Source: an uncultured bacterium (lineage in GTDB: Bacteria; Babelota; Babeliae; Babelales; Vermiphilaceae). From it: DNA of 64,000 nucleotides. A program made the position numbers and the translations under genes. Where the stretch lies: the NCBI GenBank assembly GCA_963713925.1, contig OY970212.1, positions 1,216,001-1,280,000 of the forward strand, in the 5' to 3' direction. Below are positions 1-64,000 of the stretch, piece after piece. The notes beneath the pieces are model-generated. The model saw only the letters and a list, made by a program, of their open reading frames with translations, had not been told where the DNA came from and did not search any database. The first letter of the stretch is position 1; the number at the start of each line of letters is the position of its first letter.

Positions 1-130
1 GTATGTAAGCTAACCTCCGACACGCAATATTTTAATCATCTCAAGCATAGGCAAGAAAAAACTATCCTTGCCAAAGCACCGATATTTGTGCCAATACTAT
101 TTCCAAAAAGAGTTCTTCAGGGAAACAAGT

Positions 131-820
131 ATGAAATATTTTTTAATACTATCGATGGCACTCAGTTGTCAGTGCCATTTATTGGCCGGTCAAAAAGGTA
201 AGATTATGAACCATAAAGAAGAAGAGTTTGAAATTCCATTTACCGAAGATTTAATGAAAGAGCACGGTCTCTTAAATCGCGTCTTATTAATTTATGAGGA
301 AATTATCCGCAGAATTGATACAAACACCGAATTTCCGATCATCACACTTTCAAAAGCAGTCACAATCATTAAAGCATTTATCGAAGATTATCATGAAAAA
401 CTCGAAGAGGAATATATATTCCCTCTCTTTGAAAAACACAAAAAAGAAATCAGATTGGTCAGGACATTGAAAACCCAACATGATAGAGGTCGCGAAATTA
501 CTACTCAACTCCAAAAAACAGTCGCCACAACACAACCCTTGGACCAAAAAAACAAAAATCTGATAAAGGGCTTGCTGAAAAAGTTCATTCGTATGTATCG
601 CCCCCATGAAGCGCGCGAAGATACCGTATTATTCCCTCAAATACGCTCATTAATCAGCGAAAAAGAATTCCAAAAACTGAGCGACATCTTTGAAGATACC
701 GAGCACAAACTATTTGGTGAAAACGGTTTTGAAAGTATTTTACAACAAGTGGAATCTATTGAAAAAGAACTCAACATTTACCAATTAGACTTGTTCACGC
801 CGACACATATAGGGAAATAG
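131..820 (+). CDS. Hemerythrin/HHE cation-binding domain protein with N-terminal signal-like segment
   Basis: Motifs LMKEHGLL, EDYHEKLEEEYIFP, QHDRGR and RPHEAREDTVLFP. ATG at 131 preferred over TTG at 68. Confidence 0.8.
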   Translation: MKYFLILSMALSCQCHLLAGQKGKIMNHKEEEFEIPFTEDLMKEHGLLNRVLLIYEEIIRRIDTNTEFPIITLSKAVTIIKAFIEDYHEKLEEEYIFPLFEKHKKEIRLVRTLKTQHDRGREITTQLQKTVATTQPLDQKNKNLIKGLLKKFIRMYRPHEAREDTVLFPQIRSLISEKEFQKLSDIFEDTEHKLFGENGFESILQQVESIEKELNIYQLDLFTPTHIGK

Positions 821-1267
821 ATGATGAATTACAGAAATTTACTATATATGACACTGCTCTCATTTATTTCGATGTATGTGCTCATGTATCTCATGGTTGA
901 TCGATTTGTTAATGTGTATCCAAATTTCAATCAATTCTATATGGCTGGCATTATGACCATTCCCATGATATTAATTGAACTTGTTTTCATGGGATCCATG
1001 TACCATAACAAGAAACTCAACACTACAATTGCGATATTTAGCATAGGCATTTTTGCAGTATTGCTCTTTTTTTTAAGAAGACAAGTTGCAATAGATGATA
1101 AAGAATTCTTAAAATCAATGATTCCGCATCACGCGGGAGCCTTACTCATGTGTAAGTATGCCAAACTACAAGATTCCGAAATTCAAGCGTTGTGCAAAAA
1201 TATAAGCACGAGTCAGCAATCTGAAATTGACTTCATGAAAGCAAAGCTTGAGATACTTAAAAAATAA
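821..1267 (+). CDS. DUF305-family membrane protein
   Basis: Three hydrophobic helices followed by FLKSMIPHHAGA...I..SQQSEI.FM; abuts the upstream stop codon. Confidence 0.75.
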   Translation: MMNYRNLLYMTLLSFISMYVLMYLMVDRFVNVYPNFNQFYMAGIMTIPMILIELVFMGSMYHNKKLNTTIAIFSIGIFAVLLFFLRRQVAIDDKEFLKSMIPHHAGALLMCKYAKLQDSEIQALCKNISTSQQSEIDFMKAKLEILKK

Positions 1268-1438
1268 CAAAACATTCATAATGCGAGAGGCCGATAATCA
1301 ACTGATCATCGGCCTATTAAATTCATTCTACTTGGCTGCCTAATGGCTGCTTCGAAGAATTGGGCCCCAAATTGTAACGAATGTGGAATTTGGGTAAAAG
1401 AATGAAGCGAAACAACGACTTGAAAGCAGTTGAGCGCT

Positions 1439-3226
1439 TCACTGTGCTTTTGGCATCAACCGCAGCCCATATTCTTTGAGCTGCTCATTTTCAACAGGAG
1501 TTGGCGCTTCCATCATGGGGTCAATTCCACGAGCTGTTTTTGGAAATGCAATAACTTCACGAATCGATGGCGCACCGGTCATTAACATGACAAGGCGGTC
1601 AAGCCCGAGCGCGATTCCTCCGTGCGGTGGGAATCCAAGCTCTTGTGCTTCAAGCAAAAAGCCGAACTTCACTTTAACTTGTTCTTTGTTCAATCCTAAC
1701 AATTCAAAAACTTTATCTTGAGTTTGCGCATCATGGATACGAATCGATCCACCGCCAAGCTCAATACCATTCAACACAACGTCATATGCGCGAGCTTTCA
1801 TCTGAGCGGGCTGCAGTTGTTCCCACCCTGCTTGCGGACTCGTGAATGGATGGTGCGCTGCTTCATAACGTTTTGCATCTTTATCATATTCAAAGAGTGG
1901 AAAGTCGGTCACCCAGCAGAAATTAAATTCATCATGCGGAATGATAGTAAGCAACTCAGCAAGTTCAAGGCGAACACGGCCAAGCAGCGTCCACGCTTCT
2001 TTGTAATCGCCTGCAATCAAGAACAATGTGCTCTTGGCGCCAAAGCTTGGAATATGTTGTTTCACTTGTTGGATAAAATCAGCCGGCAAGAAGTTGGCAA
2101 CGGGAGATTCTATCGCACCGTCTTTCACGCGCATCCAAAGTAAGCCTTTGGCTCCCAATTGTTGTGCTTTGGCAACAATGGAATCAAGCTCAGAACGAGT
2201 AAAATCTTTTTGGTCGACATGCAATGCCCCGATTGATCCGCCTTTGTCTAAAATAGCGCGTAAAAATTTCAATTCGGTTGTTGCAAATAATTTTGTAACG
2301 TCCGCGATTGGTAGCCCAAACCGCAAATCAGGCTTATCTGAACCGTAATTTGAGAATACATGATCATAGGTTAGTCGTTTGAAAGGAAGCGACAACTCAA
2401 CATTAAACACAAGCTTCCATAAACGTTGCAAAATACGCTCAATAACACCTTGAATCTCTTTTTCTTCAATAAATGACATTTCCATGTCCAACTGAGTGAA
2501 CTCCGGTTGTCTGTCGGCACGAAGATCTTCATCTCTAAAACAACGGGCAATTTGGAAATAACGCTCCATGCCACTTGCCATTAAAAGCTGCTTGTACAGC
2601 TGTGGCGATTGAGGAAGCGCGTAGAATGACCCATGATGAATACGGGAAGGCACAATAAACTCTCGAGAACCTTCCGGGGTATTTTTTGTTAAAATCGGCG
2701 TTTCGATTTCATAAAAGCCTTCAGCATTCAAAATCTCTCTAATGGCAAAAATCACCTTATGGCGCAATGCAAGTTTGTGATGCATTTCCGGGCGACGCAA
2801 GTCAATATATCGATATTTCAAACGCAATTCTTCATCAACATGTTCCGCCTCATCAAGGGCAAACGGAAGCTGTTTGGATTTGCTTAAAATGGTGAGGCTT
2901 TTAACCTGTAACTCCACATAACCGGTTGGTAATTCTTTATTGATAACATTGGCTGCACGTTCAACCACGGTTCCGGTCACGTTGATAACGTATTCCGATC
3001 TCAATGATTGAGCCACTGTATGCGCCTCAGGAGAGATATGCGGGTCAAAGACGAGTTGCATGAGACCAGTTCGATCTCGAAGATCGACAAAAATAAGCCC
3101 GCCATGATCGCGGCGTCTATTAACCCACCCTGCAAGCGAAATCTCTTTGCCTACCATCGCCTTTGTCACTTGACCACACCCGGTGGTGCGCACAACCGCT
3201 GCCATTGTAAAATCCTTGTTACTCAA
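1439..3226 (-). CDS. aspS: Aspartate--tRNA ligase (probably non-discriminating Asp/Asn type)
   Basis: GWVNRRRDHGGLIFVDLRD, ALPQSPQLYKQLLM, FRDEDLRADRQPEFTQ and PPHGGIALGLDR. Confidence 0.98.
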   Translation of the reverse strand: MSNKDFTMAAVVRTTGCGQVTKAMVGKEISLAGWVNRRRDHGGLIFVDLRDRTGLMQLVFDPHISPEAHTVAQSLRSEYVINVTGTVVERAANVINKELPTGYVELQVKSLTILSKSKQLPFALDEAEHVDEELRLKYRYIDLRRPEMHHKLALRHKVIFAIREILNAEGFYEIETPILTKNTPEGSREFIVPSRIHHGSFYALPQSPQLYKQLLMASGMERYFQIARCFRDEDLRADRQPEFTQLDMEMSFIEEKEIQGVIERILQRLWKLVFNVELSLPFKRLTYDHVFSNYGSDKPDLRFGLPIADVTKLFATTELKFLRAILDKGGSIGALHVDQKDFTRSELDSIVAKAQQLGAKGLLWMRVKDGAIESPVANFLPADFIQQVKQHIPSFGAKSTLFLIAGDYKEAWTLLGRVRLELAELLTIIPHDEFNFCWVTDFPLFEYDKDAKRYEAAHHPFTSPQAGWEQLQPAQMKARAYDVVLNGIELGGGSIRIHDAQTQDKVFELLGLNKEQVKVKFGFLLEAQELGFPPHGGIALGLDRLVMLMTGAPSIREVIAFPKTARGIDPMMEAPTPVENEQLKEYGLRLMPKAQ

Positions 3227-3405
3227 AAATAGAAAAAATTGTTTTAGGATATGTCTTTTACCATAACACAGTTTTTGCTGTTTGCTAAGCAGAATAAGAC
3301 CATATCCGTATCAACAAGAATATTGACTCCGAGAAGCCAAAAAACGTAATGTCATTAGTGCCTTCATAAAAGTATCTTTCAACGGACAAAGGAATTTTAA
3401 GGAAC

Positions 3406-4005
3406 ATGATGTTAAAAAATAAATACATAGCCATAGTATTACTGCTCACATCCGTAGTCTCGCACGCGAAAGATATCATCCTCGAAGTCAAGGGCGCAGG
3501 ATTTATACCTTCAAACAAAATCTATAAAAAGATCTACGGAAACTCCGGAATATTTGGTTTGGAGGGAACATTCAATCTCGGTTGTGATTACTTATATGGG
3601 TTTATAAGTCTTGATTTTGTACACAAAAAAGGAAAATCAATCGGATTGTGTAACCCTACCAAAATTAATTTATTTGAACTTGGCTTAGGATTAAAATGCC
3701 TTGTTCCCTTTTGTGATGCCGGTGACGCATACTTCGGCCTTGGAATACTTCCTACTCATGTTAAAACAAATGATTGCTCACCATTTGTCATACCCGTAAA
3801 CAAAAAATGGACAGTCGGCGGAATAGCAAAGTTTGGCGTGCTCTTTAATATCGGCTGTAATTTCATTTTAGACTTATTTGTCGATTATGCCTTTGTACGA
3901 GCACGATTTTGCTGCTCACAATCTAAAACAGGATTTGTCGAACCACGCACGGCTCATTTGAATGCCACAATAATCGGTGGAGGGTTGGGATATCGATTCA
4001 ATTGA
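3406..4005 (+). CDS. Small outer-membrane beta-barrel protein, Cys-rich
   Basis: Signal peptide, alternating amphipathic strands, C-terminal GLGYRFN beta-signal. Confidence 0.65.
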   Translation: MMLKNKYIAIVLLLTSVVSHAKDIILEVKGAGFIPSNKIYKKIYGNSGIFGLEGTFNLGCDYLYGFISLDFVHKKGKSIGLCNPTKINLFELGLGLKCLVPFCDAGDAYFGLGILPTHVKTNDCSPFVIPVNKKWTVGGIAKFGVLFNIGCNFILDLFVDYAFVRARFCCSQSKTGFVEPRTAHLNATIIGGGLGYRFN

Positions 4006-4030
4006 TCAATATTGTAGAACTCACTTAAAG

Positions 4031-4060
4031 AGAAAGGCCTCGCAATCGCGAGGCCTTTCT
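4031..4060. terminator. Bidirectional intrinsic terminator
   Basis: AGAAAGGCCTCGC-aatc-GCGAGGCCTTTCT hairpin between convergent genes. Confidence 0.8.
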
Positions 4061-4080
4061 TATATTAGATCTATAAAGAA

Positions 4081-4172
4081 GTTCGAATGGTTCGACTTCG
4101 CTCACCGCGAACGGAAGAGGGCCCCCATGCGCAAGCATGGGTAAAAACGGAGAGCAGATTTTTTCGTTTTTT
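4081..4172 (-). repeat. Composite palindromic repeat (family B arm + family C hairpin), copy 1
   Basis: Near reverse complement of 11633-11734 and 36885-36984. Confidence 0.85.
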
Positions 4173-4195
4173 CAGTTTCACAATAAGTCTATTCT

Positions 4196-6232
4196 TTAGA
4201 ACTTAAATTCTAATCCAACGTTAAATGTGAATGCGGCATTATCTCCGATGTTTGGAATCGCAGCAGCTGATTCACCATTTCTTTCAAGCCGCTCAAGCAT
4301 TTTTTGCTGATCAGAGTTGAGAGGGAAACCTTTGATATCGGTATAATGTTGGCCCGGGAAGAATGCCGAAGTGATAACAAAAAGTTTCAAGTTATCATAC
4401 AACATATAATGAGCAAACAAGTTGGCTTCAACACCCAAGAACGGACTTGCGCACTCGTTGATCGGTCTCTTTTTGACAATATCAAATTTTGGAGTGTCAG
4501 AATCTTGCCAGAATGCGATCACGTTTGGCTGTACCCAGACACGATTTTTACAATCAGCTGGATTCCACAATAATCCTGTTCCTAAATACTTCAAGTTTGT
4601 AAAGCCTGAAACGTTTGTTGCGAATTGAGTTGGAGCTTGTACTTGTTCAATTTCAGGAGCGCTCAATGGACGTTTCATCTTTCCGGCACCGCCAAGCACA
4701 AAGGCGCTGCGCACCTTTCTACCTGAGTAGGTTTCTTGCAAACCAATAAATCCGGCATAATCGCCATCTTTCGTTACGAAATTCGGATTGTGATCACCCG
4801 AGGCAATACCACCTTCAAAAGAAAGACGCAAATCTCTGCCAAGCATATAAAATGCGGCGTCTGCTACAAACATCCATCCTTTATAGGTGTTATCGTATTC
4901 ATTGCGGTAACGATTACGGGCATTATACAACGCATTTGGATCGGCAGCCCCAAGAGCAGCCGGAACGATTGGTAAGATATTTCTCAACCCTGCAATTGGC
5001 GTTCCTTCGATCAACATACCGTTATATATTTCTCCGTGCGGATTGTTATCGATTGTATCTTGGGCTGTTTTACCGAGTGTGGAAGGCATGCCGGTAGTCA
5101 GATCAACCGATTTTGGCGCATATGGCAATTGATACAACGAAAGATCTTTCGGAGCACCTTCTGCGCTCGGATTAACGCCAATCAACACATGGCTATTGAC
5201 CACCGTTGACTGACCATTGCGATTTTGGAATTGCAAGGTATTGCGATCCCATCCTCGAACTTCTTGGAATCCTTTATTGAATGCAAATTCAAATCCACCT
5301 TCAAATCGATTATTGATATAATCAACTGCAATACCAATTGTTCCTAACTTGCTTGCCGCATCAGCAGTAAACTCAACGTCTACTTCAGGGTCATTATTAA
5401 ACAAGAAATATAGTTCAATGATAATAGTGTGACCTGAATTTTCATCTAATGGCAACCAACGCAAACGTCCGGCAGCGAGTAAGTTAAGCCGCCCAAATCC
5501 ACGTTGCGGAGTAAGGCGCTGTCCTTTTTCTTGGCTGCGAATTTTTGCACCGGTGTCAGTAATTGAGGCTGAGAAGTTTTCAAGGCATGCAGCATACAAA
5601 TCGTAAAACAAACGATCTTTAATAAATTGACCGGATATTTTTGCCGCAGGCGCAAACTGATCAACCAACCCGTCCACATAGAATCCTAGAAAGTCATGCC
5701 CCACCGCATATGCATCACCAAGCGCAATAGCACGACCCAATTGGAATGGAAAGAATCCGAGCATGAAGGTATGGGGATTATTCAATGGTAATGAAAATGT
5801 CTCAGGAATGGAAAGGCGCAACCAAGCTTCTCGCATCCAAAAAATATGTCGTCCGAAGAAGTGACTATGTTCACCGCCCACAACATCAAGCCACTTACTT
5901 TCTGCTTCGCTGACTGCGGCAAGAGTGCTGGGGTTGCCCCAAACACCTTTATTACGCAAGGTGAAAAAGAATTCAGCAAGAGGGTGTCCTGCGCACAGCT
6001 TTCCATAGGTAACATTAAAATTAAAATCAAGCGTATGACGTTCAAACCAAACCTTATCAAATCCATTAAGGTTATTGAAAAGGCTGAAATTTTTAGCGGC
6101 AAACATATCTTCACGAAGCATACCGCTTATCGAGTAGGCAATATCCTTTTTTTCATCTGTATATTCAGGCAGGCCATATATAGGCAAGGCGCTGATAAAT
6201 AATAAAGAAAGTATACTCTGTTGTATTCTCAT
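4196..6232 (-). CDS. Large outer-membrane beta-barrel (porin/alginate-export-like) protein
   Basis: Signal peptide, amphipathic strands (MREAWLRL, GVEANL), C-terminal GLEFKF. Confidence 0.6.
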   Translation of the reverse strand: MRIQQSILSLLFISALPIYGLPEYTDEKKDIAYSISGMLREDMFAAKNFSLFNNLNGFDKVWFERHTLDFNFNVTYGKLCAGHPLAEFFFTLRNKGVWGNPSTLAAVSEAESKWLDVVGGEHSHFFGRHIFWMREAWLRLSIPETFSLPLNNPHTFMLGFFPFQLGRAIALGDAYAVGHDFLGFYVDGLVDQFAPAAKISGQFIKDRLFYDLYAACLENFSASITDTGAKIRSQEKGQRLTPQRGFGRLNLLAAGRLRWLPLDENSGHTIIIELYFLFNNDPEVDVEFTADAASKLGTIGIAVDYINNRFEGGFEFAFNKGFQEVRGWDRNTLQFQNRNGQSTVVNSHVLIGVNPSAEGAPKDLSLYQLPYAPKSVDLTTGMPSTLGKTAQDTIDNNPHGEIYNGMLIEGTPIAGLRNILPIVPAALGAADPNALYNARNRYRNEYDNTYKGWMFVADAAFYMLGRDLRLSFEGGIASGDHNPNFVTKDGDYAGFIGLQETYSGRKVRSAFVLGGAGKMKRPLSAPEIEQVQAPTQFATNVSGFTNLKYLGTGLLWNPADCKNRVWVQPNVIAFWQDSDTPKFDIVKKRPINECASPFLGVEANLFAHYMLYDNLKLFVITSAFFPGQHYTDIKGFPLNSDQQKMLERLERNGESAAAIPNIGDNAAFTFNVGLEFKF

Positions 6233-6395
6233 TGTTTGTTCCGCATTTAAAAAATAATATTTTCGGTTTTACGATGTGCTTTATTACTAAAAATCACTTT
6301 TTTAAAAAAATGGTTGATGGAGCGTTTTATGATATGCTTATTCAAATTAACAATGGTAAATAAATATCAAATTTTGTCAATTATTACGGGGTTTT

Positions 6396-7268
6396 TTGAT
6401 GAATACGAGACATACTCCCCTTGTCGGAGCGCATATGTCCATTTCGGGTGGATTTGATCAGGCTATCAAAGATGGCCACCAAATTGGATGTACCGCAATA
6501 CAAATTTTCACCAAAAGCAATCGACAATGGGCAGCAAAGCCAATCGCAACTCAAGAGATTGAAGCATTTGAGAATCAAAAAAAAGCATCTCAGATGCAAC
6601 TCGTTGTTGCGCATGCAACCTATTTGATCAATTTAGCCTCTGAAAACAAAGAGGTTCGAGATAAATCCATGGAAGCTCTTGCGATTGAGTTGCAAAGGTG
6701 CGCCCTCCTTTCAATTCCTTACCTTGTACTCCATCCCGGATCGGGGGGAAAGCAAGCCGAAGCTCAAAGTATCGCGCATATCATCAATGGATTGAACGTA
6801 GCCTTTAATGCATCAAAAACAGAATCAGTTACCATTTTGCTTGAAACCATGGCTGGCCAAGGCTCAAGCATCGGCTCACAATTTGAACAAATTGCGACCA
6901 TTTCCCAAAAAAGTGAATATAAAAACAACATCGGGACCTGCGTTGACACCTGCCATATATTTGCAGCCGGCTACGATTTTCGAACCCCCGAAACCTATAA
7001 AGCAACATGGGATTTATTCAATGCAACCATTGGGCTATCAACCCTGAAAGTCATCCATTGCAACGATTCAAAAAAAGAGCTGGGTTCTCACGTAGATCGA
7101 CATGAAGATATCGGCAAAGGCAAAATTGGCCTTGAGGGATTTGCTCACATTATGAATGATAAGCGATTTGATCATGTGGCAAAAATTGCCGAAACCCCTA
7201 AAGACGAAGCGCATCCACTCAAGGATGATGAACGTAATGTTGAGACTCTAAAAAGCCTTATAAAGTAA
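6396..7268 (+). CDS. nfo: Endonuclease IV (AP endonuclease)
   Basis: GAHMSISGG, HATYLINL, LHPG, LETMAGQG, DTCH, HCNDSK, DRHEDIG and ETP motifs. Confidence 0.97.
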   Translation: MMNTRHTPLVGAHMSISGGFDQAIKDGHQIGCTAIQIFTKSNRQWAAKPIATQEIEAFENQKKASQMQLVVAHATYLINLASENKEVRDKSMEALAIELQRCALLSIPYLVLHPGSGGKQAEAQSIAHIINGLNVAFNASKTESVTILLETMAGQGSSIGSQFEQIATISQKSEYKNNIGTCVDTCHIFAAGYDFRTPETYKATWDLFNATIGLSTLKVIHCNDSKKELGSHVDRHEDIGKGKIGLEGFAHIMNDKRFDHVAKIAETPKDEAHPLKDDERNVETLKSLIK

Positions 7269-7965
7269 AAAAGCTCGGAACTCCGGGCTCTGGCAATCAT
7301 TTTCTATTTTTATTTTGGGGTCCCCGGTCGGAATATAATGAAGACTGGGGTCAGAATACGAGTAAGTAATAGACGACAAACTCAAGGAAGCTATAGAGCT
7401 AAGAAGGAATTGTAGCCAAACTTAAGTTCTATCATCTATTACTTTCTCAAAAGCAGTGCTATGCAACCATACAACTCAGAAGGAGTGTATTTCTAGTTCA
7501 TAAGCGAGGACAAGTTTGAATCAAAAACAACAAAAAACAATAAACTTATTTAAACAAAAAAAGCAACAACAAAATAACACCGTAAAATAAGGATTTTTTA
7601 AGAAAATGGCTTATTTTTTTTAAAAAGCAACAACATTTGCAACATGTCGAATTCAGATCATTTACAAAACCCCGAAGACAAAAGGCTTTTACCAACATTA
7701 CGTTACGCTGCATCTGAGGCCCTACTTTCGAAATTACCATTGAACTTTGAACAAATAATGCGTTGCCTAAAGTGGAATAGCAGAGATTTTGGGTATAAAC
7801 TAGTTAAAAATCCACCAACAGTCTGGATGACTCTGGCTCGACCCTCGAAGCTTGGGCGCAAATGCGGGGTCCCATATGAAGAGTAGTGTAGTATGGGTTG
7901 AAATGAAGCTTACGCTAAATTTAGGTAAAAGACTGGGCGAGACAAGCATTTTTTAGAGATTCATC

Positions 7966-8628
7966 GTGAACATAATAAAAAAAGAACAGCTTCTTCCCCT
8001 TGTTGCAAAATATCTTCCAAGCAACCCGGTTATTATAGAAGCGGGAGCCTTTAATGGCTCAGACACTAAACGCCTCGCAGAATTTTGGCCCATGGGAACA
8101 ATCCATGCCTTTGAGCCGGTTCCCAATATCTTTCAGTTGCTTACAGAAAATACCGCCAACTACTCCAATGTCCATCGCCACAATTATGCATTGAGCTCCC
8201 ATGATGGGCAGGCGCTTTTTTATGTTTCAGAAAAGCCAAGTCGACCTGGAAAACCTTTTCAAGCCGGATCGCTGCACAAGCCAAAGGAGCGGTTGAACCT
8301 CTCTGATGCACGCTACCCTCACCAAATAACGGTTCCAACAGTCACGCTGGATACCTGGGCCCGGGAACATAATGTTGCACATATCGATTTTTTATGGCTT
8401 GATGCGCAGGGCCACGAGCTTGAAATTGTAAAAGCTGCGCCGAACATGCTCTCTACAGTTCGCGCACTATGGATGGAAGTACAATTTATTGATGCGTACC
8501 ACAACCAGCCTCGATACCCCGAAGTCGCACAATGGATTGAAGCCCAAGGATTTTCAATTGTTGCGCAAGATTTTAAGAATGAAACAGATTGGTTTTTTGG
8601 CAACATTTTATGCCTGCGTCGTCCTTGA
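7966..8628 (+). CDS. FkbM-family methyltransferase
   Basis: IEAGAFNG, HAFEP, TVTLD and IDFLWLDAQGHE motifs. Confidence 0.9.
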   Translation: MNIIKKEQLLPLVAKYLPSNPVIIEAGAFNGSDTKRLAEFWPMGTIHAFEPVPNIFQLLTENTANYSNVHRHNYALSSHDGQALFYVSEKPSRPGKPFQAGSLHKPKERLNLSDARYPHQITVPTVTLDTWAREHNVAHIDFLWLDAQGHELEIVKAAPNMLSTVRALWMEVQFIDAYHNQPRYPEVAQWIEAQGFSIVAQDFKNETDWFFGNILCLRRP

Positions 8629-8680
8629 CTCAGGGCTGTCTTACTTTAATACCCATTCGAATTCTTCGACTAACGCTTAT

Positions 8681-9074
8681 ACCCCAATTTTTTACCCATA
8701 CTTCGCGAGCTTCGTATGGGCCCAGTTTCGCTTACGCTGCATTGGGGACCCCGAAACCACGAACGGGCCCCGCGCGTGAGCGTGGGTGAAAACGGGCTTT
8801 GTGCCTTTGAGTAGATTAATTTTTTTATTTTTTTGCGTTCGTGGGGTCCCCGATCGTAACGTCAGTGTAGATTGGGGTTATCATGGTGAGCGTAGCATAA
8901 TTTTGGGGTCCCCGATGAAGGGTCCCATGCGTAAGTGCAACGTAAGCATGGGTAAATGGAGCGTAAGCGAAATTGGGCCCCATACGAAGTTTGCGAAGTA
9001 TGGGTAAAAATTGGGGCAATAGCGAAATCATGGGCCCCATGCGTAAGCAATGGGTGAAAATCGAACCATACGAA
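8681..9074. repeat. Dense cluster of nested REP-like palindromes
   Basis: 8681-8743 is an imperfect inverted repeat of ~8955-9016. Several internal TACCC..GGGG(A/C)CC hairpins are shared with other loci. Confidence 0.8.
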
Positions 9075-9222
9075 CTAAGATCAACAGGCTAGTTAGATCC
9101 TTAATCGCTATTCTTGTCTTCAGGCAATATATCAATTACAATTGCACTACATTGCATCAATTCTAAAAATCACGTGATCCATCACAACTGTTGACTTCAT
9201 CAAACCTACAACGGGGAACCGA

Positions 9223-9987
9223 ATGAATAAAAACACAGCCTTTCTGCTCTTTTTTTTAGCCCTCAGTGGTCTTTTCTTATGGAAAAGCACCCTACAAAGA
9301 AAATCTTCTCCTTTGGAAGACCCACGTTTATTAATTGTCGGCACAAATACCGATTTTCGCCCTTTCAGCTTCATTGAAAATAATGAAATTGTCGGTTTTG
9401 ATATCGATGTCATTAAAGAAGTTGCGCACCGCATAGACAAACAAATCATGATCAAGGATATGCCATTTGATAGCCTAATGATCGAATGCATTAAAGGCTA
9501 CATTCAAGTGATTGCCGCAGGGGTTACCGCAACTCCTGAACGCGCAAAAAAAGTGTTGTTTACAACGCCATATATAAATAATGATGCTTTATACATCGTT
9601 ACACTTGCAAACAATGCTCCTATCAATTCCGAAAAAGGTCTTATTGGCAAGCGCGTGATCGTCAATGACGGATTTACTGCCGATTCGTATATGGCAAAGA
9701 AGGAAGGAGTTGAGCTGTTACGAATTCCGACCGTTCTTGATGCTATGAGCTCACTTCGTTTAGGGCGCGCTGATGCATATGTCACTGCCATGAATCCGGT
9801 CAAGCGTTATTTTGATACCGCTCAAAACGAATACCGCTTTGTAAAAATAGAAGGATCAGAAGAAAATTGCTCATTGGCTGTGTGCCCACAATCAAAAGAA
9901 TTATTTGAAAAAATTGAACAAGCAATTCAGACAATGATTAAGGATGGAACCATAGATACGTTTAAGAAAAAATGGGATATAGTATGA
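9223..9987 (+). CDS. Polar amino-acid ABC transporter substrate-binding protein
   Basis: VGTNTDFRPFSF, GFDIDV and ATPERAKKVLFT (SBP family 3). Confidence 0.93.
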   Translation: MNKNTAFLLFFLALSGLFLWKSTLQRKSSPLEDPRLLIVGTNTDFRPFSFIENNEIVGFDIDVIKEVAHRIDKQIMIKDMPFDSLMIECIKGYIQVIAAGVTATPERAKKVLFTTPYINNDALYIVTLANNAPINSEKGLIGKRVIVNDGFTADSYMAKKEGVELLRIPTVLDAMSSLRLGRADAYVTAMNPVKRYFDTAQNEYRFVKIEGSEENCSLAVCPQSKELFEKIEQAIQTMIKDGTIDTFKKKWDIV

Positions 9988-10643
9988 TTGATATCAATTT
10001 ATTTTTACAATCATTGCCCGATTTGTTGCGAGGCACGGTTGTAACTTTACAAATTGCCGTCTTAAGCTGTTTGATTGGCATTACTCTTGGCACCCTCTTT
10101 GGGCTTTTGCAAGCGCGTGGCGGCTCAGTTGCTCGTTCATTGATTACCTTATATGTAACTATTGTGCGCGGCACACCCATGCTTATTCAAATATTTATCG
10201 TGACCTATCTTCTGCCTGAGATCGGCATAAAGCTTCCTCCCTTTTGGGCTGCAATAATTGCAATCGGATGTAATAGTGCTGCGTACGTCAGCCAAATTAT
10301 TCGATCCGGCATTGCGTCGATTGCAACAGGACAAATTGAAGCTGCCAAAGTTTTGGGATTTAGTCCGCTGCAAACCATTTACTATATTATTTTACCGCAA
10401 GCCGTTACCAATGTTCTTCCTTCGATCGGCAACGAACTTGTTACACTTATAAAAGATTCAAGCTTGGCATCGGTCATCGGCGTTGTGGAATTGACAAAGG
10501 AAGGATCTATTTTACGAAGCAGAACGTATGATGTGTTCACAAGTTTTGCAGCTGTTGGTCTTATTTATTTGGTCATTACCTCGCTCATCTCATATGCTAT
10601 CAATCATCTTGAGAAAAGGATGAATATTCATGCTCAGCATTAA
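9984..10643 (+). CDS. Polar amino-acid ABC transporter permease
   Basis: RGTPMLIQ, GQIEAA and LIKDSSL; ATGA overlap with the upstream stop. Confidence 0.95.
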   Translation: MIDINLFLQSLPDLLRGTVVTLQIAVLSCLIGITLGTLFGLLQARGGSVARSLITLYVTIVRGTPMLIQIFIVTYLLPEIGIKLPPFWAAIIAIGCNSAAYVSQIIRSGIASIATGQIEAAKVLGFSPLQTIYYIILPQAVTNVLPSIGNELVTLIKDSSLASVIGVVELTKEGSILRSRTYDVFTSFAAVGLIYLVITSLISYAINHLEKRMNIHAQH

Positions 10644-11373
10644 AAAGCTCTCAAAGAAATTTGGTTCTAAAACAATCTTGAATGATATTTCTTTTTCAGT
10701 CCGCCCAGGAGAAATTGCAGCATTCTTGGGAGCCTCAGGCGTTGGTAAATCAACTCTTTTGCGCATCTTGAATAATCTTGAAACCTATGATCAAGGATCA
10801 ATAGAACTTGATGGCAAACAACTGAATCTCGAGACAGTGAACAGCCGACACACGGTTGGAATGGTGTTTCAGCATTTTAATCTGTTTATTAATATGAGCG
10901 TGCAACGCAACATCACGCTTCCTCTTGAGAAAACTGCCGGATATAGCCATGAAGATGCCGTAAAAGTGGCTGATGCGCTTCTGGCAAAATATGGATTAAT
11001 CAAATTAAAAGATGCTTACGTAAGCCAACTATCCGGTGGGCAAAAGCAGCGACTTGCCATTGTGCGAAGCATTGCTTTAAAACCACGCATTATTTGCTTT
11101 GATGAGCCAACGTCAGCACTTGATCCTATGCTCACGACTCAAATAGCTCAATTGATTTCTGATCTTGCCAAAGAAGGATTTATTGTGCTTGTCGCAACAC
11201 ATGATACAACGTTGCTGGAAAAATTAGATTGCACCATGTATCTCATGAAAGATGGAGCCATCGTAGAATCAGCTCGGACAAAAGATTTTCAAAAGAATCC
11301 AACCGCATATTTCAAACTCAAAACATTCATCTTAGGAATATCAGAAGATGATGGCTTGACAGTAACAAAATAG
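10630..11373 (+). CDS. Polar amino-acid ABC transporter ATP-binding protein
   Basis: GASGVGKST, LSGGQKQR and FDEPTSALD. Confidence 0.95.
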   Translation: MLSIKKLSKKFGSKTILNDISFSVRPGEIAAFLGASGVGKSTLLRILNNLETYDQGSIELDGKQLNLETVNSRHTVGMVFQHFNLFINMSVQRNITLPLEKTAGYSHEDAVKVADALLAKYGLIKLKDAYVSQLSGGQKQRLAIVRSIALKPRIICFDEPTSALDPMLTTQIAQLISDLAKEGFIVLVATHDTTLLEKLDCTMYLMKDGAIVESARTKDFQKNPTAYFKLKTFILGISEDDGLTVTK

Positions 11374-11632
11374 GTTGTTACGATCATCCTCGGAAATGAT
11401 TTTTTTGCCGTCGAGTCCCAAAACAAGCGCATGTAGTTCTGGGTTATACAATGTCCCTAAATGAACAATACATCAAGTATTGTTCACCCCCCTAACCCTT
11501 CAGCATTTATTGTTGAAGGGATTTTTCTTATACCCCAGTTCCATTTTCTTCGAAGTTTAGCAGAATGTGTCATTACACTGGGGGCCCCGCATAACAAAAC
11601 AAAAATCGGAATTACTTTAGACTTCAGAAATT

Positions 11633-11734
11633 AAAAAAAAGAAAAAATCTGCTCTCCGTTTTTACCCATGCTTTCGCATGGGGCCCTCTTCCGTTCATGG
11701 TGAGCGGAGTGAAACGAAGTCGAACCATTCGAAC
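11633..11734 (+). repeat. Composite palindromic repeat B+C, copy 2
   Basis: AAAATCTGCTCTCCGTTTTTACCCATGC..GCATGGGG..CCGTTC.TGGTGAGC..GTCGAACCATTCGAAC. Confidence 0.85.
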
Positions 11735-11753
11735 TTTTTTTTATTTATACGCG

Positions 11754-12260
11754 TTATGATTTTATTGTCACACAGGAAAGTGCGACTGAAGCTTGATATG
11801 ATTCTTGTCCAGCAGAAAGCTGCAATGAATCAACGGTACACAAAATCGTGTTGGTAATTGAATCTAAAAATTGCGCGATGTCTTCAAACTCGCCTTCCAT
11901 TTTCAGAAGAACGGTTGCTTTTGTCAGATATTGTTGCTCAGAACAGTTTTGAATAGAGCATTCGGTAAGCTTTACATCATATTCACTTGCACGATCTGCC
12001 AGAGCGATCAGTTTGTCTCGCGTAAATGATTGTGCATGTGCCTGCGCCAACAGCGCTTCTTGTTCCGCACTGGGACCCGGTTTTATTTCATGGGTATTGT
12101 GCATAGCAACCGGAACATCGCGGTTAAACAAGAATGGACTGATGCAAAAACGATATTGCACGTATGCTGCAACAAGAAACAAAAAGAAGAAATACCACGA
12201 ATGGTATTTCTTCTTTTCTTTTTTAAAAAAACGATATTCTCCGGAAATAGTGTGCTTCAT
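11754..12260 (-). CDS. PilO/GspM-like inner-membrane protein
   Basis: Single N-terminal TM helix and a PilO-like C-terminus (LKMEGEFEDIAQFLDSI). Confidence 0.5.
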   Translation of the reverse strand: MKHTISGEYRFFKKEKKKYHSWYFFFLFLVAAYVQYRFCISPFLFNRDVPVAMHNTHEIKPGPSAEQEALLAQAHAQSFTRDKLIALADRASEYDVKLTECSIQNCSEQQYLTKATVLLKMEGEFEDIAQFLDSITNTILCTVDSLQLSAGQESYQASVALSCVTIKS

Positions 12261-12467
12261 AATTTCCTTTTTTCTCCAAACATTTTTTTAATTCCAAAGC
12301 GCCTTGTCGCGCCATAACTCAAAGAGCGGAGGCGGAGGTTTTTTTACGAGTCCCAATCGGAATGATACTTCGTCGTTATACTTCGAAGTAGTGTAGATTG
12401 GGTTACCGGGGCCCCCAGTATAGCAACACTCCCGAGGTCAAACTTCGTAGTTGCGTGACTGGGGTAA

Positions 12468-13667
12468 TTAGAATGTTTGCTTCGTCCACTGCATTGGATC
12501 TACTGCAATATTATTCACGCGCAGCTCCCAATGTAAATGGTATCCGGTTGCGTAGCCTGTTTTGCCCAGAGTTCCGATAGGATTTCCTTTTGACACTTTT
12601 TGTCCGACTTGAATATCGGCAAAATCTTCAAGATGGAAGAACAGAGAAAGTACGCCGCATCCATGATCTATCACCACCGTGTTCCCGCTATGCGCGTAAC
12701 GCTCTTTGAGCGCAACTACACCGTCTTGTGTTGCCCACACAACACTTCGCGGAGCATTAATCACATCGAGCGCCTTGTGCATGTAGCGCCCTTTTTCTTG
12801 AGTTGTGCGAATCGTGCCAAAGTCGCAGGTAATTCTTTCTATATCAATGGGAGCACAGAACGACCCTCTCCATAGCTTTTCGTTCGGCGATGCTTGCGCT
12901 AACTGACCAAGCGCAATCTCAAGATCATTCATAGCAAGACCGACTTCTTTTTCTCTTTTGATCGTTTCCGGATTAAATGTTAAATTTTGCTGTTTTTTGA
13001 ACGGATACCCTACAATTTGAAACTTGCTTTCCAGTTGCAGCTTATTACCAACAGCGTCAAACCCATCAATGCTGAACAGATATTCATTTGGAGTTTCTTC
13101 GCACGCAATCGGAATAAAACACTCATATATAAATGACTTAGCCGATTCTCTCACGCATGGGTAACTTGCGGCCAAGGCATGCGCGCACACATTTTTAAGT
13201 TCTTTGTTTGCCTGAAACTGAATGTGCAGCGTTCTGCCTTGAAATACTTTAAATTCACTCTCCGTTTTAACAAATGCTGCTTGCAGAGGCACATTATCAA
13301 CGTGGAATGATTTTTCAAACACTACTTTATTTTTTCTATAACTTCCGTCACAAAAATCAATTTTGAGAGCATGTTTGCCATTGCCCATTGTTTTGGTTGG
13401 AATCGTGAATGGATGATTTGGGTAACGACTATTCAACTTAAAATCAGTAATGAGCGGCTGATCATCTAAATACAATGATAAATTGCCGGTTTTTGATGTA
13501 GAAACCTGACACGTTATGTCACCAGAATACCATTTATTATCATCAAGGCCGGCCATGGAAAGTTGAGGCATCGTTTTGTCAAAAAAATACCGATAGCCGG
13601 TATATCCAACCCAACCGACGGCTGCTAATGTCGCAATAGTTACTAAATAACGCATTTTGAAAAGCAT
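12468..13667 (-). CDS. M23-family metallopeptidase
   Basis: HKALD, GNTVVIDHG, GYATGYHLHWE and VDP motifs; N-terminal membrane anchor. Confidence 0.92.
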   Translation of the reverse strand: MLFKMRYLVTIATLAAVGWVGYTGYRYFFDKTMPQLSMAGLDDNKWYSGDITCQVSTSKTGNLSLYLDDQPLITDFKLNSRYPNHPFTIPTKTMGNGKHALKIDFCDGSYRKNKVVFEKSFHVDNVPLQAAFVKTESEFKVFQGRTLHIQFQANKELKNVCAHALAASYPCVRESAKSFIYECFIPIACEETPNEYLFSIDGFDAVGNKLQLESKFQIVGYPFKKQQNLTFNPETIKREKEVGLAMNDLEIALGQLAQASPNEKLWRGSFCAPIDIERITCDFGTIRTTQEKGRYMHKALDVINAPRSVVWATQDGVVALKERYAHSGNTVVIDHGCGVLSLFFHLEDFADIQVGQKVSKGNPIGTLGKTGYATGYHLHWELRVNNIAVDPMQWTKQTF

Positions 13668-13869
13668 AGGTGCTCCAGAAATTCGATCTAAATAAAAGGA
13701 GAATTTTTAACCTCTCTAATATAGAACTTTTTCTCAAGCAGGTAAATGAGCTTTTCAGAAGAAAAAAAAGACGAACAAATTACTCAGTGAATGTGTGTGA
13801 AAAGATCTCAAAATAAATCGGGACCGACTTGAAAATCGATCCCGATATTTTGCAATTGAATGAATGAGA

Positions 13870-14496
13870 TTATTTGGAAAACTGCTTCACAAATTCTTCA
13901 AATGGTATGGTCGTAATGCAATCATATCTATAAACACTGCCAAAATCACTTGTCTTCGCCACGCACTTCGTATACTTCCCTTCTGTGACAACAGTATAGC
14001 CTCCATTGATTCCTTTTTTTCCGGCCGTTACTTGTAAACCGCGTTTTTCCGGATTAAATGCTTCATTTGAAATAACCAGGGTGCCATTCGCATTCCTATT
14101 ATTCATAATGGTAGTTTTAATGGTTACGGGTTGAGTTCCTTTGCGATTTACCTCAAAATCCCAATCAGCGTAGTCCCAACTTTTTCTTGCTTTCTCAACA
14201 ACGTCATAAGCGCTGTGGTGAATGGTTCCTTCAAAATTTTCATCCAATATCTTTGCCATATCTTTATGCTTGTGAGGGGCAAATAAACAATCTCCATAAT
14301 GAAATTTTCGTTCTTTTTCCAACGAATGACAATCCAAATCAAACTTACATTTAAGCACTCTGGCAAAAAAACCCGTTGATTTGTAGAAACGATACAAATT
14401 ATCGAAAGAACGCAATTTGTCTACAATTGGATCGCTTGCTTGAACTCCCATACCCAACATGATCAAAAGAGCTACCACCATTAATTTTGTGTTCAT
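13870..14496 (-). CDS. Hypothetical secreted protein
   Basis: 208-aa ORF with signal peptide and AAGGA RBS. Confidence 0.6.
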   Translation of the reverse strand: MNTKLMVVALLIMLGMGVQASDPIVDKLRSFDNLYRFYKSTGFFARVLKCKFDLDCHSLEKERKFHYGDCLFAPHKHKDMAKILDENFEGTIHHSAYDVVEKARKSWDYADWDFEVNRKGTQPVTIKTTIMNNRNANGTLVISNEAFNPEKRGLQVTAGKKGINGGYTVVTEGKYTKCVAKTSDFGSVYRYDCITTIPFEEFVKQFSK

Positions 14497-14668
14497 TTTT
14501 TTATCCTTTCATAATACAGACACAAATATTGCTTAATTACTATTAGAATAACACAAATGGGGGGGGTGTAAAGTGGGGGTACCCGAGAGCGACCCTCATC
14601 TCTAAGCCTGATTTTGAGGGATTTTGTAAAATCTGCTATACTAAAGGTATAAAAAATGAGGTTCCTTT

Positions 14669-15913
14669 ATGGATTACAAACAATTTCCGGCTGGTCCGGG
14701 GGTCTATTTCTTCAAAACTGCAGAAGATATTATTATTTATGTTGGCAAGGCTACTTCCCTGCGAGAGCGGGTGCGTTCCTATTTCCAAAAGACTGACGAT
14801 TGGAAGGTCAATTCCTTGATTGCCGAACATGCCTCCATCGACTTCATAGCCACCCTGACCGAGACTGAAGCAAGCATTCTGGAAGCTCAGCTTATTGCCA
14901 AATACCAGCCAAAATTCAATGTCTTGCTCAAAGATGGCCAGCCCTTTTTATATATTTTGTTTACCCAAGGGGCATTGCCTGAGATGAAGCTTGTTCGTAA
15001 CAAGAAAGCTAAGGGTAAATATTTCGGCCCATTTATTCAAAAAAGACCCGTTCGTGGTATGTTTGCCTTCTTGAAACACACGTTTAAACTCGATTTGTGT
15101 AACGTTAAAATGCAAAATGGATGCCTCCGATTTCATTTAGGCACCTGCGCCGGAAACTGCAAACCTGATTTTAATCTTTCTGATTATCAGTTCAGACTTA
15201 CCTTGGCAATGGCAGCATTATCAAATAACCAAGAAGAATTTAGAAGCTTAATTGATGAGCAAATCAAGCGCTATACCAATTCGATGGAATTTGAAAAGGC
15301 GCGAACCATTCATGCGTATCAAACTGACGTGGAAAAAATATTCTATGCGATTAATGTGCGATACTCTGAAAAAAAATATGAACATGAGGTGATTCGAGTC
15401 ACGGCACCACAAGAGCTTAAAAAAGATTTGTCATCAGTCGGGCGTGAACTTGCCCAGCTTTTACATCTGCCGCAAGAAATCCGCACCATAGATTGTTTTG
15501 ATATCTCCCATTTTCAAAGTCAGTCGATTGTCGGCTCATGCGTTCGATTCACCGATGGAAAACCCGATAAAAATAAGTTCAGGCGTTTTAAAATTCGTTC
15601 ACTCGAAGAACAAAATGATTATGCTGCATTGCAAGAAATTGTGGCCCGACGATATAAGTCACTAGATGATATTCCTGATTTTGTATTGATCGATGGCGGT
15701 AAAGGACAATTAAATGCGGTAAAAGATTTAGTTCCAGCACGATTTGTCAGCTTGGCAAAACGAGAAGAGCGCTTATACCAACCGGGTGATCCGGATGGAA
15801 TTAAGCTTGACGTGCACACTGGCATTGGAAGTCTTTTAATTGCGCTGCGTGACTATGCGCACCACTTTGCCATTAGTTATCATAGAATGCGTCAAAGTAA
15901 AGCTTTGAAATAA
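14669..15913 (+). CDS. uvrC: UvrC excinuclease subunit, lacking the C-terminal HhH domain
   Basis: GIY-YIG domain (PGVYFF..IYVGKA..LRERVRSYF), Cys motif, RNase H-like DCFDISH and LIDGGKGQL. Confidence 0.9.
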   Translation: MDYKQFPAGPGVYFFKTAEDIIIYVGKATSLRERVRSYFQKTDDWKVNSLIAEHASIDFIATLTETEASILEAQLIAKYQPKFNVLLKDGQPFLYILFTQGALPEMKLVRNKKAKGKYFGPFIQKRPVRGMFAFLKHTFKLDLCNVKMQNGCLRFHLGTCAGNCKPDFNLSDYQFRLTLAMAALSNNQEEFRSLIDEQIKRYTNSMEFEKARTIHAYQTDVEKIFYAINVRYSEKKYEHEVIRVTAPQELKKDLSSVGRELAQLLHLPQEIRTIDCFDISHFQSQSIVGSCVRFTDGKPDKNKFRRFKIRSLEEQNDYAALQEIVARRYKSLDDIPDFVLIDGGKGQLNAVKDLVPARFVSLAKREERLYQPGDPDGIKLDVHTGIGSLLIALRDYAHHFAISYHRMRQSKALK

Positions 15914-15932
15914 AAAAATCCCCATATTTTGT

Positions 15933-16121
15933 GTTCGTATGGATTCGACTTCGTTGCACTCCGCTCACCACGAACGGAAAAAGAACTGCTACACTTATGA
16001 ATGAATCATGCTGCCTTGAATAAAATTATTCCTCCCCGTTCGTGGTGAGCGAAACGAGTCCCCGATCGTAGCGTAAGCGTAGATTGGGGTTAAAACGTAG
16101 TGGAGTCGAATCCATACGAAC
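15933..16121. repeat. Inverted doublet of family B repeats with a nested family C hairpin
   Basis: GTTCGTATGGATTCGAC..GCTCACCACGAACGG (15933-15977) is inverted at 16036-16121, and that arm carries GTCCCCGATC..GATTGGGGT. Confidence 0.85.
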
Positions 16122-16214
16122 GAATATATGTGCCAAAATAATAATCCATGCTTAGCCATCAGACAAATGTTATATATTTTGAAAAATCAATCACTTTCGG
16201 CCATGCTTAAAAGA

Positions 16215-16362
16215 AGAGCTCATACGAAAATTTAATCTTTCTGAATAAAAAAAGATCAGTTGTCATGCTGAACTTGTTTCAGCATCCAGGTTAAATAGAT
16301 CCTGAAATAAATTCAGGATGACGAAACAACGAGAAACTTTCGGGAATTTTCGGATAAGCTCG
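16215..16362 (+). repeat. Family A ~147-bp MITE-like repeat, copy 1
   Basis: Terminal IR AGAGCT.ATACGAAAA/TTTTCGGATAAGCTC. Core GTCATGCTGAACTTGTTTCAGCATCCAGGTTAAATAGATCCTGAAATAAATTCAGGATGAC is identical to the 37702 copy. Confidence 0.9.
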
Positions 16363-16395
16363 AAGACTGATTTGATTTTGCATAAAGGAGAATTC

Positions 16396-18948
16396 ATGAC
16401 TCACGAACAATTTACCAATGCAGGCTCTGAGCTCATACAACGAGCCGCATTGCTCGCACAAGAACGAAATAATCCAACATTACAACCGGTGCATCTCCTG
16501 CTAGCTGGCCTGAATGATCAATTTTTTAAAAGTTGTTTGCTTGGCTTAGGCTTGCCAACCGATAAAATTGCTTCCGCCGCTGCACAAGAGCTTGAAAAAT
16601 TACCAACCGCTCAGGGCTCACAACTCATGATCGATTCGAGCTTTGATCGATTCATATCTGCGTGCCAAAAAAGTGCAAAAGAATTTTCAGACAGCTACAT
16701 TAGTATTGAAATTATGGTGCTTGAGCTGCTGACGGGAGGATTTCTACCAGCAACAGTTACTGCATTTTTCAACAACATAACGCGCGATGGTGTGATTGCG
16801 TATATAAAAAAAATGAGGAAAGGAGCTTCTGTGAGTGATAAAAATGCTGAAAGCAAATACCAAGTCCTTGAAAAATATTGTACTGACATTACCGCGCTCG
16901 CAATACATGGCAAGCTTGACCCGGTCATCGGCCGTCATGAAGAAATCAGACGGGTTATTCAAATTCTTTCTCGAAGAACAAAAAACAATCCAGTATTGAT
17001 CGGGGAGCCAGGGGTTGGTAAAACAGCGATTGTTGAAGGCATTGCCCAACGTATCATCAACAACGATGTGCCCGAAAGCTTACAAGGTAAAAAAATCTTT
17101 TCACTTGATTTGGGGCTGCTAATAGCTGGAGCAAAATATCAAGGTGAGTTTGAAGATCGCTTGAAATCAGTGCTCAAAGAAGTTGAATCTTCACAAGAGA
17201 ATATTATTTTGTTCATCGATGAGCTGCATATGCTTGTCGGAGCTGGGGCGACTGGTGGCGGCATGGATGCTTCCAACTTGCTCAAACCCGCTCTTGCGCG
17301 CGGAACGCTGCACTGCATCGGCGCCACAACGCTCAAAGAATATAAAAAATACATTGAAAAAGATGCCGCGCTTGAACGCAGATTTCAACAAGTGCTTGTC
17401 CCAGAGCCGACGGTTGACGATGCAATTTCCATTTTGCGTGGACTCAAAGAACGCTACGAAATTCACCACGGTATTCGCATCACCGATCATGCACTCATTG
17501 ATGCTGTCTTACTTTCAAATAAATATATTCCCGATCGTTTTCTGCCCGACAAAGCAATTGACGTCATCGACGAAGCTGCTGCAATGATCAAAATGTCAAT
17601 CGATTCACAACCAGAGCAAATTGATCGCATCGAGCGACGCATTCGACAATTGGAAATTGAAAAAGTTGCGCTTGCCAAAGAAAAAAATAATGGCTCAGAA
17701 ATGCGACTCAAAGATCTTGAAAAAGAGCTCGCCAATGCAAAACAAGAGCATCAAACGCTCCGCGCACAATGGATGGCTGAAAAAGCTCCGCTCGAAAAGA
17801 TAAATAAAATCAAAGAAGAGATCGAAAAAGCGAGCTTAAAATTTGCTCAAGCAGAGCGAGATGGCGATTTTGCGAAAGCATCAGAAATTAAGTATGCCAC
17901 ACTTGCAAAACTTGAGCGAGAGCTCTCAGAACAGCAAAATGCGCTCAAAAAAGTTGATTCACAACTCGTCAAACAACAAGTTGATGTTGATGACGTCGCG
18001 CATGTGATTTCCCGCTGGACCAAAATTCCGCTCGAGAAACTAAAAGCAAGCGAAACAGACAAATTGCTCCGCATGGCAACCATCTTGGGACAAAAAGTTA
18101 TTGGTCAACAAGAGGCTATTGATCGTGTTTCTCAGGCAGTGCAAATGCATCGTGCAGGGCTTACTGACCCGAACAGACCAATTGGTTCCTTCCTATTTCT
18201 CGGGCCAACCGGCGTAGGTAAAACAGAAGTTGCAAAATCGTTGGCTGACTTTTTATTTAACGATGAAAAGCGCATGATTCGCATTGACATGTCGGAGTAC
18301 ATGGAAAAACATGCAGTCGCTCGCCTTATCGGCGCTCCTCCGGGATATGTTGGATACGAAGAAGGCGGACAACTGACCGAACAAGTGCGCAGACATCCGT
18401 ACAGCGTTGTGCTATTTGATGAGATTGAAAAAGCGCATCCAGATGTGTTTAATATCTTCTTGCAAATTCTTGATGAAGGTCATTTGACTGACAGCCAAGG
18501 GCGAACCGTCTCATTTAAAAATTGCATCATCATCATGACATCAAATATCGGCTCAGATATCATTCTGCAATCAAAGAAAGTTGATCAAAAAGTCAAAGAC
18601 GCGGTTGAAAAAATATTGCAAAAATCATTCCGTCCTGAATTCTTAAATCGTATTGATGCAATTGTATTCTTCAAAGCACTTGATGAATCTGATGTTGCAC
18701 AAATCGCTCAGTTGCAAATCAAGCAACTTTCAGAGCGTCTCGCGCAACGAGATATCACACTATCAATTGATGATGCGGTTGTTGCAAAACTTGCAACCGA
18801 TGGTTATAGCCCTGAATTTGGTGCGCGCCCCTTAAAACGAGTTATACAGCAGCAAGTGATTGTTCCTATTTCGCAGCATCTGCTCAAAAAGCCGGATGTA
18901 AAATCAATCCACTTGTCTTTAAAAGATAATAGCATCGTAATACGATGA
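16396..18948 (+). CDS. clpB: ClpB disaggregase
   Basis: Two AAA+ modules ([16 protein letters not shown]) and a coiled-coil middle domain; AAGGAG RBS precedes ATG 16396. Confidence 0.97.
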
Positions 18949-19066
18949 GAGTGCTCGACGTCGAGGTTTTCAAGTAGAAACATTTAAAGAAGGGGGCCTT
19001 GTCTTTGAGAAAAGCCTATTTTATGCTTAAAAAGGATAGTAATTTAGATATTCATAGGAGGAAATT

Positions 19067-19435
19067 ATGAAAATGAGTTCTCTACTGTTCATCACAGCAA
19101 TCTTATTTTGTGTTCCCGCACACGCAAAAAGCAACCTAGACGAAATTTTTGATAAGCTGGGAGTCCAAGATAAAACATCTTTTGTCTTGGGAATAGCATC
19201 GGCTGTAGCCGGCGCCGCCTCTCTAAAAGTAGCGCATGATCCTGCTGCTTCTGGAGCTCTTTTTGGGTTGGGTACAAGTTTAATCCTTGTTTCTAGTTTC
19301 GAAAGCGGCGGAAGTAATATTGGCGGTCAAGCCGCTTCAGCTATTAAATTCCTGACAGTAATGGTTGGAACGATGATTGGAGGCATATTCGGAAAAGGTA
19401 TTGCTGAAGGTCACGAGAATAATCAGCGAGTATAA
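19067..19435 (+). CDS. Hypothetical secreted/membrane protein, Gly/Ala-rich helices
   Basis: AGGAGG RBS, signal peptide and three hydrophobic segments. Confidence 0.6.
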   Translation: MKMSSLLFITAILFCVPAHAKSNLDEIFDKLGVQDKTSFVLGIASAVAGAASLKVAHDPAASGALFGLGTSLILVSSFESGGSNIGGQAASAIKFLTVMVGTMIGGIFGKGIAEGHENNQRV

Positions 19436-20109
19436 AAAAGCCCCTTGTAGAAATAAGCTAGTTCCCAGCCAGGCATGCTATTTGCGCCTGGCTGATTTTT
19501 TTTCATAAAATGCTTTTTGCCGTTAACCGGTTCACAGAAATGGATGTACGGAATCGCTTTTTGATATATATCTTTCAAGTAAGAATGCTCAGGAATTTCA
19601 TCTATCGATTGCCATTTATAATCACCATGATTATTGTCTATAGATGCTTGATCATCAATGCATACCGAAAAAATCGCAATATTAACCGTATGCGTCTGGC
19701 AATCCCACGAGCCATCGGGATACATGGTGTTATACACATCAATAATTCTGAGCGGCTTTATGTGCAACCCCGCCTCTTCACGGCACTTTCTTTGTGCACA
19801 TTCAAAAAAAGATTCGCCTTTATATAATCTTCCTCCGGGAAAGAAATAGATATTTTGAGCCGGAGGTATGTTGCGCAACACAAGAAAATAACAACGCGTT
19901 ATTGGATTGTAAACAAAGATATCAACACAACAAATGGGCAACGTGTGTACACATTGAGCATATAACTGTTTATCAATATATTCAGTATGTTCAATGGCAG
20001 TCTTTTGAGAATCAAAAAACACCATATGATTCTGTTGCATATCTATGAGTTCATTAGCGCATGCAAAAAGAGAAGATAACAATGGCAGCAGATACATCAT
20101 TTCAAGCAC
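19423..20109 (-). CDS. NUDIX hydrolase (GDP-mannose mannosyl hydrolase-like)
   Basis: CVD..LVLR..PA....FPGGRLYKGESFFECAQRKCREEAG Nudix box. Confidence 0.8.
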   Translation of the reverse strand: MLEMMYLLPLLSSLFACANELIDMQQNHMVFFDSQKTAIEHTEYIDKQLYAQCVHTLPICCVDIFVYNPITRCYFLVLRNIPPAQNIYFFPGGRLYKGESFFECAQRKCREEAGLHIKPLRIIDVYNTMYPDGSWDCQTHTVNIAIFSVCIDDQASIDNNHGDYKWQSIDEIPEHSYLKDIYQKAIPYIHFCEPVNGKKHFMKKNQPGANSMPGWELAYFYKGLFYTR

Positions 20110-20209
20110 TCACTTTAAAAGGACCTGGTTACAAATTTTCATCAATTATCTTTTTGTGCTAGTGTAATGCATGAATTGAAAACAAGCCACATCAGAGGGA
20201 GTAGTAAGC

Positions 20210-22087
20210 ATGCGCATTTTTCTTTTTATCATCCTATCGATCTTTTCAATACAGCAGATTTCATCTTATTATGATCCGTATGATCCAAACAATAACGGCC
20301 CCAATCTTTTGGATCAAGGCGAACACAAAAATCATAATTCCAACAATGATGAAAGAAACCGAAAAAAAGGCCCCATTACCAACATTCCGATTATAAACGT
20401 GATTATTACAACGGCGGCCATCGGTTATTTGACGTATCTGGAAATCAAGAAAGTTCCGGAGCATATAAACACGCTGAAAAAGTGGAAAAAAAAGTTTATA
20501 GGTGACAATCACACGGTTAACGAGTCCGGACCTTATACCGTGCAATTGTTTGAACATTACTTTGAATTAACACCACGAGAGTATCAGGAATATAAGAAAT
20601 GTTGGTTTAAATGGGATTTTTACGTAAACAATCTTCGCAGGCTTCTAGATTGCGGCAGAGCGTGGGATATATATTCCTCAAAGCCTATACGACCAAAACC
20701 ACAGCCACAGATTTCAAATGCACCGCAACGGCAATCAGAGCCAAAGCAGCCGTCAGAGTCGCAAGTCAAACCGGAACAAAAGCTTGAAGCACCTCCAGAA
20801 GTACCTCAAGTAGAAGAAAAATATCTCATTGTTCATGAACACTTCAGAAATGATCTGCCGGAGTTGCAGAAAAATAATCAAAAATTGCGTTGTTGGATTG
20901 AAAAAAATATAAACCCCAACGAAGTTCCCGATCGATACAAAACAGATATCTCAACCCTTTCCAATGATGTTTTTGCGGTTCATGAGTTTAATCTGCAAGA
21001 ACTGAACGACTACATCAAAGAGCACAACCTTGACCCGAAAGCATGGGAAAGGCTCTACGGCAATGAAATTCAAAGAGCCTTGCATAGAGATTCAATTCAG
21101 CTCCTTGAGCAAAGCCGAAACCCATTTAAAAGTTGGCTTCAGGAATATAAAGAAGATCTTATCAAAACGATCGATGCCGGCAGAGCGCTCAACGAGCTCG
21201 GTTATTGTTCAAAAGCCACCAAGGTTAATAACTTCTGTTCTTCTTTGATGCACTACGGTAACGTCGCGCAAGAGGGAGTTGTAAACGGAGCGATTTCGCG
21301 AACCCCCACAAATCCTTGGGCGATCGGCGCCACTATTGGAGTAATAACTGCCGCCGTACTTGTTCCGGGAGTAGCGGAAGCGTTGTTAGTTTATAACATT
21401 TTGCAATGCTCATATGAATTCGGGCAGACGTTAGGGCTATTGATCTGCAAAGACGATCCGAGAGCACAAAAAGAACTTAATGAAAAATTTGAACCTTTCA
21501 AACAACGCTTTAAAGATTCCTACGGATGGGAAGACACATTATACGATGCAGCGCATGTAACCGGTGAACTCGGCGGCGATATCGTTGTCGCCAAAGCAAG
21601 CAAAACCGTGGCAAAATGTGTCGGAAAAGTTGTCGATGTAGTAAGCAAATTTCCCAAAAAGCCTCAAGGCGAAGTTGTTGCCACAACTCCTGATGGACAA
21701 AAGATCAAGGTCCCTGATGAGAGCAAGAATCAAAATACACAGCGAACAGCGACTGAAAAAAATGTCGGCAGACAGATCGCAAAGGAGATTAAACAGGCTG
21801 CAAGAACCATTGATGATCTTCTGAAAGAATGTGCGCCTTGGGACAAACAAAAAGGATCAACCAAGCAATATACAAAAATGGGAAGTTTTCAAGACGCTCT
21901 TAATGACTTTAAATCGTTATCACCCATAAATATAACCGATGCTTCTGATGCAGATAAAGTATGTTTTTATGGATACCTGTGCGATGGTAAAACTGTAATA
22001 GCTCGAAATATAAGTAAAAAGCTAGGGCCAACCCTGGAAATTCAATACCCGAATAGTAATAAAACAATAAAAATTCGATATAGTTGA
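20210..22087 (+). CDS. Secreted polymorphic-toxin-like protein with predicted C-terminal nuclease domain
   Basis: Signal peptide, Pro/Gln linker and central hydrophobic helix. The C-terminal ~90 aa (KQYTK.GSF.DA..DF..L.P..G.L.DGK.V..R...GPTLEIQ..IKIRY) resemble polymorphic toxin tips. Confidence 0.65.
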   Translation: MRIFLFIILSIFSIQQISSYYDPYDPNNNGPNLLDQGEHKNHNSNNDERNRKKGPITNIPIINVIITTAAIGYLTYLEIKKVPEHINTLKKWKKKFIGDNHTVNESGPYTVQLFEHYFELTPREYQEYKKCWFKWDFYVNNLRRLLDCGRAWDIYSSKPIRPKPQPQISNAPQRQSEPKQPSESQVKPEQKLEAPPEVPQVEEKYLIVHEHFRNDLPELQKNNQKLRCWIEKNINPNEVPDRYKTDISTLSNDVFAVHEFNLQELNDYIKEHNLDPKAWERLYGNEIQRALHRDSIQLLEQSRNPFKSWLQEYKEDLIKTIDAGRALNELGYCSKATKVNNFCSSLMHYGNVAQEGVVNGAISRTPTNPWAIGATIGVITAAVLVPGVAEALLVYNILQCSYEFGQTLGLLICKDDPRAQKELNEKFEPFKQRFKDSYGWEDTLYDAAHVTGELGGDIVVAKASKTVAKCVGKVVDVVSKFPKKPQGEVVATTPDGQKIKVPDESKNQNTQRTATEKNVGRQIAKEIKQAARTIDDLLKECAPWDKQKGSTKQYTKMGSFQDALNDFKSLSPINITDASDADKVCFYGYLCDGKTVIARNISKKLGPTLEIQYPNSNKTIKIRYS

Positions 22088-22521
22088 GAAGAATTATGAA
22101 TGAACATTGGATCAGGTGGGAACCATTACCAGGATTGAAACCTCGTTATTATATTGTTTCCGTTACAGATAACACTAAGGGATTTGAGATCATATTGGAG
22201 ACCATTAATACGGCCGAAAAAGCGGTGAGAATTTTTTTTGAAAATTCCGTTGAATCTTATCGATTGATTGATGAAAGCTATGCCGGTGGTATAGGCCCTA
22301 CAGATGAAAATTCAAAAGAATCATTTGAGCCTTGGTGTTTTTTTAAAATTAAAAATTCTAAATATCTGAAATGGTTTATTGATACGTCTGTAGGAATGGT
22401 CGAAATACGGAAAAGAAACTTCATTCATTTTTCAATCTTGGGCGAAAATTCGTATCTTGATATCATAGCAGATACGAATTCAGAACCTATTGTAGAGTTT
22501 GTAGACCGAACTATTGCGTGA
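22084..22521 (+). CDS. Putative cognate immunity protein
   Basis: Overlaps the toxin stop codon (alternative ATG at 22096); small, acidic and AT-rich. Confidence 0.55.
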   Translation: MRRIMNEHWIRWEPLPGLKPRYYIVSVTDNTKGFEIILETINTAEKAVRIFFENSVESYRLIDESYAGGIGPTDENSKESFEPWCFFKIKNSKYLKWFIDTSVGMVEIRKRNFIHFSILGENSYLDIIADTNSEPIVEFVDRTIA

Positions 22522-22566
22522 CTAACTTTTTTGTCTGCAAGACTACGTGTTCAAGGGTTATTGAAT

Positions 22567-22911
22567 ATGAAATTTGATAATAAATTTTTACAAGATATTA
22601 ACATAAAATTTGGTGATATCTTCATCGATAGTTTTGAAATTAACCCAAGCCTTCCGCTTGAGGGACAAGAACTTGCATTTAGAGAAGATCTTATTCATAT
22701 AACCTTTGGAAAAGGAAATGGCGTTGATGTTGGTTGGTACCCATCAATTAAACCATATGGATTCTTCACAATCATAGTTGTTTGTAATTATGATTGGGAG
22801 AATCCCATATATAAAAAACAATGCAAGTCTTTAGAAGAAATGAAAAAATATCTCCAAGAAGCAATCGATATTGCCGACAAAATGTACCGCTCTCAATATG
22901 AAAATAAATAA
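22567..22911 (+). CDS. Putative orphan immunity protein (DVGWYP motif)
   Basis: Paralog of 23736-24143. Confidence 0.55.
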   Translation: MKFDNKFLQDINIKFGDIFIDSFEINPSLPLEGQELAFREDLIHITFGKGNGVDVGWYPSIKPYGFFTIIVVCNYDWENPIYKKQCKSLEEMKKYLQEAIDIADKMYRSQYENK

Positions 22912-23710
22912 ACTAAAAGAAGTATCTTATGACGACAACGATGCCTATTTTTTAAAAAAATGCGGCCCGTTTATTGGCCTGAATAAATCCTACCGACATT
23001 TTGAAATTTATGATTTTGATTTAAATCGAATCAATCTTATCAATTTTAAAAAAAAGGTTCTCATTACAAGCGATTTTTTTTCCAAAGATGGAAAAAATTG
23101 CGCTTTGTATGATTATGATAATCAGCAATTTGTTTTTTTTGATATCTCACATAACGAAGCATTTTACCTTAAATTGCCCAGACATTTCCACCACGCAATC
23201 TCTTTTTTCTATTTTTGGATAAAGGATACTTTGGTCATCGTGTGCGAAAATGGAAAATTACTCAAAATAAGCGACAAAAAAATTCCATCAATCTTGGATC
23301 AAGAGGTTGCTCGATCGTCTTTTCCCGATATTTATGATTTTGTTGCATATACAAAAAAATATGAGAGAATTTTTCAAATCAGCTACGAACTTAAAAGTTT
23401 CATATCCGCTGAAAATGGCATTATAACATTTCACAACCTTAGCGAAAATAGAACATTTACCACGTCCGAGCCTAATAATAATTATCATGACATCATATTT
23501 TCGAACGGCTTTTTTGCTATTATTGCCGAAAAAGAAATCATTATTAAAAATGAACAAGATGCTCAAATTATTCCCACAAAAGACTTGGAATGGTTTTTAC
23601 GAGGCGTCTTCATAAACGAGGAAAATAAATTATTTTTTTATCTTCTTTCAAGCAACTTTGCTAATCATCGTCTATCTAAAATCATGCAATACGAGATTCA
23701 ATTAACTTAA
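22898..23710 (+). CDS. Hypothetical beta-rich protein in the immunity array
   Basis: Long AT-rich ORF overlapping the previous gene. Confidence 0.5.
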   Translation: MKINKLKEVSYDDNDAYFLKKCGPFIGLNKSYRHFEIYDFDLNRINLINFKKKVLITSDFFSKDGKNCALYDYDNQQFVFFDISHNEAFYLKLPRHFHHAISFFYFWIKDTLVIVCENGKLLKISDKKIPSILDQEVARSSFPDIYDFVAYTKKYERIFQISYELKSFISAENGIITFHNLSENRTFTTSEPNNNYHDIIFSNGFFAIIAEKEIIIKNEQDAQIIPTKDLEWFLRGVFINEENKLFFYLLSSNFANHRLSKIMQYEIQLT

Positions 23711-23735
23711 CAATTTTTATGTCTGGAACTTTCAC

Positions 23736-24143
23736 ATGTCTAAAAAAAGACATTTTCAAAGCAAACATTTGGCCGATATTGATCTGAAATCAGGCAAACT
23801 TGAATGGGATAGTTTTGCAGTTGATCCAACAATCCCATATGAAGATCAAGAGTTTGAACTCAGTTGTTGTTTGATTCTAATCGGATTCGGAAAAAAAAAT
23901 TGCGTTGATGTTGGCTGGTACCCCGAATTCAATACAAAAGGATCATTCCGAGTCGTTGTTATTCTTAATTCCGATTGGGACAATCCTGTTTATGACAGAT
24001 GGTGTAAAGCTTTCAAATCACTCAAAAAATGCTTACAAGAAGCGATCAACATTGCCGATCAAATCTATAATTATAAACGAGGAATTAACATCACGGAATT
24101 TTATGAGCCGGGAGATCAAATCGATCCTTCAATACTCGCATAA
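23736..24143 (+). CDS. Putative orphan immunity protein (DVGWYP motif)
   Basis: Shares DSF..P..P.E.QE, FGK.N.VDVGWYP, DW.NP.Y and LQEAI.IAD with 22567-22911. Confidence 0.55.
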   Translation: MSKKRHFQSKHLADIDLKSGKLEWDSFAVDPTIPYEDQEFELSCCLILIGFGKKNCVDVGWYPEFNTKGSFRVVVILNSDWDNPVYDRWCKAFKSLKKCLQEAINIADQIYNYKRGINITEFYEPGDQIDPSILA

Positions 24144-24166
24144 TGTCCTAAAAAAGGAGCTTTCCA

Positions 24167-25768
24167 ATGAAGCCACATACCCCTCTTGCACTTGTTATCC
24201 TCGACGGATTCGGCATTGCCGAACCCAATCCAGGCAATGCGGTAACCAGTGCAAAAACTCCCACTTTAGATCAATTGATGAAAAACTATCCTCACACGCA
24301 GCTGAAAGCAAGCGGCAGCGCAGTGGGACTGCCTGATGGAGTTGTTGGCAACTCCGAAGTTGGACATATGACCATTGGCACAGGACAGATCATTAAACAG
24401 GCGTTGACGATTATTAACGATGCAATCGCCGACGGATCCTTTTTTACCAATGAGCGGCTCATGCGTCCACTCAAACAGCTTGCGCTCAGTGGCAAGACTT
24501 CGCATATTATCGGTCTTTTGTCTGATGCCGGTGTACATGGAACCATGAATCATTTGATTGCCTATGCTCAGGCTGCTGAAAGTGCCGGCGTAAAAAAGAT
24601 TGTCATTCATCCCATTTTAGATGGTCGAGATGTTCCACCCAAAAGCGCTGCACACTATTTGACCGATCTTGAAAAAGAATTGCAGAATATCCCTCATGCT
24701 CATATTGGAACTCTCAGTGGTAGATTTTATGCAATGGACCGCAATCGCAACTGGGATCGCACCTGCAAAACATATGAAGCACTAAAAACCCCAAATCTTT
24801 ACCCAAATTTCACTCTGTTCCATTTGGGACCCGAACACAGTATGAGGGGGGTAAGTTCGTGGCAAAAAACTCTTGATGCCTGGTATGCCACTGGTGAAAG
24901 TGAAGAATTTCTTCCACCGATCACACTATCCCATTTTGTCATTGAATCGGGTGATGGTGTAATTCTGGCAAACTTTCGCCCCGAGCGCATGCGGCAGCTT
25001 TATGACCTTTTGACTGGACAAGCGCCAACAAATTGCGCACAACCGACTGTTAACCTTTCTTTCTGCCTGACAGCCGTCAAATATACGGACTCAGATACTT
25101 CTGCATTGTTTGAAATTGAAAAACCATCCGTGCTTCACTTGTCCGGGCGTTCAGCTCGGCAAGTTACGCAGGACAGGACAACCCTCAAGCAGGAATTAAG
25201 CAAAGCAGGTTATTCGATCTTCTCAATTGCGGAAACTGAAAAATACGCACATGTCACCTATTTTTTTGATGCGGGAAACGATAAACCATACCCTCATGAG
25301 CAACAGATATTAATTCCTTCAATAAAAGCGCGAACATACATTGATTATCCGTGCATGTCTGCCCCTGAAATCACGCAGGCTGTGATTCATTCACTTGAAA
25401 ACAACCCGGCCGATTTTTATTTGATTAACTATGCAAATGGAGACATGGTTGGCCATTCAGGCTCATTGCCCGCAGCAATCAAAGCAGTCGAATGTTTGGA
25501 TAAGCAAATAGGAGATTTGTATCGTGAATTTGTGCAAAAAAGAAATGGCGTCTTAATTATCACTGCCGATCATGGCAATGTCGAAAAGATGATCGATGAA
25601 CATGGCAATCCTGACACTGCACATACGACAAATGATGTTCCATTCATTATTGTGAGTAAAAACAGCAAACAATATTCGCTTGATGGTTTGCATGGACTTT
25701 CCGATATTGCACCATTTATTTTGCATATGTTAGACCTAACAACTCCAAAGATAATGCAAAGGACCTGA
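24167..25768 (+). CDS. gpmI: 2,3-bisphosphoglycerate-independent phosphoglycerate mutase carrying repeat-derived insertions
   Basis: ILDGFG, GNSEVGH, GRFYAMDR, AETEKYAHVT, DMVGHSG and TADHGN. Confidence 0.96.
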   Translation: MKPHTPLALVILDGFGIAEPNPGNAVTSAKTPTLDQLMKNYPHTQLKASGSAVGLPDGVVGNSEVGHMTIGTGQIIKQALTIINDAIADGSFFTNERLMRPLKQLALSGKTSHIIGLLSDAGVHGTMNHLIAYAQAAESAGVKKIVIHPILDGRDVPPKSAAHYLTDLEKELQNIPHAHIGTLSGRFYAMDRNRNWDRTCKTYEALKTPNLYPNFTLFHLGPEHSMRGVSSWQKTLDAWYATGESEEFLPPITLSHFVIESGDGVILANFRPERMRQLYDLLTGQAPTNCAQPTVNLSFCLTAVKYTDSDTSALFEIEKPSVLHLSGRSARQVTQDRTTLKQELSKAGYSIFSIAETEKYAHVTYFFDAGNDKPYPHEQQILIPSIKARTYIDYPCMSAPEITQAVIHSLENNPADFYLINYANGDMVGHSGSLPAAIKAVECLDKQIGDLYREFVQKRNGVLIITADHGNVEKMIDEHGNPDTAHTTNDVPFIIVSKNSKQYSLDGLHGLSDIAPFILHMLDLTTPKIMQRT

Positions 25769-25784
25769 GAAATCAGGCCTTTGC

Positions 25785-26351
25785 TTATTTTACTGGTTTT
25801 GCATAATAGACAAAGGAATTATCTCTTCGAGTTTCTTTAAAGCCCTTTTTGAGATACACCTTTTGTGCGCGAACATTTTCAAGGCGAGTGCCGAGAGTCA
25901 CTTCCGAAACGCCCTCTTTGGCCATGTGATCAATAGCATAATCGATTAATTTTTGAGCATAACCTTGCCCACGATATTCGGGACGCACTGCCAAGAAATT
26001 GATAAAGCCTTCATAAAAATTTTTCACATAATAGGCTGTAAATCCAACGAATTTTCCATCTTTTCGCGCGACAATGATCTTATATTGTCCTGCATAACTT
26101 GGGTCACGGGGAGATAAATTGATAAGCATATTATCAACAGAGAAGCCTTCTCCCTCAACAAGCCACCACCAATCTTCTTTCATGAGCTTTCTAATGTCAT
26201 CCGAATCTCGCTTATAATCGAAAACAAAAAGATCAGAATAATCACGACTGATGGTCGGAGTGCTTTTAAAGGTATACAAACCTATAATGCCCACACTTAC
26301 TGCAGTCAATAAAAGCAGGGCACTTAAAAATATTTTTTTTGTAAAATTCAT
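25785..26351 (-). CDS. GNAT acetyltransferase with N-terminal membrane anchor
   Basis: LAVRPEYRGQGYA and NVRAQKVYLKKGF. Confidence 0.85.
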   Translation of the reverse strand: MNFTKKIFLSALLLLTAVSVGIIGLYTFKSTPTISRDYSDLFVFDYKRDSDDIRKLMKEDWWWLVEGEGFSVDNMLINLSPRDPSYAGQYKIIVARKDGKFVGFTAYYVKNFYEGFINFLAVRPEYRGQGYAQKLIDYAIDHMAKEGVSEVTLGTRLENVRAQKVYLKKGFKETRRDNSFVYYAKPVK

Positions 26352-26442
26352 AGCATTCCTATTGGAAAAATATATGCATCAGTGTAGATATTTTGTACTG
26401 TGCTTGCAAATAGATTATCAAAGTAGCATTTCTGCGTGGAGA

Positions 26443-26790
26443 CTAATCTTTAATCACTCTCACCCACACAGGAACTATCCCATATGAATGTAACTCATGT
26501 GTAAAACACTCTCCCGCATCCTCGGGAACTGTAATTGAAACGCTTGTATACGTAATGTACACGTGCCACCCTCTATCAGAAGCATTTTGCTTAATTCCCC
26601 AAATATATTGGGATTTGCTTGGTGGAATGGGCAATTCGGCATGATACTCAATTGGATAACCTTCCCATTTTAAAATCAAATTTTGAGTGATTGATTCGGG
26701 CGTCATGACATCTTGACCCATAACCCATGGCAGCATCGAACAAATCGGTAAAGTGTTCATGAGAAGGGTTATAATAATAATTTTTTTCAT
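26443..26790 (-). CDS. Hypothetical secreted protein
   Basis: MKKIIIITLL signal peptide. Confidence 0.55.
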   Translation of the reverse strand: MKKIIIITLLMNTLPICSMLPWVMGQDVMTPESITQNLILKWEGYPIEYHAELPIPPSKSQYIWGIKQNASDRGWHVYITYTSVSITVPEDAGECFTHELHSYGIVPVWVRVIKD

Positions 26791-26801
26791 AGATGACGTC
26801 T

Positions 26802-27125
26802 TTACGATTGCCGTAACGGCTTTGTGGTAATTAATCTTAATTTTTCAGACACTACGTCCATTTCTTCTCGAGAAACAATAGCAAATATTGAAACTACTCT
26901 GCTTTCTACAGGCCAATCTGTTCTTAGGCTTCCGCGATTCATAAAACTACAAGTCGCACGTGCTTCATCTAACATTTTTGTCACTTTAGGAAGCTCATTT
27001 CTCTTGAATGAAAATGGTTTCTCCCGTGCATCTGAATTTTGTATAAATACACTAAATTCCTCTTGATTGTCGGAGCATCGGCTCATTCCGGTAGATACAA
27101 TAAGACAAAAAATAATTTGTAGCAT
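26802..27125 (-). CDS. Hypothetical secreted protein
   Basis: GAGGTG RBS before ATG 27125; hydrophobic N-terminus. Confidence 0.5.
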   Translation of the reverse strand: MLQIIFCLIVSTGMSRCSDNQEEFSVFIQNSDAREKPFSFKRNELPKVTKMLDEARATCSFMNRGSLRTDWPVESRVVSIFAIVSREEMDVVSEKLRLITTKPLRQS

Positions 27126-27129
27126 AGCT

Positions 27130-27876
27130 TCACCTCTTATAGCGCACCTTATACAATAATAAACCTTGTGCCGGAGCATTTATAAGTTCTTGACGAGCAT
27201 TTTTTTCTTCGAATGCTTGCATGATCAGTTCTGACGAACGCTTCTTTGAAATCGCAATGCTCATTGCCGCTCCCACCATACGACGAATCATGTGTCGCAT
27301 AAACGTATGCCCGACAACGGTAACTCGGTATACATCATACCGACGAAAATAATGCATATCAATGGATTGAATAGTTCGCACTGTATCTTCTCGCTGATCA
27401 TCTTGGCAGCGAAATGAAGCAAAATCATGTGTTCCGACAAATAAATGCAGTGAGTCTCGCAGCTTCTGTTCATCAACATCGTGCCGCACGTGCCAGCCAT
27501 AGGGAGCCATCATGGGCAACGGTCTGTTTTGGAAAAAATGATACTGATATATTTTTTGAGTCACATCATCGTACAAATCAAAATCATCGGAAGCAATCTC
27601 AGCAGAGCGAATTAAAATGTCTGCAGGCAGACGATTGTTGAGCGCAAATTTGAGTCGCTCAGGATCAACGATAATTTCAGTCTTGAGGAGAGCAACTTGC
27701 CCAAGCGCGTGCACACCCGCATCAGTGCGCGAGACACCTTTTACTTTACACGGAGTTGAAAAGATTTTTTCAAATGTTTTGGAAATTTCAGATGAAACGG
27801 ATGGCAGGCTTGTTTGTGCCTGCCATCCAAAATAGTGTGTGCCCGAGTAGGCTATGAGAAGTTTGTAGTGAAACAT
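27130..27876 (-). CDS. truA: tRNA pseudouridine(38-40) synthase
   Basis: AYSGTHYFGWQ, SRTDAGVHA, GTHDFASF and FMRHMIRRMVG. Confidence 0.95.
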   Translation of the reverse strand: MFHYKLLIAYSGTHYFGWQAQTSLPSVSSEISKTFEKIFSTPCKVKGVSRTDAGVHALGQVALLKTEIIVDPERLKFALNNRLPADILIRSAEIASDDFDLYDDVTQKIYQYHFFQNRPLPMMAPYGWHVRHDVDEQKLRDSLHLFVGTHDFASFRCQDDQREDTVRTIQSIDMHYFRRYDVYRVTVVGHTFMRHMIRRMVGAAMSIAISKKRSSELIMQAFEEKNARQELINAPAQGLLLYKVRYKR

Positions 27877-28203
27877 AGAGAGCCGTTTTATATATCAATG
27901 CTTACCAATTTGAGAAATATATTTATAAAATTTTGATGTTTTTTTAAGACAATGCTTCTAATCATACTATTTTTGTTTTCTCTGAATTTGCGCTTGGATT
28001 TTCTTCAAATCGGGAAAAAGTTCATTGAGTCTAATATCGTTATCTCTTAAATGGCTTATTAATTTAACAATACCATCAATCTCTTTCTGAGGTCTCCCCG
28101 CAAAAAACTTTTTAAAATCTTTTTCATTATCTTCCATAAGCTTGGCTCAGACATAACATTGGTTCCATGCTGCTTAATAAAGTTAATAAATCGGGCGTGG
28201 TAT

Positions 28204-28551
28204 TCATCCAAGAGTATTAAGCGCCTTACGCAATCGTTCTGCTTGAATTGTATTGTTGATTACCACATCGCCTATAACCGATGATTTTATTTTTTTGAAC
28301 GGATCAGCTTCAACGTAACGAACTGTTACGCCAAGATCTGCAAGAGCACTGTTGAGCGGATTCCAATCATTGTGTCGTAGAGATACATGCGCTGACCACG
28401 CATAATACACTTCGTTATCAGCACCAATGCCAGGATCATATGCTATTGCACGTACACCGAGTTTAAAGGGAATCATTGCTTGACTTGCGATGCTTGCTTG
28501 AACGAAGAAAATGGAGAAAACAAATAACAATTTACATTTCATAAAAATCAA
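28204..28551 (-). CDS. Hypothetical secreted protein
   Basis: GGAGG RBS and signal peptide. Confidence 0.55.
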   Translation of the reverse strand: MIFMKCKLLFVFSIFFVQASIASQAMIPFKLGVRAIAYDPGIGADNEVYYAWSAHVSLRHNDWNPLNSALADLGVTVRYVEADPFKKIKSSVIGDVVINNTIQAERLRKALNTLG

Positions 28552-28569
28552 CCTCCAAGGCTATCGCAC

Positions 28570-29058
28570 CTAATTATTTTTGCACTTTAATTCTAGTAGT
28601 TTTTCGATTAAGTCGCGATCATCTTTGTATTTTTCTTTAAAACCTCGAAGATTTTCTTCAGCCGATTCAATAATCTCCGGACTTGAATGCCGCTCTATCC
28701 CACGCATATTTATGAAATTAACCAGGTTGTAATGATACTCCGCGGGGAGTCTAACTACTCCCCCCATAACGGTCACTTTAGAAAAATCGGTTTTATTTGT
28801 TAAGCGATTGATCGATCCATATTCATTGACAACTATGATCTTATTTTTAAACAAAAATAAAAAACAACAGAGTTGCATACGATTGACATTTTTATTGAGC
28901 TTGAACTTGTACGTAGCAAATGGTTTACCTACGGAAATGTCCTCATCTGCAGCTCCGGCAACTTCAAGAGATACTGTACAAGATCCCTTCAAAAACTGCT
29001 CGGAAGCAGAGCAATTCAACGAAAGAAAACAAGAGAAAAAAATAATATGCAATTTCAT
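28570..29058 (-). CDS. Hypothetical secreted protein
   Basis: GGAGG RBS before ATG 29058 and signal peptide. Confidence 0.55.
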   Translation of the reverse strand: MKLHIIFFSCFLSLNCSASEQFLKGSCTVSLEVAGAADEDISVGKPFATYKFKLNKNVNRMQLCCFLFLFKNKIIVVNEYGSINRLTNKTDFSKVTVMGGVVRLPAEYHYNLVNFINMRGIERHSSPEIIESAEENLRGFKEKYKDDRDLIEKLLELKCKNN

Positions 29059-29101
29059 AAAAATATAACCTCCATCATTTTGATACATTAAAAATCGCCC
29101 G

Positions 29102-30895
29102 TTATCGCAACGCCGCGCGCAAGACTTTCTTACGCAGACGGATGCTGAGCGGAGTCACTTCAATAAGTTCATCCGGTTTGATCCATTCCATACATTGCTC
29201 AAGTTCCATTTTTTTTGCTGGAGCAAGTCGTACTTGATCATCAGTTCCTGATGCACGCATGTTGGTCAATTTCTTCAACTTGCATGGATTTACATCAAGA
29301 TCGTTGTCTCGAGCACATTCTCCAACAATTTGACCTTCGTAAATCTGATCGGTTGGCTCAACAAACAATGTTCCTCGCTCTTGCAAGGTATCAAGCGCGA
29401 ATGCTGTTACCTGACCTTGTTCGATTGAAACAAGCGCACCTTTTGTACGAGTTGGAATTTCACCTTTGTATGGTTGGTAGCCATGGAAGCTCATGGTCAA
29501 GAGGCCGGTTCCACGCGTATCGGTTAAAAACTGTCCACGGAAACCAATAAGCGCACGTGATGGAATTAAATATTCAAGACGCACACGACCATTATCATAC
29601 GTTGCCATATGTTTCATATCGCCTTTGCGACGACCCATATTTTCCATAACCGCGCCTTGATATTCTGCAGGCACATCTATCACAACAAATTCAATCGGTT
29701 CATTTTTAACGCCGTCAATTGTTTTATAAATAACTTCAGGTGCTGAAACTTGCATTTCAAACCCTTCACGGCGCATGGTTTCAATCAAAATACCCAAATG
29801 CATTTGTCCACGACCGGAAAGCTTGAATGCGTCTGCAGATTGTGTCGGCTCAACACGAAGTGCAACGTTTGTTTTAAGTTCTTTTTCAAGACGATCTTTG
29901 ATCTGACGTGAGGTAAGCAACTTGCCTTCTCTGCCGTTGAATGGAGAATCGTTTACCGACATATACATCGAAACAGTAGGCTCATCCACCTTTACATATG
30001 GATACGGAGCCGGATGCTCAACATCACAGAGCGTTGTTCCGATTGAAGTCGGCTCATTAAACCCGGTTACGGCAACAATATCGCCATATTTTGCTTCGGG
30101 AGTTTCAACTTTTGCGAGCCCGATAAATTTAAAAATTTTGGTGATTTTAATAGGTTTGCTGACAAACTCATCTTTACACATAATGACTTGGCTGCCGACC
30201 TTCATGCTGCCGCTGAAAATACGGCCAACTGCAATGGGCCCCAAGAAATCGGAGTGGTCAAGATTGGTAACGAGCATTTGCAATGTATCAATTTTAGGGG
30301 AAGGAGCAGGAACATGCCCAACAATTGCTTCAAAGAGCGGTTGCATGGTTCCTTCACGCTTGGTTGAATCTTGAGACGCATAACCAAAACGAGACGATCC
30401 GTAAAACACCGGAAAATCTAACTGACTTTCATCTGTAGCTAAATCTAAAAACAGGTCATGCACCAAGCCTTCAGTGCGTGCAATGTCTGCATCTTTACGG
30501 TCAATTTTGTTAATTACCACGATTGGCTTAAGCCCGAGCGCCAAGGCTTTTTGCAACACAAAACGGGTTCCTGGCAATACACCTTCAGCGGCATCGACAA
30601 TTAAAAGGAAACCTTCGACCATCTGCAATGTTCGTTCAACTTCTCCACCAAAGTCACTGTGACCGGGGGTGTCTACGATATTAATGGTATATCCGTTCCA
30701 GGTTATACCGGTATTTTTTGCCAAAATGGTAATACCGCGTTCACGCTCAAGATCATTTGAGTCCATGACACGCTCGGTCTGCATATCCTGCAGGGTGCCT
30801 GATTGGCGTAAAAGTTGGTCGACGAGGGTCGTTTTTCCATGGTCAACGTGAGCAATGATAGCGACGTTACGAACATCTGTACGTTTTGTATTCAT
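29102..30895 (-). CDS. typA: Translational GTPase TypA/BipA
   Basis: [32 protein letters not shown] and [10 protein letters not shown]. Confidence 0.98.
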
Positions 30896-31044
30896 AGGTA
30901 TTGGGATCTCCAAGTTCAAAAGAGGCAATGGGCAATCGATGTGCCCATTGTAAAAAGCTTTTCTTAATTTCTATTCTAACATTAGAAATTCAAATTGCAT
31001 AGAGGATTATTGGGACCCAAGCGTAACTCATGGAGCTTGGGATA

Positions 31045-31080
31045 AAAAAAGGGTCCACCTGAAAAAGTGAACCCTTTTTT
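31045..31080. terminator. Intrinsic terminator downstream of rpsR
   Basis: AAAAAAGGGTcCAC..GTGaACCCTTTTTT hairpin. Confidence 0.75.
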
Positions 31081-31107
31081 ATGTAATCTGAGACTACCGT
31101 GAAAATC

Positions 31108-31395
31108 TTAGATTGTTGGTGCTGCGTATGGAAGAAGTCCCATAACACGAGCTTTTCTGATTTCACGAGCCAACAAACGTTGGTATTTTGCACAATTGCC
31201 CGAAATTCGGGATGACAATATTTTGCCACGCTCTGTTAAAAAGCCGCGCAAAAACTGAGCATTTTTGTAATCAATCATAGCAACCATTTCCGGGTTATTG
31301 GAAAAACGGCAATGCTTGCTCGAACCGAAACCTTGGCGACGGTTTCTTTTTTTGAGGAGTCGGGCACTAATTTTAAGTTTGATTTTCTTTGTCAT
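31108..31395 (-). CDS. rpsR: 30S ribosomal protein S18
   Basis: IDYKN..L..F.TERGKIL.SRISG.CAKYQR...IRKAR..GLLPY. Confidence 0.96.
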   Translation of the reverse strand: MTKKIKLKISARLLKKRNRRQGFGSSKHCRFSNNPEMVAMIDYKNAQFLRGFLTERGKILSSRISGNCAKYQRLLAREIRKARVMGLLPYAAPTI

Positions 31396-31494
31396 AATCG
31401 TTTCCTTTACCCAATTTCTTACCCAAATTTCGCTTAAGCTTCATTTGGGGCCCTATTTTTCAATTTAGGCTTGGGACCAAAATCTATAATAAAT

Positions 31495-31914
31495 TTACGC
31501 TTCGAGATCTTGCATATCGTCTGAACTGCTGGCAGCATTTCTTTCCGCAGCCGCTGCTGATTCACGAGAAGGAACTTCTTCTAGTGATTGAGGGCGATGG
31601 TATGCCAAAGAGGCAGTTGCAGGAAGAACATTGACCATATCGCGCATAACAGTATCATTGAGCTTTACAATCATGAGGTTTTTGACTGCTGATACGATCG
31701 CAGCATTTTTTTCAGCTTCAAAGCGAGCCAAGAAATAAACGCCATATTCATTTTTTTTGATCGGGTATGCTAAGCGATATTTTCCCCATCGCTCGAATGA
31801 AATCATGGAACCCTTATTTTCAGCAACCACTCGAGAGATCTGAGACTCTATATTTTTAGCCTCATCCTGAGTAAGCGTAGGAACGGCAAGCACTAATGCT
31901 TCGTAACGTACCAT
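31495..31914 (-). CDS. rpsF: 30S ribosomal protein S6
   Basis: RYE and WGKYRLAYPIKK.EYGVY; acidic tail. Confidence 0.95.
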   Translation of the reverse strand: MVRYEALVLAVPTLTQDEAKNIESQISRVVAENKGSMISFERWGKYRLAYPIKKNEYGVYFLARFEAEKNAAIVSAVKNLMIVKLNDTVMRDMVNVLPATASLAYHRPQSLEEVPSRESAAAAERNAASSSDDMQDLEA

Positions 31915-32038
31915 AATTGGTAACTCCTGGAAGTGTGAATAACACTATAAAGCACTAAAGCGCCGCTTTATTTAACGCAAAGTCTAACAAAGACTCATGT
32001 ATTAAATGTAACAAAAATAGGCTAAATTACTAGGTTTT

Positions 32039-32686
32039 TTAGAAAATCATGTATATGAAAAAGACCAACATTCCCGTTGCCAACATTCCATCCATACGGT
32101 CCAAGAGCCCTCCATGGCCAGGCAGCAAGTTGCCTGAATCTTTTACCCCTGCCTTACGCTTAATCCACGATTCAAAAAGGTCTCCCGCAAGAGCCGCCAC
32201 CGAAAGGAGAATACCGACAACGCTTACCGCTATAACGCCCTCTAAGCTTGAAGCTGTCCGTATAAAAGCATACACGTTAAGGGATATCACTACCGCCAAC
32301 AATCCTGATAAAAACCCTTCAACCGTTTTCCCGGGGCTAATTGAGGGGGCTATGGGCGTTTTACCCCATCGTTTTCCTGCAAGATAGCTTGTAGTATCAA
32401 AGAGAGGGGTCCATATAAAAATCAAGCTTGATTGAGGGTGAAAATACTGATTCAAATAAATCAGTATCAAGCAGGGAAAAACGGGATATATCAGGCCTGT
32501 AAGGATCCAAGGGACAGGGCATTTGTTCTGCAGTTGTGGCCATTCAACAAGATACATATAAAGAGCCGCAACACCTAAGAGCACTGAAAAATAAATAGGC
32601 GGCAATATAAAGAGAAAGAGAATCAACCCTCCGATGAGCACCAATGATGTCACAACCCGATAAAAAAATTCTGAGGCTATCATCAT
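32039..32686 (-). CDS. cdsA: Phosphatidate cytidylyltransferase
   Basis: ISPGKTVEG and GDLFESWIKRKAGVKDSGNLLPGHGGLLDRMD. Confidence 0.95.
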   Translation of the reverse strand: MMIASEFFYRVVTSLVLIGGLILFLFILPPIYFSVLLGVAALYMYLVEWPQLQNKCPVPWILTGLIYPVFPCLILIYLNQYFHPQSSLIFIWTPLFDTTSYLAGKRWGKTPIAPSISPGKTVEGFLSGLLAVVISLNVYAFIRTASSLEGVIAVSVVGILLSVAALAGDLFESWIKRKAGVKDSGNLLPGHGGLLDRMDGMLATGMLVFFIYMIF

Positions 32687-33090
32687 AGGTCCCGATCCGG
32701 AGAAAATGCGTTTTCGATATAGGTTATTGTATGGCTTCCCAACTGCCCTTCTACAATGGCCACATCAAAGCGATAGCTCGTGGGTTTTGTGGTGTAGGAA
32801 TTGATAAACAGATAAGCTGCCGATGCAACCCGATTTTGTTTTGAGACAGTAATAAGATCGGTATGATCAAACCATGCTTTGGTTCGTTGCTTAACCTCAA
32901 CAAACACCACCAGGTCACCCTTGTGCATGATCAAATCAACTTCGCCCGTTTTGGTGCGATAGCTATGTTCCAAAAGCGCAAAGCCGTTTGATTCCATGTG
33001 CGCGGCCACGAGCAATTCAGCCTGAGCCCCTTGAGTTAGCCGAGTCCCAAACCCTTCAGGTTTACGACTCGGAGCCAGAGTGCGTTTCAT
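32683..33090 (-). CDS. yraN: YraN (UPF0102) endonuclease-like protein
   Basis: GEVDLI, VFVEVK, RFDV and IENAF. Confidence 0.9.
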   Translation of the reverse strand: MKRTLAPSRKPEGFGTRLTQGAQAELLVAAHMESNGFALLEHSYRTKTGEVDLIMHKGDLVVFVEVKQRTKAWFDHTDLITVSKQNRVASAAYLFINSYTTKPTSYRFDVAIVEGQLGSHTITYIENAFSPDRDL

Positions 33091-33093
33091 GAC

Positions 33094-34068
33094 TTAAAAG
33101 CGGTCAACCATGGAGACTTTTGTTTCCTGCGCGTCTTGCTCAGGCACTTCAAAGGCTGTTTCTTCTAAATATTTTTTAATGGCATCGCTATTTTGCGCAA
33201 CGACCGACAACTGCGGAGCCTCGGTAGGGAAAAGTTTTGCAAAAGCGTCTTGCTTGCTGATGTTATGATATTCCGCAAATTTCGCTGCAATTTCATCTTT
33301 TTTGATTGCTAATTCAGTGTGCAAAAGCGCCACTTTTTCATGAATGTCAGGAATAATGGAGGTATAATTGCGCTCGATTGATTCAAGCCGTTTTTGAGCT
33401 GCAATGCAATTGCCCTTGATATTGAGGTAATAATCAAAAACATATCGCTCATGATCGAACAAGCGATTATAACATTGAGATTGTATAGATTTTACTTGGT
33501 CTTTAAAAAGCGTGAACGCATCTTGCCGAACCAAGAATTCTTGCGTCAATTTAATAGTATCTTGTGTCTTGGTTTGGTCGCGATCAAGCGCTAAAATGCT
33601 GTAAAAGCTGCACAAAATGGCTTGATAAAAGGCATATTCGGTTTTGTCTGAACTTGGATATAAAAAGGTATATTCTTCATACATCTTCTGAGCGATCTTT
33701 AGGTTGCCATATTTAAAGTTCAAATCTGCAAGCTCAACCATAAGTTGGGCCTTCTTTTCAAGATCGTCGCAGAGTGGGACCATTTTTTCGACATACTTAA
33801 TGGCAGTAAAGAAATCGTTTAATACGACCAACTCATTTTTACGAGCCTCAAGCTCAATTAGGTTCATGTACCGCATGGTTTTGTGCTCAACCTTAGGACG
33901 AGCATCACGATTCTCTTTGCGCTTCGTTCTGCCGCCTTTAAAATGTTTGTTTTCAGAAAAAGAGCTTGAGATTTGTTGTGCAACCCCAGCCGTTTCACCA
34001 GGTAAAAGCACCGTGTTTGATAAAATAAAAAGAGCAAAAATAAGTTGCGATAGTGGTATATAGTTCAT
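33094..34068 (-). CDS. bamD: BamD/YfiO-like TPR outer-membrane assembly protein
   Basis: YP.S...YA.Y and DRDQT.T..I...F motifs; start reassigned to ATG 34068. Confidence 0.7.
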   Translation of the reverse strand: MNYIPLSQLIFALFILSNTVLLPGETAGVAQQISSSFSENKHFKGGRTKRKENRDARPKVEHKTMRYMNLIELEARKNELVVLNDFFTAIKYVEKMVPLCDDLEKKAQLMVELADLNFKYGNLKIAQKMYEEYTFLYPSSDKTEYAFYQAILCSFYSILALDRDQTKTQDTIKLTQEFLVRQDAFTLFKDQVKSIQSQCYNRLFDHERYVFDYYLNIKGNCIAAQKRLESIERNYTSIIPDIHEKVALLHTELAIKKDEIAAKFAEYHNISKQDAFAKLFPTEAPQLSVVAQNSDAIKKYLEETAFEVPEQDAQETKVSMVDRF

Positions 34069-34354
34069 TAAGATGTTCCTTGGTATCAGGCGAGTGTCAT
34101 TACGATTTTCTGGAAACACCCGTCTTTTGCCAATATACCTATAAAAAAAGGCTCCTGCAAACCCACCCGGAAGAAGTCCCTTGCTATTTGAGCTTATATT
34201 ATTGTGACATTCTCTGTCCAATCAAAACAAGCCGCAATTTCAAGAGTATGCGAACCCTGGAATTGCAAGGTACATATGGTGGGTGATATTTTACGTGATC
34301 ATTTCTGTGGCGTTTATCGATGACGTTTCTCTATTGATCAATAGGCTAAAAACA

Positions 34355-34391
34355 ACGCACCTGCAAGCGTAAAATAAGTTTGCAGGTGCGT
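34355..34391. terminator. Hairpin terminator downstream of 34412-34885
   Basis: ACGCACCTGCAAGC..GTTTGCAGGTGCGT, followed by a U-rich tract on the minus strand. Confidence 0.65.
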
Positions 34392-34411
34392 CGTCTGTAA
34401 TTGCAACGAAT

Positions 34412-34885
34412 TTATTTTTGCATGTATGGCTGGAGCGCATTTTTAAAAGCTTCGAATCTCGCCTTGGCAAGATCGCCTTTATCAACGCCAACAAGATCCC
34501 ATTCCTTATCTTGTGCTATTGCGTTCGCTTTTGCTTCCATTTGTTTCAAAAATTTTTCTGCGCTCAAGGGAGCGCGGCCTAATCTTTTACGCACATCATT
34601 CATCCTAAGAAACATCATTTCAGGTTTGTCAAAATCAGACTCATCCCGTTTAGTTACAAACGTTGTAATCGAATATGCAACCTTATCAAAAATCGCTTCT
34701 TTCTTCTCATCCAACTTTTTTAATTTTTCGCTCGCGTCACGCAAAACATTAGCCCCTTCAGTTTCTGACCAAGACCTATAAAGCTCATCGTTAGCGGATG
34801 TATAGGGAGTAATTTGTGAGAGTTTGTCTGCAGAAAAAATTTTTGTGTTCAACAATAAACACAAGCTCATCATCATTTTTTTCAC
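34412..34885 (-). CDS. Hypothetical secreted protein
   Basis: Signal peptide and a charged helical body. Confidence 0.6.
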   Translation of the reverse strand: MKKMMMSLCLLLNTKIFSADKLSQITPYTSANDELYRSWSETEGANVLRDASEKLKKLDEKKEAIFDKVAYSITTFVTKRDESDFDKPEMMFLRMNDVRKRLGRAPLSAEKFLKQMEAKANAIAQDKEWDLVGVDKGDLAKARFEAFKNALQPYMQK

Positions 34886-35161
34886 AGCTGATTCCTTCCT
34901 TATTTCAACTCAATATTCTTGCTTGATCAATGTACTATACAACAATACCGATGCAAATTTGTCAAGCTGCCTTGGATTCAACTTACTGCTTCCTTTTGAA
35001 ATCTGAGTAAACTCTAGGCGTGCAAGCATAACTCTGTTAATGTTAAGGGAAGTTCTATTACAGAGATCATATTTTGAAAGCAAACTAATAGCTGCATTCA
35101 TAGCCTGAAAAATCAAAGATTTTGAGTTACTCAAAATCTTTGATTATAGATTGCGAGGTAC

Positions 35162-36868
35162 ATGATGAAAACAGTTGGTGATATTTTAGTTGATATGGGT
35201 ATAATCACCCCCGCCGCGCTTATCGATGCCCAATCGAAAGCACAAAGCGCGCAGCAACGACTTGAAAAGTATCTATTAGATAAAAAATTAATAACGCAAG
35301 CGCAACTAGCTCAAGCATATGCAAAGTATTCAGGATGGGAATACATAGAAAAAATTACCGATTTGATGACCGATCTTGATCTGCTTGCAAAAGTCCCGCT
35401 GAAATTTTTAAGAGATAATGCAATCATGCCACTGAGCATTGATGGCAAGCTCGTGCTCGTGGCGGCAGATCCGATTAAGTATCAACCGCTTGATGAACTT
35501 AATATGTTGCTCGGCGGTGGCGCGCGGTATGCCATTGGACCCGAGAATGTGGTGATTGACGCCATCAACAGATATTATCCGCTTGAAGGCGCAAAACAGG
35601 TTATTGCCGAACTTGAGGAAGAGGAAGAGGTTTTACCCGATGTTGAACTTTCTCACATTGAAGAAAAAGATATCACCTCAATGGCAGCAGAAGCTCCTAT
35701 TATTAAGCTCGTTAACAGCATTTTGTATCAAGCTGCAAAGCGCGGGGCATCAGATATTCACGTTGAACCATTTGAAAAAGAATTGAGCGTGCGTTATCGC
35801 ATCGACGGAGTCATGTACACCGTTATGACACCGCCAAAACGCTTACAAGGAGCGCTCATTTCTCGCATAAAAATTATGGCCAATCTTAATATCGCCGAAA
35901 AACGCCTTCCGCAAGACGGTCGTATCGATTTAAAAGTGGCGGGCAAAGCGATTGATATTCGTGTGTCTGTGTTGCCGGTTGCTTTTGGGGAACGCGTTGT
36001 TATGCGTTTACTTGATAAATCACGCAGCTTTGCAAAATTGGCAGACATTGACTTCAGCGAGCGCGATTACAAAGTCATGGAAGAAAGCATTTCAAAACCA
36101 AACGGTATTATTTACATCACCGGGCCAACAGGTTCGGGTAAAACAACCACCTTGTATTCAATTTTGGGTGAACTTAACAAACCGGAAGTGAACATCATAA
36201 CTGTCGAAGATCCGGTTGAATATCAAATGGCCGGCATTGGGCAAGTACAAGTGCGTGAAAAGGTGGGGCTTACTTTTGCCGCCGCATTGCGCTCCATTTT
36301 GCGACAAGACCCTGATATCATCATGATTGGGGAAACGCGTGATCAAGAAACTGCCCAAATTGCTATTCAATCCGCGCTGACCGGACACTTAGTGCTCAGC
36401 ACCTTACACACCAACAGCGCTCCCGCCACCATCACTCGATTAATCGACATGGGAGTTGAACCATTTTTAATAGCATCTTCGATTCACTTGGCAATGGCTC
36501 AGCGTTTGGTTAGAAAATTGTGTCCCAACTGTAAAAAAGTATATACGCCTTCTGAGCAATTGCTCAACAGCATCGGACTTTCAAAAAAAGACGCACAATC
36601 AATCACTTTTTATGAAGCAATTGGGTGTGATGAATGTTCTCAAACAGGATATCGCGGTCGCCTTGCGCTCTTTGAACTTATGTCGATGACGCCAGGCATT
36701 GCTCGACTCACCATGGAACGTGCTGACACTGCTCAATTGCGTCGACAAGCACAATCTGATGGCATGACACTTCTTGTTCAAGATGGTCTGAGAAAGATTA
36801 AGCAAGGGCTTACAACTATCGAGGAAGTCTTGTCTGTCGCTACTATTGAGCAAGAGGTCGTGGAGTAG
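35162..36868 (+). CDS. gspE: Type II secretion ATPase GspE/PilB
   Basis: MshEN-like N-terminus, ASDIHVEP, EKRLPQDGR, GPTGSGKTTTLY, LRQDPD and a tetra-Cys motif. Confidence 0.93.
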   Translation: MMKTVGDILVDMGIITPAALIDAQSKAQSAQQRLEKYLLDKKLITQAQLAQAYAKYSGWEYIEKITDLMTDLDLLAKVPLKFLRDNAIMPLSIDGKLVLVAADPIKYQPLDELNMLLGGGARYAIGPENVVIDAINRYYPLEGAKQVIAELEEEEEVLPDVELSHIEEKDITSMAAEAPIIKLVNSILYQAAKRGASDIHVEPFEKELSVRYRIDGVMYTVMTPPKRLQGALISRIKIMANLNIAEKRLPQDGRIDLKVAGKAIDIRVSVLPVAFGERVVMRLLDKSRSFAKLADIDFSERDYKVMEESISKPNGIIYITGPTGSGKTTTLYSILGELNKPEVNIITVEDPVEYQMAGIGQVQVREKVGLTFAAALRSILRQDPDIIMIGETRDQETAQIAIQSALTGHLVLSTLHTNSAPATITRLIDMGVEPFLIASSIHLAMAQRLVRKLCPNCKKVYTPSEQLLNSIGLSKKDAQSITFYEAIGCDECSQTGYRGRLALFELMSMTPGIARLTMERADTAQLRRQAQSDGMTLLVQDGLRKIKQGLTTIEEVLSVATIEQEVVE

Positions 36869-36884
36869 AACCTATCGCAAAGCT

Positions 36885-37125
36885 AAAAAAAAGAAAAAAT
36901 CTGCTCTCCGTTTTACCCATGCTTTCGCATGGGGCACTCGCTGTTCGTGGTGAGCGAAACGTAGTGCAGTCGAACCATACGAACAAAAAAATATGCATAT
37001 GGGATAGCGGGTAATGAAAAATTTTGCAAAAAAGACACAAACAAAAAAGTTCGAATGGTTCGACTACGTTGCATTTTTTCCCATGCTTTACGCATGGGGC
37101 CCGCAACTTCGCTCACCACGAACGG
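36885..37125. repeat. Composite B+C repeat plus inverted family B doublet
   Basis: Matches the 4081 and 11633 copies. 36943-37125, including its spacer, is homologous in inverted orientation to 58731-58882. Confidence 0.85.
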
Positions 37126-37139
37126 CTGGAGATTGTTTT

Positions 37140-37667
37140 ATGCCTACGATAAAAATTCAATGGAGCCTAGATCGCCTACGCCCCAGTAAATCCGGATTTA
37201 CACTCGTGGAACTCATGGTTGTGATTACTGTTGTCTGTGTGATAGCAGGCTTAGGCATACTACAGTCTTCTTCATTTGCACACATCACAGCACGTTCTGA
37301 GTTGTATAAACTACATGCCGTTTGCCGCTATCTACAATCGCTCGCTCGCACAACCGGCCATACGCAGCAGTTAGTCTTCACATGCAACGGATATCAATTT
37401 GATGGACAGGAAACAACATTTGCCTCAGGTGTTTCAATTGGATGTAAACCGGGAATATATGGCCCTCCCGGAAAGCCGACGCATGCAGTCAACGGCCCCT
37501 GCAGTTTTGCTCATAACCGAATTGATTTTCATCCTCATGGCATTATAAGCTCAGGCGTGGTATACATCAAAGGATGTGATGGTAGACAATATGCACTCAG
37601 CAACAGTGTTTCAGATATTTCTTACCTAAGAAATTATGAATATGCTGATGGTTGGCGCCAAATATAA
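37140..37667 (+). CDS. Minor pseudopilin (GspH/FimT-like)
   Basis: Prepilin site G/FTLVELMVV; GGAG RBS before ATG 37140. Confidence 0.85.
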   Translation: MPTIKIQWSLDRLRPSKSGFTLVELMVVITVVCVIAGLGILQSSSFAHITARSELYKLHAVCRYLQSLARTTGHTQQLVFTCNGYQFDGQETTFASGVSIGCKPGIYGPPGKPTHAVNGPCSFAHNRIDFHPHGIISSGVVYIKGCDGRQYALSNSVSDISYLRNYEYADGWRQI

Positions 37668-37701
37668 AACCCCATGTGAACCGGGGGAACCTCCAAATAT
37701 A

Positions 37702-37848
37702 AGAGCTTATACGAAAAATTAAGCTCTCTACCTAAAAAAGGGTTGGTTGTCATGCTGAACTTGTTTCAGCATCCAGGTTAAATAGATCCTGAAATAAATT
37801 CAGGATGACATAACAATAAGGAATTTCCGGTATTTTCTGATAAGCTCT
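37702..37848 (+). repeat. Family A ~147-bp MITE-like repeat, copy 2 (empty IS110 target site)
   Basis: Terminal IRs AGAGCTTAT/ATAAGCTCT; contains uninterrupted CTAAAAAAG-GGTTGG. Confidence 0.92.
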
Positions 37849-37855
37849 AAATTTT

Positions 37856-40561
37856 ATGCGCAGACAACTTTTTATCCTTTTTGCATCCCTTGTTCTTATT
37901 GGAATAGTGTTAGGCATCATTGCAAACATCCAAGGAAGCTCGGTACATCAATATCTTGAACAAGTCATCATCAAATCGTGCGAAAAAACACTTGAATGTC
38001 GCCTTTCAACGCGGCTGGAAAGTGTTGGCTTCTTGCACAATCAAGTAGTCCTGAAAAATTTACACGCAACTCCCATCAACAATGATAATTCGTGGGGTTG
38101 GACTTGTAAGAAACTCACGTTGTCATTTAGCCTCTGGCAATTAATAAGCAAACGATTATTCGCCTTTGCGCTTGATTGTCATGAATTCAATGTTCAAACA
38201 ACATATGACAACGGATCTTTTGGCATCACACCACATTTGAATGCATTAGCTCGAGAACCCGATTTCCCTCTTGAGATCGCGCTCACCGGATGTTCTGTCA
38301 AACCTATTAGCATTACTATAACTGACACACGGGGGAATTCGGTGAAAGCGAAAGCTCGTATTGCCGTTGCTCAAAGTGCAAAACAAGTCAAAATACGCTC
38401 ACACATTCTTGAATGCGCAATCGCAACTCCCGAGCGGACTCTTGTGTGGAATACCGCCGGATCAATTGAAGCTGTTTGCAATAAAAAAACAATTGAGAAA
38501 AATATTATTTCACGCATACAAATGAGCTGCGAACCAATCAAAGGAGTCATCGAGCAATTCTCTTTCAATCTTGATTGTAAAGATGACTGCGCCTCGTTAT
38601 CGATTCACAATCATGATACATCATTAGCTCTCGATGAATGTACTGTGCGCTTGCAACCGCATCACATCATGTGCAAAGCTCACGCGCGAATGGGAAATAT
38701 ACAACGACTCCTCGGACAACTTGGCAACAAGAAATGTAGCGCCTCAGCGAACATCGGTGCAGAAATAGATTATAAAAACGCAATCACCGCAAAGCTTCAT
38801 GCTGACGTGGAAAACATAACCCTTCTTGATATAATCATGCCGTATAAAGCCACATTAGATGCTTCCTACGAACAACAAAAAGCAAATGGAATTCTCACTA
38901 TCGCACGTGATGGCACCGACATTTGCAATATATTGGCTTCCGCTGATATGGCGCACAATGATTACCAAGCTTCTGCAGAGCTTCTCGAAGCCCAAAACAT
39001 ATACGGATACATGCTCAATTCGTGCTGTCTACAAGCAAGCTTGCATCAATGTCTTTTCAGTTCGCATCTTGAAAGCGATATCACCAATCAAAATGGTGGA
39101 CATGTTCCTCTGAATATCACACTATCCCCAAACAAAGATACCCATGAGATAGTAGGGTCGGTCGGCTCTGCGACACTTTCAGGAGAAGTTACATTAAATG
39201 AAAAAACTATGGAAGGCGAGTTGCGTCTGCATTCTGCTCAACAAAATCTTTTGGGTTCTTGCGCAGTAAGTGTAGGAGAAAAAAAGAGCTCGTGCCACGC
39301 GAATATCAATTCTTCCGGCATACAACTCTGTTTAGATCAGCTCAATCACCCTATACAAGCCGATGGAACTATTGACATACAAACAAAATTGCAAGACGAC
39401 ATCCTCTTTTTTCAAACATCATTTAACGGAATGGCTCGCCTTGGTTCGCTGCATAATTGGCTCAAAAAAATTTCGCTTGAAGGTTATTATAACTTTGAAA
39501 ACAAAACGTGTTATCTACATACATTGGATGGGGAATTGTATCGTGGCTCATTTCATATGGCAGATGCGCGATGCGTGTTGGACCAACAGTATGGTCTTGA
39601 ATATCTGCATGCGCCCATCACTCTATCGGAATGCTTGATTAACATACGAAAAGATCTCTTTACGATGATATCATCAGGCCTTGTTATTTCTTACAAAAAG
39701 CAGGAACAACCGTACATCTCAGGAACCATTTTCTTTGATAAAACGATGATTAAAGAAAATCTTTTTTCACCACAATTCATTCAATCATTGTTTCCTCAGT
39801 CAGTTGCAACAAACAAAACATTCTTTGTCGATCCTCTCTTTTCCATTGCGATACAAACAAAAGATGTTATTCACGTTAAAACACCACTTCTGGAACTTGC
39901 CGCCCACATGAGATTATCGCTCCAAGGATCTGCATCACACCCAGAACTACAAGGCCGCATTTTACTCCAATCAGGCTCACTTGCCTTCCCCTATGCGCGA
40001 TTATTGTTTTCAAAAGGTAAAATAGAATTTGCAAAAGACAGAATTACTGACCCCATCATCGAACTTCATGCACGCAACACCATAAAAAAATATAAAATCA
40101 GTTTGCAAGTCACCGGCTCGCTCAAATATCCTCATATTCTTTTGGATTCATACCCAAATCTTTCCCAAGAGCAAATTCTCTGTTTATTACTTGCCGGATC
40201 ACCTGATTCGCTCTCCGGAATTGCTCCGGCAGCGCTCCTACAAAGTATGAAATATCTTGTGCTTGATGCAGAACATGCACCATCCAAGCTGCATGCCGCT
40301 ATTCGTCAATTGTTTGCTCCATTTAAACATATCTATCTCATTCCAAGTTTTTCAGATCAAACAAGCAGAGGTGGATTGCGCGGAGCTATCGAAATTGATA
40401 TAGCGGATCGCTGGCGAGCCCTCATTCAGAAAAACTTTAGCTTGACAGAAGATACAAGACTTGAAATAGAGTATGCAATAACGGATGACATGTGGTTCCG
40501 AGCATTTCGAGACGAACGTCATGACGTTGGGGCCGAATTGGAGTTTCGGTGGAAGTTTTAA
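37856..40561 (+). CDS. tamB: TamB/AsmA-like translocation and assembly module protein
   Basis: N-terminal TM anchor and long beta-rich body; C-terminal DP.I...A, VTGSL..P.I.L.S.P.LSQEQIL.LL and LEFRWKF. Confidence 0.8.
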   Translation: MRRQLFILFASLVLIGIVLGIIANIQGSSVHQYLEQVIIKSCEKTLECRLSTRLESVGFLHNQVVLKNLHATPINNDNSWGWTCKKLTLSFSLWQLISKRLFAFALDCHEFNVQTTYDNGSFGITPHLNALAREPDFPLEIALTGCSVKPISITITDTRGNSVKAKARIAVAQSAKQVKIRSHILECAIATPERTLVWNTAGSIEAVCNKKTIEKNIISRIQMSCEPIKGVIEQFSFNLDCKDDCASLSIHNHDTSLALDECTVRLQPHHIMCKAHARMGNIQRLLGQLGNKKCSASANIGAEIDYKNAITAKLHADVENITLLDIIMPYKATLDASYEQQKANGILTIARDGTDICNILASADMAHNDYQASAELLEAQNIYGYMLNSCCLQASLHQCLFSSHLESDITNQNGGHVPLNITLSPNKDTHEIVGSVGSATLSGEVTLNEKTMEGELRLHSAQQNLLGSCAVSVGEKKSSCHANINSSGIQLCLDQLNHPIQADGTIDIQTKLQDDILFFQTSFNGMARLGSLHNWLKKISLEGYYNFENKTCYLHTLDGELYRGSFHMADARCVLDQQYGLEYLHAPITLSECLINIRKDLFTMISSGLVISYKKQEQPYISGTIFFDKTMIKENLFSPQFIQSLFPQSVATNKTFFVDPLFSIAIQTKDVIHVKTPLLELAAHMRLSLQGSASHPELQGRILLQSGSLAFPYARLLFSKGKIEFAKDRITDPIIELHARNTIKKYKISLQVTGSLKYPHILLDSYPNLSQEQILCLLLAGSPDSLSGIAPAALLQSMKYLVLDAEHAPSKLHAAIRQLFAPFKHIYLIPSFSDQTSRGGLRGAIEIDIADRWRALIQKNFSLTEDTRLEIEYAITDDMWFRAFRDERHDVGAELEFRWKF

Positions 40562-40579
40562 AAAAGTATAAGGGAAGTA

Positions 40580-41425
40580 ATGAAGCATATGGTAGTAGTA
40601 ATACTGTGCGCGTTATCGACAATAACGCCCGCAACATGGTGTATATATAACAAAACTCATTTTGTTATTGACCAGTCAGGAAATCCGGTAAAAGATGCTC
40701 AGTTGTCCCAGGGTTTGGATTCAATTGAACGCCCTCGAGAAAAAAAGAACAGTTCATATCGCGTCTTTTTCAGCCCAAATGATGATGTGCGCGCCCGCCT
40801 GATCGATTTGATCAATCACGAAAAGAAATCTATTAAAGTTTCTATTTTTATGTTCACCGATAAGGATATCGCACATGCGCTCATTAGTGCGGCGCAACGG
40901 AATGTTCAAGTGGCTGTCATTGTTGATGGAGCAGCGAGCGCTGATCGATTTAGTAAAATTGAAATGCTCAAGCGTTCCGGCATTGATGTTTTTGAATATA
41001 AACCGCAAGCCCCAACCGGTATCAACAATGATATCATGCATCACAAATTTGTAATTTTTGGATCAAATCAAGATGATTGCTCATTGCTCTGGACAGGATC
41101 ATGTAATTTCACACGATCTGCATCAGTGCGTAATCGAGAAAATGTTATCGTACTTGATGATACGGGTGTAATAGAACAATTTGAGCAAGAATTTGAGCGT
41201 CTGAAGCAAATAATTAAAAAATCATCATCCATGCTTCACTTGTCCGGGCGGTCTTACCCAAGTTCCGTTTCACTACACTTGGGGCCCAAACTTCAGCTCG
41301 GCCCTGTGCGCCATAGCTCCTACGAGCGGCGGCGTAAAGTTACGCAGGACAGGCAAGCTACACGACAAGTTCGAAAGGCAAGCAGGATAACCAAGCGATA
41401 TATCAGAAATAATGAAATATGTTGA
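40580..41425 (+). CDS. Phospholipase D/Nuc-like single-HKD protein with repeat-derived C-terminal tail
   Basis: VFFSP, MHHKFVI, WTGSCNFT and NRENV motifs; signal peptide. Confidence 0.88.
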   Translation: MKHMVVVILCALSTITPATWCIYNKTHFVIDQSGNPVKDAQLSQGLDSIERPREKKNSSYRVFFSPNDDVRARLIDLINHEKKSIKVSIFMFTDKDIAHALISAAQRNVQVAVIVDGAASADRFSKIEMLKRSGIDVFEYKPQAPTGINNDIMHHKFVIFGSNQDDCSLLWTGSCNFTRSASVRNRENVIVLDDTGVIEQFEQEFERLKQIIKKSSSMLHLSGRSYPSSVSLHLGPKLQLGPVRHSSYERRRKVTQDRQATRQVRKASRITKRYIRNNEIC

Positions 41426-41630
41426 TAGGACAATAAAAATGAGCCAAGTTGAGACGGGAATTTCAGCAGGCTTCATTACTACAATTCCTTCTTAGCTCGA
41501 TCATAATCTATTCGCCTTTTTTAAAAAAAGCAAGAAAAAAATCATTCATCGATTTTTGCTTCTATAACGAATATCCGGTAAAAAATACGTAAAAAAAAGG
41601 GGAAATGTTTTTCATTTCCCCTCTGCAACT

Positions 41631-42074
41631 TTATTGCAATAATGGAATAATATCTTTTCGGTTCAATTCTCGCGCTAACTCTAATGGTGTCTTGCCTTCA
41701 TCATCTTTAATATCTTTTTGTGCGCCGGCTGCAACCAATGCTTTTACGGCTCCACTCTGATTTCTCATGGCAGCACCATGCATTGGAGTATCACCATTTG
41801 TTGGAAGCTGCTCATTTAAGTTAACACCTTGTTTCGCAAGTTGTTTGATCTTTGCAACATCTCCGGCGATTGCCGCTTTATACAAAGCAGGCATTTCGTT
41901 TTTTGAGTATAATGCAGCAGCACGCACCGACAGTGGTGTTCGCTTATTCACATTGATCGCCGCAGCAATTTGCGTGGATAATGATGCATCCTCCGCTTGC
42001 GCCACCGCAATGCCTAAGCACATTAACACAACAAAACCTATATATAATAGGGTAATCTTATTCTGACGTTTCAT
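41631..42074 (-). CDS. Secreted ankyrin-repeat protein
   Basis: GDTPMHGAA and GKTPLELA repeats; signal peptide; AGGAGG RBS. Confidence 0.88.
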   Translation of the reverse strand: MKRQNKITLLYIGFVVLMCLGIAVAQAEDASLSTQIAAAINVNKRTPLSVRAAALYSKNEMPALYKAAIAGDVAKIKQLAKQGVNLNEQLPTNGDTPMHGAAMRNQSGAVKALVAAGAQKDIKDDEGKTPLELARELNRKDIIPLLQ

Positions 42075-42311
42075 AACATCCTCCTGATTTTTACCCAAAT
42101 TCCGTTTTCAACTTCATTTGGGACCCCACAAAATTGGATTTGGGGGTTATTTATTGGGAAAACCTCCATTTCCCCTGTCCCTGCATCTTCATTTTTTATG
42201 GTAGCATATTAAGAATGGTAAATTCAATAAAAAGTGCGTAAAAATAAGGCTTTTTTATTCTTTAGATATTAACAGTCAAATTTCAAATACAGAAAAAAGC
42301 AACTCAAACTC

Positions 42312-42341
42312 TTGCGTTTGAAATTGCTTTTTTGCTATAAT
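42312..42341 (+). promoter_or_regulatory. Sigma70-type promoter for the photolyase gene
   Basis: TTGCGT-N18-TATAAT with an extended TG element; AAGGAG RBS downstream. Confidence 0.5.
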
Positions 42342-42362
42342 GCAAGCAATTAAGGAGTTGGC

Positions 42363-43739
42363 TTGAGTAAAATGTACAATACCTCACTGTTCATTTTTAG
42401 AAGAGATTTGAGGCTTTTTGACAATACTGCTTTAATTGCGGCATGTGTCTCATCAAAACATGTTATCCCTGCATTCATTTTTGATCCTCGTCAAATCGGC
42501 AATGAAAACGGCTTTAAAAGTTTAGCTGCCCTACAATTCATGATCCACTCTCTTCAAGAGCTTAACCGAGAGCTCGTAAAACAGAGGACGACGCTTGCCA
42601 TTTTTTATGGCAAGGCCCATGATATAGTCGCTCAACTAATACAACATGTTGCTCTTGATGCTATCTTTGTAAATAGAGATTATACTCCATTTAGCATCGC
42701 GCGTGATGCGGCAATTAAGAAAATTTGTGTCGAACACAAAAAAGAATTTATATCTCATCCTGATGCGCTTCTTAATAAACCCGAGGCAATTTTTAGTCAA
42801 TCAAAAACGCCATACACTCTTTTTACACCATTTTTTAAAAAGGCTATCACTATCCCTGTTTTGCCTGCTCAGAAATTATTGCGATCCCAGTGGTATACAA
42901 ATACAATTCCCAATGATCAAGGAATCGATTTTTGCACAAAAATTTTGGTCTCTCAACAACAATCTCTCTTGCTACAGGGCGGAAGAAAAGAAGCTCTTTC
43001 AATACTTAAAAACATTTGCTCCTTCAAAAATTATTTGCAAACACATGATTATCCCTCTCTTCCTACAACACATCTATCAGCTCATCTGAAATTTGGTACT
43101 CTATCAATCCGTGAAGTATATCATACGTTTATCAAAGAATTGGGTTACGAACATCCCCTCATTCGTCAATTATATTGGCGAGATTTTTTTTATCATGTGG
43201 CTTACCACTCTCCCTTTGTTTTTGGCCATGCGTTTCAAAAAAAATATGACTCATTAGCATGGAAAAATAATGAAGATGATTTTCGAAAATGGTGCGATGG
43301 GCTGACAGGTTTTCCGATCGTTGACGCTGGAATGAGAGAACTCAATAAAACAGGGTTTATGCACAACAGAGTTCGTATGATAGTCGCATCATTTCTAACC
43401 AAAGATCTTCACATCGATTGGCGGTGGGGTGAGCGTTATTTTGCACAAAAATTAATAGACTACGACCCAGCGGTTAACAATGGAAATTGGCAGTGGGCTG
43501 CATCAACAGGATCCGATGCTCAACCTTATTTTCGTATTTTTAACCCTTGGCTACAACAAAAAAAATTCGATGCTCATTGCGTATACATTAAAAAGTGGCT
43601 ACCCGAGTTAAGCCATTTAACTCCAAAACAGATTCATAGGCTTGAGAAAAAAGAGATAAAAGGACTTAAATATCCACGGCCAATGATTGATCATGCTAAA
43701 GAAAGTACCCTGGCAAAGCGAATGTATAAACGATCATAA
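42363..43739 (+). CDS. phrB: Deoxyribodipyrimidine photolyase (class I CPD)
   Basis: FRRDLRLFDN, LS.HLKFG.LS.R, QLYWRDF, GFMHNRVRM, NNGNWQW and FRIFNP. Confidence 0.95.
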   Translation: MSKMYNTSLFIFRRDLRLFDNTALIAACVSSKHVIPAFIFDPRQIGNENGFKSLAALQFMIHSLQELNRELVKQRTTLAIFYGKAHDIVAQLIQHVALDAIFVNRDYTPFSIARDAAIKKICVEHKKEFISHPDALLNKPEAIFSQSKTPYTLFTPFFKKAITIPVLPAQKLLRSQWYTNTIPNDQGIDFCTKILVSQQQSLLLQGGRKEALSILKNICSFKNYLQTHDYPSLPTTHLSAHLKFGTLSIREVYHTFIKELGYEHPLIRQLYWRDFFYHVAYHSPFVFGHAFQKKYDSLAWKNNEDDFRKWCDGLTGFPIVDAGMRELNKTGFMHNRVRMIVASFLTKDLHIDWRWGERYFAQKLIDYDPAVNNGNWQWAASTGSDAQPYFRIFNPWLQQKKFDAHCVYIKKWLPELSHLTPKQIHRLEKKEIKGLKYPRPMIDHAKESTLAKRMYKRS

Positions 43740-43748
43740 TAAAAAAGA

Positions 43749-44757
43749 TTATTTCGATGCGTCCTTAAACTGATTAGCAACATATTTACTCAAAGCAGAT
43801 TTAAGTTGTGGATTTTCGCTCTCAAGAGGAGTAAGCAAGCTGTCAATTCTTGTTTTTAAGTCCACATTAAACTTCTGAGGATTTGATAAAACAAGCGTGA
43901 GTAATTCAGGAGATAATTTAGTTGTCATGTTTAAATTTAAAGTATGGATCCTATCAGCTCTAGTCTTACAAGCTAGAGATGTTCCATCAGAAGATATTTT
44001 AATTGCACACGGTATACCCCTCTGAACAAGTTCAACAGAATTTACTTTCTGTTTTTTCTTAAGATCGAATAACACCAAGCTCGCTATGAATTCTTTTTTA
44101 AAGACATTCTTTAGCGGTCATTGCAAAATTCTGATGCTTTTCAGGTTTGACAAACAGACAAGACATAACATCAATTAACGTCCTATTGTCGATGATAAAA
44201 TAAACAGAAGATATATAGGCAGGATGCGATCCCTTTTTAATTATAAAGTGATAATTATTTCCGAATATCTCCCTGCATGCCTTCATTTTTTTCAGAAAAG
44301 AAAATGCCTCTTGTTCATTCATGGGAAGAGCTGTCTTTATCAACGGCTTCGCGTTATTGGTTCTCATGACTTTGACCAACCCTAATGCCTCTGCAACATA
44401 TTTTTTATAATTCGATCTTATTTCAACAGCATTTTTAACTGTTACGTCTGAATTGAGTTCAAAATCGATGTCGGAAAATGATCTTCGAGCAATGATATTT
44501 AACAAAAGTTGTAACTCACTGCTTTGCTTTTCACATCTCTTAAAATAGGTGCCAGAGGACCGAGAATCGTCCGTCAAATCAACCGGAATCATTTGAGTAG
44601 TAAAGCGGTACGAACACTCAGTAGACGGACTGAGTTCAAGTGTTTCTGCTTGATAGTAACTTCCCGCATTTGCCAAAACAATCGACATCTCTTGGCTTGC
44701 CCCGATCGAAAGAGTAAAGACGAATAGATTGCATAGGATGCATTTTATAATATTCAT
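43749..44757 (-). pseudogene. Secreted hypothetical protein apparently split by a +1 frameshift (ORFs 44098-44757 and 43749-44078)
   Basis: The downstream ORF lacks an ATG and RBS, and its frame is open through the CTT-TAA stop of the upstream ORF. Confidence 0.45.
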
Positions 44758-44786
44758 GGTGATGTATTGAAATGGTAGTGTAAACC

Positions 44787-45311
44787 TTATAAAACTTCGA
44801 AATCTTTATACAGCATACTTGGCTGCACACCTAAGTTGTTTTGGTATTTATTACTCGAATACAAATTGTAATCGCCTTCAATGGTGTGATAGAAGATCTG
44901 ACAAATTTCAACTTCGGGATACACACGAATCGGTTGAACACAGAAAATTTCGAGCGTCCAAAATCCGCTGAATCCAACATCGCCAAATCCTGCAGTTATA
45001 TGAATGAACAATCCGAGCCGTCCGATGGATGATCGCCCTTCCAACATAGGCACACATGAAAGCGTCTTCGTGTATTCCATCGTGCGTCCCAGATAAAGTT
45101 TCCCGGGCTCAAGCTCCAGACCTTCTGCTGGAATGATAATTTTTTCAACCTCATTTTTTTTCTTCATATCCAAGACAGGATCCGAGTAAACCAACAACTC
45201 ATTATGTAGTCGAAGATTGTAACTGTTAGGACCAAGCTGTTTTTCGTTAAATGGTTCAATAACAATATCAGAACCCAAACGCCTTTTGATCTCTTTTCCT
45301 GATAAAATCAT
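44787..45311 (-). CDS. dcd: dCTP deaminase
   Basis: MILSG, PNSYNLRL, EGRSSIGRLGL and AGFGDVGF.G.WTLE. Confidence 0.93.
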   Translation of the reverse strand: MILSGKEIKRRLGSDIVIEPFNEKQLGPNSYNLRLHNELLVYSDPVLDMKKKNEVEKIIIPAEGLELEPGKLYLGRTMEYTKTLSCVPMLEGRSSIGRLGLFIHITAGFGDVGFSGFWTLEIFCVQPIRVYPEVEICQIFYHTIEGDYNLYSSNKYQNNLGVQPSMLYKDFEVL

Positions 45312-45426
45312 CGTTTCTCCGCTCACTCGGTTCAAAGATTGTAAGATTGTAACAACCTGTTAAAATTACGGTATCATAAATTATTGCAGAAAACAAAAAT
45401 GCATCAAATATGTATGAGGTAGTAAC

Positions 45427-46428
45427 ATGGAACGTCATGCCCAAGGCACACAGTTTGAAACTTTACATATCGAGCATATCAAAGAAGAAGCACAAAAAAT
45501 TGCTCAAGTCATCGATCAAGTAAGCAAAGTTGTTATTGGTCAGACAAAAGCGATAGAAAGCATGGTTCTTGCTCTTTTGTGCAATGGCCATATTTTGCTT
45601 GAAGGTGTCCCCGGCGTTGCAAAGACAACTATGATCAAATCTATCGCACAAGCATTGGGACTCAAATTCACTCGCATACAATTCACGCCCGATCTCATGC
45701 CAGCCGATGTCATCGGAACTATGATCTACAACGCAAAAACGCACGAATTTGAAACACGCAAAGGTCCTATCTTTGCAAATCTCATTCTCGCTGACGAAAT
45801 TAACCGCGCGCCCGCAAAAGTGCAATCTGCGCTGCTTGAAGCAATGCAAGAACAGCAAGTGACTATTGGTTCAACTTCATATCATCTCGATAAACCTTTC
45901 TTTGTGTTTGCAACACAAAACCCGATAGAACAAGAGGGCACCTATCGCTTGCCTGAAGCTCAAGTTGATCGTTTCATGTTTAAAATCTCTGTGAACTATC
46001 CTTCACGAGAACATGAGCGACAAATGATTCTCTCAAAGCAACTCAAGCCCACTATTACCCCCGTTATATCCGGGGCTGAACTCAACAGTATGCAAGGCAT
46101 CGTCGAAAGCGTGTATTGTGATCCTAAAATTTTGGATTACATTTTATCTTTGGTGTTTGCAACGCGTGATCCTGAAAGTTATAACCTCAAAATTTTGAAA
46201 AGCTACATCACCTCAGGCGCATCTCCTCGAGCCACCATTGCATTAGTGCACGCCTCAAAAGCATATGCTTTTTTAAAACAGCGACATTATATTATTCCCG
46301 ATGATGTGAAAGCAGTGGCGTATGATATTTTGTGCCACAGAATTAGTCTGAGCTATGGAGCGGAATCAGAAAACATTCAGGCATTCCATATCATACAAAA
46401 AATTATAAATACGATTCCTACGCCGTAA
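45427..46428 (+). CDS. moxR: MoxR-family AAA+ ATPase
   Basis: LEGVPGVAKT, RIQFTPDL, DEINRAP, ATQNPIEQEGTY and GASPRA. Confidence 0.95.
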   Translation: MERHAQGTQFETLHIEHIKEEAQKIAQVIDQVSKVVIGQTKAIESMVLALLCNGHILLEGVPGVAKTTMIKSIAQALGLKFTRIQFTPDLMPADVIGTMIYNAKTHEFETRKGPIFANLILADEINRAPAKVQSALLEAMQEQQVTIGSTSYHLDKPFFVFATQNPIEQEGTYRLPEAQVDRFMFKISVNYPSREHERQMILSKQLKPTITPVISGAELNSMQGIVESVYCDPKILDYILSLVFATRDPESYNLKILKSYITSGASPRATIALVHASKAYAFLKQRHYIIPDDVKAVAYDILCHRISLSYGAESENIQAFHIIQKIINTIPTP

Positions 46429-46664
46429 TGTTGACTATTGATACGCGCATGGCAAAAGACCGGCTTGACAAAAAAATCATTCGATGGTTATTGTGTGAGA
46501 TAAGCAAAAGTGAAGCAGTGCTTGAATATGATAAGTTATCCCACACGACCGCTAACACTCCGCATGAGGACCTTTACAACGGGTTCCCTATGAACGTAGG
46601 CCCCAAACGAACCATGGGTAAAAGTGTTGCGGAATATGGGTATAAATAAAAGGGATCAAAGAGT

Positions 46665-47774
46665 ATGAGACATCCATTTTGGATTTTGAATTCAGTGCTC
46701 GTTTTTTTGATCGCCCTGTTGGCCGGCTACCTCTATCTGAGCTATCAAACTCCTCTAGAGCGCACAGAAATAGAAGCTGCGCCGGTTCGTCCTGTATCTA
46801 AAAAAAGTGAACAAAAAATAATCATCGAACGTATTTACGAAAATGATATTTTCGGCACAACGCCGCGCAAAGTGATCAAAGAAGAATCCGCTGCCGAACT
46901 CGTACAAAAAATGCCCGAACCACCACGTCCCGTGAAAGAGGAAGCTCCTCCGGAGGCAGAAGTCACTTTTCTTGATCCATTACCTATAAAATTAAGGGGG
47001 ATCATGACTTTTGCTCTTGATGACTCGAAAAATAGAGCCGTTATTGAAGCGAGCGCAGGCAATGAGGCATTATTCCGCGTTGGCGATATGATTGAAGATG
47101 CCCAATTGCTCAGAATTTTTGCAAATAAAATTATCATCATCCGCTCAAACGGTCAGCAAGAAGTTCTCTACCTGAGAGAAAAAGATGCATTGCTCGATCC
47201 AACATACGCAAACGCGCTCGGCTGGAACGATGTCGTGAAACAAATTTCACCTTCTGAGTTTTCAATTAATGTATCAGCATTTACGACTCGAGTAACAAAT
47301 ATCAGTCAGCTCCTTGATATGCTTGATATCACGACCATTTACCAAAAAGGTGAAAACTTTGGCTGCCGCATCGGATCTATTGATGAACATTCTCTGGGTG
47401 CTTCGCTTGGGTTTATCAGGGGAGATATTATTACATCAGTCAACGATATTCCCGCTACAAGCACCGCGCAACGATTCAAGATCTACAAAACCGTTGTCGG
47501 GCTAAACCCTGAAGAAAAAATTGTCATGAAGTTCTTGCGCAGATCACAAGGAAGCTGGAAAGAAATGGAATTCACGTACACATTGCAAGAAGTGCGCAAA
47601 AAAGCACAAAAACCAAGAACATTTGAACCAACAGAAAACGAAAAGAAACAACGAGAGATCGTTGCAAAAAAACATACCTTAGCTCCAACCATTTCTGATA
47701 TTCGAAATAGAGAACGTCAGAACATGAAAGAACAAGGGAAAAAACCAACCTCATTAATCACTCCTCAGTCATGA
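46665..47774 (+). CDS. gspC: GspC-like protein (TM, HR domain, PDZ)
   Basis: N-terminal TM, L.G..A.I..VGD.I HR motif and GDIITSVN PDZ motif. Confidence 0.7.
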   Translation: MRHPFWILNSVLVFLIALLAGYLYLSYQTPLERTEIEAAPVRPVSKKSEQKIIIERIYENDIFGTTPRKVIKEESAAELVQKMPEPPRPVKEEAPPEAEVTFLDPLPIKLRGIMTFALDDSKNRAVIEASAGNEALFRVGDMIEDAQLLRIFANKIIIIRSNGQQEVLYLREKDALLDPTYANALGWNDVVKQISPSEFSINVSAFTTRVTNISQLLDMLDITTIYQKGENFGCRIGSIDEHSLGASLGFIRGDIITSVNDIPATSTAQRFKIYKTVVGLNPEEKIVMKFLRRSQGSWKEMEFTYTLQEVRKKAQKPRTFEPTENEKKQREIVAKKHTLAPTISDIRNRERQNMKEQGKKPTSLITPQS

Positions 47775-47781
47775 GAACAGT

Positions 47782-50373
47782 ATGAAAAAAAAGAATATAC
47801 CATACATCACCGGCGTTCTGCTCGCGCTGAGTTGTTTTATGACTCTCAGCACATGGCCGCATAATAAACGCGCTCGCGCCCGAAATGTTATCATGGCTTC
47901 AGCAGAAGATGCGGTAGCGCAGGTTGAACATGATGTCGCTACCCATGTTGAAGTGGTCGACCTGGCTGCAGATACTCAGGTAACTGAGCAACGGAAAAAA
48001 GAAGATCAAAAGATCGTCGATCTTGATAATAAAAATGAACCGATTGCAAAAGCGCGCGAGGAAAGTGCTGATGAATTTAAAGCAATTGAACCTCAAGAAA
48101 ATCCTCAACTGAAAGAATCTGTTGATTTCGAAGATCTTGAACGTGAAAATGCCGAATCTCAAGAAGATTTAATAGAATTCAATTTTGAAAACGCAAGTTT
48201 GGAACAGCTTATTTCATATGTTGCGGATGTTTTTGATTATCAATTCATCACTCCCGATGCTGTTGATCCGGTGGCCAAAGATGAGAAAAAAATTAAAGGA
48301 AACTTGATATCATTCAAAACGCAAAAGCCTCTCTCCAAGCCTGAAGTATGGAACCTCTTTCTCACGTTCATTGATATGTCCGGCTTTGCCGTTGTGCCTT
48401 TTAATGATGAACCGAAAATTTTCAGAATTGTCACAAAAGATCCCGGAGCAGGACCTATCACTCGCGCACCAGTTCCTACCTTTATCGGCGTTGACCCAAC
48501 AGAAATTCCAACAGCCGTTGCTTCAAGCGATCAAGTGATCCGTTACATCTATTTTATTAAAAATAGCACCACTGACGCATTTATCGGAGGCACCGGTAAT
48601 CCGCGCATCTTAGATCAAATTAAAAGTCCCCAATCAACGATTTTAGCTCTCAAAGAGCATAACGCGCTTCTTATTATCGATAAAGCGTTCAACATTTTCA
48701 ATTTGATGAAGATCGTCAAAGAGCTTGATAAGGTGAGCTTGCCGCAAGCGATGTCCGTATTGAAACTTCGCAAAGCTGATGCTATTGAGGTTAAAAATCT
48801 GTATGAAAGCTTGATCAAACCGGACGAAAAAACCCCCATGCCTAATCGGTTGTTACAACGCAAACAACCGACTGCTGCCTATTTTCCTGAAAATGTAAAA
48901 ATTATTGCTGAACCCCGTACCAATTCTCTTATCTTGCTTGGTCCAATCGATACCATTAAAAAGATTGAAGATTTTATTGTGGAACACGTAGACGTTTCTA
49001 TGGAGAAGCCCTTTTCTCCGCTGTATGTCTACGATGTAAAATATGCGAATGCTGAAACAATTGCTCGCATCATGAATGAGACTACTAAATTTGGAGAAAC
49101 CTGGGATGAAGCCTCAAAAACGGCTCGTGCCGTGGGGGCTGTTCGCGGAGGCATTGATCAATATTTCAAACCGATGCGCTTTGTAGCCGAGATGGCAACT
49201 AATAGAATTATTATCAAGGGAAACTATGATGATTATATTAAGGCCGTTGACATTATTAAGCAACTTGATGAACCGCAACCGCAAGTTGCCGTTGAAATTT
49301 TAGTGATACAACTGAGCTTGGAAGAACTCAAAATTTTAGGGACTCAAATGAGATCCAAAGAGCCGTGTGGAACGAATGGAATTTTCGGAAAAAACATTAC
49401 GTATCAAACATCCGGAAGCTTCACCGGATCCAGCAACACAGCTCAAGGATTACAATTGCAGACTCCAAGTAGTACCGGCACGAGCTCTCCTGCCGGCGCC
49501 ACACAACTGCTGGGTAACTTGCTCAACTTGGTGACTACTGCCGGAGCCGGAAATACCGTTGTTTCTTTGGGCGATGCTTTGGGAGCGTGGGCAGTCATTC
49601 AAGCGCTTGAAAGCCTCACTTCGACACAATTGGTCGCTAACCCTTTCTTAATTGCGACTAATAAAACAAAATCAAAAGTATCGGTCACTACGATTGAACG
49701 TGTGATTGACTCACAAATCTTACAAACCGGTAGCAGTACTTCAAACACCTTCAAGGACGAAGAAGCAGGGCTTAATGTGTACGTTGAACCTCAAATTTCT
49801 TCCGATGGTATGATTACTCTGAACATAGCCGTAGAATCATCCCAATTCGTGGGTGCTGTTTTTAACCCTGCCTTTGTGCAAAAAATCGTTCGGGGCCTGC
49901 AAACAAAAACGGTTGTTGCCGACAAAGAGGTCATTGCGCTCGGAGGCATTATCCAATCAACCGCGACTGACAATGCAAACAAAGTGCCTCTTTTGGCAGA
50001 TATTCCTTTATTGGGTTGGTTTTTCAAAAATAAATCTAACGACGTTGTGCGTGATGTGCTTTTGATTTTAGTTGCAACGCAGCTCATACCTGCAGAAAAA
50101 GACAGTGAGCGTATTGAAACCTTTAACAAACGTCGCATGAATCAATATGAAGAGATTCTTGCCGATACGTATGACAATGCGGCATCGCGTGATCCGATTA
50201 ATAAGTTTTTCTTTGAAAACAACTATGGCGGTCCGCGCGAGCTTTATGAAGAATATATGTTGGATCCACGGGATCATCCGGCTCGCAGCGGCGCACGAAG
50301 AAGAAAACGTTTTGACCAAAAGCAAGAAGCAACCACTACCGCTGAAAATGAACTGAGAGGAGTTGCTTCATGA
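47782..50373 (+). CDS. gspD: Secretin GspD, copy 1
   Basis: N domains (RTNSLI), LD.PQPQV.VE and KVPLLADIPLLGWFFK. Confidence 0.9.
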   Translation: MKKKNIPYITGVLLALSCFMTLSTWPHNKRARARNVIMASAEDAVAQVEHDVATHVEVVDLAADTQVTEQRKKEDQKIVDLDNKNEPIAKAREESADEFKAIEPQENPQLKESVDFEDLERENAESQEDLIEFNFENASLEQLISYVADVFDYQFITPDAVDPVAKDEKKIKGNLISFKTQKPLSKPEVWNLFLTFIDMSGFAVVPFNDEPKIFRIVTKDPGAGPITRAPVPTFIGVDPTEIPTAVASSDQVIRYIYFIKNSTTDAFIGGTGNPRILDQIKSPQSTILALKEHNALLIIDKAFNIFNLMKIVKELDKVSLPQAMSVLKLRKADAIEVKNLYESLIKPDEKTPMPNRLLQRKQPTAAYFPENVKIIAEPRTNSLILLGPIDTIKKIEDFIVEHVDVSMEKPFSPLYVYDVKYANAETIARIMNETTKFGETWDEASKTARAVGAVRGGIDQYFKPMRFVAEMATNRIIIKGNYDDYIKAVDIIKQLDEPQPQVAVEILVIQLSLEELKILGTQMRSKEPCGTNGIFGKNITYQTSGSFTGSSNTAQGLQLQTPSSTGTSSPAGATQLLGNLLNLVTTAGAGNTVVSLGDALGAWAVIQALESLTSTQLVANPFLIATNKTKSKVSVTTIERVIDSQILQTGSSTSNTFKDEEAGLNVYVEPQISSDGMITLNIAVESSQFVGAVFNPAFVQKIVRGLQTKTVVADKEVIALGGIIQSTATDNANKVPLLADIPLLGWFFKNKSNDVVRDVLLILVATQLIPAEKDSERIETFNKRRMNQYEEILADTYDNAASRDPINKFFFENNYGGPRELYEEYMLDPRDHPARSGARRRKRFDQKQEATTTAENELRGVAS

Positions 50374-52001
50374 TTCGCGATATTTTCATCCCAAATCGTA
50401 TCGGTTCCTATTACCTCTTTCCGCAACGGATCGTCGGCATCGATATACAACCGCATGCGATCTATGCGACTGTGCTCTATTTGTATAAACGTATCATCGC
50501 TATTGAAAAGCAATTGAGTCGACCGGTTGCGGAAAACAGCGCACCAGAGCAAACAGCACAGGTGCTTAAAGAGCTCTTTGAATCGATAGGCTCATATGAT
50601 TATGTCGCGACGGTATTGCCAAGTTCATATGCGGTATTTAAAACAATCACTCTGCCTTTCACCAACAAAGAGAAGATCGGCATGGTGATTGGATACGAGC
50701 TGGAGCCCGGATTGCCCTTTGCGCTTTCCGATGCAGCAATCGGATTTATCACAACCGCTGTTGATGAACAAGAACAATCAACGGAAGTTGTTGCAGTTGC
50801 TATCAAAAAAGAGTATCTGCAAGCACATAAAACGATTTTCGAACTCGCCGGCATCACACCGGAACTTGTATCTATCGATAGCTTGGTAAATTTCGAAATA
50901 ATAAAAAGCACCGCTACGTTCAAGCAACGCAGTTCGCAACCAGTTGCGCTTATTAACATCAAAGATGCTGAGACAGAAGTAAGCTATATCTTGAATGGTG
51001 CACTGAAACTGATCCGAACACTTCCGACAGGGATGTACGATATTCTCAAGGGAGTTGCACAAAAAACAGGTTCTTCCATCGCAAAAGTAAAAACACTCAT
51101 TGATCAGTATGGAGTGCTCAATAATCCTGATCACACCTTTGATGCGGCAATTAAGGAATCATGTAATAGCTTGATTCAATCAATTGCATTCACGTGCAAT
51201 ACCTTCAGTCAACGAGTCAATTTTCCACCGATACAATCAAGCCTTCTTGTCGGTGCAGCCACGCAACTCAAGGAGATGGAAACGCTTATATCACAAAAAT
51301 TAAGCACTCCGTGCACTTCCATACCTACTGCAGAATTGATGGGCGCGCAAGATGTATCACTTAAACCATCGCAAGAGTATTTGTCCAGTTTCGCAGTTGC
51401 ACACGCCTTTGCAAATGCACGCAATGCCAATATTGCGACACAAGAATCGACTCAACGAGATTTATCACTCGTTACCAAACAAATTATAACAGTGGGCATT
51501 CTTTCCTTGCTCTTAGTAGCAACTGTTGGCGTCAGCACCTTTATGCAACTGAGACATTGGAATGCCGAATATAATAGCTCATTGGAGCAAGCTATTCAAG
51601 AACTCAAATCAATTCCGGGCGCAACCGCAGCCCCTGGGCAGGAGGAAGAGGGTGAAGCTCCTTCAGAATCCCTTGAATCATACATTGCACGAGCTAAAAC
51701 ACTGGTTGCGCAACGCAAAAATCTTGTCGATCAATTTTCTCCGGCTCATAAACGATCAATGCTTGAATACCTCTTGGAGCTTTCAAAATTAGATAGAGAC
51801 GAGCTTGGTCTGAACATGGAGCGATTAACGCTTACTCCACAAAAAATGGTTATCAAGGGGCGTGTCAAAGGACCTAATGAAATTGCCATAGTAAGAAACG
51901 TAATTGAAGGTTCTCATTTGTTTGGACAATATACTCCATCACATGGTCTTTCAAATCCTGAATTTAGTGCGACCATCACTCTAACATCAAAGAGGCCATA
52001 G
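50370..52001 (+). CDS. GspL/PilM-PilN-like protein
   Basis: Actin-like N-terminus (VGIDI, LPF), one TM helix and a periplasmic tail. Confidence 0.75.
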   Translation: MIRDIFIPNRIGSYYLFPQRIVGIDIQPHAIYATVLYLYKRIIAIEKQLSRPVAENSAPEQTAQVLKELFESIGSYDYVATVLPSSYAVFKTITLPFTNKEKIGMVIGYELEPGLPFALSDAAIGFITTAVDEQEQSTEVVAVAIKKEYLQAHKTIFELAGITPELVSIDSLVNFEIIKSTATFKQRSSQPVALINIKDAETEVSYILNGALKLIRTLPTGMYDILKGVAQKTGSSIAKVKTLIDQYGVLNNPDHTFDAAIKESCNSLIQSIAFTCNTFSQRVNFPPIQSSLLVGAATQLKEMETLISQKLSTPCTSIPTAELMGAQDVSLKPSQEYLSSFAVAHAFANARNANIATQESTQRDLSLVTKQIITVGILSLLLVATVGVSTFMQLRHWNAEYNSSLEQAIQELKSIPGATAAPGQEEEGEAPSESLESYIARAKTLVAQRKNLVDQFSPAHKRSMLEYLLELSKLDRDELGLNMERLTLTPQKMVIKGRVKGPNEIAIVRNVIEGSHLFGQYTPSHGLSNPEFSATITLTSKRP

Positions 52002-52002
52002 C

Positions 52003-52548
52003 ATGAATATCTTTAAACGCCTCCAGGAATATTTCGATTCACTCGATTACACCGGATTTTTGAAAGTTATCGGCATATATGCCTCGATACTTACACTCAT
52101 TGTTGGTGGGCTTTTGTATTGGAAATCATATAAAATGGAAATCCTGACTGAATCTCTCGATGATTTAAATAGTAAACGAGAAGAAATCAAAAAATTGCTC
52201 ACCTCCTATAAAGCATTAGAGCAAGAGCAAAAAAATGTTGATTCAATCATTACCAAAGACCCTGATTTTAATTTGGCGGCCTATTTTGAAAATTTGTTGC
52301 AAAGTTTCAAGGTTAAGCAATCGAAAAAAGTGGCTATCATCAGTCGCGCTACCAAAGCCAACAACTATATTGAAGAAATAGCAAGTGCCGACCTGGTTGA
52401 AATAGATATGAAAACGTTAACGGAAATTATCCAAGAGCTTGACAGCAATAATAGAATCACCATTCAAAAATTGGACATTACCAAAACAATGGCCACGACC
52501 GTCAATGTCAGCATTGATGTAGCAACATTGCTCAAAAAGAGCGCATAA
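52003..52548 (+). CDS. GspM/PilO-like protein
   Basis: TM helix, coiled coil and ferredoxin-like tail; operon position. Confidence 0.6.
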   Translation: MNIFKRLQEYFDSLDYTGFLKVIGIYASILTLIVGGLLYWKSYKMEILTESLDDLNSKREEIKKLLTSYKALEQEQKNVDSIITKDPDFNLAAYFENLLQSFKVKQSKKVAIISRATKANNYIEEIASADLVEIDMKTLTEIIQELDSNNRITIQKLDITKTMATTVNVSIDVATLLKKSA

Positions 52549-52568
52549 AAAACTAAGGAATTATACTT

Positions 52569-55502
52569 ATGATGGGCTGCAGAACTCGCTCGTTAACAAC
52601 AAATGCACTTATCACCGCGCTGTTCTTTTCTTCTTTTAACTTTGCACAAGATCAACATGCGATCTTGCTTGAAAAAATCATGTCTCAAGAGAATGGGACT
52701 CCAAAAAAGAAGGCTCGCAACAGAAAAAATGCTCATGCAAAAAAAATGAACTTTGTCTTTGAAAATGAAGGCATTGTTGATGCGGTCAACACTATCGCTG
52801 CCCACAAGGAAGCCAATATTCTTTTGCCGGTCAAAGACGCTGATTTTGAAAAAATTAAAGTTAATTTCGATTCAGTCACAGACGTGACTGTCGATCAAGC
52901 ATGGAATTTTTTGCAAATATTGCTTGATCTTTCCGGATATACGATGGTGCAAGAAAATGATCTTTGGAAGATTATTAAAAAAGATAAAACAATGAACCGA
53001 GAGCCGCTCCCGATTTTTGTGGGAATGACGCCGGAAGATCTTCCTGAATCAGAAGATCGGATTCGCTATGTCTATTTCTTCTCAAACTTGAGGGTGGGTG
53101 ACAACGCTAATAAATCTGACAATGAAATTACCGCACTCATGAACATATTGCTTGCGGATCAAACAAAACTTGAAGCAAGCCATTATCTTGATCAAACAAC
53201 AAATTCAATCATCCTTGCAGGCAAATCTGCTGATATTAAAGCAGCAATGCGTGTCATTGTTGAACTCGACAACTCTGACATTAAGGAAATGATGGAAGTG
53301 CTCCCCCTCAACTATCTATCGGCAGATTTTGTTACTAATTTATTGCAAAGCCTCCAAGAGCCCACGGAAGCTGAAAAAAAACAAAGTCCTTTGCTGCCAA
53401 AGCCAGCCTCAGGAGCAACTTATTTTTCACGCAATGTGAAAATACTTCCTTTCGGGGCAAAAAATGCAATCATATTGCTCGGAAAACAAACAGATATTGG
53501 CCGTATTAAAGAATTCACCCAAAAATATCTTGATGTCGCTCTTGATTCGGGTAAATCAGTGTTACATGTGTATAAATTGCAATATCTGGATGCCACCCCT
53601 TTTGCAGGAGTACTGACAGAGATCGTTAAACGGGATGAATCGCGCAAAACAACCGGACAGTCTGCAGGGAAAACATTATCTGATGGAACAGACATTGAAA
53701 CCTATTTTGAAGAGGTTATAATTAGATCCGATAAACCAACCAAAGATGAAATTACTAAAACTCTGGCACAAGAATCTAAGGAGAAACTCTTAACAAATTT
53801 GCAACCACCGTCATATAACACAAAAAGTGATGAAACCCTCGGAAGCTATGGCGGCGGCAACAAACTGATAATTGCATGTCGTGACAGTGATTGGGAAAAA
53901 ATACGAAAACTTATCGAAGACCTGGATACTCCTTCGCCACAAATTGTAATTGAGGTGTTGATTACTGAAATGCAAGCATCACAAGTCAAAGAAATTGCAT
54001 CGCAGTTGCGTAATCCGGGCTGCTTTCCTATGCCGAACAATGTCAACGCACAAACCGGCATGTTTGATACATCCGGGGCCACAACCACAAACTCTTCAGG
54101 TGTGACGACCAGTTTGGCTCAAATTGTTCCTGGATATACTCCCGGAAACACTCCGGTACCTCCTACCCCAACAACTTCGGGCAACATTCTTACTACTCTA
54201 CAAGCAGACTTGCTTGCCAATGCATTGCAGAATCCGGCGTCAACCACACCCAATTTTATCAGCCTTGCCGGAGCAGCTCCGATTGGATCAACTGTCATCC
54301 AAGCATCTGATTCTAACGGTAAGACATGGGGGTTGCTTCAAATTCTTGATACTTTGAGCGCGACAAATATTATTTCAAATCCGCATGTGATTGCGACCAA
54401 TAACACCAAAACGGTCGTCTCCACTATGGACCAGCGCTTGTTGCCTGATACTGCGGCAAACACCGGCGGTCAAGGTACCACAACAATTATCAATAAATGG
54501 GCAAACGCCCCGGTGCAGATAGTAGTGACTCCTCGCATTAGCGGCGAATTTGTAAACCTTGATCTTCAAATTGATATCACTCGATTTTTAACAACGGCGA
54601 CTTCGACAAATGCTACCCAACAAAGCCGCTTGAAACGACAAATTTATACTCAGGCAAATGTTCCCAATGGCGCTATACTTGCGCTCGGTGGATTGACCAG
54701 CAACGAGGATGATGCATTCAACGCTCGTACGCCGATTTTAGGAAGAATTCCTATTCTTGGATATTTTTTCAAAAGACGCAGCAATACTGAAACTGATTCG
54801 GTCGTCGTGGTCTTCATCTGTCCGACCATTATTCAACCGCGCTTGCGCGCCGGTGTAAGTGATTATACCAATGAACATATTAATTTATCCAAAAAATATA
54901 TCCGAGACGGAATGGCATTCAGCTCACTGCGCGATCCGATTACTCACTGGTTCTTTGCAAATGAAGGTCTTGATCAAATAAGCGAAATTGATGACTTCTT
55001 GTTACAAGATGATTCAAGAGCTCAAGAATTTTACCGCTCAGTTGACGAAGGGACAGCTAATCCGGAAGTTCAAGGACGAAAATTGGCAAAAGCCGAAGCG
55101 CTCGGACAAACTCAGGACGTTGGAACAGTTATCGGCTCGCCAAAGCAAAAAATAACAGGAATACGAGAGATTCAGGAGCATGAAGCGAATATCGACACAT
55201 TAGTTGATGTTTCCGCCTACGCTCAAAAAGATGAACTTCAGCGTGACGCTACTTCGTTAAAACTTCGTAGCGCAGGCAGGTCCGTCTCCGACAGCGAGAC
55301 CGGACCGCGTGACGGGCTGGCCATTGCCCAAGCGCAAAAAAAGCCAGAAGCAATATCTACCGCCGCTCAAAAAGACGAGCTAAGGCGTGACAGGCCTGCC
55401 GCCTCACAAAAAACAGAGGCCGAACCTAAAAAAGAGCGCCCTTTGCTAACGCTCATGGCAGAAATGGAAAATCCGCTGAAACGTAAATCTAGACTGCAAT
55501 GA
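52569..55502 (+). CDS. gspD: Secretin GspD, copy 2, with repeat-derived C-terminal extension
   Basis: TNSII, LD.P.PQI.IE, SNPHV and TPILGRIPILGYFFK. Confidence 0.88.
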   Translation: MMGCRTRSLTTNALITALFFSSFNFAQDQHAILLEKIMSQENGTPKKKARNRKNAHAKKMNFVFENEGIVDAVNTIAAHKEANILLPVKDADFEKIKVNFDSVTDVTVDQAWNFLQILLDLSGYTMVQENDLWKIIKKDKTMNREPLPIFVGMTPEDLPESEDRIRYVYFFSNLRVGDNANKSDNEITALMNILLADQTKLEASHYLDQTTNSIILAGKSADIKAAMRVIVELDNSDIKEMMEVLPLNYLSADFVTNLLQSLQEPTEAEKKQSPLLPKPASGATYFSRNVKILPFGAKNAIILLGKQTDIGRIKEFTQKYLDVALDSGKSVLHVYKLQYLDATPFAGVLTEIVKRDESRKTTGQSAGKTLSDGTDIETYFEEVIIRSDKPTKDEITKTLAQESKEKLLTNLQPPSYNTKSDETLGSYGGGNKLIIACRDSDWEKIRKLIEDLDTPSPQIVIEVLITEMQASQVKEIASQLRNPGCFPMPNNVNAQTGMFDTSGATTTNSSGVTTSLAQIVPGYTPGNTPVPPTPTTSGNILTTLQADLLANALQNPASTTPNFISLAGAAPIGSTVIQASDSNGKTWGLLQILDTLSATNIISNPHVIATNNTKTVVSTMDQRLLPDTAANTGGQGTTTIINKWANAPVQIVVTPRISGEFVNLDLQIDITRFLTTATSTNATQQSRLKRQIYTQANVPNGAILALGGLTSNEDDAFNARTPILGRIPILGYFFKRRSNTETDSVVVVFICPTIIQPRLRAGVSDYTNEHINLSKKYIRDGMAFSSLRDPITHWFFANEGLDQISEIDDFLLQDDSRAQEFYRSVDEGTANPEVQGRKLAKAEALGQTQDVGTVIGSPKQKITGIREIQEHEANIDTLVDVSAYAQKDELQRDATSLKLRSAGRSVSDSETGPRDGLAIAQAQKKPEAISTAAQKDELRRDRPAASQKTEAEPKKERPLLTLMAEMENPLKRKSRLQ

Positions 55503-55591
55503 ATTTTTGAAGGTGTAAAATTTGGAAGTTCGAATGGTTCGATTTCGCTACGCTACACTCACCACGAACGGAAAAAGAAACCGGATCTATC

Positions 55592-55837
55592 TAGGGTCTG
55601 TTGAGTTTTTGTAGTCATGAAAACCGGTGGTTATTTCATGTTTTCAGAACAAAAAGCTCTTCCCCCCGTTCGTGGTGAGCGATAGTCGAACCATTCGAAC
55701 GGGAAAGTTTACTTGATCAAAAAAATTGTTCTTATTATGTCACATGACTGTTCGTATGGTTCGATTTCGCTGCGCTACACTCACCACGAACGAATTTGAA
55801 GCTATTTTTTATATTTTTAAAAACTCAACAGAACCTA
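55592..55837. mobile_element. MITE-like element with 17-bp TIRs and flanking TA, carrying family B repeats
   Basis: TA-GGGTCTGTTGAGTTTTT ... AAAAACTCAACAGAACC-TA (1 mismatch); a related end lies at 58686. Confidence 0.7.
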
Positions 55838-55851
55838 AGATAAAAAAACAA

Positions 55852-55881
55852 ATGACCCCACATTTTTCACGTGGGGTTATT
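55852..55881. terminator. Terminator downstream of eno
   Basis: ATGACCCCAC..GTGGGGTTAT hairpin. Confidence 0.6.
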
Positions 55882-55904
55882 TATACATGATGGAGTAGAT
55901 CTCT

Positions 55905-57158
55905 TTACTCATCAAGCATCGACATCAACAATGTGTCTTCCAGACGCAAAAGTTGATTGTATTTTGCAATACGTTCTCCGCCTCTGCAGCCGCCGGCTTT
56001 AATGTGGCCGGCATTGGTGCCAATCGCAAGATCAACAATAAACGTGTCTTCCGTTTCTCCCGAGCGGTGAGAAATAATAGGCTGAAGATCACCTTCGCGA
56101 CACAAATTAATTGCTTGCAATGTTTCAGTAATAGTTCCGATTTGATTTGGCTTGATGATGGCAGCGGATGCAACTTTTCTTTCAATTGCCTCTGATATTC
56201 GATGCGGATTAGTGGCAAAAATATCATCGCCCACAATCTTAATTTGATCTTTCAACAGCGCTGTCATCTCTTGCCAACCATCCCAGTCATCTACTTGTAA
56301 GCCATCTTCAATTGCATACATCGGATAGGTTTTCACCCATGATTGATACATTGCTATTAATTCTTGTGACGTTTTTTGTTTATCGAACCATCGATAGGTG
56401 CCACTTGATGAATCATACAATTGTTGGGCAGCAATATCCAATGATAAAAAGACTTGGCTCTCTGCTTTGATAGATGCAATTGCTGACATAACCATATCAA
56501 GCACGTCTTCTACAGCCGTTGCCTCAAATGCATAACCGCCTTCGAGCCCATATCCAAATGGAATGCCTTTTTTCTCCAGAAGTTTAGAAAATGCACGAAA
56601 AATCTGCTGACTGCATTCCATCGCTTCTCGAAATGTCTGCATGCCTGCAGGCATGATCATAATCTCTTGCACCGGAAAATTACCGGAAGTATGCGCTCCC
56701 CCGTTAACAAGATTCAACAACGGGAAGGGAATCGAAACTGATGATTGTTCGCAAAAGTGGGCTATCAATTCATACAATTCAAGCCCATGGGCCACTGCCT
56801 GCGCCTTAGCTACTGCCATACTTACCGCAGTCATCGTGTTGGCACCCAGCTTTGATTTGTCGGTTGTGCCATCAAGTTCGACCATTTCAACGTCAAGCTC
56901 TACAAGATCGGGCTCTTGTCCGATGAGGGCAGGAGCAATCACATCTTCCAATTTTTTGATTGCCTTTGAAACCCCCATCCCCTCAAGCCGCTTGCCGCCG
57001 TCACGAAGCTCTCGAGCTTCATACGGACTCTTTGAGGTGCCTGAGGGCGCTGAGGCACGAACAATAATTTCATCATCAAGATATAATTCACACTCAACCG
57101 TGGGAATGCCTCTTGAATCATATATCTCGCGACCGGTTAGCTGCGTTATTTCCATCAT
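55905..57158 (-). CDS. eno: Enolase (divergent)
   Basis: REIYDSRG.PTVE, LGAN, NGGAH, IEDG, GDD, KPNQIG and SHRSGETED. Confidence 0.92.
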   Translation of the reverse strand: MMEITQLTGREIYDSRGIPTVECELYLDDEIIVRASAPSGTSKSPYEARELRDGGKRLEGMGVSKAIKKLEDVIAPALIGQEPDLVELDVEMVELDGTTDKSKLGANTMTAVSMAVAKAQAVAHGLELYELIAHFCEQSSVSIPFPLLNLVNGGAHTSGNFPVQEIMIMPAGMQTFREAMECSQQIFRAFSKLLEKKGIPFGYGLEGGYAFEATAVEDVLDMVMSAIASIKAESQVFLSLDIAAQQLYDSSSGTYRWFDKQKTSQELIAMYQSWVKTYPMYAIEDGLQVDDWDGWQEMTALLKDQIKIVGDDIFATNPHRISEAIERKVASAAIIKPNQIGTITETLQAINLCREGDLQPIISHRSGETEDTFIVDLAIGTNAGHIKAGGCRGGERIAKYNQLLRLEDTLLMSMLDE

Positions 57159-57592
57159 TAATCCTTTTTTATCCCAAACTATTTTGGGCACATTTTTTAA
57201 TGAAAAAAAATATATACTTTTGAGTATCGTACTATAATCGACAAATTATTACGATGTCTATAAAAGTACGAAAAAATTTTCATGTCATTTTTTATAAACC
57301 GATGATTTTTAAAAAAAACCTTTAGTTTAACTCAAAAATCTATTTTTTCTCTGAAAACACTGACCTTTTTTTGATGCCAATTAATAGCAAACGGATATTG
57401 CTTTTTACAAAACTTCATATAGGATTGGTTGCGATTTTGGTTTTGAAGTTTGTAGTGAAGCAACGAGCAGTCAAAACAATCATAACTCAAAATCATTAGG
57501 AGTCTCTATTATGCGCATCTTATAAAATAAATTGATTGGAAGAAGTAGTTGAATGATGCATAAAAATCAATTCTATTTTTATAGGAGTTTAT

Positions 57593-58219
57593 ATGAAAAA
57601 AATCTTATTGTTACTTATTTGCTCTCTGAGCGCATTTGCAAGTGAATTAGTTGTAAAAGGTGGTGGCCTTGCTTCACACAAGCTGGGAAATATCGATCTG
57701 ATCAGAACCGATAAAGGATACGAAATTCTCAAAGCAAACAAGCGTATCCAAGTGAAAGATTACGATATCGATCCTTTACTGAAAAAACTTGATAAAAAGA
57801 AATTGGCAACTTTTTTTTCAGAGGGACATGGATACACCGAAGTTTCACAGCTATCAAACGGCGATTACAAAGTAAGAGCTCATGTGCGTGGCCAAGGTGG
57901 CGGAGCTGCTTTTGGTGCCTTTGTATATTGGGCAACAAAAAGCCTTTGTTATGGGACAATTGCAGCCGGTGTTAGTGCCGGTCTTGTTGCAACAGGCGGA
58001 ATGGCTGGTGGAGCAATAGCCGGTGCCGCAACTTTAAGCGCAGGTCCTGGAACTGCTGTAGTTGCAGGTGCAATCGGCGCAAACGCCGCTGCAAGTCAAG
58101 CAGCAATGCTCGGCGCTACGTGCGCTGTAAATTCTGTTGGAGTTGCCGGAGTAGCAACAGCGATAGAAGCTCTCGCTTTAACCTTAGGAACCTTGGCTGG
58201 TATGACCCCTACTCCTTAA
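57593..58219 (+). CDS. Secreted protein with GQGGG hinge and Gly/Ala-rich hydrophobic C-terminal half (bacteriocin-like)
   Basis: AGGAG RBS, signal peptide, charged N-domain, then ~105 nearly uncharged residues. Confidence 0.7.
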   Translation: MKKILLLLICSLSAFASELVVKGGGLASHKLGNIDLIRTDKGYEILKANKRIQVKDYDIDPLLKKLDKKKLATFFSEGHGYTEVSQLSNGDYKVRAHVRGQGGGAAFGAFVYWATKSLCYGTIAAGVSAGLVATGGMAGGAIAGAATLSAGPGTAVVAGAIGANAAASQAAMLGATCAVNSVGVAGVATAIEALALTLGTLAGMTPTP

Positions 58220-58233
58220 GAGAGCCAACTCCC

Positions 58234-58434
58234 ATGACAAAAAATATGTTAGCAAGTTATGCAAGTGTTTTATTTGAACGAATGAACTCTTTTATAATCT
58301 TATGTATATTTTTGTTTTTTCTGAAATTTAACGGATTTGGATATACAGATATTTCATATACATGGCTTATTTTTACAGCTATAGTGGGCTACCTGGTCGG
58401 TCCGTTTATCAGACAATTTTTTTCTCTAAATTAG
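58234..58434 (+). CDS. Small two-TM membrane protein
   Basis: 66 aa with two hydrophobic helices, directly after 57593-58219. Confidence 0.5.
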   Translation: MTKNMLASYASVLFERMNSFIILCIFLFFLKFNGFGYTDISYTWLIFTAIVGYLVGPFIRQFFSLN

Positions 58435-58473
58435 AGCGAATAGTGCAGAGAGCAGAAGGGCGCCGCTCTCTGC

Positions 58474-58698
58474 ATGGAAAAAATCATGAACCTATCAATC
58501 ACATACAAAGAAATTAAAAGAGCTTTTATTGTCGCATGCTGCATCTCATTCATAGATTTAACAAGCAAATATATGGGACATAGTTATCAAAGCATCCGCT
58601 ACTATTACATACCTCTTTATTGCTTAGGCGGTTGTGCCATCGCGATGATTCTCATCTCTCTTAAAACATACGTCAAATCACGATGTAGAGTCCGTTGA
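58474..58698 (+). CDS. Small two-TM membrane protein
   Basis: 74 aa with two hydrophobic helices and a basic tail. Confidence 0.5.
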   Translation: MEKIMNLSITYKEIKRAFIVACCISFIDLTSKYMGHSYQSIRYYYIPLYCLGGCAIAMILISLKTYVKSRCRVR

Positions 58699-58882
58699 GT
58701 TTTTGAAAGTCTTAATAAAATAGTTTCCAACCGTTCGTGGTGAGCAAAGTGCAACGGAGTCGAACCATACGAACTCATTTATTCGTATCTTTTTTACAAA
58801 ATTTCCCATTCTCCGCTATCCATAGTCAATTAATTTTTTTTCGTATGGTTCGACTGCACTACGTTCCGCTCACCACGAACGG
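58686..58882. repeat. Family B inverted doublet with a MITE-like terminal sequence
   Basis: CCGTTCGTGGTGAGC..GTCGAACCATACGAAC and its inverse; the left end resembles the 55837 end. Confidence 0.8.
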
Positions 58883-58904
58883 TTATAGTAAAAAATTAAT
58901 TAAG

Positions 58905-59005
58905 CATCCAAATGACGCTCCACGGCTTGAAAGCCGCGGTTTATGAACATGAATTGCGCCTTACATCACCGCGCTGAGGCACGGGGGTTTTACAGCGCGC
59001 AATAA
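58905..59005. mobile_element. Non-autonomous IS200/IS605-like miniature element (two hairpin ends only)
   Basis: ATCCAAATGACGCTCCACGGCTTGAAAGCCGCGG and GCGCCTTACATCACCGCGCTGAGGCACGGGGGTTTTAC hairpin ends, with no ORF between them. Confidence 0.55.
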
Positions 59006-59017
59006 ATACAATGTTAT

Positions 59018-59857
59018 TTATGTGAGCTCGCTTGATAATTTACCGCCATATTTGCGCACCAAATTTGCTGCGTGAGAATCTGTGTATATCAGCTCATCAA
59101 GAATAGTTGTCTTGCTATCAGGGTCAAGCTTGTTGAGCGTTTGCGCTAGTTTGCCGGCGATAGTCTGTATTTCATGTTTATCTACCCATTCAAGCGCAAG
59201 CATGGTTCCTCGCGCATCACACAAGTGACGAGGGTCTGCTCCTTTGGTCAAGAGATAATCGATGGCGGCTTCATTTTTGAGCAAGATTGCTTCCTGCAGC
59301 AAGTTGTTACCGGATGCATAAATTTCATCAATAGGCCAAAGCATCTCGGTCATTTCCTCATCTTCTTTTAAAAACTCGGCATGCTCGGGCGCATAGCTCA
59401 CTAAAGAATTATTTAAATCAGTTAGTGGATGATTTTTTAAAAAGTCAGCATGTTGGGTCAGTACGGTTACAAAGAAATCAACTACCGAACATTCAGAATC
59501 CTTCAAGCGATTTTTGCATCCTTCAAGCACGGCGCATTTTTCCTCTATAGTGTACCCGGGAACAAACAAAAGATCATATACACAGGTCAACACATCTTCC
59601 GGGTTCAATCTTTTAATATATTCATTAAGTTCGACTACAGGTCTGACTATAGGCTCTGAGTCAGTTTCTTTTTTGAAAGCGCGCTCGCTATAAGCAATGG
59701 GTGTTGATGGAGCTTTTTGTTGAACAACAACAGGAGCAGGCTGTTCTGGTTTGACCAGTGTTTGAGGAACCGGAGTCTGCTGACGGGGTTTACGTTGGCA
59801 CCCCGAAAAGCCGATTATGGCTATACACATATAGTAAATAGGAGAGATCTTTTTCAT
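59018..59857 (-). CDS. Lipoprotein with C-terminal ankyrin-like repeat
   Basis: Lipobox FSGC, Pro/Gln linker and GNNLLQEAI..IDYLLTKGADP. Confidence 0.7.
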   Translation of the reverse strand: MKKISPIYYMCIAIIGFSGCQRKPRQQTPVPQTLVKPEQPAPVVVQQKAPSTPIAYSERAFKKETDSEPIVRPVVELNEYIKRLNPEDVLTCVYDLLFVPGYTIEEKCAVLEGCKNRLKDSECSVVDFFVTVLTQHADFLKNHPLTDLNNSLVSYAPEHAEFLKEDEEMTEMLWPIDEIYASGNNLLQEAILLKNEAAIDYLLTKGADPRHLCDARGTMLALEWVDKHEIQTIAGKLAQTLNKLDPDSKTTILDELIYTDSHAANLVRKYGGKLSSELT

Positions 59858-60032
59858 TACAAGCTTCTTTTTTTAAATCGGATCGCAAGAGACTATGGGC
59901 TTTGTTGAGACGTCAAAAACAGATGAATAAGCCAGCTTTTTCAAGCAGTAAATTCGGTTTGTTTTGTTTGGGCTTTTTAACCTAGCACGAGTATATAAAA
60001 AAAGGGGACAAAAACAACAGTTTTTTGATAAA

Positions 60033-60076
60033 AAAAAGAGACGTGGAAAACAGGATAGTTTTCCACGTCTCTTTTT
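60033..60076. terminator. Strong hairpin, probable bidirectional terminator
   Basis: AAAAAGAGACGTGGAAAAC..GTTTTCCACGTCTCTTTTT. Confidence 0.7.
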
Positions 60077-60222
60077 GTGTAATTTTTTTAAATATTCTTA
60101 TTCTACTTCGCTGCCTAATGGCAGCTTCGAAGAACTCCGCGCTCAATGACTTTTCAATTAGAGCTTATACGAAAATTAAGCTTTCTAACTAAAAAGTAAT
60201 TGTGTTAAAAGTCAATTAATTT

Positions 60223-61164
60223 TTAAGCACTACATACTTCGCCCTTTTTCAAGATAACATTTGCAATGATGATCAGCTTTCGCATTACTGCAACAATAGC
60301 TACTTTAAAGCTTTTTTTGTTTGCTATTAGTCGATCATAAAAGGATTTTAAAGGAGCATAATACTTAATAGTCGTTATAGCACACATATATAATGCATTT
60401 CGAGGAATAATCCTACCGCCTTGAATGAACCGTTTGCCTGTATAGTTGCCACTTTCTCGATCGTAAGGACAAACTCCGACAAGGGCTGCTATTTCATTAT
60501 TGCTTACAGATCCAAGTTCAGGCACAAACGAAATCAATATCGCGGCCGAAGATTTACCGATTCCCGGGATTGATTCCAAAAGCTCTGTCCGTTTCTGCAG
60601 TACCGCATCTTGATCAATCAATTCTTCAATTTGTTCATCCAAAGCCTTGATCTCTTTATTTAAAAAGAGGATCATTCTTTCGATACTTGAAACACCGAGT
60701 GCATGCGAGGGGTGTTTAAGTCGAGTTTTTTCAGTTGCCAAAAATTTGGTCAAATCCTGCTTTCGATTAACCAAAGATAGCAATGTTTCTTGGTTATGAG
60801 TTCTGCTGACTGGCTCATAATCTTGAGAATTCTTCGATGCAAATTCAGCAATTTTTTGTGCGTCTATTTTGTCTGTTTTGCTTTTGCAACCAGTTGCGAT
60901 TATAAAACCCTTTATCCTCCGTGGATCAACTATCCAACAACTATAGGAATGTTCCTGTAATACCCGAGTAAGCAATTTTTCGTAACCACCGGTTGCCTCA
61001 CATGCAATTTGCTTAATACTGTAATTGGATAATTGCTTCACAAACTTTTTTATTCCGCTTTCTGTATTGGGTATTTTAACCCATTGCTTCAACGGATGAA
61101 TAAAAATGTCCAAATTGTTCTTTGAAATATCGACGCCGATAAATACTTCTGGTAGGGTAATCAT
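60223..61164 (-). CDS. IS110-family DEDD recombinase/transposase
   Basis: GVDISK, CEATGGY and KTDKID (D-E-D-D); SIPGIG and RESG (catalytic Ser); VAVMRKL. Confidence 0.96.
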   Translation of the reverse strand: MITLPEVFIGVDISKNNLDIFIHPLKQWVKIPNTESGIKKFVKQLSNYSIKQIACEATGGYEKLLTRVLQEHSYSCWIVDPRRIKGFIIATGCKSKTDKIDAQKIAEFASKNSQDYEPVSRTHNQETLLSLVNRKQDLTKFLATEKTRLKHPSHALGVSSIERMILFLNKEIKALDEQIEELIDQDAVLQKRTELLESIPGIGKSSAAILISFVPELGSVSNNEIAALVGVCPYDRESGNYTGKRFIQGGRIIPRNALYMCAITTIKYYAPLKSFYDRLIANKKSFKVAIVAVMRKLIIIANVILKKGEVCSA

Positions 61165-61165
61165 A

Positions 61166-61370
61166 AATACCTCATCCTTGTAAACATTCGAGGTCGTATT
61201 AATACGCCTCTAGTAATTGTTCGAGGTAATTTCGTATAAGCTGATAGTCTCAAACTTTTTAGCAATCGATTACGATTAGGGTTGGCGCGAGCTCTATCAG
61301 CTTTTCCCGAGCAACTAATTTGTGAAACAATATACCGATCACAAATTAATACATTATCTATCAAAATTTG
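61166..61370 (-). ncRNA. IS110 bridge RNA (5' hairpin, target-binding loop, donor-binding loop); ends approximate
   Basis: Stems at 61316-61325/61339-61348, 61238-61247/61294-61303 and 61168-61173/61223-61228; four loop segments match the target and donor sequences. Confidence 0.88.
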
Positions 61371-61564
61371 AATCAATTTTTAACATACAAGGGTTGGCTG
61401 TCAAGAGGCACTTGTTTCAGCAACTTGTCCGCCGTAGCTTACCAATCCTGAAAGCCTGGATAAGCGAAGGCTGGATCCATGTTAAGTAGATCCTGAAATA
61501 AATTCAGGATGACATAGCAATAAGGAACTTTCGGGATTTTCGGATAAGCTCTTAGATGAGCGCT

Positions 61565-61912
61565 TCATTTTCCGTACTGCTTAAAAATGGCACCCTTATA
61601 TCCTTCAACAGGAACATCTCGAGGCGCTTTGAAAACCGAACTTATTAACAATATTTCCTTCGACGCGTTGATCGGAAGCATAGAACCTTTATAAGTCCAT
61701 GAATCGTACATTGGATGTGTTCCTGAACGTACGCGCGTTGCTGATTGCATGCTTAATTTAATGATGCACGATTGTTTCGGCTCTATCTCAACATCTCCGA
61801 TTTTAACCGTAGCATCACAATCATTTTTAAAGTAGTAACTCTCACTGTCCGATTCTGAGCTGTACAGACTAGCTGTTGCAATAGTAAAAGCGAATATAAT
61901 CAGTTTTTTCAT
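61565..61912 (-). CDS. Hypothetical secreted protein
   Basis: AAGGA RBS and MKKLIIFAF signal peptide. Confidence 0.6.
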   Translation of the reverse strand: MKKLIIFAFTIATASLYSSESDSESYYFKNDCDATVKIGDVEIEPKQSCIIKLSMQSATRVRSGTHPMYDSWTYKGSMLPINASKEILLISSVFKAPRDVPVEGYKGAIFKQYGK

Positions 61913-62079
61913 AAATATCCTTAGTCTTAGCAGGGTTTGTTCATCTGAGCATACCGGTATTTATTACAAAGCCAAACGATCAGGTCGGGAGCAAGCTGTA
62001 CAAGCATTGTTTTTAGTCTGCGGAGAATGCTAGGGTAAATTTAGGCAAGAATAATAAAAATTTTTTTATAGGAGAATGT

Positions 62080-62646
62080 ATGAACGGTAACAATAATTTC
62101 TACAGGCCGACACTTGAAGAAATCAAAAAGAACTCCAGTTGGATCATTGGCTTGGGAATCGTTTCCATAATTCTCGGAACGCTTGCCATTATGTTTGCAT
62201 TCACGAGCACCGTGCTTTCAGTCATATTTTTTGGGTGTTTGCTGCTTTCGATAGGCGTTCTTGAAGGAGTTAAGTCATTTACCATTAAGCCATGGGGCAC
62301 CTTTCTACTTCATTTGATTTTAAGCGTGCTATTTGTGGTTGGCGGAATTTCAATTATTTTGTATCCAACCATTAATGCGATCACGTTGACCCTAGTGTTG
62401 GCAGCTTTTCTTGCCGTATCAGGCATTATGAAAATGATCTTTGCCCTCGTAAAGCAAGTTCCTCATAAATTTTGGCTCTTTTTAAATGGAGCTCTTGGGC
62501 TTTTGCTAGCTATTTTGATTTGGAAACAATGGCCATTCTCAGGTTTATGGGTTTTGGGAATGTTTATCGGTATTGATATGATATTCACCGGCTGGACATG
62601 GATCATGTTAGCCCTCGCTGCAAGAAAGAGCGCGCAAGGCAGATAG
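62080..62646 (+). CDS. HdeD/DUF308 membrane protein
   Basis: Six TM helices; WPFSGLWVLGMFIGIDMIFTGW. Confidence 0.88.
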   Translation: MNGNNNFYRPTLEEIKKNSSWIIGLGIVSIILGTLAIMFAFTSTVLSVIFFGCLLLSIGVLEGVKSFTIKPWGTFLLHLILSVLFVVGGISIILYPTINAITLTLVLAAFLAVSGIMKMIFALVKQVPHKFWLFLNGALGLLLAILIWKQWPFSGLWVLGMFIGIDMIFTGWTWIMLALAARKSAQGR

Positions 62647-62774
62647 TTCCTTATTCTTTGTGAGAAATAGGAATGCAACTTCGGGTCCTTGTATTTCAAA
62701 TTGATAAATTACTGATATTTGTTAAAATAAGATATTGTTAATTGACGCAATTCTGAATACAAGGATCTTTTTTT

Positions 62775-63167
62775 ATGCAATTAAACCTCATCGCTTGTGC
62801 AATAACCCTTTTTATTTCAATAGGTTGTATCGCCGCAGATAAATCTGATGAGATGGTTCACGTTTTTGTTCGGGCAAAGCAAAAAAAAGCAAGCCAAACC
62901 GCTCCATTATATGTCGGTCATGAGATATGTGAAGAAGCTTGCGGTTGGCTCTCTAAGATCGCCTCAAAGTCTATTCCCGATCTTCTGATATTTCCGTGCG
63001 CATGTCCCTTTCCATCGTGCAAAAAAAAGCATTCTATGATTATTTTTGGGAGTGAGGGTTATTCTGACTATCTTATGGCTTTGATGAAAAAGTGGGGGGC
63101 AGTGGGTAGTAATCCTCATCAGACAAAAGAGATTGACCTAGAATTATTGGCTCAAATGGGGAAATAA
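62775..63167 (+). CDS. Secreted Cys-motif protein, paralog 1
   Basis: Signal peptide ending CIA-ADKS; ICxxxCxWL and CPxPxCxxxH. Confidence 0.65.
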   Translation: MQLNLIACAITLFISIGCIAADKSDEMVHVFVRAKQKKASQTAPLYVGHEICEEACGWLSKIASKSIPDLLIFPCACPFPSCKKKHSMIIFGSEGYSDYLMALMKKWGAVGSNPHQTKEIDLELLAQMGK

Positions 63168-63175
63168 AGATTTAT

Positions 63176-63583
63176 ATGAATATAAAACTATTGAGTATAA
63201 TGGCCGCTTTCCTTTCAATGATTTGCATTGCGGCGGACAAGTCGTATGAAGACATGGTGCGGGTTTATATTTTTGATCATACAGGCGGCATATACTTTGG
63301 AAAAAATATTTGTGCAGATTCGTGCAAATGGCTTTCTGGAATGATCAAAAAAGATATACCGGATGTTTCCGTAGAACCATGGGAATATAGATGCCCTTCT
63401 CCTCTCTGTAAGACTGTGCATACAGTCGTTACTTTTACAAGCCTGGAAAATCAAAAATCCCTCATGAATAACTTGAAAAAATATGGCGCAATGGAGATGA
63501 ATCCCCAATATAAAGAAAAGACAGAATCGCTCATATTTTATAGCGGATTATCTGAATTGAGCAATAAAGAGAAATATATATAA
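63176..63583 (+). CDS. Secreted Cys-motif protein, paralog 2
   Basis: Same motifs as the upstream gene. Confidence 0.65.
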   Translation: MNIKLLSIMAAFLSMICIAADKSYEDMVRVYIFDHTGGIYFGKNICADSCKWLSGMIKKDIPDVSVEPWEYRCPSPLCKTVHTVVTFTSLENQKSLMNNLKKYGAMEMNPQYKEKTESLIFYSGLSELSNKEKYI

Positions 63584-63757
63584 AGAAGGAGCCGAGTTCT
63601 AAACCGGCTTTTTCCTCTTTTTAAAGACATTTTTTGATCTTTTTATAAAAAAAGTAGTGCAAATTTTGATTTATTCTAAAAAAGGCTTACCTTATGTACT
63701 ATATATAAAAAAGATGTCTCATAGTCTTTTAAAAATCCTTTCATTTTGGGGGCCTTT

Positions 63758-64000
63758 ATGCAGCATAAAAATGAACATTCTCATCAGCATCATGATCATG
63801 ACCATGCACACTTTGATGAACATAGCCACGGTATTCTGGATGAATTGATTCATCACATTCCGTATGCCATTTTTTCAGTGGCATTTTGTCTGATTGTTTT
63901 AAGCTTTTTTGGAAGCCATACTATGCTCCCGGGCGCTGATATTAAGGGGTTCTTAAAGCAAACGCACCGGCTCTTTCATAGTTTCCACTTTATGCATATC
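63758..64000 (+). CDS. His-rich membrane protein, truncated by the window end; possible metal transporter
   Basis: Manual translation MQHKNEHSHQHHDHDHAHFDEHSHG..HHIPYAIFSVAFCLIVLSF..LFHSFHFMHI; not in the ORF track. Confidence 0.7.
   Translation, partial: MQHKNEHSHQHHDHDHAHFDEHSHGILDELIHHIPYAIFSVAFCLIVLSFFGSHTMLPGADIKGFLKQTHRLFHSFHFMHI

What the first reader, a model, noticed from the sequence alone, without database searches (positions are those of the whole stretch)
37702..37848. The IS110 guide is programmed against a multicopy host repeat, with an empty site and a diverged copy in the same window
The IS interrupts a ~147-bp TIR-bounded repeat (family A). The 37702 copy has an intact ACCAACC-CT-TTTTT site (1 mismatch to LTG and one extra T in the RT run), which fixes the IS boundaries and looks like an available target. 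The 16215 copy has an identical palindromic core but a diverged site (AAAAAAGATCAGTTG), predicted to be non-targetable. This parallels IS621 targeting REP sequences, but here the safe harbour is a MITE-like element.
Basis: partly seen in the sequence, partly recalled or inferred. Interest (0 to 1): 0.72.

Follow-up and report, generated by a model that had tools for sequence, protein, structure and literature searches.

The report
RNA-guided IS110 filling IS5-type MITE sites
A small RNA-guided jumping gene has landed three times at the same base of a miniature transposon scattered through this bacterial genome; the empty copy flagged here is a near miss for its guide, and landing in repeats is a known habit of this family.

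Summary
An IS621-like IS110 element (window 60197-61391, minus strand, intact recombinase, bridge RNA) has three near-identical genome copies (0-2 differences in 1195 bp). All three sit at the same CT core of repeat family A, in copies that differ from each other by 8-11%, so the insertions were independent. Family A (27 loci) is an IS5-family MITE: 145 bp, 3-bp target duplications, ends shared with autonomous IS5 elements in relatives; no IS5 transposase was found in this genome. One correction: the right target guide reads 7-8 bases, not 4. Only three genome sites pair fully with the guides, and these are the three occupied ones. The 37702 copy has a six-A run instead of five, so it mismatches at position 14. 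It is a near-cognate site, not a clean open target. The 16215 copy ranks 23rd of 24. Polymorphic insertion could not be tested. An IS110-family element landing in a MITE is published (IS1111 in Coxiella QMITE2), and this scan noted the same arrangement in other genomes. Verdict: new member of a known kind, with a neat natural case of target saturation set by homopolymer length.

The parts
37703..37847 (+). Empty family A MITE copy, 145 bp, imperfect ~16-bp TIRs starting GAGCTTAT
   Evidence: folds as one long hairpin as ssDNA, z -4.58, 0 of 200 shuffles as good
37700..37702 (+). Left 3-bp target-site duplication TAA (right copy at 37848-37850)
   Evidence: identical flanking triplets in 15 of 20 two-ended copies, permutation mean 8.4, p 5e-5
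37733..37747 (-). Near-cognate IS110 target: P1-P7 at 37747-37741, CT core at 37740-37739, right target 37738-37733. P1 is a wobble; P14 and P15 are unpaired because the A run has six bases
37746..37809 (+). Inner palindromic doublet (REP-like, label from recall), identical in the 16215 copy; also occurs without the TIRs elsewhere
16216..16361 (+). Diverged family A copy with GAA/GAA duplication; target site degenerate (5 of 15 positions unpaired)
60161..60196 (+). Left arm of the filled family A copy: TIR, right-target half with five-A run, and one copy of the core at 60195-60196; TTA duplication at 60158-60160
60197..61391 (-). IS110 element, 1195 bp including one CT core (61391-61390); three genome copies with 0-2 differences
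60223..61164 (-). IS110 recombinase, 313 aa, DEDD RuvC-like domain plus Transposase_20 domain; D12, E56, D98, D101 and S238 invariant in 59 relatives
61240..61301 (-). Bridge RNA target-binding loop: left guide 61286-61278, right guide 61262-61255 (8 nt with core), handshake bases 61254-61253
61165..61232 (-). Bridge RNA donor-binding loop: left donor guide 61220-61212 (9 of 9 match to the circle junction), right donor guide 61182-61177
60210..60215 (-). -35 box in the right end; forms a sigma-70-like promoter with the -10 box at 61387-61382, 17 bp apart, only on the joined circle
   Evidence: junction built in silico; no expression data
61392..61551 (+). Right part of the filled family A copy: left-target half, inner doublet with a nested ~52-bp hairpin repeat (about 61423-61474), right TIR; TTA duplication at 61552-61554

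Best explanation
A recently active IS110-group bridge recombinase uses its bridge RNA to insert at one site in the left arm of an IS5-family MITE. Steps: (1) the element leaves the chromosome as a circle, and the joined ends form a sigma-70-like promoter for the bridge RNA (promoter shown in sequence; circle and transcription inferred from IS621). (2) The left guide pairs with P1-P9 of the target, and a naturally long right guide pairs with P8-P14, perhaps P15 (complementarity and covariation shown; binding inferred). (3) Recombination at the CT core inserts the element with only the core repeated (shown by filled versus empty copies). Because the right guide spans the whole A run and the base behind it, only MITE copies with exactly five As and an intact left target pair fully. 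The 37702 copy is a one-mismatch (P14) reserve site; the 16215 copy is not a target. The MITE is now orphaned, so new perfect sites can arise mainly by point change or A-run slippage (inferred).
For: 3 of 3 IS copies in family A at the same base. IS copies differ by 0, 2 and 2 of 1195 bases, their MITE hosts by 11, 12 and 15 of 138. After in-silico excision, exactly 3 sites in 1.315 Mb pair fully with the guides over 14 or 15 positions, wobble allowed, and they are the 3 occupied sites. Under an 11-nt rule 13 sites pair fully (10 in family A, 3 outside); drawing just these 3 has a chance of 1 in 286. In 14 related elements (21 sites) the right guide pairs at P12-P15 in 0.80 of positions against 0.59 after permutation, p 1e-4; P14 pairs in 19 of 21 sites, p 0.0014. 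Structures show right-guide pairing to P12-P14, and extension raised on-target share from 69.4% to 84.9% (PMC11208158 passages; PMC11208160 section 9).
Against: Only three insertions, and the right-guide length was first read off the filled sites, so the 1-in-286 figure is post hoc. The 14 relatives are kin and some share guides, so the permutation p overstates. P15 pairing is not above permutation (p 0.34). Natural sites with P14 unpaired exist (2 of 21: L033, L038), several natural sites pair poorly on the left (for example L002, L051, L053), and one dropped distant relative (L003, by eye) has a right flank that does not fit its guide. PMC11208160 reports some off-targets tolerating insertions in the target, which would let a six-A site be used through a bulge. 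No RNA, circle or polymorphism data (uninformative).
Confidence: 0.72

Rival explanations
1. One reading: recognition needs only about 11 nt (left target, core, two bases), as in wild-type IS621, so 37702 is a fully available target and the element simply has not reached it yet.
For: 37702 pairs fully over P1-P13. Only 3 copies exist, so the invasion may be young. Indel-tolerant off-targets are reported (PMC11208160 section 9). 2 of 21 natural sites in relatives have P14 unpaired.
Against: 10 of the 13 sites that pair fully over 11 nt are empty, among them two with a perfect left match outside family A; the 3 filled ones are exactly those that pair through P14. Clade covariation reaches P13 and P14.
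Confidence: 0.2
2. The IS entered family A once, and the MITE then carried it to new places as cargo of an IS5 transposase, or gene conversion spread it.
For: Two filled copies carry the same type of ~52-bp nested insert; TIRs and duplications surround each filled copy.
Against: The three hosts differ by 8-11% while the IS copies differ by at most 0.17%. One host lacks the insert and another has decayed TIRs and a broken duplication. Two of the three have an empty copy as nearest neighbour. No IS5 transposase was found in the genome.
Confidence: 0.03
3. Targeting needs a DNA structure as well as the guide, as reported for ISPpu10; the hairpin-rich MITE supplies it, and this, more than the long right guide, explains why matches outside family A stay empty.
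For: The MITE folds strongly. By eye, sites of relatives in G155, G156, G191 and G008 lie in hairpin repeats. A target stem-loop gate is reported for ISPpu10 (10.64898/2026.03.19.712850, abstract and section 7).
Against: It cannot separate filled from empty family A copies, which share the fold. The inner hairpin next to the site is altered in all three filled copies and strongly so in the window copy. The two empty perfect 11-nt sites outside family A are themselves in hairpins. I did not test a left-target stem-loop across relatives.
Confidence: 0.05

Closest known systems
IS621 of Escherichia coli (IS110 group; PMC11208160, PMC11208158; PDB 8wt6) and ISCro4 (PDB 9t56)
   Same: DEDD plus serine recombinase (E 1e-37 and 2e-38 to the two solved proteins), bridge RNA upstream of the gene with two guide loops, CT core, junction promoter, handshake bases at P7, one rG:dT wobble in the left guide, insertion into a dispersed intergenic repeat.
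   Different: Distant in sequence; the target is a MITE arm and not a REP; the right guide is naturally 7-8 nt and not 4; only 3 fully pairing sites exist, against 173 insertion sites mapped for IS621.
IS1111 of Coxiella burnetii in QMITE2 (PMC5896051, passages)
   Same: An IS110-family element whose copies sit in a MITE (20 of 21 there, 3 of 3 here) in a host-associated bacterium; the MITE holds a REP-like palindrome.
   Different: IS1111 group, not IS110 group. The site there is the GTAG palindrome; here it is a non-palindromic stretch between the TIR and the inner doublet. The passages read give no guide analysis.
ISPpu10 and ISPpu9 of Pseudomonas putida (10.64898/2026.03.19.712850, abstract and section 7; PMC12288879, listing only)
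   Same: IS110 elements confined to a repeated intergenic sequence.
   Different: Target is a REP; a target stem-loop adds specificity for ISPpu10, which was not shown here.
IS5-family insertion sequences (NCBIfam NF033580) and their MITEs
   Same: Family A shares its terminal ~16 bp and 3-bp TWA duplication with ~861-864-bp single-ORF IS5 elements in G078, G101 and G104.
   Different: Family A has no coding part and holds an inner palindromic doublet; no partner transposase was found in this genome. The IS1031-subgroup label that a 3-bp duplication suggests is from recall and was not tested.

Membership tests
IS110 family, IS110 group (bridge recombinase) | DEDD RuvC-like domain (PF01548) plus C-terminal domain (PF02371) with catalytic serine | tested here: met
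   Both Pfam domains over cut-off; NF033542 197.7 bits against cut-off 140; D12, E56, D98, D101, S238 invariant in 59 sequences
IS110 family, IS110 group (bridge recombinase) | Structured non-coding RNA in the left end (5' of the gene) with two internal guide loops | tested here: met
   Two-hairpin fold, z -2.80, 2 of 200 shuffles as good; scaffold conserved in 22 related loci. No Rfam match of note
IS110 family, IS110 group (bridge recombinase) | Guides complementary to target and to donor around a 2-nt core, covarying across relatives | tested here: met
   left target 9 of 9, right target 8 of 8, left donor 9 of 9, right donor 6; P10-P11 pairing 0.93 against 0.47 permuted
IS110 family, IS110 group (bridge recombinase) | Insertion repeats only the core; no long terminal inverted repeats | tested here: met
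   Filled versus empty copies
IS110 family, IS110 group (bridge recombinase) | Circle junction rebuilds a sigma-70-like promoter | tested here: met
   -35 and -10 boxes 17 bp apart on the in-silico junction; sequence only
IS110 family, IS110 group (bridge recombinase) | Circular intermediate, bridge RNA expression and RNA-dependent recombination | not testable with these tools
   Only low-depth DNA contigs were available
MITE of the IS5 family | Short, non-coding, multicopy, bounded by TIRs | tested here: met
   27 loci, 20 with both TIRs, 140-268 bp
MITE of the IS5 family | Target-site duplication | tested here: met
   Identical 3-bp flanks in 15 of 20, permutation mean 8.4, p 5e-5
MITE of the IS5 family | TIRs shared with an autonomous element | tested here: met
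   Same TIR motif bounds IS5 transposase genes in G078, G101, G104; motif in 67 of 261 phylum genomes, reversed control in a handful
MITE of the IS5 family | Cognate transposase present to move it | tested here: not met
   No match in the own genome (95.75% complete, one contig) with PF13340, PF01609 or tblastn of two partner proteins; this bears on present mobility, not on origin
   Family A as a whole has TIRs and a duplication, so it is not a REP. Its inner doublet occurs alone in 4 of 60 relatives and around a GIY-YIG gene; I did not search for a REP transposase

The most novel reading that the evidence does not exclude
The guide was rewritten in a block to fit a sequence private to this genome, and copy number is now capped by a homopolymer: the five-A state of the MITE run is a target, four or six is not, so slippage in an orphaned MITE switches landing sites on and off. 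The target motif occurs in 1 of 261 phylum genomes. The nearest relative with DNA (72% protein identity) has the same donor guides and a near-identical scaffold, yet 12 of 13 non-core target-guide bases differ. This clade would then be a natural series for asking how bridge RNAs acquire new targets.
Probability: 0.15. Interest if true: 0.65.

Novelty: new member of a known kind. Interest (0 to 1): 0.33.

Why it matters
It is a clean natural test of bridge-RNA specificity: a complete single-contig genome, a graded series of 24 near-targets, and occupancy that matches full pairing through P14. It supports the view that natural long right guides are read and can tell a one-base change in a homopolymer. 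It gives a ready substrate panel for assaying mismatch and bulge tolerance, and a distant, small (313 aa), apparently recent bridge recombinase. It does not change what is known about IS110 landing in repeats or MITEs.

Tried and rejected
Polymorphic insertion at 37739-37740: three public runs were laid on 34500-41000. All were low-depth contigs of one study; no listed piece bridged the site with unique flanks, and the loose ends near it belonged to other family A copies. Uninformative. Composite MITE-plus-IS transposition: rejected. IS5 transposase in the own genome: none found. MITE targeting as a clade trait: TIR motifs on both sides close to the site were found for the 3 own copies; among 22 related loci only L036 had a near TIR on one side plus a weak far match, and three loci had short or missing flanks. 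So it is not a clade trait in those examined. Full-length family A in relatives: 0 of 60; only the inner doublet, in 4. Rfam: one chance-level match. My first guide parser failed on most loci and the second had one-base register errors; one search is the corrected run, with registers chosen from the RNA alone. A single-protein scan of metagenome contigs found nothing. Earlier-findings look-ups by sequence and by a longer word list returned nothing. P15 as part of the guide: not supported by covariation (p 0.34).

Full report
Setting. The window is G000:C1:1216001-1280000 of a single-contig genome of 1,318,721 bp, 40.8% GC, 95.75% complete. The organism is probably a Dependentiae (Babelota) bacterium. 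This is inference: one 65%-identical homologue carries that name, and earlier notes on this genome say the same.

Observation check. The 37702 and 16215 repeats and a third, interrupted copy are present as described. The two empty copies share an identical 64-bp block, 37746-37809 = 16259-16322. The core of the 37702 site lies at 37739-37740. Comparing empty and filled copies places the IS between two copies of a CT core: 60197-61391, 1195 bp with one core.

The IS. ORF 60223-61164 (minus strand, 313 aa) has PF01548 and PF02371 over their cut-offs and passes NF033542. Its only solved relatives are ISCro4 and IS621 transposases. D12, E56, D98, D101 and S238 are invariant in 59 aligned sequences. 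The left end folds into two hairpins with internal loops (z -2.80). The first loop holds the left target guide (61286-61278) and right target guide (61262-61255). The second holds the donor guides, which match the circle junction at 9 of 9 and 6 bases. The junction forms -35 and -10 boxes 17 bp apart. The first base behind each right guide pairs with P7 of the other DNA, as the handshake rule predicts (read; rule from PMC11208158 passages).

Genome-wide occupancy. There are three IS copies (genome 678447-679641, 1121218-1122412, 1276197-1277391), differing by 0, 2 and 2 bases. All lie in family A at the same base. Their host repeats differ by 11, 12 and 15 of 138 aligned bases; one has no central insert and one has decayed ends. 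These are independent, recent insertions into older repeats, not a composite that moved.

What family A is. One search gave 31 clusters. Three are left halves split off by the IS and one is a set of inner doublets without ends, which leaves 27 loci; 24 keep the left arm and 20 have both ends. The flanking triplets are identical in 15 of 20 (permutation mean 8.4, p 5e-5): TAA, TTA, and GAA at 16215. The element therefore runs 37703-37847. The end motif occurs in 67 of 261 phylum genomes. In G078, G101 and G104 it bounds elements of about 861-864 bp with one ORF; the two tested pass the IS5 model NF033580. Ten shorter elements with the same ends, several with inner hairpins, were seen in other genomes. 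No IS5 transposase was found in G000. Family A is an orphaned IS5-family MITE. None of the 20 two-ended copies is spanned by an ORF of 120 aa or more, and the three filled cores are outside such ORFs, which cover 85% of the genome. This fits a low-cost landing site, though a fitness benefit was not tested.

Which copies are targets. I cut the three IS copies out in silico and scored every CT-core site against the guides, counting G:T and U:G as wobble pairs. Over 11 positions, 13 sites pair fully: 10 in family A and 3 outside. Over 14 or 15 positions only 3 do, and they are the filled ones. If positions 12-14 did not matter, this pick has a chance of 1 in 286; the figure is post hoc and rests on three events. 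The filled sites have five As. 37702 has six, which leaves P14 and P15 unpaired; it is one of 14 one-mismatch sites over 14 positions (9 in family A, 5 outside) and ties for 8th-12th among the 24 left arms. 16215 ranks 23rd of 24.

Is the long right guide real? 18 of 261 phylum genomes hold a relative at E 1e-60 or better. I examined 40 loci (output partly cut) and scored 25: 3 own and 22 related, of which 21 from 14 distinct elements have a right flank. Dropped were L031 (same as L032) and 14 loci at 45% identity or less whose scaffold my pattern does not parse; 74 of the 80 metagenome loci were not examined. In the 14 elements, pairing at P12-P15 is 0.80 against 0.59 permuted (p 1e-4). P13 gives p 0.002, P14 p 0.0014 (19 of 21 sites paired), P15 p 0.34. 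Kinship inflates these values. Against the reading: P14 is unpaired at 2 of 21 natural sites, both P14 and P15 at 1 of 21, several sites pair poorly on the left, and the dropped locus L003 fits its right guide badly by eye. PMC11208160 (section 9 read whole) says some orthologues have longer right guides, that extension to 7 bp raised on-target insertion from 69.4% to 84.9%, and that some off-targets tolerate insertions. So 37702 is disfavoured, not excluded.

What relatives target. By eye their sites lie mostly in hairpin repeats, for example in G155, G156, G191 and G008. TIR motifs closely bracket only the own three sites; L036 has one nearby TIR. The family A target motif (20 letters, up to 2 mismatches) occurs in 1 of 261 genomes, this one. 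The closest relative with DNA (G242, 72%) keeps the donor guides and most of the scaffold but differs at 12 of 13 non-core target-guide bases. Other relatives (G120, L063) have left guides only 2-3 bases from this one, so stepwise drift remains possible.

Reads. Two of three listed runs hold part of the region (shares 0.29 and 0.17). They are low-depth contigs and say nothing on polymorphism at the site.

Comparison with what is known. IS621 inserts into REPs under bridge-RNA control (PMC11208160; passages and section 9). In Coxiella, 20 of 21 IS1111 copies lie in QMITE2 (PMC5896051, passages; repeated in the review PMC10969869, passages). IS1111-group elements target the terminal repeats of Tn21 (a reference title seen). 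ISPpu10 adds a target stem-loop (10.64898/2026.03.19.712850, abstract and section 7). I also saw passages of PMC3184786, 10.64898/2026.08.14.744561 and 10.1101/2025.05.14.653916 (14 bases recognised by IS622). No supplements were read; the target tables of PMC11208160 may list further MITE targets. Five searches listed no paper on IS110 in Dependentiae, and no listed IS110 paper held the terms 'target saturation' or 'homopolymer'; the library lacks most subscription journals. This scan has 31 notes in at least 26 genomes with the words IS110, bridge RNA and MITE; these are unchecked AI notes.

Verdict. Real, well supported and of a known kind. What is worth keeping is the match between occupancy and full pairing through P14, set by the length of an A run. 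Interest 0.33.

Noticed in passing
L190:472-783 (G000:C1 about 104371-104682): A 103-aa stand-alone GIY-YIG nuclease gene (PF01541) is flanked on both sides by copies of the same palindrome that forms the inner doublet of family A, without the MITE ends.
   Followed up: partly
window 61423-61474; also genome 168.1, 191.4, 569.2, 873.2, 886.0, 1121.1, 1190.6 kb: Long family A variants carry 50-170 bp of other hairpin repeats nested at the centre of the inner doublet. By eye the nested unit resembles the repeat that the related IS110 of G156 targets, yet no IS sits there in this genome.
   Followed up: partly
G000:C1 873157-873393 (minus strand): One family A copy has a 9-bp tandem duplication right at the IS target site, which destroys the core. 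It could be slippage or a scar of a failed IS event.
   Followed up: no
G000:C1 about 122192 and 687729 (minus strand): Two terminator-like hairpins outside family A match the left guide and core perfectly over 11 nt but are empty; similar sequences lie near 912.7 and 1186 kb.
   Followed up: partly
L172-L181 (G105, G107, G115, G056, G156, G047): Other genomes of the phylum hold unrelated-looking MITEs of 150-396 bp with the same IS5-type ends, several with inner hairpin doublets: a phylum-wide MITE superfamily.
   Followed up: partly
window 36911-37141, 11627-11740, 15934-16108, 55525-55792, 58714-58884: At least two further dispersed palindromic repeat families fill intergenic spacers of the window (families D3-D5, D7, D8).
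   Followed up: no
window 16318-18948: The mechanical start of the ClpB ORF falls inside the 16215 MITE; the likely true start is the ATG near 16397, so the overlap is probably an ORF-calling artefact.
   Followed up: no
window 35162-37667: A type II/IV secretion ATPase gene and a gene with an N-terminal methylation motif lie just upstream of the 37702 copy; a TamB-like gene follows it. The MITE fills most of the spacer 37668-37855.
   Followed up: no
L033 (G120:C9) left end: The related IS110 in G120 has a tandem duplication of its first ~16 bases at the left junction.
   Followed up: no

Follow-up and report, generated by a model that had tools for sequence, protein, structure and literature searches.

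An IS110-family element found in the 64,000-nucleotide stretch of DNA analysed here (the window) is very probably an intact and recently active insertion sequence of the IS110 group that works in the manner of IS621. It appears intact at the level of its sequence, and by analogy with IS621 it would be reprogrammable. Comparison of its copies with one another and with empty sites showed that its guides specify a position close to the right end of an IS5-derived MITE, and that the element was inserted independently and recently into three copies of this MITE, leaving no perfect site in the genome empty. The original prediction, made from the window, had proposed the recombinase and its RNA, and was silent on the host MITE, the three copies, the handshake bases and the junction promoter. 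The element and its gene were delimited as follows.

60195 to 61391, minus strand: IS110-family element, 1,197 bp, both CT cores included (61390 to 61391 left, 60195 to 60196 right)
60223 to 61164, minus strand: bridge recombinase ORF, 313 aa, with D12, E56, D98, D101 and S238 (based on PF01548, PF02371, NF033542, the IS621 structure 8wt6 and residue conservation)

The ends of the element were defined by comparing its three genomic copies and the empty host sites. Three full copies were present in the 1.32-Mb genome, with 0 to 2 differences over 1,197 positions (99.8-100% identity) and identical RNA regions. The CT core was found at both ends in all three copies and as a single core at empty sites; the element has the IS110-family trait of lacking long terminal inverted repeats while repeating a short core at both ends. 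The left non-coding end is 227 bp long, in agreement with the region of about 225 bp predicted upstream of a 313-aa DEDD recombinase, and 28 bp separate the stop codon from the right end. The long RNA-bearing left end upstream of the ORF, the short right end and the short sub-terminal repeats assign the element to the IS110 group and not the IS1111 group. Downstream of the transposase, a 19-bp hairpin between A and T runs (60033-60076) is likely a bidirectional terminator. Contigs of two DNA runs, X1 and X2, covered parts of the element, with no circle joint among them, a result that speaks neither for nor against a circle. A 166-bp contig of run X1 was identical to the left junction of the window copy, and a contig of run X2 reads from the right end of the element into the sequence flanking the C1:678k copy; this organism, or a strain close to it, was present in runs of two studies.

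The recombinase scored above the curated cut-offs of PF01548 (69 bits, cut-off 29), PF02371 (51.6, cut-off 21.3) and NF033542 (197.7, cut-off 140). Only two solved relatives were found, ISCro4 (9t56, E=1.8e-38, the best) and IS621 (8wt6, E=1e-37, 133 bits). Residues D12, E56, D98, D101 and S238-G239 were invariant in 111 aligned homologues and correspond to D11, E60, D102, D105 and S241-G242 of IS621, numbered as in PMC11208158. The original prediction had placed the protein in a poorly sampled lineage, which overstated its rarity: the best 120 protein clusters listed were all at least 59% identical to it, and the single cluster with a taxon name belonged to Candidatus Dependentiae. For the enolase encoded in the window, the 7 hits with a taxon name among the 120 listed all came from Dependentiae, Babeliales or Babeliaceae, and the host was assigned to this group on that basis. 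Relatives at E<=1e-60 were present in 18 of the 261 genomes of the phylum that were searched. A first metagenome scan found no relative of the recombinase, a second with the alignment as query found only 2 loci above 45% identity among the best 80, and viral contigs held distant relatives only (24-36% identity).

The left end is predicted to encode a bridge RNA with the following parts.

61165 to 61350, minus strand: predicted bridge RNA (folding, alignments and covariance model R1); its start may lie further upstream, behind the junction -10 box
61316 to 61348, minus strand: 5' hairpin with a perfect 10-bp stem (sequence and folding)
61238 to 61303, minus strand: target-binding loop, with a 10-bp closing stem, an inner 3 bp and a cap stem-loop
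61168 to 61228, minus strand: donor-binding loop

Folding of the left end, one of the checks proposed in the original prediction, gave z = -3.54, a stability that none of 200 shuffles equalled. When the guides were forced to be single-stranded, the 5' hairpin and both internal loops were retained at a cost of 4.5 kcal/mol. The predicted 10-bp hairpin at 61316-61348 is perfect, and the cap predicted for the donor loop also folds, with a 4-nt loop, although its 6-bp stem as first written has no loop. An RNAalifold run on 19 divergent sequences recovered donor-loop stems only; the target-loop columns were misaligned, and a hand-given structure was therefore counted on the 11 closest sequences. 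In these, 96.6% of 328 stem cells were paired against 30-41% in slid controls, and two-sided, compensatory changes occurred in 9 of 30 stem pairs against 2.7 in shuffled data; the structure was derived from the window element, which favours it over the slid controls, and kinship inflates the pair counts. A covariance model built from 11 clade members, R1, matched 19 of 23 held-out IS110 loci (IS621 being absent from these loci) just upstream of the ORF with E<=0.012. In the genome itself R1 gave three matches, which were the three copies, and no orphan or divergent bridge RNA was found among the 150 of 430 candidates scored. A scan of 59000-62500 with Rfam 15 returned 14 weak matches, all below the gathering scores and none over the RNA; a family for the IS621 bridge RNA was not found in Rfam 15.

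Within the two loops the guides and handshake bases were located at the following positions.

61278 to 61286, minus strand: left target guide (LTG), 9 nt including the core, an exact match to the flank that covaries across elements
61255 to 61261, minus strand: right target guide (RTG), 7 nt (core plus 5), with the further matching base 61262 lying on the G-Y linker
61253 to 61254, minus strand: target-loop handshake guide, whose first base would pair with donor position 7 after strand exchange
61212 to 61220, minus strand: left donor guide (LDG), 9 nt, exact match (supported by element comparison)
61177 to 61182, minus strand: right donor guide (RDG), 6 contiguous nt, exact match (supported by element comparison)
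61175 to 61176, minus strand: donor-loop handshake guide, whose first base G would pair with target position 7 (C) after strand exchange

All four guide matches that had been predicted were exact: the LTG at 61278-61286 equals the flank 61390-61398, the RTG at 61255-61262 is the reverse complement of 60189-60196, the LDG at 61212-61220 equals 60195-60203, and the RDG at 61177-61182 is the reverse complement of 61386-61391. When the left end was shuffled 20,000 times with its dinucleotides preserved, the guide words occurred at frequencies of 0.0002, 0.008, 0.0012 and 0.040; two of them occurred together in 0.0006 of the shuffles, and three or four never did.

Covariation of guides and targets, also proposed originally as a check, was examined across relatives. 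Nineteen distinct elements with 39-100% identity were collected. Conserved end motifs set their boundaries, invariant scaffold bases together with the core located the guides, and 16 elements were kept for the count. E13 was left out because its left end was not found, and E17 and E18 because their ends were non-CT or their guides could not be extracted; one E08 copy cut by a contig end, 7 duplicate loci and fragments were also left out. At LTG positions 1-7, 78.3 of 112 weighted cells agreed with the cognate target against 36.4 when permuted, and RTG positions 10-14 covaried as a block with 58.7 of 80 against 27.6; neither value was reached in 20,000 permutations (maxima 66.9/112 and 46.9/80), and since the elements are kin these p-values overstate the evidence. 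Taken alone, target position 1 (5.1/16, p=0.33) and target position 14 (7.8/16 against 4.9, p=0.08) were not significant, and the fit of guides to targets was poor in several relatives (E09, E10, E11 and one copy of E05). All 16 elements had a donor-loop handshake base complementary to target position 7, against 7.9 when permuted, and the pairs G-C, C-G and T-A were all seen. The target-loop handshake base was complementary to donor position 7 in 15 of 16 elements, a donor base that varies in only 2 of the 16. This handshake rule is the one described for IS621 in PMC11208158.

Three relatives displayed deviating ends or sites. One of five E05 copies (L149, G156:C6) lies at a site which the right guide matches and the left guide matches at only 1 of 7 positions, and is a natural half-match insertion; it presumably lies inside another transposase gene, with a putative integrase-core motif. 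For E17 (L138, L148 and L154 in G073, 41% identity) no CT core in the same register accommodated the ends and guides, which may reflect a different core or shifted boundaries. In the left end of E04 (L127, G120:C9) the first 18 bases were tandemly duplicated, and its right-end -35 box was degenerate.

All three copies of the element interrupt the identical position of one non-coding repeat, which in the window is split as follows.

61392 to 61551, minus strand: host MITE, left part, with a terminal repeat at 61537-61551, a TAA duplication at 61552-61554, a palindrome and a nested REP-like insert
60161 to 60194, minus strand: host MITE, right part, with a terminal repeat at 60161-60175 and a TAA duplication at 60158-60160

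The repeat was found at 28 merged loci in the genome; it is mostly 140-240 bp long and has 15-bp terminal inverted repeats. Both ends were found at 21 loci, of which 15 had identical 3-bp flanks, 14 of them TTA or TAA. In genome G101 the same 15-bp end motif, with TAA flanks, bounds an autonomous element of 864 bp (L164) encoding an IS5 transposase (NF033580, 145.7 bits, cut-off 110), and for this reason the host repeat is, from its sequence, an IS5-derived MITE. The MITE end motif was detected in 57 of the 261 genomes of the phylum. Several genomes, from different families, had it in abundance (at least 10 hits), often as pairs lying 150-400 or about 860 bp apart, and the IS5 and MITE family is apparently widespread across the phylum. 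Long MITE copies contain a REP-like palindromic insert (61426-61474 in the window) with a dozen or more other matches in the genome, so that a REP-like repeat, a MITE and an IS110 element together form a three-level nesting. A small repeat at 60098-60154 adjoins the MITE and has 94-100% matches at C1:470886-470942, 991079-991116 and 1217325-1217359.

The three host MITEs are 196, 196 and 143 bp long and differ from each other at 11-16 of 143-196 aligned positions (6-8%), far more than the element copies do, and the insertions were therefore independent and recent. Copies at unrelated sites, which the original prediction had named as speaking against it, were not found: both other copies lie at the same target with one G:T wobble, two copies having A for G at target position 1. 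The left target of IS621 tolerates such a wobble (PMC11208160).

The target near the right end of the MITE probably comprises 14 nt (7 + CT + 5). With wobble allowed at position 1, the genome contained three perfect 14-nt sites, all occupied, and no empty one. Ten other sites matched the first 11 nt, 7 of them in MITE copies and 4 of them matching 13 nt, and all ten were empty; thirteen empty sites had one further mismatch in the 14 nt, and most MITE near-misses differed in the length of the T-run. The difference in occupancy between the perfect sites and the ten 11-nt sites (p=0.0035) or the four of the 13-nt class (p=0.029) counts three events only, and the empty sites could have slipped after the insertions. 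This pattern supports a role for the seventh right-guide base in vivo, and suggests that the genome offers the element no further targets. Two relatives, present in 5 and 3 copies, had 0 and 1 empty 14-nt sites, respectively, by exact search, and near-saturation of targets may be common.

A putative promoter was identified which forms only when the two ends of the element are joined.

60210 to 60215, minus strand: -35 box (TTGACT) in the right end, part of a promoter with 17-bp spacing that forms only in the circle junction
61382 to 61387, minus strand: -10 box (TATGTT) in the left end
60203 to 60210, minus strand: sub-terminal inverted repeat, right arm, 8 bp
61378 to 61385, minus strand: sub-terminal inverted repeat, left arm, 8 bp

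The same geometry (-35 box, 16-17 bp, -10 box) was the best-scoring junction-spanning pair in 17 of 18 elements, one of them with 16 bp, and the predicted sigma-70 promoters had 9-10 of 12 consensus bases. The 8-bp sub-terminal inverted repeat brackets the donor site. A hybrid promoter of MITE and element sequence at 61404-61376 was unsupported, as a promoter scan gave 2 sites against 4.9 expected. IS621 uses a promoter reconstituted at the circle junction (PMC11208158). If the present element follows IS621, it would form a circle in which the right-end -35 box and the left-end -10 box are joined and transcribe the bridge RNA. A recombinase tetramer would then read the 14-nt site with the target loop and the junction with the donor loop, cleavage would proceed through the DEDD residues and the serine, and strands would be exchanged at the CT core, assisted by one handshake pair per loop.

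Several other accounts of these data were considered. The RNA might read more than 14 nt, through a right guide of 8-9 nt, through pairing of a third, linker-borne guide with the MITE terminal repeat, or through both, a reading which we regard as very unlikely. A longer right guide would agree with the 8-nt match in all three copies, 9 nt in one of them, and with 9 nt in the relative E02. Positions 15-16 showed no covariation, however (6/32 matches against 7.3 permuted). The eighth RTG match, correct as sequence in the original prediction, probably occupies no guide position: it falls on a linker base, because an invariant G lies nine bases ahead of where the right guide ends, a spacing shared with G72 of IS621, which is followed there by U73 and the guide at 74-80, and G72-U73 form a structural linker (PMC11208158). 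The working RTG is thus probably 7 nt and the target 14 nt, with the seventh base supported mainly by the in-genome occupancy, where three insertions are counted. The third guide was suggested by the following segment.

61230 to 61242, minus strand: last part of the target-loop stem with the inter-loop linker, 13 nt that recur unchanged in the right terminal repeat of the MITE

An identity of this length was reached in 0 of 1,000 shuffles, and the MITE repeat lies about 20 bp downstream of the core. Against a guide function, 5 of the 13 nt are locked in the 10-bp stem, the clade consensus linker already resembles the MITE repeat, and E02 and E05, which have other targets, carry linkers matching MITE copies of the window genome over 13 and 15 nt; none of 17 other elements matched its own downstream neighbourhood at the linker over more than 8 nt. 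Neither the 8-9 nt right guide nor the linker as a guide was supported by these cross-element comparisons, and the 13-nt identity, noticed after the fact, is probably a scaffold coincidence. It is highly improbable that the linker serves as a third segment for recognition or preserves sequence acquired from the target; if true, bridge-RNA recognition would reach past the 14-nt footprint, and there would be a hint of how guides are reprogrammed naturally.

The residence of all three copies in MITEs with terminal repeats, two of the three occupied MITEs with intact 3-bp duplications, would also fit a composite unit of MITE and IS110 element moved by an IS5 transposase, with the IS110 element inactive here. 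The host MITEs differ in length and by 6-8% while the element copies are nearly identical, and an IS5 transposase for the MITE was not found in the 95.75%-complete genome by searches with PF01609, PF13340, PF13586 and the cognate protein, which makes such a unit extremely improbable. A shorter, processed left-end RNA of the seekRNA type, loops from separate molecules, or half-match copy-out routes, each in place of one full-length bridge RNA, is a more serious though still unlikely proposition. Alternative models have been published for the family (PMC11187229, 10.1101/2025.10.25.684509, 10.64898/2026.08.31.748434), loops from two RNA molecules within one complex are described in PMC11208158, and only the right guide matches the site of the L149 copy. 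These models would alter the form of the RNA and the route of excision but not the logic of the guides, and both loops and the linker were conserved together in the 19 aligned elements. An IS110-group element with an IS621-type bridge RNA is the preferred reading. The IS621-type architecture of the original prediction is borne out by the family scores, the catalytic residues, the covariation in 16 elements and the compensatory stem changes; every feature of an IS621-type bridge recombinase that was tested was found in the sequence.

The likeness to IS621 of E. coli (PMC11208160, PMC11208158; PDB 8wt6) extends to the RuvC-like DEDD domain and the Tnp-domain serine, a left-end RNA with 5' hairpin, target loop and donor loop, the CT core in all four pairings, the junction sigma-70 promoter (predicted here), the handshake base at position 7, the G:T wobble in the left target and insertion into an intergenic repeat. 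The 313-aa recombinase is nevertheless distant in sequence (133 bits against 8wt6), its RTG naturally matches 7 nt where that of IS621 matches 4, extendable to 7, the 3' strand of its donor loop is 2 nt longer (12 nt from invariant G to guide end against 10), and its sub-terminal inverted repeat has 8 bp against about 3. Its target is an IS5-derived MITE and not a free REP, and its host belongs to Candidatus Dependentiae. ISCro4/IS622 shares 14-nt recognition of target and donor, the CT core and handshake guides (10.1101/2025.05.14.653916; PDB 9t56); it has been tested in human cells, whereas the window element is AT-rich in both guides and known from sequence. Landing in a MITE with an internal palindrome is shared with IS1111 of Coxiella burnetii, of which 20 of 21 copies lie in QMITE2 (PMC5896051). 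IS1111 represents the IS1111 group, with a right-end RNA and long sub-terminal repeats, in contrast to the IS110-group element described here, and the present MITE is traceable, through its identical ends, to an IS5 transposase. The host repeat shares the 15-bp terminal repeat and the TAA/TTA duplication with L164 and so resembles IS5-family (NF033580) elements and MITEs; it is the target of the window element and not the element itself.

The mechanism, extended right guides, handshake bases and targeting of MITE and REP sequences are already published; longer right guides in natural orthologues and REP targeting were reported in PMC11208160, and 14-nt recognition by ISCro4/IS622 together with a screen of 72 orthologues in 10.1101/2025.05.14.653916. 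No paper on IS110 in Dependentiae was among the open-literature matches listed. The searched part of the supplements of PMC11208160 contained neither the donor guide of this element nor the taxon name, and the element may still be in that database. Mechanistically the element adds nothing beyond the publications of 2024, and its value is that of a clean natural example. With fully complementary guides, a natural 7-nt RTG, a 313-aa protein and a defined target it is a candidate for ortholog screens. It also documents an IS110 clade in Candidatus Dependentiae. The genome amounts to a small natural test of specificity, in which only perfect 14-nt sites are filled and one further mismatch leaves a site empty in all 13 cases. 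If this occupancy pattern holds, the element has no targets left, and new ones would have to arise by T-run slippage in MITE copies, because the MITE transposase was not found.

Follow-up and report, generated by a model that had tools for sequence, protein, structure and literature searches.

A split promoter predicted at the circle junction of an IS621-type IS110 element that targets an IS5-type MITE

The locus described here raises the question whether an IS110-family element assembles a promoter for its bridge RNA and recombinase when its ends join in a circle, and how it is transcribed as long as it is integrated. The element lies in a window of 64,000 nucleotides (the whole stretch of DNA analysed, to which all positions refer unless a genome or locus is named) from a 1.32-Mb genome of a probable member of Dependentiae (Babelota). 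We consider it very probable that it is an IS621-type IS110 with a circle-junction promoter, the activity of which would follow from the likeness to its studied relatives.

Element, recombinase and bridge RNA

BLAST of the host genome (G000) found three full copies of the element on contig C1 (678445-679641, 1121218-1122414 and 1276195-1277391), of which two are identical and the third differs at two bases. Since the three copies have different flanks, the ends of the element are fixed independently by this comparison. In the window it spans 1,197 bp including both CT cores (60195..61391, minus strand), and the three-copy comparison places the left-end core at 61390..61391 and the right-end core at 60195..60196. 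The 2-nt CT core at both ends of three copies in different flanks agrees with the IS621 group of the IS110 family, and so do termini without inverted repeats or target duplication beyond the core, a long left end (227 bp), a right end that extends only 28 bp past the stop codon, and four RNA guides that match flanks and donor. Directly inward of the cores lie the left donor ACAATTA (60197..60203), which is matched by the left donor guide, and the right donor TGTAT (61385..61389), which is the same in IS621. Further inward, a sub-terminal inverted repeat is formed by the arm TTTTAAC (60204..60210) and its partner GTTAAAA (61384-61378). With 7 bp this repeat is at the low edge of the range of the IS1111 group (7-17 bp), but membership of that group was rejected, since here it is the left end that bears the RNA and the right one is short, whereas IS1111-group elements have a long right end that carries the RNA.

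The recombinase ORF (60223..61164, minus strand) encodes 313 amino acids with a DEDD RuvC-like domain (PF01548, E 5e-19) and a Tnp20 domain (PF02371, E 1e-13), the combination that defines the IS110 family. Residues D12, E56, D98, D101 and S238 are intact and invariant across 50 aligned homologues (50 of the 120 listed), and this catalytic D-E-D-D plus serine set aligns to IS621. The protein matches the IS621 structure 8wt6 (E 1e-37) and the ISCro4 structure, and the matches listed include a homologue of 65% identity whose source is given as a Candidatus Dependentiae bacterium, one basis for placing the host in Dependentiae/Babelota. The Shine-Dalgarno sequence GAGG (61170..61173, minus strand), 5 nt upstream of the ATG and thus within the host peak of 5-7 nt from the start codon, is invariant in 18/18 sequences. 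In all 18 relatives it takes part in the stem that closes the donor loop, and the fold suggests that this pairing may limit translation of the recombinase.

Fold and covariation predict a bridge RNA of about 210 nt in the left end (61165..61375, minus strand; the 5' limit is the predicted start), consisting of a 5' stem-loop, a target-binding loop (61301-61240) and a donor-binding loop (approximately 61229-61168). The left-end fold, a 5' stem-loop with two looped hairpins, has a z of -2.84 that was equalled in none of 200 shuffles, and two-sided changes occur at 12 of the 30 consensus pairs among 18 sequences. The left target guide GCCAACCCT (61278..61286) has the same sequence as left flank and core together (61398-61390), and the right target guide GCTAAAAAG (61255..61263) is complementary to core plus right flank at 8/9 nt in this copy. 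Donor matches define the left donor guide ACAATTACT (61212..61220) and the right donor guide TACAAG (61177..61182), all on the minus strand. Across 18 elements, which are not independent because of kinship, guides matched their own targets better than those of other elements (8.9 versus 5.2 of 14 guide matches; 0/20,000 permutations). A 13-nt match between the linker of the bridge RNA (61242-61230) and the MITE terminal repeat was considered as extra target pairing and rejected, because relatives with other targets carry nearly the same linker. A tmRNA at this site was also rejected, since the tmRNA is located elsewhere in the genome, and an Rfam search for other known RNAs at the site gave no match reaching the gathering score. 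As a bridge recombinase the element is intact and has been active recently; its guides are clear, and its relatives have been re-targeted in nature.

Upstream of the element and co-oriented with it lies an ORF of 115 amino acids without a Pfam match (61565..61912, minus strand), from which transcription could run on into the left end. Beyond the other end, a 19-bp hairpin with T-runs on both strands (60033..60076) probably ends transcription that leaves the right end. A second small hairpin repeat lies at 60098-60154, just outside the MITE, and recurs in the host genome (G000:C1 470886-470942, 991079-991116 and 1217325-1217359).

The MITE as target

The IS110 element splits an IS5-type MITE (60161..61551) that measures 196 bp when empty, has the terminal repeats GAGCTTAT(A/C)CGAAAA and is flanked by TTA duplications (60158-60160 and 61552-61554). 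In the host genome 21 copies of the MITE with TTA/TAA flanks could be anchored, three of which are occupied, and all three IS110 copies sit in one and the same site, about 35 bp inside the repeat. The guide target in the MITE is GCCAACC-CT-TTTTAG; the three reconstructed targets agree with the guides at 13, 12 and 12 of 13 positions, whereas none of the empty sites in the genome reaches at least 12/13 and eight reach 11/13, the 6-nt right window of this match having been picked after the matches had been seen.

The assignment of the repeat rests on locus L133 (1502-2366), where the same ends, flanked by TAA, bound a transposase ORF of 256 amino acids with DUF4096 and DDE_Tnp_1. The L133 transposase as a query had no match in the host genome. 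Elements of about 865 bp with the MITE ends were seen in L133, G019:C36, G047:C73 and G211:C26, with coding checked in L133, and these are likely the parent family of the MITE. The end pattern itself is present in 41 of the 261 genomes of the phylum.

Empty MITEs show a strong orientation bias, as the gene past the target-side end points at the repeat in 18/20 cases. This end therefore usually lies after the 3' end of a gene and may have a role in termination or RNA processing. The MITE copy in the window contains a nested hairpin module (61478-61425) that resembles the repeat targeted by related IS110s, and the flanks of L004, L007, L050 and L057 contain IS110 targets ending in AAG-CT-ATGGCGG or similar. 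It seems that this IS110 clade has been re-targeted among different palindromic repeats.

The predicted split promoter and its conservation

The right end carries the -35 box TTGACT (60210..60215, minus strand), of which the TTG is conserved, and the left end the -10 box TATGTT (61382..61387, minus strand), which shares bases with the right donor and with the sub-terminal inverted repeat. When the ends are joined, the sequence becomes TTGACT-17-TATGTT, with a spacer composed of 6 bp, the left donor (7 bp), the core (2 bp) and 2 bp, and with 9/12 consensus positions (5 in the -35 and 4 in the -10). A -35 in the right end and a -10 in the left end, 16-18 bp apart only once joined, is the arrangement of an IS110 junction promoter. 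The initial annotation had given this string and the 17-bp spacing exactly, but had placed the boxes at 60214-60219 and 61381-61386, where the minus strand reads TTAATT and ATGTTA; the correct positions are 60215-60210 and 61387-61382. In IS621 the RNA starts at the seventh base past its -10 (PMC11208160), and by this analogy transcription of the circle would start at 61375-61373, in agreement with the start proposed earlier (61375-61372).

The host uses promoters of the type TTGAC-16/18-TAnnnT: in 708 upstream regions TAnnnT follows TTGAC at 57/373 positions with a spacing of 16-18 bp versus 62/1,872 at other spacings, and masking of repeats altered these counts little. Among the host spacers 16 bp (30/123) is favoured over 17 bp (14/122) and 18 bp (12/122), and the closest relative of the element, L002, has a junction spacer of 16 bp. 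On a matrix trained on the host, which drifted to AT-rich -35 boxes and is a weak discriminator, the junction scores 9.97 and so lies above about 70% of the best upstream sites. The same consensus rule was passed by chance in 801 of 20,000 random intergenic joins (4%) and, after shuffling of the AT-rich ends of the element itself, in 2,487 of 20,000 cases (12%), and a matrix score of at least 9.97 was reached in 373/20,000 and 354/20,000, respectively (approximately 1.8%). A single junction match is thus only modestly beyond chance, and the weight of the argument comes from conservation. An outward hybrid promoter, in which the right-end -35 would combine with a -10 in the host flank, was judged weak because its best -10 candidates (TTTAGT, and TTAGCT in copy 1) have no A at position 2. 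No circle or excision joint was seen in four low-depth DNA contig sets (from four of the five runs listed), but the element is not spanned in any of them and rare forms are lost from contigs; no RNA run was among those listed.

Relatives were drawn from 32 of the 261 phylum genomes, 18 extra regions, one genome contig and metagenomes, where 80 of 575 matches were kept. A recombinase match was present at 125 loci, 38 of which were removed (11 with partial genes, 8 with short flanks, 6 without a donor-guide match and 13 without a left-end core); the 87 retained represent 65 distinct junctions. The right ends were placed with the donor guide of the bridge RNA, blind to the -35, and the left ends with the motif of core plus donor, by which letters 1 and 2 of the -10 are preset. 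Among elements with at least 50% identity (n = 18, own copy included), 16 junctions satisfied the 9/12 rule versus none of the 18 integrated ends with the same -10, and among all 65 distinct elements this was the case for 31 junctions and no integrated end. The best spacers across the 65 elements were 17 bp (43 elements), 16 bp (3) and 18 bp (2). After removal of seven doubtful calls by eye, 58 elements remained, in 49 of which a TTG lies 16-18 bp ahead of the -10, compared with none of the 58 host flanks. Averaged over 15 clusters at 50% identity, the TTG frequency is 0.91 versus 0.02 in an upstream right-end control. The nine elements without TTG are distant, GC-rich relatives; together with the absence of a junction promoter from the ISPpu9 described in PMC12288879, they indicate that the feature is not universal.

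The conservation of the -10 carries less weight. The hexamers found are TATGTT (22), TATATT (5), TATCTG (5), TATCTT (4), TATGTC (4) and others, with most variation at positions 3-5, and the last three letters overlap the sub-terminal repeat. As the calling fixes two letters and the repeat covers others, conservation of the -10 partly reflects donor recognition, and since its last T is shared with that repeat it is the -35 that carries the argument. The three innermost positions of the sub-terminal repeat, adjoining the donor, are complementary in 42, 50 and 37 of the 58 elements, whereas the TTG positions have no complementary left-end partner (complementary in only 12, 11 and 23 of 58).

These numbers bear on another explanation, in which the conserved ends serve recognition by the recombinase or of the donor in AT-rich DNA, their promoter likeness is incidental and expression comes from read-through as in ISPpu9. 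The 7-bp TTTTAAC/GTTAAAA repeat that overlaps the -10, the 12% of shuffled ends that pass the rule and the lack of a junction promoter in ISPpu9 as described (PMC12288879) would fit it, and so would the co-oriented gene upstream of all three copies. The latter contrast is not significant, however (3/3 occupied versus 10/20 empty repeats, two of whose positions were added by hand), and selection for a read-through context was rejected on this ground. Moreover, the 22-bp donor sufficient in IS621 (PMC11208160) does not include the TTG island, which in distant relatives is separated from the donor by poorly conserved positions and which retains its 16-18 bp spacing without a mirror partner. The left end has no convincing internal promoter either, as its best matrix matches (8.16 and 7.37) lack a TA start. 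We therefore consider mere recognition highly improbable. Conservation is strong evidence for a split promoter, with the reservation that the relatives are not independent, and the earlier reading of a circle-junction promoter is supported by the geometry identical to that of IS621 and by the conserved TTG island without a left-end partner.

Two relatives have unusual ends. L011 (G026:C23, 2570-2620) is a broken relative with an internal stop and without a recognisable left-end core, in which the right end is followed by the donor-like TGTATCA, which gives the contig a junction-like TTGACA-17-TATCAC. What follows after this right end may resemble a reversed group II intron. In L003 an 18-bp stretch of the left end, comprising core, right donor and -10 region, is duplicated in tandem.

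Integrated state, known systems and significance

We propose that in the integrated state, in which the left-end -10 has no matching -35, read-through from an upstream host gene would yield no more than low amounts of bridge RNA and recombinase, and the co-oriented upstream genes are compatible with this. Rare excision would then recombine the two CT cores into a circle, as in IS621. The circle brings the right-end TTGACT 17 bp ahead of the left-end TATGTT, and the housekeeping sigma-70 polymerase would initiate near 61375-61373 and produce a transcript of the approximately 210-nt bridge RNA plus recombinase. This burst would drive insertion at GCCAACC-CT-TTTTAG sites of the IS5-type MITE, which the guides match, and insertion would split the promoter again. 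By analogy the -35 may be dispensable for recombination itself, since a 22-bp IS621 donor that lacks the -35 remains able to recombine with bridge RNA provided in trans (PMC11208160).

The initial annotation, which had noted that the halves are 1.2 kb apart in the integrated state, overlooked a TTGACA in the host flank (61399..61404, minus strand) that belongs to the MITE and is a candidate weak integrated-state promoter in this copy only. The TTGACA (61404-61399) is 17 bp from AAAAAT (61381-61376; 10/12 consensus match), 16 bp from TAAAAA and, at 11 bp, too close to TATGTT. The junction promoter could be real and the switch nevertheless leaky in this copy; transcription would then begin some 6 nt further downstream, near 61369 but before the 5' stem-loop, and bridge RNA would be made while integrated. 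Host-matrix scores of 8.63 for the TAAAAA register and 8.11 for the AAAAAT register, against at most 0.24 in the other two copies (ATGACA and GCGACA at this position), argue for such leakiness, as does the 10/12 match. One key -10 base is missing in each register, though, and such matches are frequent by chance (6.2 expected per 2 kb; 453 of 9,570 random flanks pass when placed next to this left end). In the host, -10 boxes not starting with T are slightly enriched after TTGAC (36/373 versus 116/1,872), while boxes of the form TAnnn-non-T are not (16/373 versus 128/1,872), so that host statistics slightly support the AAAAAT register and not the TAAAAA register. The feature is moreover absent from two of the three copies and not general among relatives. 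Overall a leaky switch in this copy seems unlikely to us; owing to the candidate promoter in its flank, the contrast between junction and integrated state may be smaller in this copy than in the other two.

The TTGACA variant occurs in 5 of 18 empty MITE copies. A rather improbable extension is that the MITE supplies a second promoter over the left end and that matching targets have become exhausted as other repeats escaped. If this were true, a TTGACA-carrying MITE would build an integrated-state promoter upon insertion, and the target repeat would help to run the switch. Excision of all three copies would be primed by the copy in the window, which would also provide them with bridge RNA in trans. 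Other MITEs would have escaped through changes at bases matched by the guides, frequently those of the T-run, so that target exhaustion would have come about naturally.

The element resembles IS4321 and IS5075 of the IS1111 group, which reportedly target Tn21 terminal repeats: in both cases an IS110-family element exploits another mobile element by inserting close to the latter's end. The present element differs from them in that they have long sub-terminal repeats, and in that insertion is here inside a non-autonomous MITE and not in a terminal repeat. A closer comparison is IS621 of E. coli, with which it shares the CT core, the right donor TGTAT, the 17-bp spacer, the -10 starting 2 bp past the core, a left-end bridge RNA with a 5' stem-loop and two guide loops, the DEDD plus catalytic serine and insertion into a dispersed host repeat. 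In contrast to IS621, its protein is distant (E 1e-37), its boxes are TTGACT/TATGTT instead of TTGCAG/TATTAT, its left donor is ACAATTA instead of ACAGTAT and its sub-terminal repeat 7 bp instead of 2-3 bp; its left end of 227 bp and its target, an IS5-type MITE of a host that probably belongs to Dependentiae (Babelota), are also different. The IS621 junction TTGCAG-17-TATTAT, with a 6+7+2+2 spacer and right donor TGTAT, is given in Supplementary Table 1 of PMC11208160, where the Donor/Target labels appear swapped relative to its Table 2. That the IS621 junction promoter drives the bridge RNA was reported by RNA-seq (PMC11208160; PMC13626964), in line with the initial annotation, which had cited IS621 as a precedent, and bridge RNA expression from junction promoters is described for IS621 and five orthologues (PMC11208160).

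ISPpu10 of P. putida, likewise of the IS110 family, has its -35 from the right end and its -10 from the left end and inserts into a repeated intergenic sequence (10.64898/2026.03.19.712850). Its junction promoter was active in a lacZ fusion (PMC12288879), so that activity was measured there and is predicted here, and a target stem-loop requirement is reported for ISPpu10. ISPpu9, also an IS110-family element of P. putida that inserts into repeats, differs by its AG core and is described with circular intermediates and a strong native promoter, and without a junction promoter (PMC12288879); as a counter-example it implies that junction promoters need testing case by case. Taken together, these papers (PMC11208160, PMC13626964, PMC12288879 and 10.64898/2026.03.19.712850) also show that read-through is required before excision. 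A literature search for IS110 in Babelota, Dependentiae or TM6/Babela gave no IS110 paper among the matches listed, and one for IS110 combined with MITE, target and bridge RNA matched only the ISPpu9 paper.

The element is a new member of the IS621 group that carries a known switch, and the biology is already known. As the mechanism has been published and tested for IS621 and ISPpu10, little changes, and the added value is small: the promoter geometry of IS621 is extended to an IS110 clade in Dependentiae/Babelota. Its three natural copies in different upstream contexts would provide a test of how integrated elements obtain their first transcripts.
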